From the NCBI GenBank assembly GCA_031549385.1, contig JAVBPW010000004.1, positions 1 through 64,000 on the forward strand: a stretch of 64,000 nt of DNA. The letters are read 5' to 3'. The stretch is from Alphaproteobacteria bacterium. Lineage in GTDB: Bacteria > Pseudomonadota > Alphaproteobacteria > Rs-D84 > SZUA-605. Of this stretch, positions 1-64,000 are shown in pieces. Within the stretch, counting starts at the first letter, position 1; the number at the start of each line of letters is the position of its first letter. A program made the translations under genes and the position numbers. Under the pieces are notes generated by a model. That model did no database searches. It worked only from the letters and a program-made list of their open reading frames with translations, and had not been told where the DNA came from.

Positions 1-2
1 GT

Positions 3-119
3 GGTAAATTGAACTATGTGACAAAGAATGGCTCAACAATAGGTGTTGGTTATGAAATGCATGTAAGAGATAATTACGAAGCACAAGAATTCAGAATAGA
101 ATTAGGATACAGATTCTAA
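3..119 (+). CDS. 3' end of an autotransporter/outer-membrane beta-barrel protein (partial)
   Basis: Manual translation GKLNYVTKNGSTIGVGYEMHVRDNYEAQEFRIELGYRF*; alternating beta-strand pattern and C-terminal YxF beta-signal. Confidence 0.7.
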   Translation, partial: GKLNYVTKNGSTIGVGYEMHVRDNYEAQEFRIELGYRF

Positions 120-137
120 ACTGAGAAATAGAAAAAG

Positions 138-164
138 AAAACACCGACAAAATCGGTGTTTTTT
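138..164. terminator. Bidirectional intrinsic terminator
   Basis: AAAACACCGA-caaaa-TCGGTGTTTTTT hairpin between convergent genes. Confidence 0.8.
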
Positions 165-195
165 ATAATTCAAAATAAAGCGTGGACGTCAGGTC

Positions 196-786
196 CTATT
201 CGTCGTCTTCTTTAATATCCATATCTTCAAGAACTTTATCTAAATTTTTATTAATATTTTCTTGTTCTTCAAGTGTAGCATTATAACGCTTTTGACTTTT
301 TTGCATATAGTCTTCAATTTTTTCAACAGCTCTATCTTCAGTTACTTTATTAATAACAGCATATTCATTAGCTAATCTTTCAAGTGCTTTTTGATAAATT
401 TGTCTTTCAGAAAAAGATTGTTCAACTTTATTATAGTTTCTATACAAATCGCGAACAACTTCTCCAACTTCTTCAGGATTACCAGAATTAATTTTATCTT
501 CATATATTTGAGCACGTCTTGACCACATAACGCGTTTAACTTGTGGGCTATCTTTTATAAGATCAACAATTTCGTCCATTTTTTTCTTGGAAGAAATCTT
601 ACGCAATCCAGAAATTTCGATTTTTTCAGTAGGAACTCGAAGTGTCATTCTATTTTTTTCAAATCTAATAACAACAAGTTCAATTTCTTGACCGCCAAAA
701 GTTTGTTTGCCGATTTCAATAACTTGTCCAACCCCATGAGTAGGATAAACAACAAAATCGCCAACTTTAAAATCTAATTTGCTCAT
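196..786 (-). CDS. carD: CarD/CdnL family RNA polymerase-binding transcription factor
   Basis: FKVGDFVVYPTHGVGQV N-terminus, WSRRAQIYEDKINSG and SFSERQIY motifs typical of alphaproteobacterial CarD. Confidence 0.93.
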   Translation of the reverse strand: MSKLDFKVGDFVVYPTHGVGQVIEIGKQTFGGQEIELVVIRFEKNRMTLRVPTEKIEISGLRKISSKKKMDEIVDLIKDSPQVKRVMWSRRAQIYEDKINSGNPEEVGEVVRDLYRNYNKVEQSFSERQIYQKALERLANEYAVINKVTEDRAVEKIEDYMQKSQKRYNATLEEQENINKNLDKVLEDMDIKEDDE

Positions 787-865
787 AAAAACTCTTTTCT
801 TTTAGAATGTTATAATGTATATTATTATAGACAAAAAAGAGAAAAACACAAGATAAATCTGTAAC

Positions 866-1642
866 ATGTTCATATTAGACGTATTTTTACTATCGTTAGT
901 CCAAGGTATCACCGAATTCCTACCAATTTCATCATCTGCTCACTTAGTTTTATTTGGCAACTTGTTAAATAATGATTTTGGCATGCTTTTTGATATAGGT
1001 CTTCATTTTGGAAGTATAATGGCGGTTTTATTATTTTATCGTAAAGATGTAATTCTTTTATTAAAAAGCATCTTAAAGCCAGGCGATAAAAAACTAGCCC
1101 CAGAAAGACATTTAATTTTAAAACTTATAATCGGTTCAATTCCGTTAGTTATAGCAGGAATGTTTTTATATAACCTTATAGAAGAAGATGCGAGAAATAT
1201 TCAAGTGCTTGCAATTAATTCTATTATTTTTGGTATATTGTTATTTATAGCAGACAAATTTTTCCCAGCAACAAAAAGTACAAATGAAATAAGTTATAAA
1301 AGTGCATTTATAATAGGTTTATTTCAAACTTTGTCATTAATGCCAGGTGTAAGTCGTTCAGGAATAACAATAACTGCAGCAAGATTTTTAAAAGTAAAAA
1401 GAGTTGAAGCAATTAAGTTTTCTGTATTTCTATCTATTCCAGCGATTATAGGTGCAAGTGCACTAGCATTTTACAAAAACTTCAGTTCTTTAAGTTTTGA
1501 CATGAATTTGATAATGGGAATTGTCTTCTCATTTATGGTTGCATATATTGCTCTATATTTATTTGTAAAACTTGCTAGAAATTTCTCATTTACAATATTT
1601 GCGATATATCGAGTTATATTAGGATTGTTCTTATTGAAATAA
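866..1642 (+). CDS. uppP: Undecaprenyl-diphosphate phosphatase
   Basis: VQGITEFLPISSSAH and PGVSRSGITI motifs; multi-TM. Confidence 0.96.
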   Translation: MFILDVFLLSLVQGITEFLPISSSAHLVLFGNLLNNDFGMLFDIGLHFGSIMAVLLFYRKDVILLLKSILKPGDKKLAPERHLILKLIIGSIPLVIAGMFLYNLIEEDARNIQVLAINSIIFGILLFIADKFFPATKSTNEISYKSAFIIGLFQTLSLMPGVSRSGITITAARFLKVKRVEAIKFSVFLSIPAIIGASALAFYKNFSSLSFDMNLIMGIVFSFMVAYIALYLFVKLARNFSFTIFAIYRVILGLFLLK

Positions 1643-1644
1643 AA

Positions 1645-1828
1645 AATAAAGGGCTGCTTTCGCAACCCTTCAGACCCCAACTCGTGGGTTCTTTTTTCTT
1701 GGGATTTCTCCCTTTTTTACACCACAGCTCTACCTCAATACCGATGCGAGTTGAGCTCAAACTCGACTTTTTCAGGCCTACAAATACTCTGTGGTCAATG
1801 CAATCCTTTCTTCAGATTAAATGAGGGG
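1645..1828 (-). ncRNA. Putative structured non-coding RNA (6S RNA-like long hairpin) with terminator
   Basis: GC-richer intergenic segment with no ORF; pairings ACCACAG/CUGUGGU, CGAGUU/AACUCG, GGGA/UCCC, CCCC/GGGG; ends in GGGUUGC-GAAA-GCAGCCC plus U-rich tail; TACAAT -10-like hexamer just upstream. Confidence 0.45.
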
Positions 1829-1950
1829 AAAGATCTTTATATATTGTATATTTAATTTCTAACTTATTTAAAGGTCATTATAAAATCAAATTTTCAAGAG
1901 TCAAGATTAAACGGTTGAATTAAGATTAAAATCAATTTATAATATGGGTT

Positions 1951-3102
1951 ATGTTAGAAAAACTAAATTCCATAGCTAAATTTCTATTAACTGCATGCGT
2001 GTGGTTTGTTATCTATTTAGCAATAGAGCAAACTCTTTTAAAATGGAATTGGGGATTTGATATAACTTCATACCGCCATTGGCAAATTTTAAACAATCAT
2101 TGGAAAGCTGGTTGGAAAATAGATACATTATATGAATGGGCGTTTATTTTAATAATATTTACATTTATTCCATTATATTTAGCAACTTTGTCATACATAA
2201 TGCATCCAAAAGTTTTTCCAAAAATCCAAGCTAAATTATCATTAATTTATAAAAACAAGATTACATTAGCAATTTACCATTTCTTTGTTCCTGTAAAAAA
2301 AGAAGAAAAGCAAGAAGAAGTAAAAAAAGACGAAGCGTCAACTCCAGCTTTTGAACCTGATCCAACAATGCCAACTGAAATAGCATCATTAAGACAAGGG
2401 GCAGGGCAAGCATATTTTGCACAAGATGCAATCGAAGAAAAGAAAGACGAAACTCCTCTTGATATGCCAGTTGCTCCATTAATGCCAGAAGAAGAGACTA
2501 AAGAAGAAAAAGAAGAAGATAGTATAAGTGATGTGCTAAGCAGAATTCAAGATATAATAGAAGAACCGCAAGTCAAAGAAAAATCAGTTGCAAAAGCTCC
2601 AAAAGCACAAAAAGAAAATTTTGAATATCAAAGGGAAGAAATTAAATTTGAACAAGCTGGATTTGATGTATTAAGAAATAAAGCAGGTTTTGATATAGTT
2701 GCATTATCACAACAAAAGATAATTTTCATAAACTTTTTAAATCAAAATATCTCATGGGTAGCAGACGAAGAATTTTTAGACGATGCAGAACCAGTTTGGA
2801 TAAGTCAAGAAGCCTCAGTAACTTCTCCTGTCTATGAAACATTAGAAAAATTTATTCAAGCTACAAAGAAAATCAAAAAAGTATTAGGTCAAACACAAAC
2901 ATCATATATTCCAATAGTAAGTCTATTAAAAGGTGAAATTCAAAATGAAAAAGAGATGCTTAATGTTTGGAAGAAAAAGAAAGTATACGTATTAAACGAA
3001 GATCCAAGTTCAAGTCTAAAAAAGCTTGACGATTTCACCAATCAAATGGTAGATTCGCTTTCAGCGCAAGAAATCCAGAAAATTGAGCGAGTATTAAAAT
3101 AA
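1951..3102 (+). CDS. Hypothetical membrane protein (2 N-terminal TM, acidic linker, C-terminal globular domain)
   Basis: 383-aa ORF with hydrophobic N-terminal segments; upstream TTGAAT..TATAAT promoter-like sequence. Confidence 0.75.
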   Translation: MLEKLNSIAKFLLTACVWFVIYLAIEQTLLKWNWGFDITSYRHWQILNNHWKAGWKIDTLYEWAFILIIFTFIPLYLATLSYIMHPKVFPKIQAKLSLIYKNKITLAIYHFFVPVKKEEKQEEVKKDEASTPAFEPDPTMPTEIASLRQGAGQAYFAQDAIEEKKDETPLDMPVAPLMPEEETKEEKEEDSISDVLSRIQDIIEEPQVKEKSVAKAPKAQKENFEYQREEIKFEQAGFDVLRNKAGFDIVALSQQKIIFINFLNQNISWVADEEFLDDAEPVWISQEASVTSPVYETLEKFIQATKKIKKVLGQTQTSYIPIVSLLKGEIQNEKEMLNVWKKKKVYVLNEDPSSSLKKLDDFTNQMVDSLSAQEIQKIERVLK

Positions 3103-3163
3103 AACTGGACTTATAGCAAATAATTTAGTATAAAATAGTTCTTAAAACTAAAAGGAAGTAATT

Positions 3164-3508
3164 ATGTTAGCATTTTTTTTAACTCTTGAAACTTTAATAG
3201 CAATTGCCTTAATTGCAATTATTTTGATGCAAAAATCTGAAGGTGGTGTTCTTGGAATTGGCGGTGGTGCTAAATTTGGCGGAATGCTTTCAGGAGAAAA
3301 TGCAAAGAATTTATTAACAACATTAACAAAATACTTATCAATAGCATTCTTTGGAATTTGCATGATTTTATCATTAATGGTTTATCATCAAAACAGAGAA
3401 AAAACACAACAAGTAAGAGCTGCAGTTCAACAACAGCAACAAGAAGCGCCATCTGCGCCATCTGCTCCAGAACAAGCTCCACAAACACCAGCAGAAAATA
3501 AAAAATAA
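3164..3508 (+). CDS. secG: Preprotein translocase subunit SecG
   Basis: ILMQKSEGGVLGIGGG and NLLTTLT motifs, two TM helices. Confidence 0.93.
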   Translation: MLAFFLTLETLIAIALIAIILMQKSEGGVLGIGGGAKFGGMLSGENAKNLLTTLTKYLSIAFFGICMILSLMVYHQNREKTQQVRAAVQQQQQEAPSAPSAPEQAPQTPAENKK

Positions 3509-3521
3509 TAGGGTATTAAAA

Positions 3522-4097
3522 ATGAAAATCGGCGTAAACGAAATCAAAACAGGTCAAATTATTGAATGTAAAGGAAAAAGATGTGTGGTTCTTAAAAAAG
3601 AATCTGTAAAGCCTGGAAAAGGTCCAGCATATATGCAACTTGAACTCCGTGACCTTGAAAGTGGCCGTAAAGTAATTGATTCTATCGTAACATCTGGCTC
3701 GGTTGAAAAACTAGACTCTCGTGAAAAGACTTGTCAATATATGTATTCAGACGGAAACGAAGTATATTTCATGGATTCAACAGATTATGATCAATTCCCA
3801 ATCAAAAAAGAATTATTAGGTGATAAATTAGCTTTCTTACAAGACGGAATGGAAGTAAAGATTCACTTTATTGAAAGCGATCCAATTGATGTAACATTAC
3901 CAAATTCATCAGTATGGAAAGTTGCAGAATGCGAACCAGTAGTAAAAGGTCAAACAGCTGCATCATCAAACAAACCTGCTATATTGACTAATGGAATTCG
4001 TATTATGGTTCCAACATTTATATCAGTAGATGATGAAATAGTTGTAAATAACAATGACATTACTTATATGGAACGAGCAAACAAAAAATCTCTATAA
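3522..4097 (+). CDS. efp: Translation elongation factor P
   Basis: VKPGKGPAY loop, VKGQTAASSNKPA, VPTFI motifs. Confidence 0.96.
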   Translation: MKIGVNEIKTGQIIECKGKRCVVLKKESVKPGKGPAYMQLELRDLESGRKVIDSIVTSGSVEKLDSREKTCQYMYSDGNEVYFMDSTDYDQFPIKKELLGDKLAFLQDGMEVKIHFIESDPIDVTLPNSSVWKVAECEPVVKGQTAASSNKPAILTNGIRIMVPTFISVDDEIVVNNNDITYMERANKKSL

Positions 4098-4129
4098 AAG
4101 TTTTTAATTAAATCAAACTTAAATATTAT

Positions 4130-4543
4130 ATGAATACATCTGTAAAGATAGTGGGTCACACTTGCGATTTTGCAAAACCTACAAAAGAAAAACAAAAAGA
4201 GCTGGTCAAATCAGCTATCAGAAAAGCAATAGCTAAAGCATTCTTTTCTGAATATTGGATTATCTCCGATGAACAAATTATTGGTATTGAAAAGTGGATA
4301 GGCAGTAGCCTTCCTGAAGTAAGTGAAAACTTAAATAAAGTTAACGATGGACTTCAGGATACTATAACTGATTTCGTTCTCAAAGAAAAAAAGTTTCCTG
4401 CGGTTAAAATTGTTTTCAATTTAAAAATAACCAGAAAAGAAGAGGAAATTGGTTGGGATATAATCATCGACTACAATGGTGTTTTCCATACCAGAAAACA
4501 ATCGGACAGGGTTGATAGACTTTTTCCAACAGAAGTAAATTAA
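4130..4543 (+). CDS. Hypothetical protein (SD-less orphan class)
   Basis: 137-aa ORF followed by terminator; AAACTTAAA at 4115-4123. Confidence 0.65.
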   Translation: MNTSVKIVGHTCDFAKPTKEKQKELVKSAIRKAIAKAFFSEYWIISDEQIIGIEKWIGSSLPEVSENLNKVNDGLQDTITDFVLKEKKFPAVKIVFNLKITRKEEEIGWDIIIDYNGVFHTRKQSDRVDRLFPTEVN

Positions 4544-4570
4544 AAAAGCGGGTATTATCCCGCTTTTTTT
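4542..4570. terminator. Bidirectional intrinsic terminator
   Basis: AAAAAAGCGGG-tattat-CCCGCTTTTTT. Confidence 0.85.
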
Positions 4571-4586
4571 ATACAACAACTAATAA

Positions 4587-5543
4587 TTAGAACATAAAGT
4601 TGAATTTAACTCCAAGTTCATATTTATATACAGTTTCTTTATGAGATACTTGATTATTTTCAGCATCGTCAAAAGTATATTCACCATAAAAACCAAGTTG
4701 AGCATTAGGAGCAACATTATAATAAGCCCCAAGATTAAAAATTAATTCTTGATATGCATCTTGGTGATCCCCTAACATGCTATTAGCAACCATAGGAGCC
4801 ATTGCACCGCCACCATAAAGTCTAACTTTGTCTACTGATGTAGATCCAGTGTATTTCCAAGTAACAGCACCATTAACTAACCATTTTTCTGTCATTTCAT
4901 AAGATGATTTTAATCCAACGGCATAGTCTGTAGAAGATTTAATATCAGCATTTACCCAGCCGTTTCCAACTGCAGGAATAATGCTTTCAAATGTATATTT
5001 ATTATTATCTCCAGCGATATTATATCTTATTTCTGCCCAAGCAGCATTTGCCCATTTTCCAATTTCTTTTCCAACTTGGAACCCAGTAGAAACAGCATAA
5101 CGTCCATGTGAGTAATTATCATAATGGAAATCAGTTCCGCCAGCTCCTACAATAGCGTTACCTCTAGATTTAATAAGTCCACCTAAATGCAAGTCATAAA
5201 AGAAATCCAAGATAACTGGTTGTGATTTTCCAAGTAATCTATGGTTCATTCCGATTTTTCCCATATAAAGTCCCATTTTATCTTCATCTACAGAAGAAAG
5301 ATATCCAACAGCTGTTCTAACAGTAGTAACATCTGAGATACCATATCCTAAATAAAGGTCATCTCTTGCTATACCTTTAATATTAAGGTCAGATCCGTCA
5401 TATTTTTTTTGTACCATACCAAATTGAGCTTTAGCATAAAAATCTCCCTTATTAGCTCCGAATGTAGCGCCTTCCATATTGTTAGCAGCCATAGCGTTAG
5501 CAGATACTCCCAATACCAATGCTATTAAACTTAATTTTTTCAT
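4587..5543 (-). CDS. Outer-membrane beta-barrel protein
   Basis: Signal peptide (ANAMA), amphipathic aromatic-rich strands, C-terminal KFNFMF. Confidence 0.8.
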   Translation of the reverse strand: MKKLSLIALVLGVSANAMAANNMEGATFGANKGDFYAKAQFGMVQKKYDGSDLNIKGIARDDLYLGYGISDVTTVRTAVGYLSSVDEDKMGLYMGKIGMNHRLLGKSQPVILDFFYDLHLGGLIKSRGNAIVGAGGTDFHYDNYSHGRYAVSTGFQVGKEIGKWANAAWAEIRYNIAGDNNKYTFESIIPAVGNGWVNADIKSSTDYAVGLKSSYEMTEKWLVNGAVTWKYTGSTSVDKVRLYGGGAMAPMVANSMLGDHQDAYQELIFNLGAYYNVAPNAQLGFYGEYTFDDAENNQVSHKETVYKYELGVKFNFMF

Positions 5544-5803
5544 TTTTTACCCTTTTTTATTTGTTAAAAAATTAAAGGACTTTTATCCTTTTCATTAAAA
5601 ATTAATCTTAAAGCATTTCTATATTAAGTCAATAATTATAATTTTTACATAAATGCTAAATTATGCTTAGTATTTACTAAATAATATTATAGATTTTAAC
5701 TGTCTATAGTTAACATTACTACAACTATGCAATCTATATTAATTTACAACAGGTATGTTATTGATAATTCAGGAAAGTTTATAATTAATTAGTTTATTGA
5801 ATT

Positions 5804-6754
5804 TTAAATAAAAAATTCATTTATTAAATTTTGCATATCATTTAAAGACTCGGTGTTATTTACTTTGAATCTAAATCCAGCAGCATTACTCATTCCGATA
5901 CTATACCATGATGCATGTTTTCTAAAAATTTTTACAGCAGGTTTCTCACCATAAAGTTCACAAGTCTTATATAAATGTTTCAAACAAACTTCTTTAATTT
6001 GAGGAACTGTTAATTCAATTTTTTTATTTTCCAAACATTCTTTAAGCAACCATGGTTTTCCGAGTAATCCTCTTCCAATCATAACTCCATCAACACCATA
6101 TTTAATTTTTTCATTAAATGATTCAAGAGATACTATATCGCCATTTCCAATCACAGGAATTGTGGCTTTATCTTTTACTTGTTTAATAATATCCCAATCA
6201 GCTGACCCACTATAAAGTTGAGCTTTAGTTCTTCCATGTACGGTAATCATGCAAGCACCCGATTCTTGAGCTATATTTAAAAAGTCAAAAATAGTAATTT
6301 TTTCATTATTCAAGCCGATTCTAGTTTTCACAGAAACTGGTATTTTAACAGCCTTTGATACAGCTTCTATAACTCGTCCTGCCAAAGGTAAGTCTTCTAA
6401 CATAGCACATCCGCCACCAGCTTTTAAAACCTTCTTAACAGGGCAGCCCATATTTATATCAATCATAACAGCTCCCATAGATTCTAAAATTTTTGCGCTT
6501 TCGGCCATTTTTTCAATATCATTTCCAAATATTTGGGCAACAATTCCTTCTTCTATTTTTTCTTGTGGTGTAAGTTTTTTATGTTTGTAATGATTGATTA
6601 AAGAGTGACAAGAAATCATTTCAGAAAAGCATAAAATATCCTTATCAAAACTTCTGACAATTTCTCTGAAAGCAAAATCAGAAACTCCAGCCAAAGGTGC
6701 GCTAAACACTGGCTTCTTTATTACAAAATTTTTAAGTTTCAATTCTTTCAACAT
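5804..6754 (-). CDS. dusB: tRNA-dihydrouridine synthase B
   Basis: APLAGVSD, DINMGCP, TVHGRT, GNGDI, GVMIGRG motifs. Confidence 0.93.
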   Translation of the reverse strand: MLKELKLKNFVIKKPVFSAPLAGVSDFAFREIVRSFDKDILCFSEMISCHSLINHYKHKKLTPQEKIEEGIVAQIFGNDIEKMAESAKILESMGAVMIDINMGCPVKKVLKAGGGCAMLEDLPLAGRVIEAVSKAVKIPVSVKTRIGLNNEKITIFDFLNIAQESGACMITVHGRTKAQLYSGSADWDIIKQVKDKATIPVIGNGDIVSLESFNEKIKYGVDGVMIGRGLLGKPWLLKECLENKKIELTVPQIKEVCLKHLYKTCELYGEKPAVKIFRKHASWYSIGMSNAAGFRFKVNNTESLNDMQNLINEFFI

Positions 6755-6824
6755 TTTTTTAACTTTCCTTTAAGTTGATTTTCTGATATAATATACGCGT
6801 CAAAAGGTATTATAAGGATAATTT

Positions 6825-7175
6825 ATGAAAAAGTACAAGTTTTTAACAAAGATACGTGATTTTTTTAAATATATGATATTAATTTTTAAAAATCTAAAAC
6901 CTCATCAAAAAATAGTATCCTTAGTATTAATAGTAATATTAATTTCATTTATCATTTCAATCTTTTTTGGAAAGAACAGTATTTTCTCATACATGAGTGT
7001 ATCAAAAGAAGGTCAAAAATATATTGGTTTAGTAGAACAAGAAAAACAAGTCAATGCAGATTTAAAGAATCAAATAAATTTATTAAAATCAAATTCATCA
7101 GATTTAACAGATGAAATTTTAAAAACAAAATTTAATAAAGCGCCAAAGGGAGTTTATATATTAAAAAATGATTAA
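6825..7175 (+). CDS. ftsB: Septum formation initiator FtsB/DivIC family protein
   Basis: Single TM, FGKNS motif, coiled coil, DLTDE motif. Confidence 0.65.
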   Translation: MKKYKFLTKIRDFFKYMILIFKNLKPHQKIVSLVLIVILISFIISIFFGKNSIFSYMSVSKEGQKYIGLVEQEKQVNADLKNQINLLKSNSSDLTDEILKTKFNKAPKGVYILKND

Positions 7176-8634
7176 TAAGAAACCTATAATTTTATGTATA
7201 CTTGATGGATATGGTTTAGCAAAAGAATCAAAGTACAATGCTATATCAAAAAAAACAGCTCCAACAATTATGGAAATTTTTAAAGACTTTCCATTCACAA
7301 AATTATGTGCTTCATCAGGGTGTGTAGGCCTTCCTAAAAACACAATGGGGAATTCTGAAGTAGGTCATTTAAATATGGGAGCAGGTCGCATAGTAAAACA
7401 AATTTTACCTCTAATTAATGATGAAATAAAATCGAAAAAATTAGAAAAAAACAAAGATTTAGTTTCTATAAGTAAAACTTTAATTTCAAATCATAACTCT
7501 TTGCATTTATTAGGTTTATTTTCAAAAGGAAATGTACATTCTAACCTAGAGCATACATTTTTCTTGGCTAAATATTTTGCCTGTCTTGGTATAAAAGTTA
7601 AACTTCATTTAATAGGTGACGGCAGGGACGTAGCAACTACAAGTTTACTGAAAGATTTACAAAAAATTAAGAAAAATAAGTATATTGAAATAGCAACTCT
7701 CTCAGGTCGTTATTATGCAATGGACAGAAATAATAATATAAATCGAACAAAGAAGTATTTTGAAACTTTTTGCGGAGTTGGTTCTTCAACTTCTGATTTT
7801 AAAAAATATGTAAAACAAAATTATAAAAAACATATAACAGATGAATTTATATTACCTATAAGAAATGAAAATTATTCAGGTCCAGATAAAAATGATATTT
7901 TAATTTGCACAAATTTTCGTGCTGACAGAATGCGTCAAATAATGGAATTAATCATTAAGAAAAAAATGTTTAAAAAGGTATATTCATTTACGTCATATAA
8001 AAAAGAATTTGATAAGAATGTAAGTGTCATTTTTCCAAGTAAAAATTTGAATAATACTCTTTCACAGATTATATCAGAAAAAGGTCTAAAACAATTTCAT
8101 ATAGCAGAAACAGAAAAATATGCTCATGTAACATTTTTCTTTAATGGAGAAAAAGAAATTCCATATAAAAATGAAGACAGAATATTAATTCCATCACCAG
8201 ATGTAAAAACTTATGATTTATCACCGAAAATGTCAGCTGAAAAGATTACAAAGGAAGTAGTAAAAAATTTTGATAAATATGATTTTATTTTAATAAATTA
8301 TGCAAATCTTGATATGATAGGTCATACAGGGAATATAGACGCAGCGCGTATTGCAGTAAAAGAAATAGACAATCAAGTAAAGATATTAAAAGATTTAACA
8401 TTGCAAAAAAATGCAACGTTATTGATAACAGCAGATCATGGAAATGCAGAAGATATGAAAGGGGCAGGGACTACAACACATTCTAAAAATCCTGTACCAT
8501 TTTGTATAGTTTCAAATCAAAAATATCATTTAGTTAAAAAAGGTGTCTTAGGAGACATAGCACCAACAATTTTACAAATAATGAAGATAAAACAACCAAA
8601 AGAAATGACTGGTAAAAGTTTAATAAAAGATTAA
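7168..8634 (+). CDS. gpmI: 2,3-bisphosphoglycerate-independent phosphoglycerate mutase
   Basis: ILDGYG, MGNSEVGH, GRYYAMDR, AETEKYAHVTFF, DMIGH, TADHGNAE motifs. Confidence 0.97.
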   Translation: MINKKPIILCILDGYGLAKESKYNAISKKTAPTIMEIFKDFPFTKLCASSGCVGLPKNTMGNSEVGHLNMGAGRIVKQILPLINDEIKSKKLEKNKDLVSISKTLISNHNSLHLLGLFSKGNVHSNLEHTFFLAKYFACLGIKVKLHLIGDGRDVATTSLLKDLQKIKKNKYIEIATLSGRYYAMDRNNNINRTKKYFETFCGVGSSTSDFKKYVKQNYKKHITDEFILPIRNENYSGPDKNDILICTNFRADRMRQIMELIIKKKMFKKVYSFTSYKKEFDKNVSVIFPSKNLNNTLSQIISEKGLKQFHIAETEKYAHVTFFFNGEKEIPYKNEDRILIPSPDVKTYDLSPKMSAEKITKEVVKNFDKYDFILINYANLDMIGHTGNIDAARIAVKEIDNQVKILKDLTLQKNATLLITADHGNAEDMKGAGTTTHSKNPVPFCIVSNQKYHLVKKGVLGDIAPTILQIMKIKQPKEMTGKSLIKD

Positions 8635-9650
8635 CGTTCTCGTTCGTTTTCTTGTTCTAAAAACTGTTCATATTCAAGCTCAACTTTTTGAGTTAATTCT
8701 TCTTTAATTTGCTTCCAAGGTTTTAAATTTCTAAAAGGGCTTTTTTTATCTAGATAAGGAACGCTAACAGCAGGTCCACAAGTTTGAAGTTCAACATTGT
8801 TTTCAGAGTCAAAAGCAACACTAATATCTCCCATATGAGCAAACTCAAATTTATGAGTTTCATCTAATTCTTTACCAATTTTATTCTTAACTGCTCTTCC
8901 ACATTGGAATGTAGGAGAATCAAATCCCGTAATTCCAACAGGTATTTCATCAAAATAAGCTACATTTAATCCTGGTGCATGTATGGTAAAATCAGTCAAG
9001 TTTAAATCATATTTATCTAATTTTTTTTCATCAAGCATTTCTTTATAAACCATAAGTTCATCTTCAGGAGAAGTAAAAAGAGCAACGCTAACTTTATCTC
9101 GTAATTTATCTGAATGAGCGATTTTTTCAATAATTTTTAAACTTCTGTTCACTGAAGATGGGTGATATCTATCAACAGACAAATGAATTTCAACTGGAAA
9201 GAAATCAGGATTATAGGTATATTTTAAATCTTCTAAATCTTTAAAAACTTGGTTTCCATATTTTTTATCGACCCAAGCTCCATTAGTTTTAATATTAACC
9301 TCAATTTGACGATCTAATGCAGATTGCATAATAGAAGGCATATATTGAGGAGATAGTTTTTCGTAAGCAGTAGTAACTTCTCCACCGGAAAAAACAACAA
9401 CACCTTTAAAGCGTTCTTCATTTTCTTTAAAATCATCTAAATAAAATTCAACATCTTTTTGAGGAATATATTTAGCATCACGTTGTGGGCCAGCATTAAC
9501 GCAACAGTGTGCGCATTCATAATCGCAATGATAAGTGGTATTAAATAATAAAGAAAACTTAAAGCTATTCATAAAAAGCGGTGTAACCGGATTATACAGA
9601 TTTGCTTTAAGTAATCTTTTAAATTCTGACATAATTGCCTTTATTGGCAA
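8631..9650 (-). CDS. Radical SAM superfamily protein
   Basis: CDYECAHC (CX3CX2C), FSGGE, TNG, LSVDRYH motifs; no SPASM cysteine cluster. Confidence 0.88.
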   Translation of the reverse strand: MPIKAIMSEFKRLLKANLYNPVTPLFMNSFKFSLLFNTTYHCDYECAHCCVNAGPQRDAKYIPQKDVEFYLDDFKENEERFKGVVVFSGGEVTTAYEKLSPQYMPSIMQSALDRQIEVNIKTNGAWVDKKYGNQVFKDLEDLKYTYNPDFFPVEIHLSVDRYHPSSVNRSLKIIEKIAHSDKLRDKVSVALFTSPEDELMVYKEMLDEKKLDKYDLNLTDFTIHAPGLNVAYFDEIPVGITGFDSPTFQCGRAVKNKIGKELDETHKFEFAHMGDISVAFDSENNVELQTCGPAVSVPYLDKKSPFRNLKPWKQIKEELTQKVELEYEQFLEQENERER

Positions 9651-10057
9651 TTATAAGCGTAAAACATAGCCTTTAATCTCATGTAATCAACTTTTGCATA
9701 AGAGCAACAGTTTGATAATTCATAGTAAGGTTGATCAGGCTTAGCGTAAATAACTGGGTCAAATCTTTCAGATGCAGTTAATAATGTGTTTATGTTGTTG
9801 TTAGCAGCAACATCAGTAACGCCTTTAACTCTGTTTGAACGAGCAAATTCAGTAGCATTTCTATCATCTATAACTACACCCATTTCTTTACAGATTCGGC
9901 CAGAAGGCAATCCATAAGAGTATATTTCAACTCCGCTTCGAGTAGCTTTCAAAACTCCACCTTGTCCCACAACAATCTTTCTATTATAAGTTTCTTGGTA
10001 TTGTGTAGTTCCACAAGCGGTTAAAAATAAAGTAGATAAAATCAAAAGTTTTTTCAT
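9641..10057 (-). CDS. Hypothetical lipoprotein
   Basis: MKK...LFLTAC lipobox; overlaps radical SAM start, suggesting an operon. Confidence 0.8.
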   Translation of the reverse strand: MKKLLILSTLFLTACGTTQYQETYNRKIVVGQGGVLKATRSGVEIYSYGLPSGRICKEMGVVIDDRNATEFARSNRVKGVTDVAANNNINTLLTASERFDPVIYAKPDQPYYELSNCCSYAKVDYMRLKAMFYAYNCQ

Positions 10058-10163
10058 AAAATTGTCCTTTTTTCTTTGATTATAGAGCTAAATATAGAAC
10101 AAAAATTAAATTTGTCAAGAATTATTATTGACAAAAGATAAATATTAAGATAAATTGGTCAAA

Positions 10164-11063
10164 ATGAAGCAAAAACAGACTTTTAGTGAATGGTTATCGC
10201 GAGACGAGGAGAAATATCTGTCGTTTTGGAATGGTAATGCTGTCAGAGAAGATAGTAATTGTTATTCCTATGCGCTAAATTGCCCATTTGTGTTTTACGA
10301 TAAGTTATACCCTTATCCTGGTCAATTTACGCTTCCAGTTTCCAATGATATCCATAATTATACTAAATCATATGCTCCAATTATGAAAGAGGCTTTGATA
10401 TCAGATGGATGTATATTTGCTTCTGCAAAGAATAATCCTCCAAAGGATATAAAAGGTCATTATAAAATAACAGCTTTAAGCACTCAATTACATGGAGGTC
10501 CAGACTATCATTTCTTTCGTCAACATCCTGATGGTCGTTGGTCACACCAAAATGGAAAAGGTAATAAAATCTGGTTTATTAAAAGAGAATTCAAAACTGC
10601 AGCTGACTTTATGAGATATTACAATGAGGATAGTGAATTCACTGGGTGGTTTTATGTTCCAAACGAAGGTATAGATTTAAGTATAAACAAGATTACTTAT
10701 GAAATTAATAATCAAAATCCAGAAATTCTAAACGAAGCAGGGCTTTCAGATGAATTTATTCAACTAAGGTTAAATCTTCATAAAAAAACTAAAAATCTTA
10801 AAAATAATGTAAAAAATCACAATGTTTTCACATTATCAAAAGAATATAGTCAATTAATAAAAGAGCATAATTCTTTAAATGAATCTAAAGAGGAAAATAC
10901 TAATAAAATAAAAACAGCTTATCAAAAAATTAAAGCTCTTCAAGCTCCTTCAAATCAAACTCAAAGAAATATATTTCAAAAGGCGATTCATTATTTTAAC
11001 GAAAAAACTAACAGGAAATTAGTATATTACAAGCCGCAACAATTTCATTACATAGTAAGATAA
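10164..11063 (+). CDS. Putative papain-fold Cys/His hydrolase or effector
   Basis: NCYSYALN, PG and DYHFFRQHPDGRWSH motifs; C-terminal coiled coil; ATG chosen at 10164. Confidence 0.6.
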   Translation: MKQKQTFSEWLSRDEEKYLSFWNGNAVREDSNCYSYALNCPFVFYDKLYPYPGQFTLPVSNDIHNYTKSYAPIMKEALISDGCIFASAKNNPPKDIKGHYKITALSTQLHGGPDYHFFRQHPDGRWSHQNGKGNKIWFIKREFKTAADFMRYYNEDSEFTGWFYVPNEGIDLSINKITYEINNQNPEILNEAGLSDEFIQLRLNLHKKTKNLKNNVKNHNVFTLSKEYSQLIKEHNSLNESKEENTNKIKTAYQKIKALQAPSNQTQRNIFQKAIHYFNEKTNRKLVYYKPQQFHYIVR

Positions 11064-11086
11064 AAGCAGGATTTTATCCTGCTTTT
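11062..11086. terminator. Bidirectional intrinsic terminator
   Basis: AAAAGCAGGAT-ttt-ATCCTGCTTTT. Confidence 0.8.
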
Positions 11087-11109
11087 AAAATTTAAAGTAT
11101 TTATAATTA

Positions 11110-11400
11110 TTAAAATCTAGTTTTTATCATCAACATGATGTTATCAGTTTCCACCATATCCATTAAATTTGATTCTGTATGTAGGTATTGTAATTCAACG
11201 CCAATAGTATCAATTACAGGCATTACTAATTCAAGCTCTATCAAAGTTTTATATTCTAACTCTAAATCATTAATATTTCTTCTTTCTCGATTATTTAAAT
11301 AATATTCTTCAGTTTTAAATTTTTGAATATCTGCTAAGGTTTTAATAGGTGTAAGTATTGACAGAGCGGACATGGTTAAAAGAGTTTTTTTCACGAACAC
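11110..11400 (-). CDS. Small exported protein ending in beta-strands (possible barrel fragment)
   Basis: GTG start with AAAGGAG SD, signal peptide, C-terminal IKTRF. Confidence 0.55.
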   Translation of the reverse strand: MFVKKTLLTMSALSILTPIKTLADIQKFKTEEYYLNNRERRNINDLELEYKTLIELELVMPVIDTIGVELQYLHTESNLMDMVETDNIMLMIKTRF

Positions 11401-11544
11401 GCTCCTTTCTTTAGGTTTACATGCTTCATATAGGTATTAAATTCCACAATTTTCAAGTAAAATCATAATGAAAGTATATTCTTTTTATCTACTTTAATTT
11501 TATGTTTTTATATGTTATTATAAAGCCACAATGAAGAGGTATCT

Positions 11545-12057
11545 ATGAAAATAACATTATACGCAACAATAACAGCAAATGGATTTATAGCAGATAAAAA
11601 TGGAAATGAAGATATATTTCCAGATGCTAATTGGGAATTTTTCAAGAAGTTATCTCTAAAACATAAAAATATCATATGGGGCAGAAAGACATATGATATG
11701 GTATCTTCTTGGGGTGAAAAATATATAAAATGTTTTGATAATATTGATATTATAGTTTTATCAAAAGACAAAATAGACTATAATCGTAAAAATGTAACAG
11801 TTTGTCAGAATATATCTCAAGTTATTAATATTATTAAAATCAAAAAGATTTTAAATCCATTAGTAGCAGGGGGAACTTCAATTTATACTCTATTTATAAA
11901 AGAAAATATGATTAATAAAATAATTCTAGGATATAATTCTATTTTGATAGATAGTGGCATAAACTTACTGAATTCTGGTACAAATATTTCAAATTTCAAA
12001 ATTGATTCTTGTAAGAAATATAAAAAAGATATTCTAATTATAGAAATGAAAAAATAA
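11545..12057 (+). CDS. Dihydrofolate reductase / RibD C-terminal domain family protein
   Basis: YATITANGFIA, IIWGRKTY and VAGG motifs; GAGG SD. Confidence 0.85.
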   Translation: MKITLYATITANGFIADKNGNEDIFPDANWEFFKKLSLKHKNIIWGRKTYDMVSSWGEKYIKCFDNIDIIVLSKDKIDYNRKNVTVCQNISQVINIIKIKKILNPLVAGGTSIYTLFIKENMINKIILGYNSILIDSGINLLNSGTNISNFKIDSCKKYKKDILIIEMKK

Positions 12058-12079
12058 AAAGCCCCGAAGGGCTTTTTTT
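12056..12079. terminator. Bidirectional terminator (copy 1)
   Basis: AAAAAGCCC-cgaa-GGGCTTTTTT. Confidence 0.85.
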
Positions 12080-13574
12080 ACTTTACTTCTTTAATTTCAT
12101 TAGGTTTCCAAGTTTTATCAAAAAAAGGTTTTAAAGGACCATAAAGTCTAAGTATCAAAAAGAAACTTTTATTTGGTATTGTTTGCACCCAATTAACATT
12201 TTCTTCCGGTTTATTAGGAGCAAAATATATATCAACAGAACCGTCTTTATTAATAACAATATCTTTGTTTTGACTACTTACACTAGGAAATTTTTGATCT
12301 GTTTGAAGCATAGATCTTGTTTGAGTGTCGTAAAGAACAATGGACCAAAAATCTTTTGCTGGAATTCCAGAAGGCAAAGATAGCTTATAAGTTTTTTCAC
12401 CATCAAAAGTTTTTTTATTGCTATCTTCAAAAGTCAACAGATATTGTGATCCTATTCCAACAGTTTTACTTCCCATAGCAGGTGTAACACCAGTTGCTAT
12501 ATATAAAATTCCAGATCTTCTTTCTTGAGAAGGGAAACCTTTTTCATAAAAATGATAATCAGAATCTCCAATAGGAGACAACCAGGAACTATCAGGGTAA
12601 AAGATTTGGTCTTTTTTATCTGTTTTATATGAAATAGTTCTAGCCATACCAGAGCCAACATTTGAAGCATCAGTTAAAATTTTTTTCATATTAGTGTCGG
12701 GTTTAAATTCTTTTCCTTTAATAATTCCAATATTTGCTAATTTTCCAAGCATTTCTGGTGAAAATGCATTAGTATGTTCACGTTGCACAACAGAATTAAT
12801 TTCATAAAAGAAATTAATATCTGAAGAGTGAATAGTATTAAAAGCTTTTCCAGAAGCATTAACAAATTTATTTTTAGTTGGTTTATCTTTTTCTGACAAT
12901 TTATATATTTTCATAGTCTTAGCATTATCAGCGCCAGCTTTCTTATCACCATCTTTAGCAAAAGCTCTGCCTAATAACCAATGTCCATATGTTGTAGATT
13001 TATAAACAAAATAACCTTTTGGAATATCTCCTTTATATTCAGGAGGTATAAATAGATATTTTCCGCCTTTACCTTTATCTGGTCCAGCATTACCTAAATC
13101 AGCTACATATTCAAATAAAGCATTATCAACAACAGAAAGCATCTCAGCAGGGCTTTCAAGAACAACAGGTCCATCGCTCAGATCAATCCAAGCAAAGGTA
13201 TAAATACTTTCACTATTAGGAGTTAAAAATAAACTTTTTGAATCCATAAATTCTTCAAAAACTAATATAGTTTTATTAGCAGGTCCAAATGACAATAATC
13301 CTTCTCTCATAGCATTCAATGAAGCAGCAGGTATACCATCTAAGAAAATATCTAATGCATGGTGATATATTAATTCATTTCTTAATTTTTTTGTTGTTTC
13401 ATCTGTAGGCACTCCATCAAAGAAATTTAATTTTCCAATACGAGTATCTAGTTTATTTGCAATAATAATTTCTTTTGGAATATTAGTAGTCATTTTATAA
13501 GATTTATCTGCTAAAGATGGAATTGTAAATATTGTAAGTGCAATTGCAGATATAAAAATTTTTTTTTTAATCAT
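12078..13574 (-). CDS. DUF1254/DUF1214 domain exported protein
   Basis: LTPNSESIY, GPDKGKGGKYL, FWSIVLYD, NWVQT, LRLYGP motifs; signal peptide. Confidence 0.88.
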   Translation of the reverse strand: MIKKKIFISAIALTIFTIPSLADKSYKMTTNIPKEIIIANKLDTRIGKLNFFDGVPTDETTKKLRNELIYHHALDIFLDGIPAASLNAMREGLLSFGPANKTILVFEEFMDSKSLFLTPNSESIYTFAWIDLSDGPVVLESPAEMLSVVDNALFEYVADLGNAGPDKGKGGKYLFIPPEYKGDIPKGYFVYKSTTYGHWLLGRAFAKDGDKKAGADNAKTMKIYKLSEKDKPTKNKFVNASGKAFNTIHSSDINFFYEINSVVQREHTNAFSPEMLGKLANIGIIKGKEFKPDTNMKKILTDASNVGSGMARTISYKTDKKDQIFYPDSSWLSPIGDSDYHFYEKGFPSQERRSGILYIATGVTPAMGSKTVGIGSQYLLTFEDSNKKTFDGEKTYKLSLPSGIPAKDFWSIVLYDTQTRSMLQTDQKFPSVSSQNKDIVINKDGSVDIYFAPNKPEENVNWVQTIPNKSFFLILRLYGPLKPFFDKTWKPNEIKEVK

Positions 13575-13661
13575 AGATACCTCCTTTATAAATAATAAAC
13601 CAAATTTTATAACAAAGTTACTAACATATCAATAGGATAAAAGATAAATATATGAAAAAAT

Positions 13662-13682
13662 AAAAAGCCCCGAAGGGCTTTT
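13662..13682 (-). terminator. Intrinsic terminator (copy 2, same stem as 12056-12079)
   Basis: AAAAAGCCC-cgaa-GGGCTTTT. Confidence 0.8.
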
Positions 13683-13683
13683 A

Positions 13684-15126
13684 TTATTTTACTTCTTCAA
13701 AGTCATTTAATTGCCATTTACCATTAAATGCATTTTCTTCAGGGCCATAAACTCTGAAATAAGTAAACCATCCTTTACCAGGTATAGTTTTAATCCAAAA
13801 GTTTTCTTGTCCTTCAGGAGCTTTTGGTCCAAAATATAAATCTATATATTTACCCTTAACATCTTTTAATTCAAATAATGAACGAATAGCTGCCCTTTTT
13901 TGATCAGTAGCAATTTCACTACGGTTTTCACTATCATAAACAGTTACAGACCAAAATAATTTAGCAGGAACAGTTAAAGGGACTCTTAATTTGTAAGTTT
14001 TAGCGCCGTCTAAATAAGCTCCGTTATTGTCTTTATTTCCTAACCAGTAAACAGATCCTTGTCCAGAAGCTCTTCTAAACATAGCTGGTGATTCTACCAT
14101 GGCTTGATAAAACCATTTTTCACGAGCGTCTAAATCTTTATAGTAAGGAGTATCAAAAGTTCCATTTTCAGGACGAAGTGTAGCCCATTCCCAATTAATT
14201 CCTTTCCATACTTTTCTATCTTCTCTTCTATCAGCAAAAGATTGAACTCTCATTTGAGCATTAGCAGTTTTTGCAGCTTGCTCTAAGATTTTTTTCATTC
14301 TTGAATTTGGCTTAAAAGGTTCACCTTTTTTAATACCAAGGATAGCAAGTTCTCCATAATAGTTTCTATATTCTTTATTAGCAGGTTCATTGTTAATTAT
14401 TTTATGAAGTAGTTCCCAATATTTTATATTTGTTTCAATTTTATTTGGAGTAAAGTCAACTGATTTATCAGATATATCTATCCATTTATTAATAGTCCAG
14501 CTATTATCTAAAGCGTGTATTTTAACTGTTTTAATTAAATCAAAAGCTTTATTTAAATCTCCTTTAACAGGCAAAGCTCTTAATAGTAATACAACTTTGT
14601 TTGTAGTTGATTTTCCAACATAATAACCTTCTGGAGTTTTACCTTTATATTCTGGAGGTAAAATTAAGTGTTTTCCACCTTTACCGGCATCTGGTCCTGG
14701 AAGACCGTAATCCATAATCCAAATTTCGTTCATATCGTTAATTGCTCCCATAATAGGTCCAGCAGGCATATCAATAACAACAGGACCATTAGTTAAGTCA
14801 ACAGGAACAAAAGAATATGGTGTATCTGAATTAGGTGTAAAAACTATTTGTTTAGGCGTTCCCATAGTAACAACACCAGATTCGTTTGGTTTAACATTTA
14901 AAGTTTTGAAAGCTTCAAATCCTGATGAAAAGGCAACTGTAGGATAAAAAAATTTATATGCTTGAATTGCTCGATTTAAATCAGCATCATCATATGCTTT
15001 TTGTACAGTTTCTTTTGTCGGATATCCATTAACAAATTTATAATCATCATAAGCAGCAATAGCATTTAAACTAATCATATTGCTCACTAAGAACCCTAAC
15101 ATTAATTTTGTAGTTACTGATTTCAT
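13684..15126 (-). CDS. DUF1254/DUF1214 domain exported protein (paralog)
   Basis: FTPNSDTPY, GPDAGKGGKHL, FWSVTVYD, YFRVYGP; start moved to MKSV after AGGAGG SD. Confidence 0.88.
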   Translation of the reverse strand: MKSVTTKLMLGFLVSNMISLNAIAAYDDYKFVNGYPTKETVQKAYDDADLNRAIQAYKFFYPTVAFSSGFEAFKTLNVKPNESGVVTMGTPKQIVFTPNSDTPYSFVPVDLTNGPVVIDMPAGPIMGAINDMNEIWIMDYGLPGPDAGKGGKHLILPPEYKGKTPEGYYVGKSTTNKVVLLLRALPVKGDLNKAFDLIKTVKIHALDNSWTINKWIDISDKSVDFTPNKIETNIKYWELLHKIINNEPANKEYRNYYGELAILGIKKGEPFKPNSRMKKILEQAAKTANAQMRVQSFADRREDRKVWKGINWEWATLRPENGTFDTPYYKDLDAREKWFYQAMVESPAMFRRASGQGSVYWLGNKDNNGAYLDGAKTYKLRVPLTVPAKLFWSVTVYDSENRSEIATDQKRAAIRSLFELKDVKGKYIDLYFGPKAPEGQENFWIKTIPGKGWFTYFRVYGPEENAFNGKWQLNDFEEVK

Positions 15127-15279
15127 ATTTTCCTCCTTAATTTTATTGAAATAGCAACAAAATTGTATCACATAAAAAAAATAAAACAATAAGGTAAAAA
15201 ATCCTCTATAGAATTCAAGTTATTAAGTTTTATTTAATTTTGATTTTTTATATAAAAAATGCTCTCCTAAGAGAGCATA

Positions 15280-15354
15280 TGGCTCGAGTGGTAGGATTCG
15301 AACCTACGACCAATTGATTAACAGTCAACTGCGCTACCGCTGCGCCACACTCGA
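15280..15354 (-). tRNA. tRNA-Asn(GUU)
   Basis: Cloverleaf TCGAGTG...CACTCGA-G-CCA, anticodon loop CT-GTT-AA, GGTTCGAATCC T-arm. Confidence 0.97.
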
Positions 15355-15466
15355 ACAACTGGAGTAATTATATTTATTTATTTTTCATTTGCAACCAAAA
15401 AAAGATATTTTATTTGACTTATATATATAAGATATGTAAACTTTTGCAAAATCAAAGGGGCAAATT

Positions 15467-16927
15467 ATGTATGTAATAAAAGGTCAAACAGCAGATTGGG
15501 AAGTGGTAGTAGGACTCGAAGTTCACTGCCAAATAATATCTAAATCTAAGTTATTTTCATCATCTTCGACAGAATTTGGTGCAGCTCCAAATACACAAGT
15601 TTCATTCATAGATTCAGCAATGCCAGGAATGCTTCCAGTATTAAACCAAGAATGTGTGAACCAAGCAATAAGAACTGGCTTAGGTTTAAATGCAAAAATA
15701 AACAACAAATCAGTATTTGCTCGTAAAAATTATTTTTATGCTGACCTTCCACAAGGTTATCAAATTTCTCAGCTTGCTCCATTAGTAGGTGAAGGATATT
15801 TAGAAATATTAGACGACGACGGCAATCCTAAAAAAGTTCGTATTGAAAGATTACATGTAGAACAAGACGCAGGAAAATCTGTTCACGATGCATCACCAAC
15901 TCAAACATATATAGATTTAAACAGAGTAGGTACAGGTTTAATGGAAATAGTATCCTATCCAGATATTTCATCACCGTCAGAAGCTGGGCAATATGTAAAA
16001 AAGATTCGTCAAATAGTTCGTGCCCTAGGCACATGTGACGGAAATATGGAAGAAGGTTCAATGAGAGCTGACGTAAACGTATCAGTTCGTAAAGTAGGTG
16101 AACAAGGTTATAGAACACGTTGTGAAGTAAAAAATATGAATTCATTTAAATTTATTCAACAAGCAATAGAATATGAAGCAAAAAGACAGGTAGAAGCTCA
16201 TGAAGCAGGTGAAAAGATTGTTCAATCTACATTACAATTTGACAAAGCAACAGGTGAAACATCAGTAATGCGTTCAAAAGAAGATGCGCATGATTACAGA
16301 TATTTTCCAGAACCAGATCTTGCTCCATTAATTGTAACAGATGAATTAATAGAAGAATTAAGAAAAACTCTTCCAGAATTACCAGATGCAAAAAAGAAAA
16401 GATTTATGTCTGAATATCAAATCACAGATTTTGACGCAACACTTTTAACTTCAGAAGAAGAAATATCTACCTATTATGAAAAGACAGTAGGGCAAGAAAA
16501 GATTGCAAAAGGAAAAACAGTAGCAAATTGGATGACAGGTGAATTATTTGCATACTTAAATAAATCAGGTTTAGATTTTTCACAAAATCCAATTTCATCA
16601 CAAAATCTATCTCAACTCGTGGATAGAATTTTGGATAAAACAATTTCAGGAAATATTGCAAAAAAGATTTGGGAAATGTTATTAGAAATCCCAACATTAA
16701 CACCAGATGAAATAATTGAAAAAGAAGGTTTGAAACAAATTACAGATACAGGTGCAATTGAGAAAGCTGTTGACGATGTAATTGCAAACAATCCAGATAA
16801 AGTTGCAGAAATAAAAGCAGGTAAAGATAAATTAATCGGCTGGCTAACAGGCCAAGTAATGCAGATTACTGGTGGAAAAGCAAATCCAGCAATGGTTCAA
16901 GATTTATTAAAGAAAAAATTGTTATAA
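15467..16927 (+). CDS. gatB: Asp/Glu-tRNA amidotransferase subunit B
   Basis: GLEVHCQ, RKNYFYADLPQGYQISQ, DYRYFPEPDL motifs. Confidence 0.98.
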   Translation: MYVIKGQTADWEVVVGLEVHCQIISKSKLFSSSSTEFGAAPNTQVSFIDSAMPGMLPVLNQECVNQAIRTGLGLNAKINNKSVFARKNYFYADLPQGYQISQLAPLVGEGYLEILDDDGNPKKVRIERLHVEQDAGKSVHDASPTQTYIDLNRVGTGLMEIVSYPDISSPSEAGQYVKKIRQIVRALGTCDGNMEEGSMRADVNVSVRKVGEQGYRTRCEVKNMNSFKFIQQAIEYEAKRQVEAHEAGEKIVQSTLQFDKATGETSVMRSKEDAHDYRYFPEPDLAPLIVTDELIEELRKTLPELPDAKKKRFMSEYQITDFDATLLTSEEEISTYYEKTVGQEKIAKGKTVANWMTGELFAYLNKSGLDFSQNPISSQNLSQLVDRILDKTISGNIAKKIWEMLLEIPTLTPDEIIEKEGLKQITDTGAIEKAVDDVIANNPDKVAEIKAGKDKLIGWLTGQVMQITGGKANPAMVQDLLKKKLL

Positions 16928-16954
16928 AAAAAAGCCTTCGAAACGAAGGCTTTT
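16927..16954. terminator. Bidirectional terminator shared by gatB and the convergent small RNA
   Basis: AAAAGCCTTCG-aaa-CGAAGGCTTTT with A-tract on the left and T-tract on the right. Confidence 0.88.
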
Positions 16955-16957
16955 AAA

Positions 16958-17051
16958 ATAGAAGAGAAGGTGAGCTGTTACGCACTCTTTAAATGAATGG
17001 CTGCTTCCAAGCCAACATGCCTTTGTATTGTTAGAAAACAATCTCTTCTAT
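16958..17051 (-). ncRNA. Stand-alone RNA containing the 23S rRNA L11-binding (GTPase-associated centre, H43-H44) domain
   Basis: Minus strand reads ATGTTGGCTTGGAAGCAGCCATTCATTTAAAGAGTGCGTAACAGCTCAC (23S nt ~1057-1104), closed by AAGG/CCTT and an outer ATAGAAGAG/CTCTTCTAT helix; no other rRNA sequence nearby. Confidence 0.8.
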
Positions 17052-17192
17052 AGATTTATATATTTTTATTTAATTCATATTAATTTAATTCCAATTTAAT
17101 AATTTTTACCAAAAAATCAATACGTATTTTTCTATTGCAAACCTAAAAACAAGAGTTTATAATTCTTAGTATAAAAATTAAGGAGAGAAAAC

Positions 17193-17873
17193 ATGGTAGA
17201 CAATAACAGCTTTTTTGAAGATATAAATTCAAATAACTCAGGTGGTTATAAAGATTTTAATAATTTCAATCACAATAAAGATGAAAAGAAATTCCCAGTA
17301 TTATTATTGATACTTGCAGGGGTACTTGGATTATTAATAGCAATCTTAATTTCACAAATGCTATCTTCATCAAAGAATTCAAGTAATGAATCAACAGTAG
17401 AAGTTGTTGCACCAGTAACAGAAATATCAGAACCAGTTGATCAAGATGGTGGTGATGTAGTAAATGTATATTCACAAGTTAAACCTGGTGATTCTACATT
17501 GAATACTGCTCCATTACAAACAGGACCAGCACAAAAACCAATTCAAGAAAAAGAAGTTAAAGTAATTTCCCCAGCAAAAACAATTAACTTGAGTTCAGGA
17601 TCATCATCAAGTTCATCTTCTTCATCAACAAGTGGTGGTTCACAAGTTCAACTAGCGGCAGGCGCAACAGAAAAAGCAGCTGAGGCAGAATGGACAAGAT
17701 TAAAGAAAAACCATTCAGATTTATTAGGCGATAAAAGCCATACTGTAGTAAAATCAGTAGTATCAGGTAAAACAGTATATCGTTTAAGAGTAACATCATT
17801 GACTTCAACAGAAGCAACAAGCCTATGCAAATCATTAAATGCACGTGGTGTAAGCTGCTGGAAAGCAAAATAG
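17193..17873 (+). CDS. SPOR domain cell-division protein (FtsN-like)
   Basis: N-terminal TM, Ser-rich linker, VQLAA...YRLRV...[16 protein letters not shown] domain. Confidence 0.88.
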
Positions 17874-17883
17874 GAGAATTAAA

Positions 17884-18087
17884 ATGAGTATGCCAAGTAT
17901 TTGGGAATTGTTATTAGTAGTAATTGTAATCTTATTATTATTTGGTGCAGGAAAGATTCCAGCATTAATGAAAGACTTTGGAGAAGGGATAAAAGAGTTC
18001 AAAAAAGCATTAAAAGATGACGGCAAAAAAGAAAAATCTGAAAAAACTACTAAACCTTCTAAAAAGAAACCAACAAAGAAGAAATAG
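17884..18087 (+). CDS. tatA: Twin-arginine translocase subunit TatA
   Basis: [25 protein letters not shown]. Confidence 0.93.
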
Positions 18088-18098
18088 TAACAAAAAAT

Positions 18099-18125
18099 AA
18101 AAGGCGGGAATATCCCGCCTTTTTT
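18099..18125. terminator. Bidirectional intrinsic terminator
   Basis: AAAAGGCGGGA-ata-TCCCGCCTTTT. Confidence 0.85.
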
Positions 18126-18369
18126 AATTGTTTTCAACTTGAGGACCTTCAACAACGGTAAGTCTGTTACCTTCATTTACGAAAACTTCACTAACTTCGT
18201 TTTCTTCCTCTTCGTCTGTTCCGTCATCACCAACGATAAATTCTTTATTGCAATAGATAGCTAAATACCTATCTAACGCTTTTTGTCTTCTTTCAGCTTC
18301 ATCTTCCAACTTTTGATGACAGATTTTTTTGAAATCTCCAGACTTAGTTTTAATCCTTTTTCTGTTCAT
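18124..18369 (-). CDS. Small hypothetical protein (basic N-terminus, acidic C-terminus; SD-less orphan class)
   Basis: 81-aa ORF with own TTGACA promoter-like sequence, AAACTTAAA at 18384-18392 (-) and terminator. Confidence 0.6.
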   Translation of the reverse strand: MNRKRIKTKSGDFKKICHQKLEDEAERRQKALDRYLAIYCNKEFIVGDDGTDEEEENEVSEVFVNEGNRLTVVEGPQVENN

Positions 18370-18507
18370 ATATTAATATATTTTTTAAGTTTATAACTTA
18401 ATATATAATCTATAAAATAACTTTGTCAACAAAAAATGATTGACAAGTTAATAATAAAAGCACATAATGTTTTCAAAATAATCATTAAACCTAAAAAATC
18501 CTAAAAA

Positions 18508-18915
18508 ATGAAAAAGTTTTTAATATTTATGGCTGCTATTATAGCCTTAGTAGGCTGTAAGCAGAAAGATATTTATTCCTATAATGGGGTAAAAGTAATA
18601 TCAGCAATAGACAGTTTACCGCCTATTGATGACAGTCCTATAAAAATCACAGAATATACTGTAAGCTTCACAGATTCAACGTCTGTGTGGGTATCAAGTG
18701 CATTCACGTCACCTAACAAGGTCAGATTGCACATAAATCAAAAAGTTAAGGTTTTTGAAAACCTTACCAGAGGTGAACATATATTAGGTGATGTAACAGC
18801 AACCCAAAAAGAAGCATTAAACAAGCTTTCTTGGGAAACTATTGGCCAGCAAACAGTATTCTGGCTAATAATAGCATTAGTTTTATTTCTGGGCTTTAAA
18901 AGACCCAAAGAGTAA
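18508..18915 (+). CDS. Lipoprotein with C-terminal TM anchor (SD-less orphan class)
   Basis: ALVGC lipobox followed by KQKD; hydrophobic C-terminal helix. Confidence 0.75.
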   Translation: MKKFLIFMAAIIALVGCKQKDIYSYNGVKVISAIDSLPPIDDSPIKITEYTVSFTDSTSVWVSSAFTSPNKVRLHINQKVKVFENLTRGEHILGDVTATQKEALNKLSWETIGQQTVFWLIIALVLFLGFKRPKE

Positions 18916-18940
18916 TAATCAAGACATAAACTTAAAGCAT

Positions 18941-19411
18941 ATGAAAAACTTAACATTAATTTTAGCAATCGCACTTTGCGTATCGTGCAGCAGAGATTTC
19001 GAGTTCCAAGGTGAACGAGTTGTTCGCAGCATAGACAGTTCTGCCTATGTAGCAATTGGTGACAAAGACAAATTGTCAATAATCCAGACGGATTATAAGT
19101 TCACAATGGACAACGGAAAGGAGATATGGTGTAACAAGCCATATGCGCTTCCCAGTAAGAAGAAAGTAACACCGAGCACCTTTGTAAAGATATTCAAAAA
19201 CAAAGACGGATCTTTCCAATTGGTAGATATCGATGCTGTAAACCAAAACATGACCTACAAACAACGCCGTGGCGTATTTATAGGAATTGGAATATTAATT
19301 GGTCTTCTGGCTATTTACCTGTCTGCAGTGTACGAAGCCAAGTATGCAAGAAAACTTGCTAAAGAAGAGCTTGAAAAAGCTCAAGCTAAAGAAAAAGGAA
19401 GGCCTGTATAG
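18941..19411 (+). CDS. Lipoprotein with C-terminal TM anchor, paralog of 18508 ORF
   Basis: CVSC lipobox; shared GxxVxxxIDS and VKxFxN motifs; C-terminal TM. Confidence 0.75.
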   Translation: MKNLTLILAIALCVSCSRDFEFQGERVVRSIDSSAYVAIGDKDKLSIIQTDYKFTMDNGKEIWCNKPYALPSKKKVTPSTFVKIFKNKDGSFQLVDIDAVNQNMTYKQRRGVFIGIGILIGLLAIYLSAVYEAKYARKLAKEELEKAQAKEKGRPV

Positions 19412-19522
19412 GCCTTTTCTTTTTTAATAAAGCCCATTAAAGCTTCATTTTTATAATTTATCTTGAAAATTGATAAATTATGCACTATCATATTGCGGTA
19501 AATATAAAAAAGGAATAGTAAA

Positions 19523-19696
19523 ATGGCAACTCCAAAGAGAAAAACATCTACATCAAGAAGAGATATGAGAAGATCTCATGATGCCTTAAAAGCTCCTGCA
19601 ATGACTAAATGTTCAAATTGTGGTGAATTAAAACAACCACATTGTGTATGCGGAACATGCGGATTTTATGGTAAAAAACAGGTTATTCAAAAATAG
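19523..19696 (+). CDS. rpmF: 50S ribosomal protein L32 (zinc-ribbon form)
   Basis: Not in ORF track; manual translation [22 protein letters not shown]...[20 protein letters not shown]; upstream of plsX. Confidence 0.96.
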
Positions 19697-19705
19697 AGCA
19701 ATAAA

Positions 19706-20725
19706 ATGGAAAGAAAAGTAATACTTTCTGTGGACGCCTTTGGCGGAGACAAAGCACCCCGTGCAGTAATAGAAGGTATAAATTTAACTTTAAAAGAAAG
19801 AACTGACGTTTTTTTTCACATATTTGGAAAAAAGAACGTACTTGAAAAGTATTTCAAAAAGTATCCAGAAATAGCTCAAAATTCAAAAATATTTGATGCT
19901 CGAAGCGTAATAAAAGGCGACCAAAAGGTAGCCGAAGCAATACGTGACAGAGCGTCTTCATTATGGATGGCAATTGACCATGTAAAACAAGGTAATGCAG
20001 ATGCAATAGTATCAGCAGGAAACACAGGTGTTTTAATGGCTATGTCAAAATTATCCTTTCGAACAATGGAAGGAATTTCACGTCCAGCGATAGTATCATT
20101 CTTACCAACAGAAAACGGTAAAGTAATATTATTAGACCTAGGTGCAAATGCAGAATGCGATGCACAAAATTTAAAAGATTTTTCTATCATGGGTGCAATA
20201 TATGCAAGAATAATCACAGGTATAAAAAAACCATTACTTGGAATTTTAAATATAGGTGAAGAACAAACTAAAGGTAATGATATATTGCGTGAAACTTACC
20301 AATATTGGAAAGAAAACCCAACAGATTTATTTGATTTTCATGGATTCGTAGAAGGTGACGATATCCTAGCCGGCACAACAGATGTTGTTGTAACAGACGG
20401 CTTTACAGGAAATGTAGCTCTAAAAACTGTAGAAGGAACAGCAAAGTTTTTAGGCAATTTATTAAAAAATATGTTCACAAGAACATGGTTAAACAAACTA
20501 GCTTATTTGTTGATAAAATCATCAATGAAAATCTTAAAAAAGAAAATAGACCCACGTGAATACAGTGGAGCCGTTTTTGTAGGCTTAAACCACTTATCAA
20601 TCAAAAGTCATGGTGGCTCAGACAAAGTTTCTTTTAAAAATGCTTTTAATTATGCAATTGATTTGGTGAAGAATGATTTCAATGAAAAAGTAAGAAAAGA
20701 AATATCAAGTATACGTAAAGCTTAA
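19706..20725 (+). CDS. plsX: Phosphate acyltransferase PlsX
   Basis: VDAFGGDKAP, SAGNTG, LDLGANAE, DGFTGNVALK, KSHG motifs. Confidence 0.96.
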   Translation: MERKVILSVDAFGGDKAPRAVIEGINLTLKERTDVFFHIFGKKNVLEKYFKKYPEIAQNSKIFDARSVIKGDQKVAEAIRDRASSLWMAIDHVKQGNADAIVSAGNTGVLMAMSKLSFRTMEGISRPAIVSFLPTENGKVILLDLGANAECDAQNLKDFSIMGAIYARIITGIKKPLLGILNIGEEQTKGNDILRETYQYWKENPTDLFDFHGFVEGDDILAGTTDVVVTDGFTGNVALKTVEGTAKFLGNLLKNMFTRTWLNKLAYLLIKSSMKILKKKIDPREYSGAVFVGLNHLSIKSHGGSDKVSFKNAFNYAIDLVKNDFNEKVRKEISSIRKA

Positions 20726-20738
20726 AAAGGGAAGGAAA

Positions 20739-21683
20739 ATGAAATCATCTAAATTAATTGGATTTGGTGCGTATTCACCTAAAAAAATAGTAACTAACGA
20801 TGACTTATCAAAAATCATGGATACAAATGACGAATGGATATCAACTCGTACAGGTGTAAAGTCAAGACATATAGCAGAAGAAAATGAACAAACATCAGAT
20901 TTAGGTCACAAAGCATTTGAACAAGCTTTATCAAGATCAAAACTTCAAAAAGAAGATATAGAATTATTAATCGTTGCAACAGCAACTCCAGATTTATTAT
21001 TTCCATCAACAGCATGTATCATTCAAAAAAAAGCAGATTTAAAAAATGCTGTTTGTTTTGATGTAACAGCAGCATGTTCAGGATTTTTATATGCACTATC
21101 AATAGCAAACGCATACATCAAATCAGGAAAATATAAAAATGTAGCAGTAATAGGCGCAGAAAAAATGTCTAAGTTAATTGATTGGACAGATCGTGCAACA
21201 GCAATATTATTTGGTGATGGAGCAGGTTGCTTTATCTTACAAGCAAGTGATGAAGAAACAGGAATCATAGACGATATAATCAAGTCATCAGGCTACGAAG
21301 GTGATATATTAACATACGATTATATATCTGCTGAAAAAAAGATTACTATGCAAGGCTCAGAAGTATTCAAACATGCAGTATCAAAGATGTCAGATATAAG
21401 TAAAGAAATACTTGAAAAGAACAATATGACATTAAACGACATAAAATATCTGATTCCTCATCAAGCGAATTCAAGAATAGTAGAAGGTGTAGCAAAATAT
21501 ATGGATGCTCCAATGGACAAAGTAATAATGAAGGTAGATCATTTTGCAAACACATCTTCAGCATCAATTCCATTAGCATTTTGTGAAGCTTATGAAGAAG
21601 GAAATATTAAAGAAGGTGACACATTGTTATTTACTGCCCTTGGTGCAGGAATAACATGGGGAGCACTACTTATAAAGGTTTAA
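20739..21683 (+). CDS. fabH: 3-oxoacyl-ACP synthase III
   Basis: AACSGF, LFGDGAG, PHQAN, NTSSASIP motifs. Confidence 0.96.
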   Translation: MKSSKLIGFGAYSPKKIVTNDDLSKIMDTNDEWISTRTGVKSRHIAEENEQTSDLGHKAFEQALSRSKLQKEDIELLIVATATPDLLFPSTACIIQKKADLKNAVCFDVTAACSGFLYALSIANAYIKSGKYKNVAVIGAEKMSKLIDWTDRATAILFGDGAGCFILQASDEETGIIDDIIKSSGYEGDILTYDYISAEKKITMQGSEVFKHAVSKMSDISKEILEKNNMTLNDIKYLIPHQANSRIVEGVAKYMDAPMDKVIMKVDHFANTSSASIPLAFCEAYEEGNIKEGDTLLFTALGAGITWGALLIKV

Positions 21684-21715
21684 ACTAAATATTTAACCAC
21701 TTAATTATTAAACAA

Positions 21716-21844
21716 ATGGAAACAACAAATCAGGTTATGGAACCTCAAAATCCAACAACAAATGAGCTCCCTGGAGCAAAATTTGACGAAACTACCAAAA
21801 CATGGGTAGGAAAAGATGAAGCAAGGCTTGATCCAAGCTTCTAA
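21716..21844 (+). CDS. Putative 42-aa peptide
   Basis: Manual translation METTNQVMEPQNPTTNELPGAKFDETTKTWVGKDEARLDPSF*; lies between fabH and its terminator. Confidence 0.55.
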   Translation: METTNQVMEPQNPTTNELPGAKFDETTKTWVGKDEARLDPSF

Positions 21845-21851
21845 ACAAATT

Positions 21852-21889
21852 AAAAAGGCTTGAAATCTTATGGTTTCAAGCTATTTTTT
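21852..21889 (+). terminator. Intrinsic terminator
   Basis: GGCTTGAAATC-ttat-GGTTTCAAGCT followed by a T-tract. Confidence 0.7.
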
Positions 21890-21967
21890 GTTTCTCTAAT
21901 TGACTTTATAAAAATAATTATTAAATTGGATAACATTAATAAAAAGTCAAACTTAAACATATATGCA

Positions 21968-22411
21968 ATGAAAAAGAAAGTAATGGTTGTTGGCTACAAT
22001 GAAGAGTCAATAAGGAATTTTTGCAACTATATGGTAGACAATCCTGTTTATGAAATAGTAGCAATAGTAGACGCCCAATTCCACAAAGGAGAAAGCAAGA
22101 AGTTTTTTCCTGAAATAACAGATGCGGTAATGATAACATCTCCGGAAGTTGTAATAGACTTTAGCGATAAAAATATAGCAATAGCAAATTGCGCCTATTA
22201 TACAGGCTATGCTATTCCATCTGTATTGTTAATAGATTCAACATCGCAAGACAGGCAAAAGTTGGAAACATTAACGGAAGAATACGTTGTTTCTATGGCA
22301 ATATTGCCAAAAAACAATCGTGAACCTCAGTATTATGGTACGATAATTCGTAATATGGACAACGTTTTAAAGCAAAACGTATTTACATATCAACCATCGG
22401 AGTTTTTTTAA
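21968..22411 (+). CDS. Degenerate DapB N-terminal (Rossmann-like) domain protein
   Basis: KVMVVG..., EIVAIVD, EVVIDFS, IPSVLL pattern; GxxGxxG lost; start moved to MKKK. Confidence 0.5.
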   Translation: MKKKVMVVGYNEESIRNFCNYMVDNPVYEIVAIVDAQFHKGESKKFFPEITDAVMITSPEVVIDFSDKNIAIANCAYYTGYAIPSVLLIDSTSQDRQKLETLTEEYVVSMAILPKNNREPQYYGTIIRNMDNVLKQNVFTYQPSEFF

Positions 22412-22440
22412 TTTTAATTTTACCAATTGTTTTTCATTCG

Positions 22441-22464
22441 AGCCCCCATCTGGGGGCTTTTTTT
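22441..22464 (+). terminator. Intrinsic terminator
   Basis: AGCCCCCA-tc-TGGGGGCTTTTTTT. Confidence 0.8.
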
Positions 22465-22522
22465 GCTTGAAAATCTAATAGTTTTTATTAGTATTAAACA
22501 AGTACGAAAAATAAGGGAAAGG

Positions 22523-23380
22523 ATGTTTTTACAATTAATAATTAATTCATTAATCATAGGCTCTGGCTATGCTTTAATAGCAATGGCATTTCGCCTAATG
22601 TATTCAGTTTCACCATTTTTTAATTTGACGCTTGGTTCAGTAGTAACAGTGGGAGCATATTCAGCTCTATATTTCACACCAATACTTGGATTAAATGCAA
22701 TTTTTCCAGCAATAATAATAGCAGCTCTTTTCTCATGGGGGCTAGAGGCATTAGTCTATAAACCAATGCGTGACCGTGGTGCATCATCAATGATATTACT
22801 TGTGGCATCATTAGGTATTTATACAATCATGGAATCAGTAATAAGTTTAATCTTTGGAGCAAAGTATTACACACTTGGAAATTTTTCAGAATTAAACCAA
22901 ATTAATTTAGGTTTCACCAACATTCCATTGGTACAATTAATAACAATAATATCAGCATTTATAATATTTATTTTATTATATTTATTTTTGCACAGAAGTT
23001 TTACAGGAAAACAAGTGCGTGCAGTAAATGACTCAACAACACTATCAAATATTATTGGAATTAAAACAGATAAAATAATAATGATAGTTTCAATCATAAC
23101 TGGTGCAATACTTGGTCTAGCAGGTGTTTTAATAGGCTACGATACAGGTATGGAACCAACAATGGGATTTAATTTATTATTCAAAGGTATGATAGGAGCA
23201 ATCATAGGCGGAATGACAAATCTAAGAGGTGCATTCCTAGGTGCAATGTTCCTAGCCTTCGCAGAAAATATCGCAGTTTGGGTATTTGCATCTGAATGGC
23301 GTGATCTTTGTGCCTTTGTAATATTTATAATATTCCTATACATCAAACCAAACGGAATATTTTCTAAGAAAGGGGAATAA
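22523..23380 (+). CDS. livH: Branched-chain amino acid ABC transporter permease LivH-like
   Basis: LQLIINSLIIGSGYALIA, GKQVRAV, AIIGG, KPNGIF; start moved to MFLQ after AAGGGAAAGG SD. Confidence 0.9.
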   Translation: MFLQLIINSLIIGSGYALIAMAFRLMYSVSPFFNLTLGSVVTVGAYSALYFTPILGLNAIFPAIIIAALFSWGLEALVYKPMRDRGASSMILLVASLGIYTIMESVISLIFGAKYYTLGNFSELNQINLGFTNIPLVQLITIISAFIIFILLYLFLHRSFTGKQVRAVNDSTTLSNIIGIKTDKIIMIVSIITGAILGLAGVLIGYDTGMEPTMGFNLLFKGMIGAIIGGMTNLRGAFLGAMFLAFAENIAVWVFASEWRDLCAFVIFIIFLYIKPNGIFSKKGE

Positions 23381-23383
23381 GTT

Positions 23384-24496
23384 ATGCAAAAAAAAATTAT
23401 ATGGGGTTTAATAGCAGCAATTGTAATAGTATCAATCTTGATATTATTTCAATCAAGAAAAGAAACATACGACAAACCTACAATTAAAATTGGAGTATCA
23501 CTACCAATAACAGGTGAAGCAGCCTATATAGGAGCTCCATCAAGAGACTCTGCAATGTTAGCATTAGATAAATGGAAAAAGGTTAATACAAAATATAATT
23601 ATAAATTAGTAGTTGAAGACGATCAATTATCAACAAAGATGTCAGTAACTGTTGCAAACAAAATGATAAGCATTGATAAAGTAAAAGCTCTTGTAACAAT
23701 CTGGGATATTTCATCTCCAATAGACATGGAGCTAGCAAAACGAAATAATATAATTCACATGGCATGCACTTGGGGAAATGGAATGTCAGATGGAATAAAT
23801 AATTTCAATAATGTTACATCACATAAAAAGCATTCAGAAAAAATGATTAAGCTTTTAAAACAGCAAAAAGTAAAAAAAGTTGCATATATTGCACAAGTTG
23901 CAAAAGGTGATCTTGACTTAAAGTCAACTTTAATAAAAGATATGAAAAACAATGGTATAGATGTTGTATTTAACGAGGAAGTCCATATAGGTGATAAAGA
24001 TTTTCGCACACTTTTAACAAAGATGAAAAATAAGAAAGTGGATATGATAATGATAACAATGATTCCAGAAGATTTTTACGCTTTTGTAAAACAAAAAAAG
24101 GAATTAGGAATAGATGCTCCAATCACAACAGTTGATTATTTTGAAAGTATAGATAAAAAAGATTTAGTAGAAGGTTATTACTATGTGATGTCATCATCAG
24201 GTGGTGATAAATTTCTAAAGGAAATTAATACTGATGTAGTTGGTCAATGTATAGGAAATGTTTATGATAATGTAGATTTACTTATTTATGCATTTGAACA
24301 TGCTGATGCAAAACCTGGTGAAATTCCAACAACAGAGGAAGTAGCAAAAGTTTTAAAGAAAATTAAAAACTATCCAGGAATAGTAGGTCAATTGTCGGTT
24401 GATCAAAATGGTCACATAGACTCTCCTGCATATATAAAGCAAATCAAAAATGGCAAACCAGAATTAATAAAGGAACAAGATGAAAAAAAGAAATAA
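23384..24496 (+). CDS. LivJ/K-like ABC substrate-binding protein 1
   Basis: N-terminal TM anchor, IKIGVSLPITG, VEDD, DFRTLL, YD motif. Confidence 0.9.
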   Translation: MQKKIIWGLIAAIVIVSILILFQSRKETYDKPTIKIGVSLPITGEAAYIGAPSRDSAMLALDKWKKVNTKYNYKLVVEDDQLSTKMSVTVANKMISIDKVKALVTIWDISSPIDMELAKRNNIIHMACTWGNGMSDGINNFNNVTSHKKHSEKMIKLLKQQKVKKVAYIAQVAKGDLDLKSTLIKDMKNNGIDVVFNEEVHIGDKDFRTLLTKMKNKKVDMIMITMIPEDFYAFVKQKKELGIDAPITTVDYFESIDKKDLVEGYYYVMSSSGGDKFLKEINTDVVGQCIGNVYDNVDLLIYAFEHADAKPGEIPTTEEVAKVLKKIKNYPGIVGQLSVDQNGHIDSPAYIKQIKNGKPELIKEQDEKKK

Positions 24497-25577
24497 GTTA
24501 TTTTTAGCAACTATTATTGCAGTTACATTAATTGGTATAATTGGAATATTTTTCCAACCTAAAAAACAAGATATTGAAAACAAGCAGGTAATAAGAATAG
24601 GCGCAATTCTGCCACTTACAGGTGACTTTGGAAATATAGGTCAATCTTTTAAAAATGCTGTTTTATTAGCTAAAAAAGATTTAGAAAAAAAGAATTTAAA
24701 GAACAAATATGAGTTTATATTTGATGATGACAGTTTTGAAACAAGAAAAACAATTTCAGCTTTTCAAAAACAAAGAAGTTTGGATAAAGTAAAAGCGGTT
24801 ATAAGTTTTGCATCAGCCACAGGTAATGTAATTGCTCCACTAACAGACCAAGCAAAGATAATATATATTAATGTTGGTGCAAGCGATAAAAATGTAGCAA
24901 AAGGAAAATACAATTTCATTCATTGGACACAACCAGAAAATACAGCAGGAAAACTTGCGGAATTTTTATCAAAAAATAATTATAAAAATATCGCATTCAT
25001 AGGTGGTATAGACGCAGGTGTAAATGCAATAGGAAAAAGTTTTATAGAACAAGCAACGCCATTTGGATTAAACGTAAAAGTTTATAACTTTAACAATGGT
25101 GAAAAGAATTTCAAATTACTATTGCTTAAAACTCAACAAGATAATCCAGATGCTTATGTAGTAATGGCATGGGGAGGCACAATCGCTCCAATGATGAAGC
25201 AAATCAAGGAAGTTGGCATAACTCAACCAATAACAAATATAGAAATTTTTGCAACAGTTCCAGATTTTTCAGTTGTAAACAACACGTATTATTCTGATGT
25301 AGCTCAAAGCTCACCAGAATTTATTGAAAGATTAAAAAAAGAATTTCCAGACACTGCAAGTGATTTTGGTGTAGGAAATATATATGATTCAATAATATTA
25401 TTTGTTCAAGCTTTTGAAAAAGCATCAACTCCAGATGAAGCAGTTGATGAATTAATAAAAACAAAAACATATAATGGAGTTGTTGGAAATTTAATCCAAG
25501 ATGAAGCAGGGATTTTTAATTCCCAAGCGATAATTAAAAAAGTAATAAATAATAAACCAGAATTAATAAAGGAATAA
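24480..25577 (+). CDS. LivJ/K-like ABC substrate-binding protein 2
   Basis: IRIGAILPLTG, FDDD, NIYD, GVVG motifs. Confidence 0.9.
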   Translation: MKKRNKLFLATIIAVTLIGIIGIFFQPKKQDIENKQVIRIGAILPLTGDFGNIGQSFKNAVLLAKKDLEKKNLKNKYEFIFDDDSFETRKTISAFQKQRSLDKVKAVISFASATGNVIAPLTDQAKIIYINVGASDKNVAKGKYNFIHWTQPENTAGKLAEFLSKNNYKNIAFIGGIDAGVNAIGKSFIEQATPFGLNVKVYNFNNGEKNFKLLLLKTQQDNPDAYVVMAWGGTIAPMMKQIKEVGITQPITNIEIFATVPDFSVVNNTYYSDVAQSSPEFIERLKKEFPDTASDFGVGNIYDSIILFVQAFEKASTPDEAVDELIKTKTYNGVVGNLIQDEAGIFNSQAIIKKVINNKPELIKE

Positions 25578-25581
25578 ATAA

Positions 25582-26673
25582 ATGAAAAAATACATTGGTC
25601 CAGTAATAACATTAATAATAATAGCACTAGCATTTATTTATTTTTCAGAGCAGAAGAAAATTAAAGATCAATCAGGAAAGCCAATAGTAAAAATAGGAGT
25701 ATCGCTTCCACTAACAGGAAACTTAGGCTACGCAGGTCAAGGCATGAAAGCTGCTTTAGAAGTTCTTCAAGAGGAATCAAATAAAAAAGAATATAAAAAA
25801 CAATATCAATTTATTATTGAAGATAATGGATTTGATAATAAAGCTGCTGCCACAATAACTTCAAAATTTATCAATATAGATAATGTAGATGCAATAATAG
25901 ACTTTGGATCAATCATAGGTCAAGTATCATCTCCAATATCTCAAAAAGCAAAGATGATTCATATTAATGTATGTTCATCTGACAAGTCAGTTGCGAAGGG
26001 GGAATATAACTTTTTAATAACAACAACCCCAGAAGCTGAAACTGCATTGCTAGCAAAAAAGATTAGCGAAAGATATGAAAACGTAGCAATCATAGCTCAA
26101 AATGAAGTATCTTCTCAAATAACAATGAACAGTTTAATAAAAGAATTCAAAGACAGAGGAATAAAACATACAAAATATGTGGTAAACCAAAACGAAAAGG
26201 ATTTCAGATTAATTCTAAGTAAAGCAGAAGAACAAAAGCCAGATGTTTATGTAGTTTTTTTATATACTCCTGGTCTTGAAATATTTGTAAAACAATTAAA
26301 GGAACTCGGAATACAAACTCCATTAACATCAACTCATTTCTTTGCAAATATAGAAGATTATAATCTAATTGAAGGAAGTCATTATGTAGATTATGCTTCA
26401 ATCAATCCAATATTGAAAAAAGAAATCTTAGCCAAAACAAAAGGTTCTAACTATGAAATGTGTTTAGCTTATATTTATGAAGCAGGGCAATTCATCATGG
26501 AAGCATTTGATAAAAATGATGATAAAGAACAAGCTCATAAATACATAAGAAACATGATAGCTCGTTCAAGTGAAGTAACAGAGCAAATAAACCAAAAAGA
26601 AGACACAATATTTATAATCTCTCCATCATGGAGGCAGATTAAAAACGGCAAACCAGAATTAGTACAGGAATAA
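25582..26673 (+). CDS. LivJ/K-like ABC substrate-binding protein 3
   Basis: VKIGVSLPLTG, IEDN, DFRLIL motifs. Confidence 0.9.
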   Translation: MKKYIGPVITLIIIALAFIYFSEQKKIKDQSGKPIVKIGVSLPLTGNLGYAGQGMKAALEVLQEESNKKEYKKQYQFIIEDNGFDNKAAATITSKFINIDNVDAIIDFGSIIGQVSSPISQKAKMIHINVCSSDKSVAKGEYNFLITTTPEAETALLAKKISERYENVAIIAQNEVSSQITMNSLIKEFKDRGIKHTKYVVNQNEKDFRLILSKAEEQKPDVYVVFLYTPGLEIFVKQLKELGIQTPLTSTHFFANIEDYNLIEGSHYVDYASINPILKKEILAKTKGSNYEMCLAYIYEAGQFIMEAFDKNDDKEQAHKYIRNMIARSSEVTEQINQKEDTIFIISPSWRQIKNGKPELVQE

Positions 26674-26674
26674 C

Positions 26675-27541
26675 ATGGAATATTTTTTAAATTTAGGAAT
26701 TTTATTTTGCATTTACAGTATCCTAGCTTTATCGCTAAACATGGTGGTAGGAATGGCAGGATTATTATCTCTCGCCCAAGCTGCTTTTTATGGAATAGGT
26801 GCCTATGCAACAGCATTAGGAATGACTAAGTTAGGATTAGACTTCTTCACAACAATTGCCTTAGGAATGGCAGTAAATATGATAATAGCTTTCATAGTAA
26901 GTCGAATTTTATCAAGGTTCAAAGGTGACTATTATGCAATAGTTTCCGCAGGTCTTTCTATAATAGTATTTTCAATTTTATTAAATTGGAAAGGTTTAAC
27001 AAACGGACCACTTGGAGTATTCGGTATAGAAAAGCCAGAAATCGGAAATTTTGCCTTCAACTCAAATTTACACTTTTTATTCCTATCATTATTCTTTGCA
27101 TTTGTAGTTTTTCTAATCTACCAATTCATAGACAAATCTTCATTTGGCCGAGCATTAAAAGGGATTCGCGAAGATGAGCAACTAACATCAGTAATGGGAT
27201 ATAAGACAGAACGATTTAAGACTACAATCTTTGTAATTTCCTCAGCGATATCAACAATAGCAGGTGCATTATTTGCAAGTTACATAGCATTTATAGACCC
27301 ATCAACCTTCCAATTAAAAGAAGGGATATTTATGTTTACAATCATAGTAGTTGGCGGTCTTTCATCAGCATTAGGAAGCATAGTAGGAGCAGTAATATTA
27401 ATCTCTCTTCCAGAAGTTTTAAGATTTTTAGGTCTACCATATGAAACCGCAGCGCAATTACAACAAATAATATATGGAGCAATGTTAGTATTAATCATGG
27501 CCTTCAAACCCAAAGGTTTGTTTGGCAAATATAAGATGTAG
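26675..27541 (+). CDS. livM: Branched-chain amino acid ABC transporter permease LivM-like
   Basis: GLLSLAQAAFYGIGAY, LTNGPLG, FGRALKGIRED, LPEVLR, KPKGL. Confidence 0.92.
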   Translation: MEYFLNLGILFCIYSILALSLNMVVGMAGLLSLAQAAFYGIGAYATALGMTKLGLDFFTTIALGMAVNMIIAFIVSRILSRFKGDYYAIVSAGLSIIVFSILLNWKGLTNGPLGVFGIEKPEIGNFAFNSNLHFLFLSLFFAFVVFLIYQFIDKSSFGRALKGIREDEQLTSVMGYKTERFKTTIFVISSAISTIAGALFASYIAFIDPSTFQLKEGIFMFTIIVVGGLSSALGSIVGAVILISLPEVLRFLGLPYETAAQLQQIIYGAMLVLIMAFKPKGLFGKYKM

Positions 27542-27551
27542 GGAGTAAGAA

Positions 27552-28664
27552 ATGAAATTAAAAAAGTTAATATTCTGGTTAATAGCAGCCGCAGCAGTAA
27601 TAACAACAGTATTTATCCTTTCAAGTGAAGTAAATAATGAAATGGTTAACAAACCAACAATAAGGATAGGAGTTACACTACCTCTTTCAGGTGATTTAGC
27701 CTATATTGGCGAACCAGTTAAAAAATCTATTCAACTAGCATTAAAAGACATAACTCAAGAAAGAAATTTGAAGTATAATTATGAGTTAATTTTTGAAGAT
27801 GATAAATTAGACCCAAAAATAGTATTATTAAATTATAACAGATTTATAAGTATTTATAAAGTAAGTGCAGTAATGACTATGTGGTCAAATGCAGTTGCGA
27901 TATCATCAAGAACAGATAAAGATAAAATTATCAACATAGGTTGTGCTTGGGGTAAAAATTATGCAAAAGGTTATTATAACTTAAATCATTGTGTTTTTTC
28001 TGACGAACAAAATCCTTTACTAATAAAAGAAATGAAAAGACTGGGAATAAAAAAAGTTGGAATAGTTTATAATCAAACTCCAGGTGATGAAGAAATTATT
28101 TCAACACTTCTTCCAGACTTGAAAAAAGCTGGTTTTGAAATAGTTTTCAAGAGTCAGTTCAAAATGGATCAAAAAGACTATAAGTCAGAAATAATAAAAA
28201 TAAAGAAAAAAGCTGTCGATATAGTATTTACAACTCTAATAACACCTGGGCTAGAAATCTTTTCAAAACAAGCAAAAGAACTAGGATATAATCCTAAATA
28301 CACAGGGTTTGACGTTCTTCGTTATGCTCCAGAATTCTTTGAAGGGCAATGGTTTATAACAGATGCTCCTGGAACAAAAGAATTTACAAAACATTATATA
28401 AAAGAAACAAAGGAAAAATCTGTGACATCTTGTGTTTCAAATTTATATGATTCTTTAAAAATATTAGTAACTGGTTTTGAAGATACAGTGTTAAAAGGTG
28501 ATGAAGTAATTCCAAATAACAAAGAAGTTGTGAAAACAATCTTAAATTTGAAAAATTTCAAGAGTGCAACAGGAAAGATTTATGTAGATGAAGAAGGAAA
28601 TATTCATACATACCCAGAAATAAGTGTAATTAAAAATGGTAAAACAGAACCAATAGGCAAATAA
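27552..28664 (+). CDS. LivJ/K-like ABC substrate-binding protein 4
   Basis: IRIGVTLPLSG, FEDD, NLYD motifs. Confidence 0.9.
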   Translation: MKLKKLIFWLIAAAAVITTVFILSSEVNNEMVNKPTIRIGVTLPLSGDLAYIGEPVKKSIQLALKDITQERNLKYNYELIFEDDKLDPKIVLLNYNRFISIYKVSAVMTMWSNAVAISSRTDKDKIINIGCAWGKNYAKGYYNLNHCVFSDEQNPLLIKEMKRLGIKKVGIVYNQTPGDEEIISTLLPDLKKAGFEIVFKSQFKMDQKDYKSEIIKIKKKAVDIVFTTLITPGLEIFSKQAKELGYNPKYTGFDVLRYAPEFFEGQWFITDAPGTKEFTKHYIKETKEKSVTSCVSNLYDSLKILVTGFEDTVLKGDEVIPNNKEVVKTILNLKNFKSATGKIYVDEEGNIHTYPEISVIKNGKTEPIGK

Positions 28665-28665
28665 C

Positions 28666-29400
28666 ATGAAACCAATAATAAGTGTAAAAAATTTATCTAA
28701 ACATTTTGGTGGGCTAAAAGCAATAGACGACCTAACAACAGAAATCCCACAAGGTACAACTACAGGGTTAATAGGTCCAAATGGTTCAGGTAAAACTACA
28801 TTAATGAATATTCTCACAGGTATTTTAAAACCAGAACAAGGAAGTATTCAAATCAATGATAAAACCTTTACATCTATCGATTCGACATCTTTAAGAAAAT
28901 TAAAAATAGCTCGTACTTTTCAAGACGGACGCCTAATAGGTCAATTATCAGTAGAAGACAATCTTTTACTAACAACAGCAAAGAATGGTTTATTTAAAAG
29001 TATGTTTGACTTTGCTTGTCGCAAACAAAGAAAAAGAATGGAAGAAGTTTTAAAGATAATCCACCTTAAAGATCATCGTAAAAAGAATGCAGAAGAATTA
29101 TCCTATGGCCAAGGCAAGCTTCTTGAAATAGGCCGTACCTTAATGCAAGATCCAGATATATATTTCTTTGACGAACCATTCACAGGTTTATTTCCACAAG
29201 TGGTCGAACAAGTAATGGAAATAATGCAAGATTTAAAAGCACAAGGCAAAACCTTAGTAATTATTGAACACAACATGGAATTAATTTCCAGACTATGTGA
29301 ACATATAATCGTTCTCGATTATGGAAAATTACTATCATCAGGCAAGCCATGTGATGTATTGGCAAACAAACAAGTACAAGAAGCATATTTAGGAAAATAG
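28666..29400 (+). CDS. livG: ABC ATP-binding protein LivG-like
   Basis: KHFGGLKA, GPNGSGKTT, ARTFQ, LSYGQ, DEP, VQEAYLG. Confidence 0.93.
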   Translation: MKPIISVKNLSKHFGGLKAIDDLTTEIPQGTTTGLIGPNGSGKTTLMNILTGILKPEQGSIQINDKTFTSIDSTSLRKLKIARTFQDGRLIGQLSVEDNLLLTTAKNGLFKSMFDFACRKQRKRMEEVLKIIHLKDHRKKNAEELSYGQGKLLEIGRTLMQDPDIYFFDEPFTGLFPQVVEQVMEIMQDLKAQGKTLVIIEHNMELISRLCEHIIVLDYGKLLSSGKPCDVLANKQVQEAYLGK

Positions 29401-29409
29401 GAGCAAAAG

Positions 29410-30513
29410 ATGAAAAAAATAATATGGGCAATAGGAATAATAATGGTGTCAGGTTTAATAGTAGCCTTCTGTATGCCGAGAAACAAAGACATAACAAAAC
29501 CAATAATTAAAATAGGCATATTACTTCCATTAACAGGCAATTCAGCATTTGCAGGTATTCCAGTTCAAAAAGCAATCAATATAGCTCTTGAAGATATCAA
29601 TTCAGAAAGAAAATTGAAATACACTTATGAAGTAATTTATTCAGACACACAAAACAATCAAAAGAAAGCATTAACAAATGCAACAGGTCTAAATTCTATC
29701 AATAAAGTTAATGCATATATAACAATGTGGTCACCAGCTGGATTAACAGTTTCTCCATATGCAGAAAAAAACAAAAAAATCCATATAGGTTGTTCATGGG
29801 GTTATGACATAGCAAAAGGTTATTATAACTTTAACCATGCAACATTTCCAGATGAACAAGCAGATGCTTTGATAAAGGAATTAAAGAAAAAAAATATAAC
29901 TAAGCTAGGAATGATTTGGTTAGCAGACAAAGCTCAACAAGAATTGGTAGAAATTATAAAAAACAAATTAACACAAAATAATATAGAAGTTTCTTTTGAT
30001 AATATGGTAATTGGTGAACCAAAAGATTTTAAAACACTAATTATGAAGATGAAACAAAAAGATGCTCAAATGTTATTAATATTGATGCTCCCACCATCAA
30101 TAAATATATTATCAAAACAGATGAAAGAAGAGGGATATGATATTCCAAAAACAAGTATAGAATACTTCACATACGTTCCAGATTTATTTGAAGGCCAATG
30201 GTATATAAGTGATGCATTAGGAACTTCAGACTTCGGTGCAGACATGAAAAAAAGAACAGGTGAAGACTTAAATTCATGTATGGCTAATTTATATGACAGT
30301 TTAAAGATATTAATAAACGCCTATGAAATAACACCCTTAAAAGAAGGTCAAATAGTCCCAGAAAACGATGCAGTATCAAAAACAATCTTAGACATGAAAA
30401 AGATAAGAAGTGTAATGGGCAAAATTACAATAGACCAAGAAGGTAATATTCATACCAAACCTACATTAAAGATAATCAAGAACGGTAAACCAGAAATAAT
30501 AAAAGGAAAATAA
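29410..30513 (+). CDS. LivJ/K-like ABC substrate-binding protein 5
   Basis: IKIGILLPLTG, DFKTLI, NLYD motifs. Confidence 0.9.
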   Translation: MKKIIWAIGIIMVSGLIVAFCMPRNKDITKPIIKIGILLPLTGNSAFAGIPVQKAINIALEDINSERKLKYTYEVIYSDTQNNQKKALTNATGLNSINKVNAYITMWSPAGLTVSPYAEKNKKIHIGCSWGYDIAKGYYNFNHATFPDEQADALIKELKKKNITKLGMIWLADKAQQELVEIIKNKLTQNNIEVSFDNMVIGEPKDFKTLIMKMKQKDAQMLLILMLPPSINILSKQMKEEGYDIPKTSIEYFTYVPDLFEGQWYISDALGTSDFGADMKKRTGEDLNSCMANLYDSLKILINAYEITPLKEGQIVPENDAVSKTILDMKKIRSVMGKITIDQEGNIHTKPTLKIIKNGKPEIIKGK

Positions 30514-30514
30514 T

Positions 30515-31639
30515 ATGAAAAAATTAATCATAGCAGTATTAATAATAGTAGCAATAGGTGCAATTTTACTTTTATCAAACAAACCTTCAAATGCTCCAAT
30601 AGGTGATAAACCAACTGTTAAAATAGCAGCATTATTTCCTATGACAGGCGATGCAGGAGTATATGGTCAAATTTCACAAAAAGTATCTAAAATGTTTTTA
30701 GACGAATTTAATAAGAACAATCCTAAAGCTAAATATAACTATGAAGTAATATTTGAAGATGTTCAATTATCATCTGCAAAAGCAGTATCAGCTTTAAAGA
30801 AAGTAGTTCATATAGATAAAGCAGATGCAATAATGTCAGTTCAATCTTCAGTAGCTTTAGTAATAAATCCAGAGGCTGAGAAGAATAAAATAATTCAATT
30901 AAGTTTTGCATCAGATCCAGCTGTAGCAAAAGGAGAATATAATTTCAGAATAGGTGCCGATATAAAACAAGTTGTAGATATGACAATCGCACGAATGAAA
31001 AAGCAAGGTATAAAAAAAGTATCAGCTGTTATTTTGGTTGGTGATGTAGCAAGTTATATAACAGGAAAAGCATTTGAAGAACAAATGAAGAAAGAAAAAG
31101 ATATTGAATTAGGCTCAGTTTCATTAGTTAATTTTACAGACAAAAATTTTGATGTAATAATAGAAAAAATCAAAAAAGAAAATTCAGACATGATTTTATT
31201 AGAAGCTCTTCCTCCAGTATCAGATTTGTTTTTAAGAAGAATGAAAATGTTAAATTTAAATATTCCAGTAACAGGAGCATGGACATTAGCCTCTTTAAGC
31301 GATAAGAGTTTAGCCGAAGGAATGTGGGCGTTTGATGATGCTGTAACAGATCCAGTTTTTGAAAAAAAATTCCAAGAAACAATAGGAGCAACAGGTGGAA
31401 CATTCTACAGTGAATATACATATGCTATATTAACAGTATTAACAAACGCATGGGAAAACACTCCATCAGAACCAGGAAAAAAGCCAACTTCAGAAGAAGT
31501 AGTAAAAACTATGATGAAAAAAACTAAAGGTTTAAAATCATCATTAGGAACACTTGATATAGACCAAGAAGGTAATGTAACTCTTCAAGGTGTAATCAAA
31601 ACTATCAAAAATGGTAATTTTATAATTGAAAAGGAATAA
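30515..31639 (+). CDS. LivJ/K-like ABC substrate-binding protein 6
   Basis: VKIAALFPMTG, FED, AKGEYNF motifs. Confidence 0.9.
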   Translation: MKKLIIAVLIIVAIGAILLLSNKPSNAPIGDKPTVKIAALFPMTGDAGVYGQISQKVSKMFLDEFNKNNPKAKYNYEVIFEDVQLSSAKAVSALKKVVHIDKADAIMSVQSSVALVINPEAEKNKIIQLSFASDPAVAKGEYNFRIGADIKQVVDMTIARMKKQGIKKVSAVILVGDVASYITGKAFEEQMKKEKDIELGSVSLVNFTDKNFDVIIEKIKKENSDMILLEALPPVSDLFLRRMKMLNLNIPVTGAWTLASLSDKSLAEGMWAFDDAVTDPVFEKKFQETIGATGGTFYSEYTYAILTVLTNAWENTPSEPGKKPTSEEVVKTMMKKTKGLKSSLGTLDIDQEGNVTLQGVIKTIKNGNFIIEKE

Positions 31640-31641
31640 AA

Positions 31642-32739
31642 ATGAAAAAAGTTATTTTAGGTATAGTATTTATATTAATAATAGCAACAAGTCTTCTTAT
31701 TTTTAATAAGAAACCAATTGTTCAATCAGACAGACCAACAGTTAAAATAGGTATATCTCTACCGCTATCAGGTGATGCCGCAGTTTATGGTGAAAGTGCA
31801 AAACAAGCAGTAAAAATATTCTTTGATAATTTTAATAAAGACAAATCATTTTATAACTATGAAATAGTCTATGAAGATGACCAATTTCAAGCTTCAAAAG
31901 CAGCAACAGGTGTAAACAAGATGATATCCATTAACAAAATAGACGCAGTTCTAACATTCATGTCACACATAGGCTCAGCAATAAGCCCAATAGCTAAAAG
32001 AAACAAAGTGCTACATATGTCAGTTGCTACAGATCCAAAGATAGCTGACGGTGAATATAATTTTACAGTTTCAACATCAGCTAAAGATGAGATGAATAGA
32101 TTAATAAAAAATTTTGAAAGAATGAAAATCCAAACAGTAGAATTTGTTACAACAAACACCTCAGGAGGAGTTATATTTTTAGAAGCCTTTAAAGAAGCAA
32201 TTAAAGGGAAGAGCATAATATTAAAAGCAACTCATTCAATTAATCCAACAGACCGTGACTTTCGTCCACTCCTACAAAAGATAAACAACTCAAAACCAGA
32301 TGTAGTAGTAGTCCAATTATTCACTCCAGCAGTATCAATCTTTGTAACCCAATATCATCAACAAGGAATGAAAATTTCTTTAACAAGCGCAGAAGGTTTT
32401 TCATTTATAGAAGATAAAAACATAATAAATGATTTTTATTATGTTGATGCTGCTCCAGCTTCACAAAATTATATAGAACAATATAAAAAAGTTGCAGGCA
32501 ATGAAACAACAAACTATTCAGAATATGTTTATACAATGTTACAAGTTTTGGTTTCAAGTTTTGAGCAATATGCAAAAGAAGTAATAGACACAAAAGAAGT
32601 AAGTAAAATAATAAATGAAAAGACAACTGGAATGTCTACAGCAATTGGAAAAATAATAACATATCCCAAAGGCGTAATAGACGCTCCTGGAGTTTTAAAG
32701 CACGTACAAGATGGAAAGGTGGTAATTGTAAATGATTGA
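31642..32739 (+). CDS. LivJ/K-like ABC substrate-binding protein 7
   Basis: VKIGISLPLSG, YEDD, DFRPLL motifs. Confidence 0.9.
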   Translation: MKKVILGIVFILIIATSLLIFNKKPIVQSDRPTVKIGISLPLSGDAAVYGESAKQAVKIFFDNFNKDKSFYNYEIVYEDDQFQASKAATGVNKMISINKIDAVLTFMSHIGSAISPIAKRNKVLHMSVATDPKIADGEYNFTVSTSAKDEMNRLIKNFERMKIQTVEFVTTNTSGGVIFLEAFKEAIKGKSIILKATHSINPTDRDFRPLLQKINNSKPDVVVVQLFTPAVSIFVTQYHQQGMKISLTSAEGFSFIEDKNIINDFYYVDAAPASQNYIEQYKKVAGNETTNYSEYVYTMLQVLVSSFEQYAKEVIDTKEVSKIINEKTTGMSTAIGKIITYPKGVIDAPGVLKHVQDGKVVIVND

Positions 32740-33451
32740 ACTAAAAAACATCAACGCAGGTTATACAAGCAAAAGATTAGTATTACATGATATCTCAACA
32801 ACTATCATGTCCAATACTATTACAGTAGTAATGGGACCAAACGGAGCAGGCAAATCAACGCTTTTAAAGGTTATGTATGGATTATTAAAGCCAAGCTCTG
32901 GCTCAATATTAATAGACAGAAAAAAAACAACTCCACGTCCACAGAATTTAGTAGAACAAGGAATATTTATGATTCCACAAGGTAACAGGGTTTTCCGTAA
33001 TATGACAGTTCTTGAAAATTTTGAACTAACAACTCACTTTTGGAAAGACAAAAGTGATTTTGATAAAAAATTAAAAGAGGTGTTAAATTTCTTTCCAGAT
33101 TTAAAGACTCGTCTAAATGAAAAAGCAAAGAATTTATCTGGTGGACAGCAACAAATGGTTGCAATAGCAAGAGTTTTACTCAACAACCCAAAATTAGTAT
33201 TACTAGACGAGCCATCAATAGGTCTATCACCAAAGCTAATTCAAGACACATTTGAAAGAATAAGAATAATAAAAGAAAAAACAGGTACAGGTTTTGTAAT
33301 AGTAGAACACAATCTAAAATCATTATTACCTCTAACAGATCATGCATATATATTGGATCAAGGAAGAGTAATATATGACGGTCCATCAGAAACAAAAACC
33401 TTAGATAAAATGATGACCAGTATCTTTAAAAACAACGATTGTAATATTTAA
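32732..33451 (+). CDS. livF: ABC ATP-binding protein LivF-like
   Basis: INAGY, GPNGAGKST, LSGGQQQMVAIAR, DEPSIGLSP. Confidence 0.93.
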   Translation: MIELKNINAGYTSKRLVLHDISTTIMSNTITVVMGPNGAGKSTLLKVMYGLLKPSSGSILIDRKKTTPRPQNLVEQGIFMIPQGNRVFRNMTVLENFELTTHFWKDKSDFDKKLKEVLNFFPDLKTRLNEKAKNLSGGQQQMVAIARVLLNNPKLVLLDEPSIGLSPKLIQDTFERIRIIKEKTGTGFVIVEHNLKSLLPLTDHAYILDQGRVIYDGPSETKTLDKMMTSIFKNNDCNI

Positions 33452-33522
33452 TATACGATTCTTGACATTCTGATAAAAAAGAGTATCTTTACATGATATT
33501 TTAAACAATCAAACTTAAATAA

Positions 33523-34071
33523 ATGAAAACAGTAATATTTACAGTACTCCTAATATTAGGAGCAGGGCATCTTTTAGCCCAAGAAGAAAACCAAGCAGCA
33601 GTGCCAATGCAACTACGCTTCAGGTCAGAGATATTTTTTGGACCTGGGGAAGGTATGCTAACAAGAGCGGGTATGGCCTATGACGGCCTATATTTATTCG
33701 GTCAAGTACTAAGTATGCCAAATTCATACAAATACGGTGGCGGTTTTTTGTACGATTGTACAATAAACAAAACATCAATCAGAGTATTGGCAGCCTACAA
33801 CGAATGGGTAGAACCTAATAATTGGTATGGTTACATAGGTTTATTTCAAGACCTTGGTCTTGACCTTCCAATAAACCTTCAACCAACTGTACTAATGAAT
33901 ACGGAATTAGACACCTCATTAGGTCTCTGGGTTCCATTTAAATTGGGGCAACACTTTACGGTGGGTTTTTGGTTTTATAAATCTATATTTAATAGACATG
34001 GCTTTTATTGGGGAGAAAATCTCTGGGAAGTTGATTTATTCATAGATTTATGGAAAAAGAAGCGGCATTAA
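33523..34071 (+). CDS. Exported aromatic/beta-strand-rich protein, possibly a small OM barrel (SD-less orphan class)
   Basis: Signal peptide ending LLA-QE; own TTGACA promoter-like sequence and terminator; AAACTTAAA at 33511-33519. Confidence 0.65.
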   Translation: MKTVIFTVLLILGAGHLLAQEENQAAVPMQLRFRSEIFFGPGEGMLTRAGMAYDGLYLFGQVLSMPNSYKYGGGFLYDCTINKTSIRVLAAYNEWVEPNNWYGYIGLFQDLGLDLPINLQPTVLMNTELDTSLGLWVPFKLGQHFTVGFWFYKSIFNRHGFYWGENLWEVDLFIDLWKKKRH

Positions 34072-34139
34072 TATGCCGTTTTTTATTTAGGAAAATGTAC
34101 CTACAGCTTTTATTCCTAATTTCTGTTATAAAATAAAGC

Positions 34140-35309
34140 ATGAAGAAATTTTTTATGTTTTTAACAATAATAATACCAAATAAAAGGTTAAGACGAAAAG
34201 TTCGTACTTATATAAAAAGATTTTACTTTAAAGGTATTTTTAAATTTTCACCTAATAAAGAATTAATAAATTTTAATGAAAGAGTTGTTCGTACAAATTC
34301 AGTATTAATGATAGAAATAAATAGTTTTCATGGAGAAGTTCTTCCAGGCTTTGCAAAGTATTTATTAGATTTAGGATATAATGTAGATTTATTAATAACA
34401 GAAGAAGTATATAACGAACAGCCTTTTAAACTATTTAAAGATGAAAGAATAAATATTTTCAAATTAGGTTTTCCAGACATAGAAAAAATTCAAAAAGAAA
34501 AGTTCAATGAATATGAATTTATCTTCATGAGTTCATCATCAAAGTTCTCAAGGCCATCTCCAGTGTATGGAGCATACAGTTCTATGAAACGTTTTTTACA
34601 AGACACTCCACAAGGAAAAAATCCAACTATATTTGTATATCATGATATAGAAGAAGTAAATAAAAATTCTCATAAAAATAATGAGTTAAAAGTAATAACT
34701 CTAGGAAATATTAAAGGCGGAAAAATGGTCAACCCGCATTATTTTGGAGACGTAAAAATCACTGATAAAAATGACAAAACTGTATTTTTGACAGCTGGCT
34801 ATATCAACCCAAAAGCAAAAAATCACGATTTATTACTTAAAGCAATAAAAGATCTTTCAGATAAAAATTTAAACTTTGAGGTAGTAGTAATAGGGGGAGG
34901 AGATTTAAAGAATATTCCTGAAGAAGCAAAAAATTATATCAAATTTAAAGGTCGTCTAAATTTTCCAGACATGTATAAAGAACTTGAGTCTGCAGATTTC
35001 TTTTTACCATTACTAGATCCAAACAATGAAGCTCACGAAAGATATATAACAACAGGAGTAACAGGATCATCTCAATTAATATATGGATTTTTAAAGCCAA
35101 CAATAATACATGGAAAATTTTCTAACTTTTATGGGTATAATGATAAAAATTCTATTATATATTATGATGATTTTTCAAATAAGATGTCAGAAGCTATACA
35201 AATCAAACAATCAGAATATAAAGAAAAACAGGATAATTTAAAAAAATTATCCAACAAGATATATGAAGAATCTTTAAATAATTTAAGAGATTTAATTAAT
35301 ATAAATTAA
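34140..35309 (+). CDS. Putative GT-B fold glycosyltransferase
   Basis: HDLLLKAIKDL...FEVVVIGGG...FKGRL...LESADFF pattern of the GT-B C-terminal domain. Confidence 0.65.
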   Translation: MKKFFMFLTIIIPNKRLRRKVRTYIKRFYFKGIFKFSPNKELINFNERVVRTNSVLMIEINSFHGEVLPGFAKYLLDLGYNVDLLITEEVYNEQPFKLFKDERINIFKLGFPDIEKIQKEKFNEYEFIFMSSSSKFSRPSPVYGAYSSMKRFLQDTPQGKNPTIFVYHDIEEVNKNSHKNNELKVITLGNIKGGKMVNPHYFGDVKITDKNDKTVFLTAGYINPKAKNHDLLLKAIKDLSDKNLNFEVVVIGGGDLKNIPEEAKNYIKFKGRLNFPDMYKELESADFFLPLLDPNNEAHERYITTGVTGSSQLIYGFLKPTIIHGKFSNFYGYNDKNSIIYYDDFSNKMSEAIQIKQSEYKEKQDNLKKLSNKIYEESLNNLRDLININ

Positions 35310-35408
35310 AAAATCTATATAAAACAAAGTGTTACTATTAAAACTTTTTCTTGCCATACTTAAACAAAAGCGCTAGTATACTAAGTATCACTAAAGGAGA
35401 TATCATTT

Positions 35409-36398
35409 ATGGCACAGCAAACACTTCCAATAAGGAAGAAAAGAAATCCAACTAATTTAATTATGTCAGGTTTAGGCTTACTATTTTTTGCAATAGCAGC
35501 TTATATGATTTACAAACAATTATCCCAATATACATTTGTAGAAATAAGAGACGCTATTCTAAATGTGCCAGCAAAGAATTTAATGTTTGCAGGGCTTGCA
35601 GCTTTTTTAAGCTATATGGTGCTTTCATTATATGATTTTTTAGCCCTAAAATACATAGGCAAACGATCATTTATTTTCAGATGGATGATGGCTGGTTTTG
35701 CTGGATTTGCAGTAAGTAATAACGCAGGGCATGCAATAGTATCAGGAACAGCTATAAGATATCATTTATACAGACGTTGGGGTTTTACAATTCCAGACAT
35801 TATAAAAATGGTAACATTTTCAACCTTTACATATACAATAGGCTGTTTTGCTCTTTTAATAGTAGGTTTTGTTTTAACACCAGAAGGAACAATAGGAAAT
35901 GTATCAAGACTTTTGACAGTATCATTAGTTATCTTTTCAATAGTAAGTTTAACAGTGTATTTAACATCAGCAATTTTTGTAAAAAAGAAATTAACAATAG
36001 GAACATTTACATTAGAAATTCCATCTTTTAAACAAGCAATTTCACAAATAGTAATAGGTTCTTCAGATGTTATCTTAGCTTCATTAGTTTTATATTCAGT
36101 GCTTGCTCCAACAATTGATCTTCCATTTGGAACGTTTTTAGGAGTATTCTTAATTGCGCAAGTTCTTGGAACATTCAGTCAAGTGCCAGGCGGCGTAGGA
36201 GTATTTGAAAGTATTTTCTTTTATGTATTGGCAGATACTGATGAAAAAGAAATTCCGTTGATTGCAGGGCTTGTAGTCTACAGATTATTCTATTATGTAT
36301 TACCATTATTAGTTGCAGCAGTTATGGTAGGAATTTACGAATTTCGTTTCAATCAAGGTAAAAGAAGATTGTTTAAAAAATGGGGACGTAAAAGATAA
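35409..36398 (+). CDS. Lysylphosphatidylglycerol synthase TM / MprF flippase-like membrane protein
   Basis: YDFLAL, GHAIVSGTAIRYHLY, SQVPGGVGVFE, VYRLFYYVLP; no C-terminal aminoacyl-transferase domain. Confidence 0.85.
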   Translation: MAQQTLPIRKKRNPTNLIMSGLGLLFFAIAAYMIYKQLSQYTFVEIRDAILNVPAKNLMFAGLAAFLSYMVLSLYDFLALKYIGKRSFIFRWMMAGFAGFAVSNNAGHAIVSGTAIRYHLYRRWGFTIPDIIKMVTFSTFTYTIGCFALLIVGFVLTPEGTIGNVSRLLTVSLVIFSIVSLTVYLTSAIFVKKKLTIGTFTLEIPSFKQAISQIVIGSSDVILASLVLYSVLAPTIDLPFGTFLGVFLIAQVLGTFSQVPGGVGVFESIFFYVLADTDEKEIPLIAGLVVYRLFYYVLPLLVAAVMVGIYEFRFNQGKRRLFKKWGRKR

Positions 36399-36399
36399 T

Positions 36400-37956
36400 T
36401 TAAATTAGACTTTCTGGTACTAATCTCATAAATTTGAATAAAAATCTTTTTAAGAGTGTAGTATCAGGGCTATGTCTAACTTTAATAATTTTCTTACTAT
36501 AATAAGGTTTTCCAGTCCAAGTAGTTATAAGTTTTTCGATAGTAACTCTCCAAGAATTTTTAATATCGTTTTTAATTAAATTTTTTAAAATAGCAGCAAA
36601 CTCTTTATTTTCAAAAACTGCAACAATTTCAGTATTATAAAGAGCAGAGCGGTGGTCTAAATTAAAACTTCCAATCCAAGACAATTTATCATCAAAAACT
36701 ATAGTTTTACTATGAAGGGAGGTAAAAAATTTAAACTTATCTTTTTTTACTTCATTTCCATTATTCATAAACTCATAAACTTTAACTTTATTTTTAATAA
36801 GTTTTCTTCTGTATCTCTCCCAAGCAGCATAAACAGAAGCTTGATTAGTAGAAGCTAAAGAATTAGTAACAACAGTAATCTCAACCCCTTTCTTTTCTTC
36901 ATCAATAAGGCTGCTTTGTCCGATTTTTCCAGGCACAAAATAAGCAGCAGAAATATAAATATCGCTAACTGTTTTTTTCCAAAGATATCGAAGCTCTTTT
37001 AAAATAGGTGATGGGTCATTAATTTTTTGTTCAGTAGTCTTTTCAATTTTTGAAGGCATATCGGCAATAATTCTCCCATTTCCCCAATAAAATTTAAATT
37101 TATTATTTTTATAATCATTAATAGTTTTTTCAACTAAGTCATCATATATCTTAGCGTCATCAGCTCTTTTTTTCATCTCATAATCAAAATTTCTTTTTGA
37201 TCTTTCATTTTGTCTTTCTCTAAAAAAAACTGGAAATAATTCAGCAGGGATAGCTAAATGATAATTCCAATAATCTTCAAAAGAAGCAAGAGCTTCAACA
37301 GCAATTTTTCCTAAAAATAAAACGTCGGTATCAGAAAAGTTAACAGATTTTTCAAGATAAAAATAATTATCAGCAATATTACGTCCACCAAGGATAACTG
37401 CAATTCCATCAACTATAAAAAGTTTATTATGCATACGGCAATTAAGACGTTTAAAATCAAAAAGAAATTGAAAATATCTAATAAATTTTTTTCTATATTT
37501 AAAAGTGTTAAAAATTTTAACTTGAATATTAGGATGTAAGTCCAGCATCATAATATCAGAAGTATCAGAATCAACGCCATTATCATCAACTAAAATTCTG
37601 ACTTTAACACCTCTATCTGCTGCCATTCTAAGTTCATTAATAAGTAATCGAGAAGAATTATCATCTTTAAATATATAGGTTTGAAGGTCAATACTTTTTT
37701 CAGCCAATCGAGCAAAAGCGCTTCTTAATATAAAAGCATCAAGTCCATTTTCGATAACTGCAGCTCCACTAGTTTTACAATTTTTTAATTTATCTTTATA
37801 ATTTTTGGCAAGATTAGTAACCATACAATCAAAGCTGGGACATTTCTCAATATATTTAACTTTATATTGTAATGCTCTTTTATCATTAGTTGAAGTAGGA
37901 ACAATCCAAACAGTTAAAGCAAGAATAAGAAGTAAAATAGCAATGTAAAGACCCAT
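36400..37956 (-). CDS. Phospholipase D family cardiolipin synthase (ClsC-like)
   Basis: Two HxK(x4)D motifs (MHNKLFIVD, LHSKTIVFD), AADRGVKVRILVDD, GSFNLD. Confidence 0.88.
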   Translation of the reverse strand: MGLYIAILLLILALTVWIVPTSTNDKRALQYKVKYIEKCPSFDCMVTNLAKNYKDKLKNCKTSGAAVIENGLDAFILRSAFARLAEKSIDLQTYIFKDDNSSRLLINELRMAADRGVKVRILVDDNGVDSDTSDIMMLDLHPNIQVKIFNTFKYRKKFIRYFQFLFDFKRLNCRMHNKLFIVDGIAVILGGRNIADNYFYLEKSVNFSDTDVLFLGKIAVEALASFEDYWNYHLAIPAELFPVFFRERQNERSKRNFDYEMKKRADDAKIYDDLVEKTINDYKNNKFKFYWGNGRIIADMPSKIEKTTEQKINDPSPILKELRYLWKKTVSDIYISAAYFVPGKIGQSSLIDEEKKGVEITVVTNSLASTNQASVYAAWERYRRKLIKNKVKVYEFMNNGNEVKKDKFKFFTSLHSKTIVFDDKLSWIGSFNLDHRSALYNTEIVAVFENKEFAAILKNLIKNDIKNSWRVTIEKLITTWTGKPYYSKKIIKVRHSPDTTLLKRFLFKFMRLVPESLI

Positions 37957-38024
37957 AATGTTCCTTCATTAGGTGATAAATTAATAATATATTATTTTTC
38001 GTTAAAAATCAAACGATTTTAGAA

Positions 38025-38633
38025 TTATGAAATTTTCTTACTAATAAATTTATTATCTTTTATAACAAATCGCCAAGGCATATCTTTATATTCTTCAGCA
38101 TAATCGATACCAATTCTTTTCCCAGAAAGCACTTCATAGTCATTATCTTTTGGGCAAATCCATATTTCATTACTATTGATTAAATCAGCTCCATGAAGTT
38201 TTCCATCAATTCCAAAAGCCTGACAAAGTTTTCCAGGTCCAGTGGTTAGATTTTTAATATTTTTCAAACCTCGTCTTTGCATCATAATATCAATTCCATC
38301 AACAGGTTCAACAGAACGAACAAGTATAGCATTAGCTACATCTTTTTCATTTGTTACAATATTAAACATATTATACATTCCGTAAACAAAATAAACATAA
38401 GAAACTCCACCTTCCTCAAACATAATTGAATTGCGAGGAGTTTTATTTTTATATGCGTGACAAGCTTTATCTTCACAACCTATATAAACTTCCACTTCAG
38501 TGATTTTTCCAACACACAACTTATTATCAACATTAGTACATAAATAAGCTCCCAATAAAATATCAGTAGCAACCTTAAAAGGATCAAGCATATAATCTTT
38601 TTTCAAAAGTTTTTTATTACAATAATTCGCCAT
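38025..38633 (-). CDS. mpg: 3-methyladenine DNA glycosylase (MPG family)
   Basis: ITEVEVY, YVYFVYGMY, TTGPGKLCQAFGI, RIGI, PWRF. Confidence 0.93.
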   Translation of the reverse strand: MANYCNKKLLKKDYMLDPFKVATDILLGAYLCTNVDNKLCVGKITEVEVYIGCEDKACHAYKNKTPRNSIMFEEGGVSYVYFVYGMYNMFNIVTNEKDVANAILVRSVEPVDGIDIMMQRRGLKNIKNLTTGPGKLCQAFGIDGKLHGADLINSNEIWICPKDNDYEVLSGKRIGIDYAEEYKDMPWRFVIKDNKFISKKIS

Positions 38634-41265
38634 ATTTCTTCACAAATATTTTCTTTAAAAGGGTTACTAAAATAAGATATAATAAAATAGTTACAGCCAA
38701 AACATAAAAATACATATCAGGCAATGGAACCATTCCAAGACTTCTTCCTAATTCAGAATAAGGAAGTATTGTTCCAACAATTATACTCAAAGATGTAATT
38801 AAAATCACAGGCCAAGAAGCCCAGCTTTTAATAAAAGGAAATCTTTCAGTTCTCAAGGTATGAATAACTAAAGTTTGAGACCAAATAGATTCTAAGAACC
38901 ATCCGGTATGAAACATCATAGCAAAAGTCAATTGAGCTTCTGCAGAAAGTGTTGCATAATTTCCACCAAGTGCCATAGGACAGATACAATAAAACATTAT
39001 AAAATATGTAGTAATATCAAATATAGAACTAGTTGGTCCAATCCAAAACATAAAGTTTTTTATAGAAGAAGTATCCCACTTACGAGGCTTTTTTAAATAT
39101 TCTTTATCTACATTATCCCAAGGAATAGCCATACAAGAAATATCATACATAAGATTAAGCAATAATATTTGTAAAGGCATCATAGGTAAGAAAGGCAAGA
39201 ATGCGCTGGCAATCAAAACAGAGAACATATTACCAAAATTAGAACTAGCAGTCATCTTGATATATTTAATAGTATTAGCATAAGTTTTTCTACCTTCAAT
39301 AATTCCATTTCCAAGAACCTTTAAGTCTTTTTCAAGCAAGATTATATTTGCAGACTCTTTAGCAATATCAACAGCATTATTAACTGATATAGCCACATCC
39401 GCAGCCTTCATAGCCACAGCGTCATTAATACCATCTCCCATAAATCCAACCACGTGACCATTATCACGCAAAGCCTGAACAACGCGAGCTTTTTGAGCAG
39501 GGGACAATTTAGCAAATATACTACATTTCTCTACATCATCTCTAAGTTCTTGATCGTTCATCTTTTCTATATCAGAACCAAGAGTGATGCAGGCATTTTT
39601 AATACCAACTTCCTGACAAATAAAAGAAGTAACAAATTCATTGTCTCCAGTTAGAACTTTAATATTAACTCCATATTCATAAAGAGCTTTAATTATATGA
39701 GTCACATCTTCTTTAGGTGGATCCAAGAAAGCAAGATACCCAATAAGTATCATATCACTTTCGTCTTTTTCGCTAAAAGTTTTTTTATCATTTTCTTGTT
39801 TATAAGCGAGTGCCAAAACTCTCATTCCTTTAGTATTCAAAGATTTTGCAGTCTTAATTATTTCATTACGTAATTCTTTTGATATAGGCTCAACAGTTTC
39901 ATTGCGTTGAACATAGGAGCAAACTTGAAGCATTTCTTCCATAGCTCCTTTAGTAATCAATTTAACGTTTCCATTTTTATCTTCAACAGCCACACTCATT
40001 CTGCGTCGATTAAAATCAAAAGGAATTTCATCAAATTTCTTATAGCTATTTTTTTCAATATCCAACTTTTCTTCTGCGGCATGTTCTATAATAGATATGT
40101 CCATAAGATTTTTAAGTCCGGTTTGATGAAAGCTATTTAAAAAAGCATAAAACAAAACATCTTTATCTTCCTTTCCGTCAACATTCAAATGATATTCTAA
40201 TATGATTTTATCAAGTGTAAGTGTTCCTGTTTTATCAGTGCATAAAACATCCATAGCGCCAAAATTTTGAATAGCACTAAGTTTTTTAACAATAACTTTT
40301 TTCTTAGACATAAGAAGGGCGCCTTTGGCTAAATTAGTCGAAACGATCATAGGGAGCATTTCAGGGGTAAGTCCAACAGCAACTGACACAGCAAACAAAG
40401 TTGCTTCCAACCAATCACCTTTAGTAAATCCATTAACAAATAAAACAATAGGCACCATAACAAGAATGAAACGTATCAACAACCAAGATATAGAATTAAT
40501 ACCTATTTCAAAATTATTTTTTACCTTATTAGAATTATCTAATTGTTTAGCAATTCCCCCAAACATAGTTTTTGCTCCAATCGAAACAACAACAGCAGCT
40601 GCAGACCCACTAACAACATTACTTCCCATAAAAGCTAAATTATTGTATTCTAAAGGATTGGTACTTTCATTAGATAAAGCATCTCCAAATTTTTCAACAG
40701 GAGCACTTTCTCCAGTAAGTGATGATTGGCTAATAAATAAATCTTTTGCTGATAAGATTCTAACATCAGCAGGCACCATATCACCAGCAGTAAGATAAAC
40801 AATATCCCCAACAACAAGTTCTTCAATCGAAATATCAATTTTACCAAGTTTGCCACGTTTAACGGTTATGTTAGTTTTAACCATATTAGTAAGTTTTTCG
40901 ACAGCCTTATTACTTTTTCCTTCTTGGGTAAAGCTAATTCCGCCACTCAAAAGCACCATAGACATAACAATTATAACAGAAGTAAAATTTTCAGCTCCCT
41001 TAGCTGCCATATACACATCAGTAAACAAAGAAACAAAAGCAAGAGCTAAAAGTACAATATTAAAAGGATTAACAAAAGAGTCAAAAAGTCTTTTAAAAAC
41101 AGAAATTTTCTTTTTATAAGAAATAAGGTTTAATCCATATTTATTTCTTTGGATTTTTACACGTCTTTTATTATACCCATCAACAGTATTCTTATACTTT
41201 TTAAGTAATACATCTTGAGGTGCTTTTGCAGCAAAAATAATATCACTAATTTTTTCAACAGACAT
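38617..41265 (-). CDS. mgtA: Magnesium-translocating P-type ATPase
   Basis: LTPEMLP, DKTGTLT, GDGIND, KMTASSNFGN motifs of MgtA/B. Confidence 0.95.
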   Translation of the reverse strand: MSVEKISDIIFAAKAPQDVLLKKYKNTVDGYNKRRVKIQRNKYGLNLISYKKKISVFKRLFDSFVNPFNIVLLALAFVSLFTDVYMAAKGAENFTSVIIVMSMVLLSGGISFTQEGKSNKAVEKLTNMVKTNITVKRGKLGKIDISIEELVVGDIVYLTAGDMVPADVRILSAKDLFISQSSLTGESAPVEKFGDALSNESTNPLEYNNLAFMGSNVVSGSAAAVVVSIGAKTMFGGIAKQLDNSNKVKNNFEIGINSISWLLIRFILVMVPIVLFVNGFTKGDWLEATLFAVSVAVGLTPEMLPMIVSTNLAKGALLMSKKKVIVKKLSAIQNFGAMDVLCTDKTGTLTLDKIILEYHLNVDGKEDKDVLFYAFLNSFHQTGLKNLMDISIIEHAAEEKLDIEKNSYKKFDEIPFDFNRRRMSVAVEDKNGNVKLITKGAMEEMLQVCSYVQRNETVEPISKELRNEIIKTAKSLNTKGMRVLALAYKQENDKKTFSEKDESDMILIGYLAFLDPPKEDVTHIIKALYEYGVNIKVLTGDNEFVTSFICQEVGIKNACITLGSDIEKMNDQELRDDVEKCSIFAKLSPAQKARVVQALRDNGHVVGFMGDGINDAVAMKAADVAISVNNAVDIAKESANIILLEKDLKVLGNGIIEGRKTYANTIKYIKMTASSNFGNMFSVLIASAFLPFLPMMPLQILLLNLMYDISCMAIPWDNVDKEYLKKPRKWDTSSIKNFMFWIGPTSSIFDITTYFIMFYCICPMALGGNYATLSAEAQLTFAMMFHTGWFLESIWSQTLVIHTLRTERFPFIKSWASWPVILITSLSIIVGTILPYSELGRSLGMVPLPDMYFYVLAVTILLYLILVTLLKKIFVKKYGELL

Positions 41266-41387
41266 GTTTTCCTATCTCCTATAGTCATAGCTTGATTATC
41301 TCATAAAATCCTTCTTTATTCAAGATAATAAATATCAGTTGAAAGATAACTTATTTTCCTATAAACTGTTATAAAACAAGGATTCCA

Positions 41388-41834
41388 ATGAAATACATTA
41401 AATTATTTTTACTTACCATTATTTTAACATCAACTCTTTTTGCTAGTGATTTAAAATTTACTCATGAAGAAGCTTTTAAAGAAGCAAATAAAATAAAAGA
41501 AAAGTGTTTTAAGAAATATTTAAAAAAAGATAGTTATGAAACTCATACAGCTATGATAGAATTGCATGAGGGTACTTTAGTTTGTATTAAAGATAAGATC
41601 AATAAAGAAATTGAAAAAGGATTCAAAGGTGAGGAAAGAAAGCAAATATTAAAAGAATATGAAGTTTTATATAAAGATTATATGATATTTTATAAAAGTT
41701 ATTATAATTTAAGTAGATATTGCACGCCTTATTGTGGAAATATGACAGTGGAAATTAATATATCTCAGTCTATTAATCTATCTGTGAATATTCTTTCAGA
41801 CCTTATTTATTTAAACAAAAATGAAGATTTTTAA
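41388..41834 (+). CDS. Exported Cys-containing helical protein, candidate lysozyme inhibitor/immunity (LprI-like)
   Basis: Signal peptide (LFA), four Cys incl. CxxxCG.M; stop overlaps that of the GH108 gene. Confidence 0.5.
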   Translation: MKYIKLFLLTIILTSTLFASDLKFTHEEAFKEANKIKEKCFKKYLKKDSYETHTAMIELHEGTLVCIKDKINKEIEKGFKGEERKQILKEYEVLYKDYMIFYKSYYNLSRYCTPYCGNMTVEINISQSINLSVNILSDLIYLNKNEDF

Positions 41835-42712
41835 TAAGTTTTAAACTTTAAGGTTTTATATTTCTTTGTTCTATTTTTCCAACCATTTTTAGAATCTTTG
41901 AAGTTAGCTGTTGTTTCTAAGTATTTATCTCTGTTTTCTAAAAATATATCTATGAAACTGTCTATATTTTCATTAGAAATTAAGTTTAACGCTTCCACTG
42001 TATTGTCTCCAAACAGTCCATCAATATCTAAATTCAAGTTTTGTGTATCGTTCAATGTTTTTTGAAGAATTTTTATTATTTTAGAGAAATTTCCCATAAT
42101 TCCTGTATCCATTAAAATAAAAGAAAGTAAAGTATTGTCAATATTTTTAATTTTTCTGTCTTTATAGTAATCAAGATAATAAATAGTTTTTGTTTCTTCA
42201 TTTGTTAATTTATTTACGTCTTTTGAAAAATTAAAATTTTTATGAGTTTTATTGAAATTATTTAGTGTTATATCGGTGATTCCTCTATTTGTTTCTCTAT
42301 CTGTTTTAGTTGCAGTTTTAAATCCTCCTTCTTCAGACAATGTTATATTTATAAATTCTTCAAATCTTTCATCAGTTACAATCTTATTGTTATCATCTAA
42401 AAGAACAGGAAATATTTTACATTTACAATTAGGGTGGACTGGTAATAATCCATTAGCATTTTCTTCATTTTCAAAAATTTTTCCATCAAGTTTCTTACAG
42501 TTTTCACAAGTGTTTTCATTATTTTCTGCTTTATAAATATAAGCTAGTCTAATTATTTTGTTTCTTCCAGAATTATCTTTTTGTTCATTTTCTGGAAATT
42601 TTTCTTTAAACCAATTATAAACTTTATTTACAACTTCTTGATGTTCGGGTTTTAAATTGTTTTTAGAGCTTTCACTATTCATTAAATCTTGAATTTTTTT
42701 TGGTATATTCAT
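41831..42712 (-). CDS. MuF (phage head morphogenesis)-like domain fused to GH108 lysozyme and peptidoglycan-binding domain
   Basis: TCENCKKLDG...LPVHPNCKC (MuF); EEGG...ETNRGIT (GH108); LQKTLN...DGLFGDNT...GWKNR (PG-binding). Confidence 0.8.
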   Translation of the reverse strand: MNIPKKIQDLMNSESSKNNLKPEHQEVVNKVYNWFKEKFPENEQKDNSGRNKIIRLAYIYKAENNENTCENCKKLDGKIFENEENANGLLPVHPNCKCKIFPVLLDDNNKIVTDERFEEFINITLSEEGGFKTATKTDRETNRGITDITLNNFNKTHKNFNFSKDVNKLTNEETKTIYYLDYYKDRKIKNIDNTLLSFILMDTGIMGNFSKIIKILQKTLNDTQNLNLDIDGLFGDNTVEALNLISNENIDSFIDIFLENRDKYLETTANFKDSKNGWKNRTKKYKTLKFKTY

Positions 42713-42804
42713 ATTTTATTCCTTATTAAGTTATTAAATTAAAAAAGCCTACATTTCTGTAGGCAATAAAAAAGATGGATACTATCCACCTTAAACATAA
42801 TATC

Positions 42805-42833
42805 ATTATAGTAAAAATTTTCTGAAAAATCAA
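42805..42833 (-). promoter_or_regulatory. Sigma70-type promoter for the MuF-GH108 gene
   Basis: TTGATT-17 nt-TATAAT on the minus strand. Confidence 0.65.
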
Positions 42834-42917
42834 GTGTTTTTATTAAAATATTGCTATTTTCAAAATCCTATGTTAAAGTTTTAAAAACTTAAATTCTAAA
42901 CATTAAAAAATCCAAAT

Positions 42918-43616
42918 ATGAGTAATAGAATTGAATCAATTTGCAAGAAGAACATTGCAAGGAAGAATATGTTAGGCAAAATCCTAAAGCAGGGGATTAC
43001 GTTTTCAAAAGACCCAAGGTTTTTAACCTTTGAAGAAATAGTCTGTGAAAGTGGACTTAATTCCAAACAGCTTTATGGATATTGGCAAGAAGCAAAGAAA
43101 AGAACTTTCCCGTTTTCCAAAAAAGAAGATAAGATAGTTGATATTTTGCTTAGTACATATACGAAAAGTGTTATATTTTTTGCTACCTCTGCTGTTTGGA
43201 TGCATCCTCAAAGAAATCTGTGTTATTCGCCACAAATAGAACATCCCGACACATGGTATCATGCTCTCAAAATGCATAGTGGAAAAGATAGTGCAAATTA
43301 CTATGAGTGTTATCATAGGTTTGTAGAATGGTATCCTCCAAATGAATATTTTGAAGAACCTATTTTCGATATTATATCTCCCGAGGAAGCTGATTTTTGC
43401 ACTAATTCGGAAAAATTAAAGCGAAAAAACATCCACAGGGATGTGTTTCTTTATGATGCTACTCCAAAAATTGTGACGATTAGGTTTGCGATGAGCTTGC
43501 CGGAAGAATTCAAATCTATCTCTCAAAATCTTGATAATGTATACATGGTCAAGTATGTAAAAGGAGACGGTTATTTTCCAGAAAGGCTCTATTTCAACAG
43601 CTCTCCAGCTAAATGA
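42918..43616 (+). CDS. Hypothetical protein (SD-less orphan class)
   Basis: 232-aa ORF, AAACTTAAA at 42885-42893, terminator hairpin at 43629-43650. Confidence 0.7.
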   Translation: MSNRIESICKKNIARKNMLGKILKQGITFSKDPRFLTFEEIVCESGLNSKQLYGYWQEAKKRTFPFSKKEDKIVDILLSTYTKSVIFFATSAVWMHPQRNLCYSPQIEHPDTWYHALKMHSGKDSANYYECYHRFVEWYPPNEYFEEPIFDIISPEEADFCTNSEKLKRKNIHRDVFLYDATPKIVTIRFAMSLPEEFKSISQNLDNVYMVKYVKGDGYFPERLYFNSSPAK

Positions 43617-43715
43617 TTATCATTAACAAATCCTCCATTGTGGGGATTTTTATTTTTCTTGTTATTGCTCAAAAAATAAAGTAGCATCAAAATAACAACT
43701 TTAAAAGGAACCAAA

Positions 43716-44225
43716 GTGTCAGATAAAACATTAAGAATAAAAGAAACTGCTAAAATAAGAGAACTAGAAGAAAGATTAATAATAATAGAACGCAGATTAA
43801 AAGTAAAAGACGAAGAAAGTCAAGTTCCAGAACATAAAGAGCATGATTTTAAATCAAGACCACCAAAGAAATTTGACGACCATAAACCAAGAAAATTTGG
43901 CGATAGAAAACCAAGAGAGTTTGGAGACAGAAAGCAAAGAGAGTTTGGCGACAGAAAACCAAGAGAATTTGGTGATAGAAAGTCAAGAGAGTTTGGCGAC
44001 AGAAAACCAAGAGAATTTGGTGATAGAAAGCCAAGAGAATTTGGTGATAGAAAGCCAAGAGAATTTGGAGACAGAAAGCCAAGAGAATTTGGTGATCGTA
44101 AACCAAGAGAATTCGGTGATAGAAAACCAAGATCTTCATTTTCATCAGGAAAATCATTTGGTAAAAAGGATTTTGGTAAATCCAAGCCTCGATCTTTTTC
44201 CAAATCGAAACCAAGATCAAAATAA
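43716..44225 (+). CDS. Basic repeat protein with a (PREFGDRK)n array
   Basis: GTG start with AAGGA SD; N-terminal coiled coil; repeat variation is mostly synonymous in this frame. Confidence 0.75.
   Translation: MSDKTLRIKETAKIRELEERLIIIERRLKVKDEESQVPEHKEHDFKSRPPKKFDDHKPRKFGDRKPREFGDRKQREFGDRKPREFGDRKSREFGDRKPREFGDRKPREFGDRKPREFGDRKPREFGDRKPREFGDRKPRSSFSSGKSFGKKDFGKSKPRSFSKSKPRSK
43863..44132 (+). repeat. 24-bp coding tandem repeat, ~11 units
   Basis: Consensus CCAAGAGARTTTGGNGAYAGAAAR; 10 good units 43887-44126 plus one degenerate unit upstream. Confidence 0.95.
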
Positions 44226-44263
44226 AAATAAAAAAGTCGCCAAGTTGGCGATTTTTTATTTAG

Positions 44264-44338
44264 TGGCGACCCCAACGGGATTCGAACCCGTGTTAGCGCC
44301 TTGAAAGGGCGCTGTCCTAACCGTTAGACGATGGGGTC
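44264..44338 (-). tRNA. tRNA-Glu(UUC)
   Basis: GACCCCA...TGGGGTC-G-CCA acceptor, anticodon arm GCGCC-CTTTCAA-GGCGC, GGTTCGAATCC. Confidence 0.97.
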
Positions 44339-44471
44339 TAAATTAAAACTTACGACATTATATGGGTATTTTTTCAAAAAATCAAGAGTTTTTGAAATAA
44401 GTCCTTAAAAATTGATAATTTTACTTTTTTTCCAAGCCTTTTTATGATATAATCTTATCACAGGGAGAGAA

Positions 44472-46415
44472 ATGAGAAGGTATTTATACTTATTATTAGC
44501 CGTATTTATAATGGCATTTTCGCTTAGTAGCGGATATGCGCAGGTTGGTGTTTCTCCGACTCAAAGAAAAATTCTCGATAATTCAAATAAGAAAAAAGTA
44601 TCTGCTCGTTCAGCTGCATCAACATCTTCTCAAGCAAAGGCTCCAGCAGTAAGTTCTACAAGTTCAGTAGTTCAGTCAAGTATGGCAAATACAGATTCTT
44701 CAAGAGTTCCTACATCAACAACATCAGCTCGTGTAATGGGAGCGCAAAAAACTCAAGCCTTAAAAGAGTTAGGTCCTGGTTCAAAGTCAGCTGTTTGTGC
44801 CAGATATCAAAAAAATTGTGATAAGTTATATGATGAGAAAGCAGGTAAATTCAAAAATGCAGATTGTGAAAAATATGCTGCAGAATGTGTAGAGTTTATG
44901 GGTATTACAGATGCAAAATGTATAGAAAAAATGGACAGATGTATAGCTCAATTTTGTTATCCAGAAGAAGTTTGCTCTGATTATGATACAACTATGGAAT
45001 TAGTAAAATCATGCTTAACAGATCTAGGTGGTTTTGAAAGATATGCTTGTAAAGAAAGGCAACTTAAAGCTTCAGTAAAGAAAATGAATTCAATAGTTCA
45101 ATCAAAATCAGCACAAGCAAAGGCACAAAGTGAAGCTGACAGTTATAAAGCTCAAGTGGCAAAACTTCAACAACAAAACGAAAAGCAACAAGCTGATGCT
45201 CAAGCTGCAATTGAAAGAGCTAGACAAGAGGCAGTAGAAGCAGCCTCAGCAGCACTTGCTCCGTCATCAGCTCAAGGTTTAATAGCAGAAGCTCAAGCGG
45301 AAAAACCAGAATTTTCATTACCAGATGAATATAACAATTGCTATTCAAAATACCAAAGAGCATATAACTTAATGCAAACAGTAGAAACATATTCAAACTG
45401 TCAAATAGATGGTAAAAATCCAAAGATGTATTTGCAAGCTGATGCAAATAATTTTGATGTATTAGATTTGTTGAGTATGGTAGGAAATTCAAGAGAATCA
45501 ACTGATATATGTCAAAATTTACCACCAAGATTAAAAATGTCACGTTATAAAATTCATGATATGACTGCGGCGGTAAATGAATATAAATCATGTGTATCAG
45601 ATGTATTAAAAAAGGCAAATAAAGAAGATGGTGCTAACAAATCAAGCATAACAAATTTAACCAAATTATTAACATTCTTACGTACTTCAAATGTAAATAA
45701 TATAGCCGACCGAATGGATGCTTTTAATTTTATAAGTCCAAGAGCAGATGCTACAGGTATTTATCAATATTATCCAGAAACAGTTATAACTTTTAAATCT
45801 CCAGAAGGTTTAGTCGTTCCTTCAGGAAATAAAACAGAAATGAGTGACGTTAGAAGTGATGCAAAAATAATGTTATCTGCATCAATATACTATGCAAGAA
45901 CACTAATGAATTTGACTGAATTTGTAAACGAAGAATTTGAAAAATATGCTGCTGGTTCAAATGTAGACATTAAAGTAGCTCAAAGTCAAACAGGTAAAGA
46001 TTGTAATACTTTAAAAGGTGAAGAAAGATTATATTGCATACAAATGGGTGCTATTGAAGCTGCTACTGATTTAAAAGCAAATTATGCTACTAACAGATCT
46101 GTAGCTCAAAGAGCTATAGCTTCATTAAAAAATTACGGTTATCAAGTAGGAAAAGGTCCTGATTGTGCAAGTATAACAATCCCAACACAAAATGAAATAG
46201 ATGGTCGAAATGCTGATGGTACAACTTTTGATAATAAAGCTGTATTAAAAACTTTCACAGACAGTGTAGAAAAATGTATAAACGCCATAACTCAAGCAAC
46301 ATATACTCCAACACAAACACAGAGTGGTATTAATCCTTTCAATCCATGGACTTGGGGAGGTGGGTCCTACAATACAATTCCCAGCGGGACAGAGCCAATC
46401 CAAAGTCCTTTCTAG
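44472..46415 (+). CDS. Large secreted Cys-rich coiled-coil protein (probably N-terminal part of an M23 fusion)
   Basis: Signal peptide, Ser/Ala-rich linker, many Cys, coiled coil; GGGAG SD. Confidence 0.8.
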   Translation: MRRYLYLLLAVFIMAFSLSSGYAQVGVSPTQRKILDNSNKKKVSARSAASTSSQAKAPAVSSTSSVVQSSMANTDSSRVPTSTTSARVMGAQKTQALKELGPGSKSAVCARYQKNCDKLYDEKAGKFKNADCEKYAAECVEFMGITDAKCIEKMDRCIAQFCYPEEVCSDYDTTMELVKSCLTDLGGFERYACKERQLKASVKKMNSIVQSKSAQAKAQSEADSYKAQVAKLQQQNEKQQADAQAAIERARQEAVEAASAALAPSSAQGLIAEAQAEKPEFSLPDEYNNCYSKYQRAYNLMQTVETYSNCQIDGKNPKMYLQADANNFDVLDLLSMVGNSRESTDICQNLPPRLKMSRYKIHDMTAAVNEYKSCVSDVLKKANKEDGANKSSITNLTKLLTFLRTSNVNNIADRMDAFNFISPRADATGIYQYYPETVITFKSPEGLVVPSGNKTEMSDVRSDAKIMLSASIYYARTLMNLTEFVNEEFEKYAAGSNVDIKVAQSQTGKDCNTLKGEERLYCIQMGAIEAATDLKANYATNRSVAQRAIASLKNYGYQVGKGPDCASITIPTQNEIDGRNADGTTFDNKAVLKTFTDSVEKCINAITQATYTPTQTQSGINPFNPWTWGGGSYNTIPSGTEPIQSPF

Positions 46416-46806
46416 AAGTTTTATATCAAGTGCTTTTGGTTTAAGAGATATAAGTGATCAAGAACCTAATGCAACAACTGATCATAAAGGTATAGATATT
46501 CCATTGCCTATGAATACAGATATTAAGGCTGTGTGGACTGGAAAAGTTAAAAGTACAGCAACAGGAACAGGTAAGGGTGGGGATATAGTTGTGCTCGAAC
46601 ATCCAAATGGTTTAACAACGCATTATATTCATATAAATCAAGCTATGGTAACTGTAGGTCAAATGGTTCAACAAGGTCAAGTAATAGCAAAATCTGGAAA
46701 TTCTGGAACATCTACAACGGGTCCTCATTTACATTTTGAAATAAGGGAAAATGGTACCCCTGTAAATCCTTGTGGTGAAAAATATCTAAATTGTGACGGT
46801 AAATAA
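46324..46806 (+). CDS. M23 family metallo-endopeptidase domain
   Basis: ISSAFGLR, HKGID, YIH, GNSGTSTTGPHLHFEI; no convincing own start; overlaps upstream ORF in the +1 frame. Confidence 0.85.
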   Translation: MVLILSIHGLGEVGPTIQFPAGQSQSKVLSRSFISSAFGLRDISDQEPNATTDHKGIDIPLPMNTDIKAVWTGKVKSTATGTGKGGDIVVLEHPNGLTTHYIHINQAMVTVGQMVQQGQVIAKSGNSGTSTTGPHLHFEIRENGTPVNPCGEKYLNCDGK

Positions 46807-46873
46807 TAAAAACCTTGAATTTTTTCAATATATTTCGTATACTTTTCAAGTAATTAATAAAAGAGGTAGTATT

Positions 46874-47146
46874 ATGAAAAAATTATTATGTGTTGCATTA
46901 ATAGTAGGAGTATCTCCATCATTTGCATATATATTAAAAGATGCAAAGAATATAAGTGGAACTCAAACAATGATAGCAACATGTCAAAACTTTGATAATT
47001 CATCATCAGATGTAATCTGTATGGTAAAAAGAAAAGAAATGTCAGCGGGTCAATGGGGTCCTTGGATTATCACAGGTAAAAAAGGAACATTTAAAACTTT
47101 TGAAGCAGCGTTAAGTGAATGTTGTGCATCTAATTCAAAAAAATAA
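46874..47146 (+). CDS. Small secreted Cys-containing protein
   Basis: GAGGT SD, MKKLL signal peptide (SFA), ends ECCASNSKK. Confidence 0.75.
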   Translation: MKKLLCVALIVGVSPSFAYILKDAKNISGTQTMIATCQNFDNSSSDVICMVKRKEMSAGQWGPWIITGKKGTFKTFEAALSECCASNSKK

Positions 47147-47202
47147 AAGTTTTATGAATTAAAATTAAAATGTCGGATTATCTCCGACTTTTTTTATTTT
47201 AT

Positions 47203-47508
47203 TTAAAATTCTACAAATTTTTCTAAATCATTTAGATTAAAAGTTATATCGTAAAAACTTAGTGTCATTCTATTAATTTCATCAATTAATTCTTTTTTAG
47301 TTTTAAATATTTTTTTGGGGAAATTGTTTTCTGAAATAAATACTTGTTTTTCATAATCTTTATATGCGATATCTTTATGACCTATCCATTTTCCGTCTTT
47401 GTCATAACAATTTAAAGCATAAGCAAGTCCGTATCTGGAAACTTCTTCTAAAAGCAGGTATTCTCCACTTCCATCATTAAAATCATATTTTAAATTATTA
47501 TCAAGCAT
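47203..47508 (-). CDS. Hypothetical protein (candidate immunity protein)
   Basis: 101-aa acidic/aromatic ORF with AAGGA SD. Confidence 0.6.
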   Translation of the reverse strand: MLDNNLKYDFNDGSGEYLLLEEVSRYGLAYALNCYDKDGKWIGHKDIAYKDYEKQVFISENNFPKKIFKTKKELIDEINRMTLSFYDITFNLNDLEKFVEF

Positions 47509-47563
47509 TATTTTCCTTATTTTTATTTTAAGCTACCACTTAAATTAAGTAGTAGCTTCTTAT

Positions 47564-47833
47564 TTAATTTACTATAGGATAAACTTTATCTTTTTCATCC
47601 TCGCTAGTCCCATCAGCTCCATCTTCTTTTATATGAATATGTGGTTGAGGTTTATCAAATTCATGACATTCAACTCTTTTTGAAGTGTCGTCAACAGATG
47701 TAATAGTAAATCTATTTTTATCATCAAAGGTCATGCTTGAGGTTGCGTCTGAACCTACATGTTCTTTAATAATTTCAACGGCTTCTGAAGGTGTCACAGG
47801 TGGCATCATTTCATGATTTTTTTTATTGCTCAT
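47564..47833 (-). CDS. Hypothetical protein with PHIH motif (candidate toxin domain)
   Basis: 89-aa ORF, ECHEFDKPQPHIHIK. Confidence 0.55.
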   Translation of the reverse strand: MSNKKNHEMMPPVTPSEAVEIIKEHVGSDATSSMTFDDKNRFTITSVDDTSKRVECHEFDKPQPHIHIKEDGADGTSEDEKDKVYPIVN

Positions 47834-47950
47834 AAAATTTTATTTTTTATATGATTTATATGTTTATTTAATTAATACAATTTACATATAAAACGCAAAC
47901 GCAAAATTGTCAATTATAATTAATAAGAACAAGTTCATAATAAATAAAAA

Positions 47951-48625
47951 CTATTTAACTAATTTTTCTAATATTTGTTGATTGCCAAGAAGATTTGTTC
48001 CAGCATCTTTAAATGAGCCAGATGTATTAAGAGTGTCAGTAATCATTTCCATTCCAGAAATTCCAGAGCTTTTTAAAACTTTTTCTAAAACTCCACCCCA
48101 GACTTTAACTTTTTTAAATGTACATGTACTTTTTTGTGCTTTAGTAATTAATTTTTTTTCATCATCAGATAAAGATGACGACCATAGATAAGATAACTGT
48201 TGGGCAACTCTAGCAACTTCTCCACTATCTTCAGCAAAAGTTGAAAAAGGTTTAAGATCAATTTCTCCTGGCTTGAATTCTATTTTTTCAGGAGCTCCTT
48301 TTTTTTCAGAAGATTTTTTGATTTCTCTATTTTCAACATTTTTTGTAATCTCTTGTTGAATTCTTAATCCACTCATAACTTCTCCAGTTCCGCCGCCTTT
48401 AAGTTTTAATTCTGAATTATATTCCAAAGCAAGATAATAAACTGTTCCAATTTCTGTTTCAGAAAATACGCAATCTTCATTAGATTGTTTTAAATTAGAC
48501 GCAGTAGACTTCATTTCTTCAACATAGCCCATACCTTTAACTAAAAGTTCTGCATCAATTTGTGCAAACCCTGAATTAATAGGCAAAATTGCAGCTAATA
48601 AAGATAAAAAAGCTATTTTTTTCAA
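47951..48625 (-). CDS. Hypothetical exported protein
   Basis: TTG start with GAGAGGG SD, signal peptide ending GFA-Q. Confidence 0.7.
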   Translation of the reverse strand: MKKIAFLSLLAAILPINSGFAQIDAELLVKGMGYVEEMKSTASNLKQSNEDCVFSETEIGTVYYLALEYNSELKLKGGGTGEVMSGLRIQQEITKNVENREIKKSSEKKGAPEKIEFKPGEIDLKPFSTFAEDSGEVARVAQQLSYLWSSSLSDDEKKLITKAQKSTCTFKKVKVWGGVLEKVLKSSGISGMEMITDTLNTSGSFKDAGTNLLGNQQILEKLVK

Positions 48626-48737
48626 ATCAAACCCTCTCTGACAGATATTATATCACAAAATTAGTCTAAAATTAAGCAAAAAATCAAAAAGGGCAAAATA
48701 TATTGTTTTTAGCAAATATTCAATCTATAATAAGGAC

Positions 48738-51392
48738 ATGGACAAGAGAAAATTATATTTAATAGACGCATCATCATTTATTTGGCGAGCTTTTTACGGA
48801 CTGCCGCTTTTAACTAATTCAAAGGGTGCTTATGTTAATGCAATAACGGGTTTTGGTACAATGATAGTAAGTTTTCTAACCAGTAAAAAGATAATAGAAA
48901 ACGGAGATAAAGTTTTAATAATCTTTGATGCAGATCGTAATAATTTTCGCCACGAAATTTATCCAGAATATAAAGGTAACCGCAAAGAGCCTCCAAAAGA
49001 AATAGTCCCGCAATTTGCTATAATAAAAGATATGGTAAAAGCGTTTGATTTACCTTCATTAGAAATCCTAGGTGTAGAAGCAGACGATTTAATAGCTTCA
49101 TATGCAAAAAAAGCCAAAGAAACAGGGCAGGATGTAGTAATAATTTCATCAGATAAAGATTTGATGCAATTAATCAATGGTCATATAAAAATGTATGACC
49201 CTATGAAAGATAAGTCTTATGAGATTGAAGATGTTATTGAAAAGTTTGGAGTAACTCCAGATCAAGTAGTAACCTATCAAGCAATCACGGGTGATGCTTC
49301 AGATAACATTCCAGGTATTCCGGGTCTTGGTCCAAAAGCTGCTCAAAGTTTAATTCAAGAATATAGTACATTAGATAATATTTTTGCAAATATTGATAAA
49401 ATTACACCTATCTCAAAAAGGGAAAAAATCATAAATGGAAAAGAAAGTGCATTGATCTCGTATAGGTTAGCAATGTTAAAAAATGACATAGATTTACCTA
49501 TTAAAATAGACTCCATAGAAGAGATTCATTTCAACGAAGAAAATGTAATAAAGTTTTGTGAAGTTTATGGTTTAAACAAGGTAAAAACCACAGTGTTAAA
49601 ACTAATGAATACAAAAAGTCGACAAACAAATATAATTTATAAATCAAATAGATATGATAAAGACATAAAGGAAATTATAAACTTTAAAAAAGTCCATATT
49701 TATCCGTTTTTCGACAATAAAAAAATCTTTGAAAAAGGTCTTTCAGGACTAAGTATTTGTGATGACGTAAGTTCTTATTTTATACCTTTAAAAAAGTTAG
49801 GTCAAAAAGATTTATTTGCAGGTGATGATGATAATTTTAATGATGAATTAAATAAAGAGAGTATAAAAATTTTCTTAAAATCTCTTTTTGAAGACAATTC
49901 AATACAAAAGATAATTTATGATACAAAAACATTGTTTCATGCACTATCAAATGAGTATAATATAACTATAAATAATTATGAAGATGTTCATACTTTATTG
50001 TTTTCTGTTTTTGGTTTATCAAAAGGAATTGATTTTGAAACTTCTGCATTAAACATAACTCAAAGAACAATAGAAAAACAATATTCAGATAATAAAAAAG
50101 ATTTCGAAAATCTTTCACAAAATTCTGCAACTGTAAAAAATGTTTATGATTTTATTATAGATAAAATTTCAAACAATCCAGAACAAGAAAAATTATATAA
50201 AGTGGTAGATAAACCATTAATAGAAATTTTATTTAAAATGGAACAACAAGGTATCTTTTTTAATAAAGAAACGTTAAATGATTTAAAATCAGACTTTTCA
50301 AAAAGTTTATCATTATTGCAAGATGAAATTTATAAATTATCAGGTGAAGAATTTAATATAGCATCTCCAAAACAACTAGGTGAAGTGTTATTTGAAAAGA
50401 TGAAATTACCTTATTCAGGAAAGAAAAAAGATAATTATGAAACAGGGGTAAAACAGCTAAGCCTTTTATCGGAACAAGGATATAAAATAGCTGATTTACT
50501 GCTAGATTATCGTGCATTATCAAAACTTATATCAACATACACTCAAACTTTAATAGATGAAATTTCACCATCAGATAAAAGAATTCATACAACATTTTTA
50601 CAAAACAATGTAAACACAGGAAGGTTAGCTTCAGTTAATCCTAATTTACAAAATATTCCAATAAAAACGGAGTTAGGAAAAAGTATAAGAAAAGCATTTG
50701 TATCTAAAGAAGGTTACTCATTAATCAGCTGTGATTATTCACAAATCGAACTTAGAATTATGGCGCATATAGCAAATGTAAAAAATCTAATTACAGCATT
50801 TGATAATAATGAAGATATTCACACATCAACAGCAAAGAAGATTTTCAAAAAAGATGAAGTAGGTCCAACAGAAAGACGTTTTGCAAAAACAATAAATTTT
50901 GGAATAATTTATGGGATGTCATCATTTGGTTTATCTCAAAGTTTAAACATATCAAGAGAAGATGCAAAAGAATTTATAGATAAATATTTTGAAATCTATC
51001 CGGAAATTTTAACATATATGAAATCAAAACAAGAAGAAGCAAAAAACAATGGCTATGTGGAAACATTGTTTCACAGAAGATGTTTCTTTGGTACAGGTTC
51101 AAATGAGGGTTTGAATTATGTAAACCGTGCAGCTATAAATGCGCCAATCCAGGGAACTGCTGCAGACCTTCTTCGTATGGTAATGAACAAATTACCATCT
51201 AAGTTAGAAGAAAAGGGTTTATCAGCCAAATTACTCCTCCAAATCCATGACGAATTGGTTTTGGAAGTAAAAGATGAGGAAATAGAAGCTACAAAAGAGG
51301 TTTTAAAGGAAGTTATGGAAAATATAGTAACTCTAGCAGTTCCGCTTAAAATCGACTCTTCTTCTGGCAAAACTCTATATGATATACATTAA
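48738..51392 (+). CDS. polA: DNA polymerase I
   Basis: LIDASSFIWRAFY, EADDLI, GDASDNIPG, NLQNIP, DYSQIELR, AKTINFGIIYG, QIHDEL. Confidence 0.98.
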   Translation: MDKRKLYLIDASSFIWRAFYGLPLLTNSKGAYVNAITGFGTMIVSFLTSKKIIENGDKVLIIFDADRNNFRHEIYPEYKGNRKEPPKEIVPQFAIIKDMVKAFDLPSLEILGVEADDLIASYAKKAKETGQDVVIISSDKDLMQLINGHIKMYDPMKDKSYEIEDVIEKFGVTPDQVVTYQAITGDASDNIPGIPGLGPKAAQSLIQEYSTLDNIFANIDKITPISKREKIINGKESALISYRLAMLKNDIDLPIKIDSIEEIHFNEENVIKFCEVYGLNKVKTTVLKLMNTKSRQTNIIYKSNRYDKDIKEIINFKKVHIYPFFDNKKIFEKGLSGLSICDDVSSYFIPLKKLGQKDLFAGDDDNFNDELNKESIKIFLKSLFEDNSIQKIIYDTKTLFHALSNEYNITINNYEDVHTLLFSVFGLSKGIDFETSALNITQRTIEKQYSDNKKDFENLSQNSATVKNVYDFIIDKISNNPEQEKLYKVVDKPLIEILFKMEQQGIFFNKETLNDLKSDFSKSLSLLQDEIYKLSGEEFNIASPKQLGEVLFEKMKLPYSGKKKDNYETGVKQLSLLSEQGYKIADLLLDYRALSKLISTYTQTLIDEISPSDKRIHTTFLQNNVNTGRLASVNPNLQNIPIKTELGKSIRKAFVSKEGYSLISCDYSQIELRIMAHIANVKNLITAFDNNEDIHTSTAKKIFKKDEVGPTERRFAKTINFGIIYGMSSFGLSQSLNISREDAKEFIDKYFEIYPEILTYMKSKQEEAKNNGYVETLFHRRCFFGTGSNEGLNYVNRAAINAPIQGTAADLLRMVMNKLPSKLEEKGLSAKLLLQIHDELVLEVKDEEIEATKEVLKEVMENIVTLAVPLKIDSSSGKTLYDIH

Positions 51393-51467
51393 TTAGTTGA
51401 CAATTTAACAAATTTTTCTTATATTAGGTTTAAACTTAAAATAAGTAATAAATTTAAACCTATAGTT

Positions 51468-51947
51468 ATGTATAATAAAGAATATTTCGAGCAAATGTTT
51501 GGAGTTGATTCAAGATTTGTGGTAGAATGGGTAGTAATTGTTTCTATCGGAAAAGAAAAAATTTTTGGAACAACTCTTCTTTCTGATTATCCGTTAAATA
51601 TTATGCGGTATCAAGAAACTGATCATTATGAAGTAGGGCAAAAAATTCCCTGCTTAATGCGAAAACAAAATGGGCAATATCCTGAGTATGTTGTTCCTAT
51701 CGAAAAAATCAAAAAGTTCCGTCGGGAAGGTTGCGAGGAAGAAAATGGTTCAATAGTGTTTGAGGATGATGAAAGAGATCTTTTTTATCTTTGGTTTGAT
51801 GATCCGGAAATGAAAAAAGTTTCTTCCGTATGGACAGATTATAAAATTGATAAAGATCTTCCTTTGTTTCCAATTGTTTGTGTATCTCCAACGGAATGTT
51901 TTGTCATAGATGACAGGCGTATTGTTGCCGCGCTAACTGATTGGTAA
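51468..51947 (+). CDS. Hypothetical protein (SD-less orphan class)
   Basis: 159-aa ORF with TTGACA promoter-like sequence, AAACTTAAA at 51432-51440, terminator at 51966-51990. Confidence 0.7.
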   Translation: MYNKEYFEQMFGVDSRFVVEWVVIVSIGKEKIFGTTLLSDYPLNIMRYQETDHYEVGQKIPCLMRKQNGQYPEYVVPIEKIKKFRREGCEEENGSIVFEDDERDLFYLWFDDPEMKKVSSVWTDYKIDKDLPLFPIVCVSPTECFVIDDRRIVAALTDW

Positions 51948-51979
51948 TTTTCAAAATTTACGTATAAAAGCTGAGATTT

Positions 51980-53779
51980 TCAGCTTTTTTTATTATATTG
52001 ATTATCAAAAAACTTCTTTATATTTTCAGCAATATTTTTTGAAATCCCATTAACTTTCATAAGTTCAGAAATGCTAGCTTCTTTAATGTTTACAACACTT
52101 CCAAAATAATTCATTAAAGCTTTTCTCTTTCCGTCTCCTATACCTTCAATCTTATCAAGTTCAGAAGTAAAATTAGTTTTCATTCTTTTCTTTTGATTTC
52201 GAGTAATAGCAAATCTATGAACTTCATCACGCAATCTTTCTAAAAATAAAAGTTGTGGAGTTCCTTTTTCATATTTAATAGTTTCTCCATTACTTAAGTA
52301 AATAGTTTCATCACGAGAATTTCGAGTTTCACCTTTAGCAATACATGCAATAAGTATATCTAATTTTAATTCATCTAAAACGAGCTTTACTGCATTAAGT
52401 TGTGTTCGACCTCCATCTATTAAAATAAGATCAGGAAGTCTTTCTTTTTTCTGATAACGTCTAAAAATAGTTTCATTCATCATCTTTAAATCATCTCCAT
52501 TGGTAGAAGATGATAAGTTGTAATATCTGTAATCATTCTTACTAAACTTCTCATTACTAAAAACAATCATAGCTCCAATTGGACTAGTCTTTGCCAAATG
52601 AGAATTATCAAAAACTTCAATTTTTGCCAAATTGGACTTCGTTTTAAAATCATCTTTTATTAAATTAAGTGTAAATTTTAACTCTTTGATAGATAAAGAT
52701 TTTTCATCTAACAGTCTTTTAGCATTTTCTTCATATTGTTTCATAAATTCTAATTTTGTACTTGTCTTAGGAACAAGGATTTGCACTTTAAGTGCATCCT
52801 CTAAAAGTTTATGATTTTCTACTTCTTTATTAACATATATTGTCTTAGGTAAAAGATTGGTTTTATAAAATTGAGATATAAATTGTTCTAAAATTTCTCC
52901 TTCAGACAAGTCATCAATTTGTTTAGGGAAAAATTTATCAAATCCCTTAAAAAATCCGTTTTCAAAAAAGTTAGCAACTATACAACATTTGTCTTCATCT
53001 TTATAAATACAAAAAACATGTGCATTTTCTTTTTTGAAAACATTAACTAAACTTGTTCCAATAATATTATTAATAGATTTAATTTTATCTCGAATATTTC
53101 CTGCTTTTTCAAATTCCATATTTTTACTAAAACAATTCATTTGTTCTATAAGGTCAGTTTTTAAGTTATCGTTTTTACCTTTTAAAAAATCAATAGCATC
53201 TTTAACATTTCTTTTATAGTCTTCTTCTGAAATCATGTCACAGCAAGGTCCAGAGCATTTTTTTATTTGATATAATAAGCATGGTCTAACTCTATTTTTA
53301 AAAAAGTTATTATTACATGTTCTTATACCAAAAACTGTTTGTAAAATTTTCATAACTTCATCAACAGAAGCAATGGATGCAAAAGGTCCAAAATATGTAA
53401 CTCCTTTTACATTGCCTCTATATTTAGAAATTCGTGGAAACTTATCATCGGTGAAAATAATATAAGGATATGTTTTATCGTCCATCAATAAAATATTATA
53501 AGGTGGTTCAAATTTTTTAATTAAATCACCTTCAAGTATAAATGCTTCTTCTTCTGATTTAGTAACAATAGTTTCAATATTAACAGTCTTAGAAATCATA
53601 ACTTGATTTTTATAAACCAGGTTATTGTATTGCAAATAGGATTTAAGTCTTTTTTGTAAATTTTTAGCCTTTCCGACATACAAAATAGCATTGTTTTTAT
53701 CAAGCATTTGATAAACGCCACTTTTGGTAGAGGCGTTATCTATGATTTTTTTTAAAATTTCCAGGTTCTTTTTAATCAT
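51980..53779 (-). CDS. uvrC: Excinuclease ABC subunit C
   Basis: GVYQM, YVGKAKNL, PPYNI..DDKTYP, FDNSH, LIDGG, LRDEVHRFAI, HhH. Confidence 0.97.
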   Translation of the reverse strand: MIKKNLEILKKIIDNASTKSGVYQMLDKNNAILYVGKAKNLQKRLKSYLQYNNLVYKNQVMISKTVNIETIVTKSEEEAFILEGDLIKKFEPPYNILLMDDKTYPYIIFTDDKFPRISKYRGNVKGVTYFGPFASIASVDEVMKILQTVFGIRTCNNNFFKNRVRPCLLYQIKKCSGPCCDMISEEDYKRNVKDAIDFLKGKNDNLKTDLIEQMNCFSKNMEFEKAGNIRDKIKSINNIIGTSLVNVFKKENAHVFCIYKDEDKCCIVANFFENGFFKGFDKFFPKQIDDLSEGEILEQFISQFYKTNLLPKTIYVNKEVENHKLLEDALKVQILVPKTSTKLEFMKQYEENAKRLLDEKSLSIKELKFTLNLIKDDFKTKSNLAKIEVFDNSHLAKTSPIGAMIVFSNEKFSKNDYRYYNLSSSTNGDDLKMMNETIFRRYQKKERLPDLILIDGGRTQLNAVKLVLDELKLDILIACIAKGETRNSRDETIYLSNGETIKYEKGTPQLLFLERLRDEVHRFAITRNQKKRMKTNFTSELDKIEGIGDGKRKALMNYFGSVVNIKEASISELMKVNGISKNIAENIKKFFDNQYNKKS

Positions 53780-53848
53780 TTTTTCTTTATTTCTCGGCTA
53801 TTTTGTGGTATAATGTGACCATCATCACAATAACTATAGGAGAAAGAA

Positions 53849-54319
53849 ATGGTAAAATCAACAAGAGAATCAGGAAGAACTATGATTGAAACACTGGGTG
53901 TGTTGGCTATCATAGGTATTTTAACAATCGGATCAATTGGATTATATTCGATAGCGATGCGTCAGCTTAATCGTTCACAAGCTGTTCAAGACGTTCAATT
54001 GCTCGTTCAACAAATTCGTTCAGTTTTTTCAGGTGCTGAAGATTACAGTCGTGTAGACAGTGGTATTATTATAGCATCTGGTTTAAAAGAAGCTAATCCA
54101 TTTGGTGGAAAATATGTAGTTACTCCAGGAAAAACTGATACAAAGACATTTGATATTCAAATGACAGGTTTAGGAAAATCAGACTGTGAATACTTTAAAA
54201 TATACAATTGGGAAGATTCTGTAGAACATCAGAAGACAAAACAAGGCGGAGCAACAGCTCAACCAGTTAACTGTAATGATGCAAACAGTCAAAACATAAT
54301 AACTATTACATACAGATAG
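53849..54319 (+). CDS. Type IV prepilin-like protein
   Basis: ESG|RTMIETLGVLAIIGIL class III signal (G-1, E+5); NPFGG and C-terminal Cys pair as in PilS-like pilins. Confidence 0.8.
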   Translation: MVKSTRESGRTMIETLGVLAIIGILTIGSIGLYSIAMRQLNRSQAVQDVQLLVQQIRSVFSGAEDYSRVDSGIIIASGLKEANPFGGKYVVTPGKTDTKTFDIQMTGLGKSDCEYFKIYNWEDSVEHQKTKQGGATAQPVNCNDANSQNIITITYR

Positions 54320-54389
54320 TAGTTTATTAAAAAATAAGAGGTAGGCCAAAAGCTTGCCTTTTTTATTTAATTTATGATATAATCAACCT

Positions 54390-55748
54390 ATGGAAATCAA
54401 AATAGACAGTTTTAGTGGCTCAAAGAAACCGTTCTCTCATCAAGTTCAAACTGCTGAGTTTTTAATCAATCAAAAGAAATGTTTGTGTTTAAATGGAATT
54501 GGAAGCGGCAAAACTCTTTCAACTTATTGGGCTCTTGATTATCTTATAAGTCATGGCTTAGCAAAAAAAGTATTGGTTCTGACAACATTATCAACAATAA
54601 TAGATACTCATTATCAAACTTTAGCGGATCAATTTCCTCATCTTTTTGTAACTTACAGTTTTGGAAAGAAAGAAGATAAAGTAAAAGCGTTAAGAAAAAG
54701 TGCTAATGTTTATATATTGAATCATGACTCTGCAAGAACGATGTTTACAGAAATAATGGAAGCAAATTTTGATGTAGTAATAGTAGATGAAGTGTCATTA
54801 TTTAAAAACCGCACAAGCTTACGTACTAAGTGTTTAAGAAAGATAGTTAGATCAAAAAATTGCAATTATTTTTGGGGGTTAACTGGAACTCCGTGTGCGA
54901 ATAATAATCCTATTAATGCATGGACATTAAAAGATATATTTTCAGATCCAGATATTAATTTTATGAAATTTAGATATCAAACAATGATAGCAATTCAAAA
55001 AAGAAATTCATGGATAAAATTTTATAAACCAAAACCAAACATTCAAAACGATATAATAAATATTTTGCAACCATCAATAAGAATAGAGCCGCCAGCAGAA
55101 TTTTTTATTGAAGAATTACCGCCAGAATTAAGATACTGTCCTTTATCAGAAGAATTCAGGGCAGAGTATAATGATGTGTTAAAATCAATGCAGGCAACTA
55201 AAAACAATCCAGATGCTTTGTCTGCTCAATTTATAAAATTACGTATGTTGCAATGTGGGTATTCTAAGGATAAAGAGTTAGTAAATTTCACATCTAAAAT
55301 AGAAGAATGTAAAAACATAATAGACGACTCTGAAAACAAAATAATTATCTTTTGTCCATACATAGAACCGCTAAAGCAAACACAAAAAGAATTGTCAAAA
55401 CAATACGATACGACTTGTATATATGGTGATACTTCAGCAGAAGAAAGAGCTAAAATTTTTGCAGAATTTCAAAATTCTGACAAGTATAAAGTGTTGGTTG
55501 CTCACCCAAACTGTATGGCTCATGGTATAACTTTAACCAGAGCTAATATAGTAATCTATTTTTCTCCACCAAATGGTACGGAAATATATATTCAATCAAA
55601 GGGAAGGGTAAAAAGATATGGGCAAAAGTTTCCAATAAAGATAGTTCAATTGTATTCAAGTTTAATTGAAAAGAAAATGTACTACAAGTTAGATAATAAT
55701 GAAGATTTCCAAAATGATATATTGGAATTAATTCAAAATAAAGAATAA
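54390..55748 (+). CDS. SNF2-like superfamily 2 helicase (phage-type)
   Basis: GIGSGKT, VIVDE, LTGTP, HGITLT, QSKGRVKRYGQ motifs. Confidence 0.88.
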   Translation: MEIKIDSFSGSKKPFSHQVQTAEFLINQKKCLCLNGIGSGKTLSTYWALDYLISHGLAKKVLVLTTLSTIIDTHYQTLADQFPHLFVTYSFGKKEDKVKALRKSANVYILNHDSARTMFTEIMEANFDVVIVDEVSLFKNRTSLRTKCLRKIVRSKNCNYFWGLTGTPCANNNPINAWTLKDIFSDPDINFMKFRYQTMIAIQKRNSWIKFYKPKPNIQNDIINILQPSIRIEPPAEFFIEELPPELRYCPLSEEFRAEYNDVLKSMQATKNNPDALSAQFIKLRMLQCGYSKDKELVNFTSKIEECKNIIDDSENKIIIFCPYIEPLKQTQKELSKQYDTTCIYGDTSAEERAKIFAEFQNSDKYKVLVAHPNCMAHGITLTRANIVIYFSPPNGTEIYIQSKGRVKRYGQKFPIKIVQLYSSLIEKKMYYKLDNNEDFQNDILELIQNKE

Positions 55749-55777
55749 AAAAGGTTAGAAAATTTCTAACCTTTTTT
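55748..55777. terminator. Bidirectional intrinsic terminator
   Basis: AAAAAGGTTAGAAA-a-TTTCTAACCTTTTTT. Confidence 0.8.
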
Positions 55778-55923
55778 ATTTAAAGCTTCTTGGGTCTTTT
55801 AAAAATTCATCATACTTTAAAGTAAATATTGTTTTGAAATCTGGTTTTTTAAAAACTGCATCAACAAATTTATAAAATTAATTTAATTAAAATTCTAATA
55901 TGAAATTATTGATTGTCAATTGA

Positions 55924-56487
55924 TTATTTAAGGTATTCGCTGAGTTTAGCTAAAACTTTATTTAAAGTGATAAATGTAGGTTCATCATGAGTTTCCACAA
56001 CTATATCTGCTTCTTGATAAACGGGGTATCTCATTTCAATTAATTTTTGTAAAATCTTTCGTGGTTTATCACGCAAAAGAATAGGGCGTCCATCTTTACG
56101 ATTTGTGCGTTTTACAAGTAAATCTAAATCAGCTTTAAGCCAAATAGAAATTCCATTCTTTTTTATAATAGCTCTAGTATTTTTATTAATGAATGCTCCT
56201 TCACCAGTTGAAAGAATTTTTATTAAAGGTGGTGTTTCGATAACGCGTCTAACTACGCTAGTTTCTCCCTTTCGAAAGTATTCTTCACCATGCATAGAAA
56301 ATATATCGGAAATGGAAAGTCCTGAAGCTTTTTCAATCTCATGATCTGAATCCATAAATACAAGGTCTAATTTAGTTGCAAGTTTTTTTCCAATGGAAGT
56401 TTTACCTGCTCCCATTAAGCCTACTAATATAATAGGTTTGTTAATCTTACGCTTTAATTCCTCTAAATTAAATTGTGTTTCAGTCAT
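55924..56487 (-). CDS. aroK: Shikimate kinase
   Basis: LVGLMGAGKTSIG, DSD..IE, GEEYFR..E, RPIL, RYPVY; start moved to MTETQ. Confidence 0.94.
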   Translation of the reverse strand: MTETQFNLEELKRKINKPIILVGLMGAGKTSIGKKLATKLDLVFMDSDHEIEKASGLSISDIFSMHGEEYFRKGETSVVRRVIETPPLIKILSTGEGAFINKNTRAIIKKNGISIWLKADLDLLVKRTNRKDGRPILLRDKPRKILQKLIEMRYPVYQEADIVVETHDEPTFITLNKVLAKLSEYLK

Positions 56488-56554
56488 AAAAATGATTATA
56501 GAATATAAATGAAAAAAAATCAATTAAAAGCTTTGTATTAAAAGAAGAAATGTG

Positions 56555-56845
56555 TTATATGGTTTTATTTTTTCTTATCCAAATCCACTTTTCTTCAGGA
56601 AGCCATCCTTGGTAGTTTCCTGTAGAAATGTCAATGTTTGAAATAAAAAATCTATTATTTGGTAACGCTTTTTTAAATCTTTCATATAATACATTTATTT
56701 CAGTGTTAGAGGTTAGTAAATAAACACCGGGTACAATACGTAGCCAATTTAAACACATATCTAGTTTTTGTTTTAATATCTCGGTGCTATAAATCTGTGT
56801 AGTGTCTATAGTTAGGATTAAATTTCTTTTATTTACCATTTTCAA
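56555..56845 (-). CDS. Small Cas2/VapD-like ferredoxin-fold protein
   Basis: LILTID...W.RI..GVYLL......LY..F...L...RFFI......YQGWL....W.WI pattern; overlaps upstream gene. Confidence 0.5.
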   Translation of the reverse strand: MKMVNKRNLILTIDTTQIYSTEILKQKLDMCLNWLRIVPGVYLLTSNTEINVLYERFKKALPNNRFFISNIDISTGNYQGWLPEEKWIWIRKNKTI

Positions 56846-57236
56846 CCTCTTGTTTATCTGGATTTAAATGAGTTAAATTTGTAATTTCCATAGCTGGTAG
56901 TTCTTGGTGTTTTGTTGGGTTTAAATAAATATCTCCATTTTTATTATCTGGCATTCCTTGTTCAAGTATAGTCATTCGTTCAATATGTTTTTCACTTTGT
57001 AATCTTTTAGGGTCTTTTATTGCAAACCATATTCCTATAAAAGTTATTAGTATTATTGATAATAGTAAAATTATTACAGCAATTATTTGTATAAAAAGAA
57101 TGTTTACACATATTAATAGTATAGTCATTAATAAGGAAATGCCTAACCCGTATTGAACAAAACTGGTTAACACATTTTTTTGTTCTCGTACATTGAAAGC
57201 TACACCTTGTTTTATATTTAATCCAAACTTGGTCAT
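56829..57236 (-). CDS. Two-TM membrane protein with DPxRLQSE motif
   Basis: Two hydrophobic helices followed by KDPKRLQSEKH. Confidence 0.7.
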   Translation of the reverse strand: MTKFGLNIKQGVAFNVREQKNVLTSFVQYGLGISLLMTILLICVNILFIQIIAVIILLLSIILITFIGIWFAIKDPKRLQSEKHIERMTILEQGMPDNKNGDIYLNPTKHQELPAMEITNLTHLNPDKQEVENGK

Positions 57237-57327
57237 TTATTGCCTTTTATCTAAATTTTAATGTTTAAAATCATATTAAAATATAGATATTTAAAAATCA
57301 ATTATAAAATGTTTGAGGTAAAATGGA

Positions 57328-57377
57328 GGCGGCACTTTTTTCGTTTAGGGAAGGGAAGGAGAAAAAGAAATGCCGCC
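57328..57377. other. GC-rich hairpin with purine-rich (+) / anti-SD-like (-) loop; candidate sRNA
   Basis: GGCGGCA...TGCCGCC stem enclosing AGGGAAGGGAAGGAGA. Confidence 0.4.
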
Positions 57378-57406
57378 ATATGTTTGCAAGGATAATATAG
57401 TGATGA

Positions 57407-57718
57407 TTAATCACTTTCTCCATGCTCAATTAAAAAATTACATTCATCAATTAAAAATGATGTAATTTTACCTAAACTTTCTGTATTTATTCTGTAAGTT
57501 ATTGTTTTACCGATTTTTTCAGAATTAACAAGTCCAGAATTTTCAAGTTCTTTTAAGTGGAAAGAGAGTGTTCCTGATGAAATATTAACTTTTTTAAGCA
57601 AATCAGAAGGTTTAAGCCCTTCGTCATTAGCTTTAATAAGTAAGCGAAAGATAATAAATCTTGTTTCTTGAGCAAGATTATTAAAAATCTTTATAAGACT
57701 GATATTGTTATTTTTCAT
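57407..57718 (-). CDS. ArsR/SmtB family transcriptional regulator
   Basis: LAQETRFIIFRLL, TLSFHLKELENSGLV, FLIDEC. Confidence 0.9.
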   Translation of the reverse strand: MKNNNISLIKIFNNLAQETRFIIFRLLIKANDEGLKPSDLLKKVNISSGTLSFHLKELENSGLVNSEKIGKTITYRINTESLGKITSFLIDECNFLIEHGESD

Positions 57719-57779
57719 CTCCCATTCCTTTTAATAATTTACTTATAAAGCAGAGTCGTGAAAAAGTCAAGTACTATTT

Positions 57780-57865
57780 TACAAATATATAATTTTATAA
57801 TAAAATAATCATATAATAATATAATTTTAAATATATATAACTATACAAATATATAATTTTATAAT
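57780..57865 (+). repeat. 22-bp direct repeat in the AT-rich intergenic region
   Basis: TACAAATATATAATTTTATAAT at 57780-57801 and 57844-57865. Confidence 0.7.
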
Positions 57866-58534
57866 TATAAAATATTCTCAATAATAAGCATGTTAAGGCT
57901 TTTACATATTATATGTTGTTATAAATTAGCTCATCTTAATATAAATATAAAATATTTATTAATAATATATATTATCTTATAAAGAGTATATTCCTTAATT
58001 AATTGATAATTAGTCTGTTGTAACTATTAATCATAATTAAAATTAATTAATCTATAGAATATTAATATTAAGTATGATTGATATATTAAATAATGTTTCA
58101 AATTATCATATAGTAAAATATTGTAAATATGGTTAATATCTGAATTAGATAAAAATTATGAATTTTTAATCAAAATTAAGTAAATTTATAGTGTTATTTT
58201 TTCAAAAAAGTTGTCAAAATATGTATGAGGTATATTTTATATTTTATAATATTTTTGTCTATAATATTTCAAATATATTTTTTATTTTTTCATATTTTAG
58301 TAATATAAAAATATTAATATAATCAATGAGATAAGATTTAATATTCAACTAATAAATAATCAAAAAAATGTTATTTTAGTAAAAATTGGACTGTTTTATA
58401 AATTCTAGTAATTTTCGAAAAGAGCTCAAATTTCATTAAATTTAGGTTCTTTTAATTAATAGGAAATTTTTCATCAAAATTGTTGAAACCCTAATCTGAA
58501 TATGATATTATATAGAACAAGGGAAGGATATAAA

Positions 58535-61500
58535 TTGATTAAATTTAACAAAGTTTTATCTATTTTGTGTATAGGTGTGCTGTTTTGCGCATCAAATTCA
58601 TTTGCTCAGATTGCAAGGACTGCGGGCACAACAACAGATTCTACAAGACAAATTTTAGTAGCCGCAAAGAATAGAGATTTAAATACAGTAAAAAATCTAG
58701 TAAATTCAGGGGTTGATATAAATAAAAGGGATGCTCAAGGTAATACTATTTATTGTACAGCTCTTCGCCAAAATGATAATGAAACCGCTTCTATATTAAA
58801 AAGCTTTGGTGGAACATCAAAGGGTTGTCCTGGTATAGATCCTACAAAAAAAGTCGCTGCAGCTACGGCAGCTGAATCTAAATCTGGAATATTTGGTGGG
58901 ATTCGCAATGGTACTGCTTTCTTGGTAGCGGGTGCTGCTGTAGGTGTAGGTGCAATGTTGTTTGCGGGTGGTGATGACAGTAATAGTCCAGCAGGTGCTT
59001 CAAATGATGGTAATTCAGGTGGTGATGGTCCAATAGTAATTCCAGACAGACCTACAGGTGGTCAAACATTTTACGTTCCATTTGGGGCGAACGGTGCTTA
59101 TACATTATATATGGAAAATGATAGAACAAGTGCAGTTCCTATTTATCAAACAAAAGAATATGACCGTATTACTTTAAATAAATACTCTGCTCAAAACTTT
59201 AATACTGATTTTGAGTACAAATATTATGTACTTGGCATAGCTTCATCACAAAAAGAAGTGATTCGTTCAGATTACTCTATGTATGATATAATAGGTGTTA
59301 ATGTTCTACGTGCTTTAGGATATAATGGTATAAAATATCAAAGAACTACAACAAAGCTGGTAGTAAATAATCCTATAAAGCCTTTAAATTCTGGTTCTGC
59401 TACTCAATATGTAAGACTTGCAATAATTTCGACAACTGGTGTGGATTTTCACAGCAAAGAATTCGATGTAGATACTCCAGGGGCTACAAAAACTGGATAT
59501 ATAGAAAATCATAATTATAATGAAAATGACACATCTAATACATATGATGGTATAGATAAAAAGAATGTGGTTGATGGTTTTGATACAAAATGTTATGTGT
59601 CTTTTGGTGTGGGGTGTAATGTAAGTTCTTCAAAATATTTTGACTTTGAATCAAGTGTTACAGGTTATGCTGGTATTATAGCTGCTCCAACAAGATATTT
59701 TGGTTATGATGGTGATTCTGATAATTATCCAGCAGATCCAACAGATTCAGGAGGGGATGAAGGTATAATGGGTATTGCTCCAGAGACTGTTATTTCATCA
59801 TTTCAATTAGCAACTACAAATGGAGTTGTAAGAAATCCTTATAAAACAATGTATAAAGCTATGACAGAGTACAATGAAGTTGATCATAAGTCAGAGAAAA
59901 ATGACATTATCTTATTTACCGATGTTTCATCAGCTGTTGGGGTTGTTACGTATTATGATCAACAAATTCCAATTAATCGTGCAAATTCAGAAGATTTATA
60001 TGATGTTTTGAAAGCTACAAATAATAATTACACATTTGCACAAAATTATTTTATATCAAATGTAGCTAATTTATATGCAGATACAAAAGATAATATTAAA
60101 GCAAGCATAACAGGTCTTTACGGCAATTTTTCAAGTATAGCTAAAAAAGATCGACCAGTATTTATTTTTGCTTCAGGTGATGATAATTTAAGTAATATGA
60201 CTAATATAGAATCTGCGGCTCCGTTGGTTTATCCGGATTTAATAGGAAATTTTATAAATGTAGTTGCAGTTGATGAATATGGAAAAAGATATGTTACTCA
60301 ACATGGAAATTTGGTTAACAATAGTGATCTTTGGAATGAGGGTTCAAATGGTTGTGGTGCAACAATGAATTGGTGTTTATCTGCGCCTGGTAAGGATATT
60401 ATAGCTCCCGCATCAGGAACAGGGGATTTAAAAACATATGCAACTATTTCTAACTTTATAAATAATTTTGCTGGCTATCAAATAACAGGGGTAACAACAG
60501 GTCCTGCTGATCCAAATCCTGGTATAACAAATTATTATTATGATGTTGCTCAAGCTTCAAACGGTTTATTAAAAGTAAAAGATTTAGGTTTATTAATAGG
60601 TCTGTATAATGCATTTATTTCAGCAAACCAAACCAGTCTAACTGATTCGGAACCATATGAAACAGACCCTTATACAAATTATAAATTTTTAAACAATCTT
60701 GGTGATGAGGTTTATAATTCAGCGATATTTGATCAAAATGGTGATTTGATTTATTTTAGAGATGATAAGAAAGCTTTAATAGACCCATCTACAGGTAACT
60801 CAACATTTGATCCAAGTTTTAATATGATGATAGGTGTTTGGGATTATAGTACATCACAGTATTTACCTATGGGGGCGGGAGTAAAATATTATATTGAATA
60901 TAATAATTTCAAAACTCCAGGATTTGGGGCAATAGAATCAAAATACTATTTTGAATTAAAAACAGAAACTGATCAATTTGGTGGTGTGATGCCTGCAGGA
61001 ACTAAATATTTAGAATGGGTAAATGCTGGAGCTTCAGATGTAACAGGTCGTTGGAAAGATACATTTTCTTTGGCAAATGTAAATGAATTTAATGGAAGTG
61101 AAAAGACATTGTATTGGGAATATAACGAAGCTTCAAGTTTATGGGTAATAGAAAACTATACAGGTATGGAATATACATACTATCTTGATGGTTCAAGTAA
61201 TCTAATATTTAAAGACAGTAGTAATTTGTTATATAAATTTGATGGAACAAACTGGGAATCAAGTAGTGATGGTGTAATATTTAATGCTGTTGCTATGATG
61301 GCTCTTCCTCAAGAACAAACAGGTGATCCTTTATTAGATTTTTATTTAAAAATAAATTCAAGATTTGCAAAGTATGACACAGATGGTTCTACAAGTGTAA
61401 GTCCTGGTATTGATTATCTTATATGGAATAAATCTTTAAGTGTTTATGATTTATATTCATTTGATGGTGCTCCAATTAATTTTGATTTCTTTGTAAAAGG

Positions 61501-63382
61501 TTCATCAAGTGCAGTATCTTCAAGTGATTTATTAATAGACTTAGAAGAAACTCATCTTGGTTTAACAGGTATAGTAAAAGATATCAATGAAGATGGTTAT
61601 TTAATCGGTGTAATGTATGACTTAGATCCAACAAGTGAAGGTTGGAAGCCTTGGCAGTATTGTGAAGTTGCTTCAGGGGCTTGTCAATGGCAAACTTGGA
61701 CTTCTGTAAAAGATCTTTCAAATACTACTGATTTTGATGGAGATAATAGTAATACAGCTGGTTCAGGTGGTTCTGTAGTTCCAGATAATGATTTCTATAT
61801 TGATTTTTATTTCATAGACACAAATGGAAATGGAATTTATGACCCAGAGGATTTATTATACATTCCTCAAAGTGGTTCAGCAGCTGCGGCAGCAGTGGTG
61901 GCAGGTGCAGTATCAGCATTACTTGGTGCTTATCAACATATGACTCCAGATCAAGTTGTATCATTACTGTTTTTAACATCTGATGATTTAGGTGATACGG
62001 GTGTTGATGCAGTATATGGGCAAGGATTAATAAATTTAGCAAAAGCGACCCGTCCTTATGGAAGTATAGTTATTCCAACAGATCCCAAAAATTTCAATTG
62101 GAATGCTGGTCATAATTCATATGCATATAATACAACAGCGGCTCAATCAACAGCTACATCAACTTCAAGAAGTGGAAGAGGTTTTGAACTTGAGCATACC
62201 TATGTAGCATTAAGTTCATCATTTGGAGACGCAGTTGCAAATTCAACTTTACAATTCATAGTTCTCGATGATTTTAACAGACAGTTTGAAATGAATTTCA
62301 ATAGTTTGGTAGTGGCAAAACCAGTTGGAAGAGAAATTCATATAATGATGAATGAGTTTGGAAGAAGTGCAAGAGAAACTGTAAAAGTAACTGATGCAAT
62401 GTCTATGTCTTTTGGAATTCAACATAATAAAGAGTATACTCCAAGAAAAGGTGAAGAAGATCCATTTATCTTTAATGAATTAACATTTAACTTTGCAACA
62501 GAAGAGCAAAAGGTGACAGTATCATTAGGTCATAATCTAAACAAAGCTTTGCGTTTCGATCAATATGAAACTGTTCCAGAAACTGCAATAGTAAGTAGTT
62601 CATTCTTAGGAAATCCGTATTTAGCATTAGCGGGACAAAATGCAATTGGGGCATCATATCAAACAAATATTTCAAATAATTGGTCATTAGGAATGACAAG
62701 TTTTTCAGGAAATATAGTAGCAAATGAAATAGTTGATTATTATAACATGCTTCCTGAAAGTGATAACAGGTTGGGTAGAATAACATCATCATTTACTTCA
62801 GTGACTCGTGATTTCAATCGTAAAGGGAATGTTTCTTTCCATGCTGGAGTTGTGGTAGAAAATAAAACAATGTTAGGTGCTGGTTCATATGGAGCTTTGC
62901 AAATTGACCATGGAACAACAACAATGTTCTCAACAGTTGCTTCATCATTTAAATTATCTTCAAAAACTTCAATGTTTGGAAGTTATACAATAGGAACTTC
63001 TCAAGTATCAGCAGCAAGAGATTCTTTATTCAATGAATTTTCAAGTATACAAACAAGTTCATGGAATGTAGGTTTTGCTTATAAATTAGCTCCTCGTTCA
63101 ACATTTGGTGCTGTATTTGCTCAACCATTAAGAGTTAATAGTGCTTCAGCATCTATGGATATACCAATTGCTCGTGATGCAGTAGAAGATATTTTATATA
63201 TGAATAGTTATAAATTAAACTTAACTCCATCAGCAACAGAATATGATATGCAAATGTTTTATTCATGGCAAGCGGGTGATTTTGAAATGGATACAGGTTA
63301 TATGTACCGTATAAACCCTGGACATTCATCAACTTTACCAGATGATCATACTATAATGATGAAATTTAAATATAAAATATAA
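58535..63382 (+). CDS. Large ankyrin + degenerate S8 subtilase-like + beta-barrel (autotransporter-type) surface protein
   Basis: Signal peptide after TTG start (AAGGGAAGGA SD); ankyrin GVDINKRDAQGNT; AGIIAA, GIAP, WCLSAPG, DLGDTGVDAVYGQGLINL; C-terminal barrel. Confidence 0.85.
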   Translation: MIKFNKVLSILCIGVLFCASNSFAQIARTAGTTTDSTRQILVAAKNRDLNTVKNLVNSGVDINKRDAQGNTIYCTALRQNDNETASILKSFGGTSKGCPGIDPTKKVAAATAAESKSGIFGGIRNGTAFLVAGAAVGVGAMLFAGGDDSNSPAGASNDGNSGGDGPIVIPDRPTGGQTFYVPFGANGAYTLYMENDRTSAVPIYQTKEYDRITLNKYSAQNFNTDFEYKYYVLGIASSQKEVIRSDYSMYDIIGVNVLRALGYNGIKYQRTTTKLVVNNPIKPLNSGSATQYVRLAIISTTGVDFHSKEFDVDTPGATKTGYIENHNYNENDTSNTYDGIDKKNVVDGFDTKCYVSFGVGCNVSSSKYFDFESSVTGYAGIIAAPTRYFGYDGDSDNYPADPTDSGGDEGIMGIAPETVISSFQLATTNGVVRNPYKTMYKAMTEYNEVDHKSEKNDIILFTDVSSAVGVVTYYDQQIPINRANSEDLYDVLKATNNNYTFAQNYFISNVANLYADTKDNIKASITGLYGNFSSIAKKDRPVFIFASGDDNLSNMTNIESAAPLVYPDLIGNFINVVAVDEYGKRYVTQHGNLVNNSDLWNEGSNGCGATMNWCLSAPGKDIIAPASGTGDLKTYATISNFINNFAGYQITGVTTGPADPNPGITNYYYDVAQASNGLLKVKDLGLLIGLYNAFISANQTSLTDSEPYETDPYTNYKFLNNLGDEVYNSAIFDQNGDLIYFRDDKKALIDPSTGNSTFDPSFNMMIGVWDYSTSQYLPMGAGVKYYIEYNNFKTPGFGAIESKYYFELKTETDQFGGVMPAGTKYLEWVNAGASDVTGRWKDTFSLANVNEFNGSEKTLYWEYNEASSLWVIENYTGMEYTYYLDGSSNLIFKDSSNLLYKFDGTNWESSSDGVIFNAVAMMALPQEQTGDPLLDFYLKINSRFAKYDTDGSTSVSPGIDYLIWNKSLSVYDLYSFDGAPINFDFFVKGSSSAVSSSDLLIDLEETHLGLTGIVKDINEDGYLIGVMYDLDPTSEGWKPWQYCEVASGACQWQTWTSVKDLSNTTDFDGDNSNTAGSGGSVVPDNDFYIDFYFIDTNGNGIYDPEDLLYIPQSGSAAAAAVVAGAVSALLGAYQHMTPDQVVSLLFLTSDDLGDTGVDAVYGQGLINLAKATRPYGSIVIPTDPKNFNWNAGHNSYAYNTTAAQSTATSTSRSGRGFELEHTYVALSSSFGDAVANSTLQFIVLDDFNRQFEMNFNSLVVAKPVGREIHIMMNEFGRSARETVKVTDAMSMSFGIQHNKEYTPRKGEEDPFIFNELTFNFATEEQKVTVSLGHNLNKALRFDQYETVPETAIVSSSFLGNPYLALAGQNAIGASYQTNISNNWSLGMTSFSGNIVANEIVDYYNMLPESDNRLGRITSSFTSVTRDFNRKGNVSFHAGVVVENKTMLGAGSYGALQIDHGTTTMFSTVASSFKLSSKTSMFGSYTIGTSQVSAARDSLFNEFSSIQTSSWNVGFAYKLAPRSTFGAVFAQPLRVNSASASMDIPIARDAVEDILYMNSYKLNLTPSATEYDMQMFYSWQAGDFEMDTGYMYRINPGHSSTLPDDHTIMMKFKYKI

Positions 63383-63441
63383 AAAAAAGCTTTTAAATAT
63401 GTGTAATTTGTGATAAAATAACAAAAAGAAGGAAAAAGAGA

Positions 63442-64000
63442 ATGACAATAAATAAGGTTATTGCCAAAGTTTTGGGAAGGGGAATTAATCCTCTTGCTTT
63501 TGCATTTATCATTTTCTCAGCAACTTCAGCGTTTTCACAACACTACCAACCATTAAATTACAGTAGTTCAACTACAGGATATGGTACAGGTACAAACAGG
63601 GTTTACCAAGTTCCAAATTATGGAAAACAATATCAATCAACCATGAAGAAGCAGTATCGCACATCTCAAGCTTACGACACATTAGCAGATACAGGTATGT
63701 ATTTTGCAGCAGGGGTTGCAAAAGGACGTAATACTGGAAGTTCTATGAAATTGGTAAACTATGATACAACTATTGTAGGAAATACAGACGATAATAATTC
63801 ATCAACTTCAAGAGACACAACATCAGTTGATGTAGCGGTAGGTTTAATGATAAGTTCAAATGTTCGTTTTGAATTAAATTATCTTCGTTACACTGGAATG
63901 AATTATGGTTCAAGTGCTGTATACAATGATGGTACAGGAACAGTTGAAATGCCAGTAGTTTCAGGTGGTGGTATAGATGCAGATGTATTTATGTTCAATT
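63442..64000 (+). CDS. Outer-membrane beta-barrel protein (OmpA-TM/opacity-like), truncated by the window end
   Basis: Manual translation MTINKVIAK...SAFSQ...GMYFAAG...VAVG...NVRFELNY...VFMFN; open to the window edge. Confidence 0.7.
   Translation, partial: MTINKVIAKVLGRGINPLAFAFIIFSATSAFSQHYQPLNYSSSTTGYGTGTNRVYQVPNYGKQYQSTMKKQYRTSQAYDTLADTGMYFAAGVAKGRNTGSSMKLVNYDTTIVGNTDDNNSSTSRDTTSVDVAVGLMISSNVRFELNYLRYTGMNYGSSAVYNDGTGTVEMPVVSGGGIDADVFMFN

What the first reader, a model, noticed from the sequence alone, without database searches (positions are those of the whole stretch)
16931..17085. Free-standing ribosomal GTPase-centre (L11-binding) mimic RNA, apparently of foreign rRNA type
Seen: between gatB and the SPOR gene the minus strand carries a 49-nt match to 23S rRNA helices 43-44 (ATGTTGGCTTGGAAGCAGCCATTCATTTAAAGAGTGCGTAACAGCTCAC), with no other rRNA sequence. 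The closing helix (CCAG/CUGG in E. coli) is replaced by a fully compensated AAGG/CCUU. The domain is mounted on a new three-way junction: a 9-bp outer helix AUAGAAGAG/CUCUUCUAU plus a hairpin AUUGUU-UUCU-AACAAU. A weak TTAATA-17-TATAAA promoter-like sequence lies upstream and the bidirectional gatB terminator directly downstream. Established: this domain folds autonomously, binds uL11, is the thiostrepton site and contacts translational GTPases and RelA. From memory and needing a check: G at position 1067, the extra U in CCAUUCAU and GAGUGCG match Bacteroidota 23S, whereas alphaproteobacterial 23S usually reads CTTAGAAGCAGCCATCATTTAAAGAAAGCG. Inference: a selected decoy RNA that titrates uL11, GTPases/RelA, an rRNA-modifying enzyme or a ribotoxin, possibly those of another (host or prey) bacterium. 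I know of no described RNA family like this.
Basis: partly seen in the sequence, partly recalled or inferred. Interest (0 to 1): 0.93.

Follow-up and report, generated by a model that had tools for sequence, protein, structure and literature searches.

The report
Stand-alone foreign ribosomal RNA domain
A tiny-genome gut bacterium carries, between two ordinary genes, an exact copy of one small self-folding piece of another phylum's ribosomal RNA, set on its own stem and followed by its own stop signal; it may be a decoy RNA, but it has been seen in one genome only.

Summary
On the minus strand at 16967-17023 lies a complete 57-nt copy of 23S helices 43-44, the uL11 / GTPase-centre domain (Rfam LSU local hit, E 4.5e-12). 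It sits on a 9-bp stem with a side hairpin and is followed by an intrinsic terminator that is stronger on that strand. The genome's own 23S is intact and has its own, different H43-44, so this is not a fragmented-rRNA piece.

The 49-nt core is identical to Bacteroidota 23S. It differs from the host's own at 6 positions and was not found in 150 other genomes of the class. Likeness to 23S stops exactly at the base of the domain. There, three of four closing pairs are replaced on both sides. Such flanking complementarity occurs at 25 of 1.86 million genome positions.

No second copy was found in relatives, Bacteroidota samples, metagenome, viral, phage or plasmid collections, so conservation and covariation cannot be tested. 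Expression and read support could not be checked.

My estimates:
- Transcribed GTPase-centre mimic that binds uL11 or other ligands of that site: about 0.4.
- Functionless captured rDNA scrap: about 0.35.

RelA is excluded as a target, because no RelA/SpoT domain was found.

The parts
16967..17023 (-). Complete H43-H44 (uL11-binding / GTPase-centre) domain, 57 nt, including its 4-bp closing helix AAGG/CCUU
   Evidence: Rfam LSU local match, 43.9 bits, E 4.5e-12. Own model R1 scores it 62.5 bits, E 7.6e-15.
16970..17018 (-). 49-nt core identical to Bacteroidota-type 23S (helices 43 and 44 proper)
   Evidence: Its inner 47 nt match exactly in 80 of 80 listed 23S loci under the R/Y pattern, and all 80 also carry the AT that precedes them, which makes 49. 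68 of the 80 carry the same G and C variants as the element. It differs from the own 23S at 6 positions (sequences compared by eye).
17043..17051 (-). 5' strand of the 9-bp outer helix (AUAGAAGAG)
   Evidence: Paired in the MFE and centroid folds. The inverted repeat occurs once in the genome.
16958..16966 (-). 3' strand of the outer helix (CUCUUCUAU), continuous with the 3' strand of the closing helix
17027..17042 (-). Side hairpin AUUGUU-UUCU-AACAAU, joined to the domain by ACA (17024-17026)
16926..16954 (-). Intrinsic terminator: 11-bp stem with 5 G-C pairs, then a U run (8 U after the G+C stem). It begins 3 nt after the gatB stop codon on the other strand.
   Evidence: The scan lists it for the minus strand only.
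17055..17083 (-). Promoter-like TTAATA-17-TATAAA. It would start the RNA at about 17048-17051, the first bases of the outer helix.
   Evidence: Read and not listed by the scan. Weak, at chance level in this A+T-rich spacer.
17135..17163 (+). Promoter of the SPOR-domain gene (TTGCAA-17-TATAAT). It marks the far edge of the roughly 207-nt extra module (16928-17134).
   Evidence: 10 of 12 positions match. The same promoter sits about 12 nt after gatB in relative G001, which lacks the module.

Best explanation
This is a real chromosomal insert that forms a small independent RNA gene.

Shown:
- A 49-nt piece identical to helices 43-44 of Bacteroidota 23S rRNA sits in a roughly 207-nt module that the nearest syntenic relative lacks.
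- The likeness to rRNA ends exactly at the base of the domain.
- A new 4-bp closing helix and a 9-bp stem with a side hairpin replace helix 42.
- A strong terminator follows on the same strand.

Inferred:
- The piece came by horizontal transfer from a Bacteroidota neighbour in the gut.
- It is transcribed from about 17051 to about 16926 as an RNA of roughly 125 nt.
- It folds like the ribosomal GTPase-associated centre, which folds on its own and binds uL11 across kingdoms (established knowledge).
- It acts in trans by occupying ligands of that site. The first candidate is the cell's single uL11. Second candidates are site-directed inhibitors from neighbours: thiopeptides, or enzymes such as the helix-44 ADP-ribosylating T6SS toxin Tre23.
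- It would then be a protein- or inhibitor-titrating mimic, as 6S RNA or CsrB are for their partners.
For: - The domain is complete and all model helices are paired.
- The own 23S is intact, so the copy is surplus.
- The core matches Bacteroidota 23S at 49 of 49 positions, with no decay in a 30%-G+C genome.
- The flanks have no residual likeness to 23S: 43 and 33 of 100 shuffles score as well. Both ends of the likeness therefore fall at the paired base of the domain.
- The stem is rebuilt from unrelated sequence. The 4+9 bp complementarity occurs at 25 of 1,861,006 genome positions.
- The scaffold belongs to no repeat family of this genome.
- The terminator is listed for the element's strand only, and no gene on that strand needs it.
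- The module is absent from G001, where gatB runs straight into the conserved SPOR promoter.
- The GTPase centre is a proven target of interbacterial toxins (PMC8661411, abstract and section 29 read).
- uL11 is interchangeable between bacteria and yeast (PMC2175356, title and start of abstract in the listing).
Against: - It is a single sequence. No copy was found in 150 other genomes of the order, in 400 other genomes of the class, in 401 Bacteroidota or in 151 Bacteroidales by covariance model. None was found in the metagenome (90 of 90 hits are 23S), viral, phage or plasmid collections.
- Without a second copy there is no covariation and no sign of purifying selection beyond the lack of decay. 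A very recent insertion explains the lack of decay equally well.
- The promoter is no better than chance, and no transcript was seen.
- The conserved unpaired G before helix 43 is C here. It is G in all 170 23S loci inspected. The effect on folding is unknown.
- A foreign-type copy is not what one expects of a decoy for the cell's own partners.
- A G at position 1067 should weaken thiostrepton binding (recalled, no call).
- An RNA decoy protects poorly against an enzyme that turns over.
Confidence: 0.4

Rival explanations
1. It is a functionless scrap of foreign rDNA. A short piece of Bacteroidota 23S DNA, or cDNA of the nuclease-resistant uL11-protected rRNA fragment, was captured recently as filler at a break in a palindromic or terminator-like spacer. 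The stem is then the old palindrome, and the neat fit is luck picked out by scanning very many windows.
For: - It is a singleton, absent from every relative and collection searched.
- Perfect identity fits a very recent event.
- Foreign or orphan 23S scraps judged to be junk were noted elsewhere in this scan (e1-931072 and e1-5384035; AI notes, unchecked).
- The promoter is at chance level.
- The conserved junction G is changed.
Against: - It needs two coincidences: both break points at the paired base of an autonomous domain, and insertion at one of about 25 in 1.86 million positions with such flanking complementarity.
- No trace of a pre-existing hairpin family exists.
- About 207 nt are extra relative to G001, not just 49, and they include a terminator facing the right way.
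Confidence: 0.35
2. It is an assembly or binning artefact: Bacteroidota 23S reads from the same gut sample were joined into the alphaproteobacterial contig.
For: - The genome is a metagenome-assembled genome of 8 contigs.
- The core is a sequence that is abundant in gut samples.
- The read-level check could not be made.
Against: - Both flanks are host DNA, and the two flanking genes are neighbours in relative G001 too.
- A graph chimera would have to enter and leave the 23S path within 49 nt, which requires the host to hold most of the core anyway (inference).
- An artefact does not create a 13-bp complementary stem.
- A second assembly of run X1 holds 0.98 of the sampled words of the 1.2-kb stretch. 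X1 is probably the source sample, so this is not independent support.
Confidence: 0.07
3. The element acts in cis or as the opposite strand. One version is a terminator/insulator module between gatB and the SPOR gene. Another is a gatB 3'-UTR read through the weak plus-strand terminator, which would carry a 49-nt perfect complement of Bacteroidota 23S helices 43-44.
For: - The plus strand folds as stably as the minus strand.
- On the plus strand the terminator has only 4 U, so read-through is conceivable.
Against: - The rRNA-sense strand is the one with the strong terminator and the matching transcription layout.
- An antisense RNA to another phylum's rRNA has no target inside this cell.
- A plain terminator needs no rRNA domain.
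Confidence: 0.08

Closest known systems
The GTPase-associated centre of 23S rRNA (helices 43-44, the 58-nt uL11- and thiostrepton-binding fragment)
   Same: Sequence and secondary structure: a full-length match to the Rfam LSU model segment with all helices paired. The core is identical to a working 23S type.
   Different: It is not part of an rRNA gene. Helix 42 is replaced by an unrelated 9-bp stem plus hairpin. The closing helix is rewritten. The conserved junction G is C. It is of another phylum's type.
Ribosomal-protein operon leaders that mimic rRNA sites (the uL1-binding rplKA leader; the L10 leader, Rfam RF00557)
   Same: The principle: an RNA outside the ribosome that copies an r-protein binding site.
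   Different: Those leaders lie in cis in the 5' UTR of the regulated r-protein operon and are loose mimics. This one is an exact copy, on its own, between gatB and a SPOR gene. rplK lies on another contig. No uL11-binding regulatory RNA is mentioned in review PMC10931766 (the 2 passages holding 'uL11' were read).
Protein-titrating mimic small RNAs (6S RNA for RNA polymerase, CsrB/RsmZ for CsrA)
   Same: The proposed way of working: a stand-alone, terminator-ended RNA that imitates the natural ligand of an abundant protein.
   Different: The partner and fold are different. Those families are conserved across many genomes, and this is a singleton. The comparison is from general knowledge, not from a call.
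rRNA gene remnants / foreign rRNA scraps
   Same: An rRNA-derived stretch outside an rRNA operon, of foreign origin.
   Different: Scraps have arbitrary ends and decay (e1-931072: about 430 nt, internally deleted; an AI note). Here the ends coincide with a domain boundary, identity is 49 of 49, and pairing is restored by new sequence.
Laboratory rRNA-fragment decoys that sequester ribosome-directed drugs
   Same: The idea that an expressed rRNA fragment can soak up a ligand of the ribosome.
   Different: Those are engineered constructs. This comparison is recalled only: searches did not retrieve the papers, so no citation is given.

Membership tests
Bacterial LSU rRNA, helices 43-44 domain (Rfam RF02541, local) | Sequence and base-pairing of model positions 1093-1148 | tested here: met
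   43.9 bits, E 4.5e-12, no non-canonical pair flagged. Model R1 scores it 62.5 bits.
Bacterial LSU rRNA gene or gene piece (fragmented rRNA) | The genome's 23S lacks this segment, or adjoining rRNA sequence is present | tested here: not met
   The own 23S matches the model from 1 to 2925 and contains its own H43-44. The flanks show no 23S likeness.
rRNA pseudogene / foreign scrap | Arbitrary break points and mutational decay | tested here: not met
   The ends fall at the paired base of the domain, and the core is identical at 49 of 49 positions.
rRNA pseudogene / foreign scrap | No transcription signals of its own and no conservation | tested here: inconclusive
   A terminator is present on the right strand and the promoter is at chance level. 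No other copy was found anywhere searched.
r-protein autoregulatory leader | Lies in the 5' UTR of the operon of the protein it binds | tested here: not met
   The only rplK is at C7:355482-355691. The element is followed on its strand only by a terminator and the antisense of gatB.
Independent small-RNA gene | Own promoter, defined 3' end, detectable transcript | tested here: inconclusive
   The 3' terminator criterion is met. The promoter is not distinguishable from chance. The transcript could not be examined.
uL11-binding RNA | Binds uL11 and adopts the Mg-dependent tertiary fold | not testable with these tools
   Nearest-neighbour energy cannot judge it: the native pairing of the 57-mer scores +2.4 kcal/mol against an MFE of -11.7. 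This is expected for a fold held by tertiary contacts.
Dispersed hairpin repeat families of this genome (earlier notes e1-1533199, e1-718170) | Several similar copies in the genome | tested here: not met
   nhmmer with both scaffold halves finds only the element itself, and blastn-short finds nothing above 17 nt.

The most novel reading that the evidence does not exclude
This is the first natural trans-acting rRNA-domain decoy. A gut alphaproteobacterium with a very small genome took the autonomous GTPase-centre domain of a neighbouring phylum's 23S rRNA and mounted it on a stem of its own. It expresses the result as a small RNA that captures uL11 or a GTPase-centre-directed weapon, such as a thiopeptide or a Tre23-like toxin. 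That would be an RNA form of target mimicry in interbacterial conflict, obtained by cross-phylum transfer of a piece of rRNA.
Probability: 0.3. Interest if true: 0.9.

Novelty: new variant of a known kind. Interest (0 to 1): 0.62.

Why it matters
rRNA is held to be almost immune to horizontal transfer, and rRNA mimicry is known only as loose look-alikes inside r-protein mRNAs. An exact functional rRNA domain from another phylum, re-housed as its own small gene, would show that self-folding rRNA modules can be exchanged and re-used as free RNAs. It would also give a natural example of an RNA target decoy for the ribosome's factor-binding site, which antibiotics and T6SS toxins attack. If it is junk instead, it is still a clean, datable marker of DNA flow from Bacteroidota into a reduced gut alphaproteobacterium.

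Tried and rejected
- Fragmented-rRNA reading: rejected, because the own 23S is complete.
- RelA titration: rejected, because no RelA_SpoT domain was found (genome 97% complete).
- A second, foreign uL11 gene: none, one rplK only.
- Member of the genome's hairpin repeats: rejected.
- Small ORF: only a 39-aa TTG frame across the element, with no support.
- Other Rfam families: the best is Phe_leader at 25.4 bits, E 0.044, against a cut-off of 55. It is driven by the terminator.
- Look-alikes in the scan's own notes: none.
- blastn in 40 relatives: the 7 non-self places covering the core are 23S genes. The rest are short A+T-rich or terminator matches.
- Odd low-scoring R1 hits in Bacteroidales. 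Five of six were fetched. Four are rRNA genes, one of them eukaryotic. One 27-bit hit lies inside a 576-aa ORF. G300:C477 was not fetched.
- Paenibacillus phage hit H1: a whole 23S gene in the record.
- Sequencing runs: one DNA run, probably the source, holds 0.98 of the words. One RNA run of the same study holds 0.16 of them.
Junction reads, depth and transcript ends therefore remain unexamined.
- Literature on the junction G: searches (no mention; noise) gave nothing.
- Collections may leave out records of this genome or of one very near it (notes under). Conspecific copies are therefore not excluded.

Full report
WHAT IS THERE. Between gatB (15467-16927, +; Pfam GatB_N and GatB_Yqey) and a SPOR-domain gene (17193-17873, +), the minus strand reads in this order:
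- a promoter-like TTAATA-17-TATAAA (17083-17055);
- AUAGAAGAG (17051-17043);
- a hairpin AUUGUU-UUCU-AACAAU (17042-17027);
- ACA;
- a 57-nt block (17023-16967);
- CUCUUCUAU (16966-16958);
- UUU;
- an intrinsic terminator (16954-16926).

Rfam aligns the 57-nt block to positions 1093-1148 of the bacterial LSU model. All helices are paired, at 43.9 bits and E 4.5e-12. This is helices 43-44, the uL11-binding GTPase-associated centre. E. coli numbers used below are assigned by me from recalled landmarks and come from no tool. The fold of the 136-nt stretch contains the 9-bp outer helix, the side hairpin and the terminator (z -4.5). The opposite strand folds as well, so energy does not choose the strand. 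The rRNA sense and the terminator do.

NOT A PIECE OF THE CELL'S OWN rRNA. The genome (931 kb, 8 contigs, 30% G+C) has one 23S gene at C6:3626-6375. It matches the model end to end and contains its own helices 43-44. A blastn of 15 rRNA-operon loci from many phyla against the genome finds rRNA-like sequence only in that operon and at C1:16970-17030. The other 16 places are 55-88 nt, which is tRNA size; they were not individually checked.

FOREIGN TYPE.
- Within the 49 nt of helices 43 and 44 proper (17018-16970), the element differs from the own 23S at 6 positions, one of them an extra U (compared by eye).
In all 80 listed loci the core lies in ordinary 23S flanks.
- 68 of those 80 carry exactly the element's variants. 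64 of the 68 bear names of Bacteroidota taxa (their phylum is from my knowledge). Three bear other names but have flanks identical to Flavobacteriia or Sphingobacteriia rows. One is unnamed.
- The 12 rows with A at position 1067 are Ignavibacteriota, Saccharibacteria and other candidate phyla, and one Acidaminobacter.
- In 150 other genomes of the host's class (at least 95% complete, 146 other genera), the 44-nt core was not found with up to 1 mismatch.
- G at 1067 by itself is not foreign. The 23S genes of genus g6 in the same order have it.

SHARP EDGES AND A REBUILT STEM.
- Beyond the core, the 60 nt on either side have no more likeness to the flanks of the listed Bacteroidota 23S loci than shuffled sequence has: 43 and 33 of 100 shuffles score as well.
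- The likeness thus ends at two positions that face each other at the base of the domain.
- Outside them, three of the four closing pairs are different on both sides (AAGG/CCUU against CCAG/CUGG in the own 23S and CYAG/CURG in Bacteroidota).
- The 3' strand then runs on without a break into a 9-bp helix.
- Complementarity of this kind (4 bp abutting plus 9 bp within 50 nt) exists at 25 of 1,861,006 positions of this genome.
- The scaffold is unique in the genome, so it is not one of the hairpin repeats noted earlier there.
- One conserved feature is not kept. The unpaired G before helix 43 is G in all 80 and all 90 23S loci inspected, and it is C here.

TRANSCRIPTION SIGNALS.
- The terminator scan lists the hairpin for the minus strand only. 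After the G+C stem come 8 U on the minus strand and 4 U on the plus strand.
- No gene lies upstream on the minus strand, so a minus-facing terminator makes sense mainly if the element is transcribed.
- The proposed promoter would start the RNA at the first bases of the outer helix. However, the scan does not list it, and promoter-like sites are not enriched here (5 found, 3.4 expected).

DISTRIBUTION.
- gatB was found in 31 of 31 genomes of the order sample. I looked downstream in 16 of these loci.
- Only G001 has the SPOR gene next. G001 is the sole other genome of the family, and its gatB is 65% identical. There the spacer is about 75 nt and holds the same SPOR promoter (TTGCAA-17-TATAAT) but no element. 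G000 thus has about 207 extra bases (16928-17134).
- A covariance model of helices 43-44 built from four 23S genes found a match in 48 of 151 genomes of the order. Only G000 has a second match, which is the element. Most assemblies lack a 23S, and only 37 candidates per genome were scored.
- The 57-mer with up to 3 mismatches was found in 0 of 401 Bacteroidota and in 1 of 401 genomes of the class, namely G000 itself.
- The model on 151 Bacteroidales gave no free-standing copy.
- The metagenome scan for the core followed by a non-T base gave 90 stretches, all with 23S flanks.
- The viral scan with a general pattern gave one 23S contaminant.
- Phage and plasmid blastn gave only partial hits over the core, with no place covering 80% of the query. 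The rows shown cover only query positions 41-101 or 53-101. One hit was checked and is a whole 23S gene.
- The element is therefore a singleton. The collections may hide records of this genome or its nearest kin.

ARTEFACT?
- Both flanking genes are neighbours in G001 too.
- A graph chimera cannot enter and leave a foreign path within 49 nt unless the host already holds most of it (inference), and it would not make a 13-bp stem.
- A second assembly of run X1 holds 0.98 of the sampled words, but X1 is probably the source sample.

HOW IT MOST LIKELY WORKS. Established knowledge (named, not tested here): the helices 43-44 domain folds on its own, binds uL11, is the thiopeptide site, and contacts translational GTPases. 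uL11 works across kingdoms (PMC2175356, listing). Helix 44 is ADP-ribosylated at 1095-1098 by the T6SS toxin Tre23 of an insect pathogen (PMC8661411, abstract and section 29).

The anatomy fits a stand-alone RNA of about 125 nt that displays this domain on a stem and takes up ligands of the site. uL11 is the default partner (one gene). RelA is excluded.

Against this reading: there is a single sequence, no transcript and a changed junction base. In addition, a foreign-type, G1067 copy is not the obvious decoy for the cell's own partners or for thiostrepton.

The main rival is a recent, functionless capture of rDNA. It needs two coincidences (domain-exact ends and a rare palindromic site), but it draws on a large look-elsewhere pool, because very many windows were scanned, and on precedents for junk rRNA scraps (unchecked AI notes). 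I put the mimic RNA at 0.40, the scrap at 0.35, a cis or opposite-strand role at 0.08 and an artefact at 0.07.

KNOWN OR NEW.
- Rfam has no family for it beyond the LSU local hit.
- Five full-text searches and a review of extraribosomal r-protein functions (PMC10931766, the two uL11 passages) gave no free-standing helices 43-44 mimic. Subscription journals and supplements were not searchable.
- It works like the rRNA mimics in r-protein leaders and like protein-titrating small RNAs, but it fails the defining cis location of the former.
- I rate it a new variant of a known kind, of clear interest, held back by being a singleton without expression data.

Noticed in passing
L004 (G033:C5) about 660-665, compared with L003 (G013:C1) 1565-1660: The 23S gene of relative G033 lacks about 97 nt directly after helix 44 that its congener G013 has (a gap in the cmscan alignment at model positions about 1150-1194). 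It could be a deletion, a fragmentation or intervening-sequence site, or an assembly collapse.
   Followed up: no
window 17135-17163 (+) and L183 (G001) downstream of gatB: The promoter of the SPOR-domain gene, TTGCAA-17-TATAAT, is conserved between two genera whose gatB proteins are only 65% identical.
   Followed up: partly
G014:C35:254-1686: gatB of relative G014 is matched in two pieces, the second with one TGA and one TAA inside. It is a possible pseudogene or an assembly error in a 72%-complete genome.
   Followed up: no
L068, L093, L107; G300:C542 = L306; G280:C306: There are signs of mis-binned rRNA contigs in public MAGs. 23S contigs labelled Cyanobacteria, Microcoleus and Berkelbacteria have flanks identical to Flavobacteriia or Sphingobacteriia rows. 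One Bacteroidales genome holds a eukaryotic LSU. Another holds a helices 43-44 segment that scores 90.9 bits, the same as the 23S of the window's own genome.
   Followed up: no
window 13684-15189 (-) and 18508-19411 (+): A DUF1254/DUF1214 protein lies upstream of gatB. Two ORFs of 135 and 156 aa without Pfam matches lie between the SPOR gene and plsX.
   Followed up: no
G000:C6:3626-6375: The genome's own 23S gene is 2750 nt against a 2925-position model, that is, somewhat shortened. Which helices are reduced was not examined.
   Followed up: no
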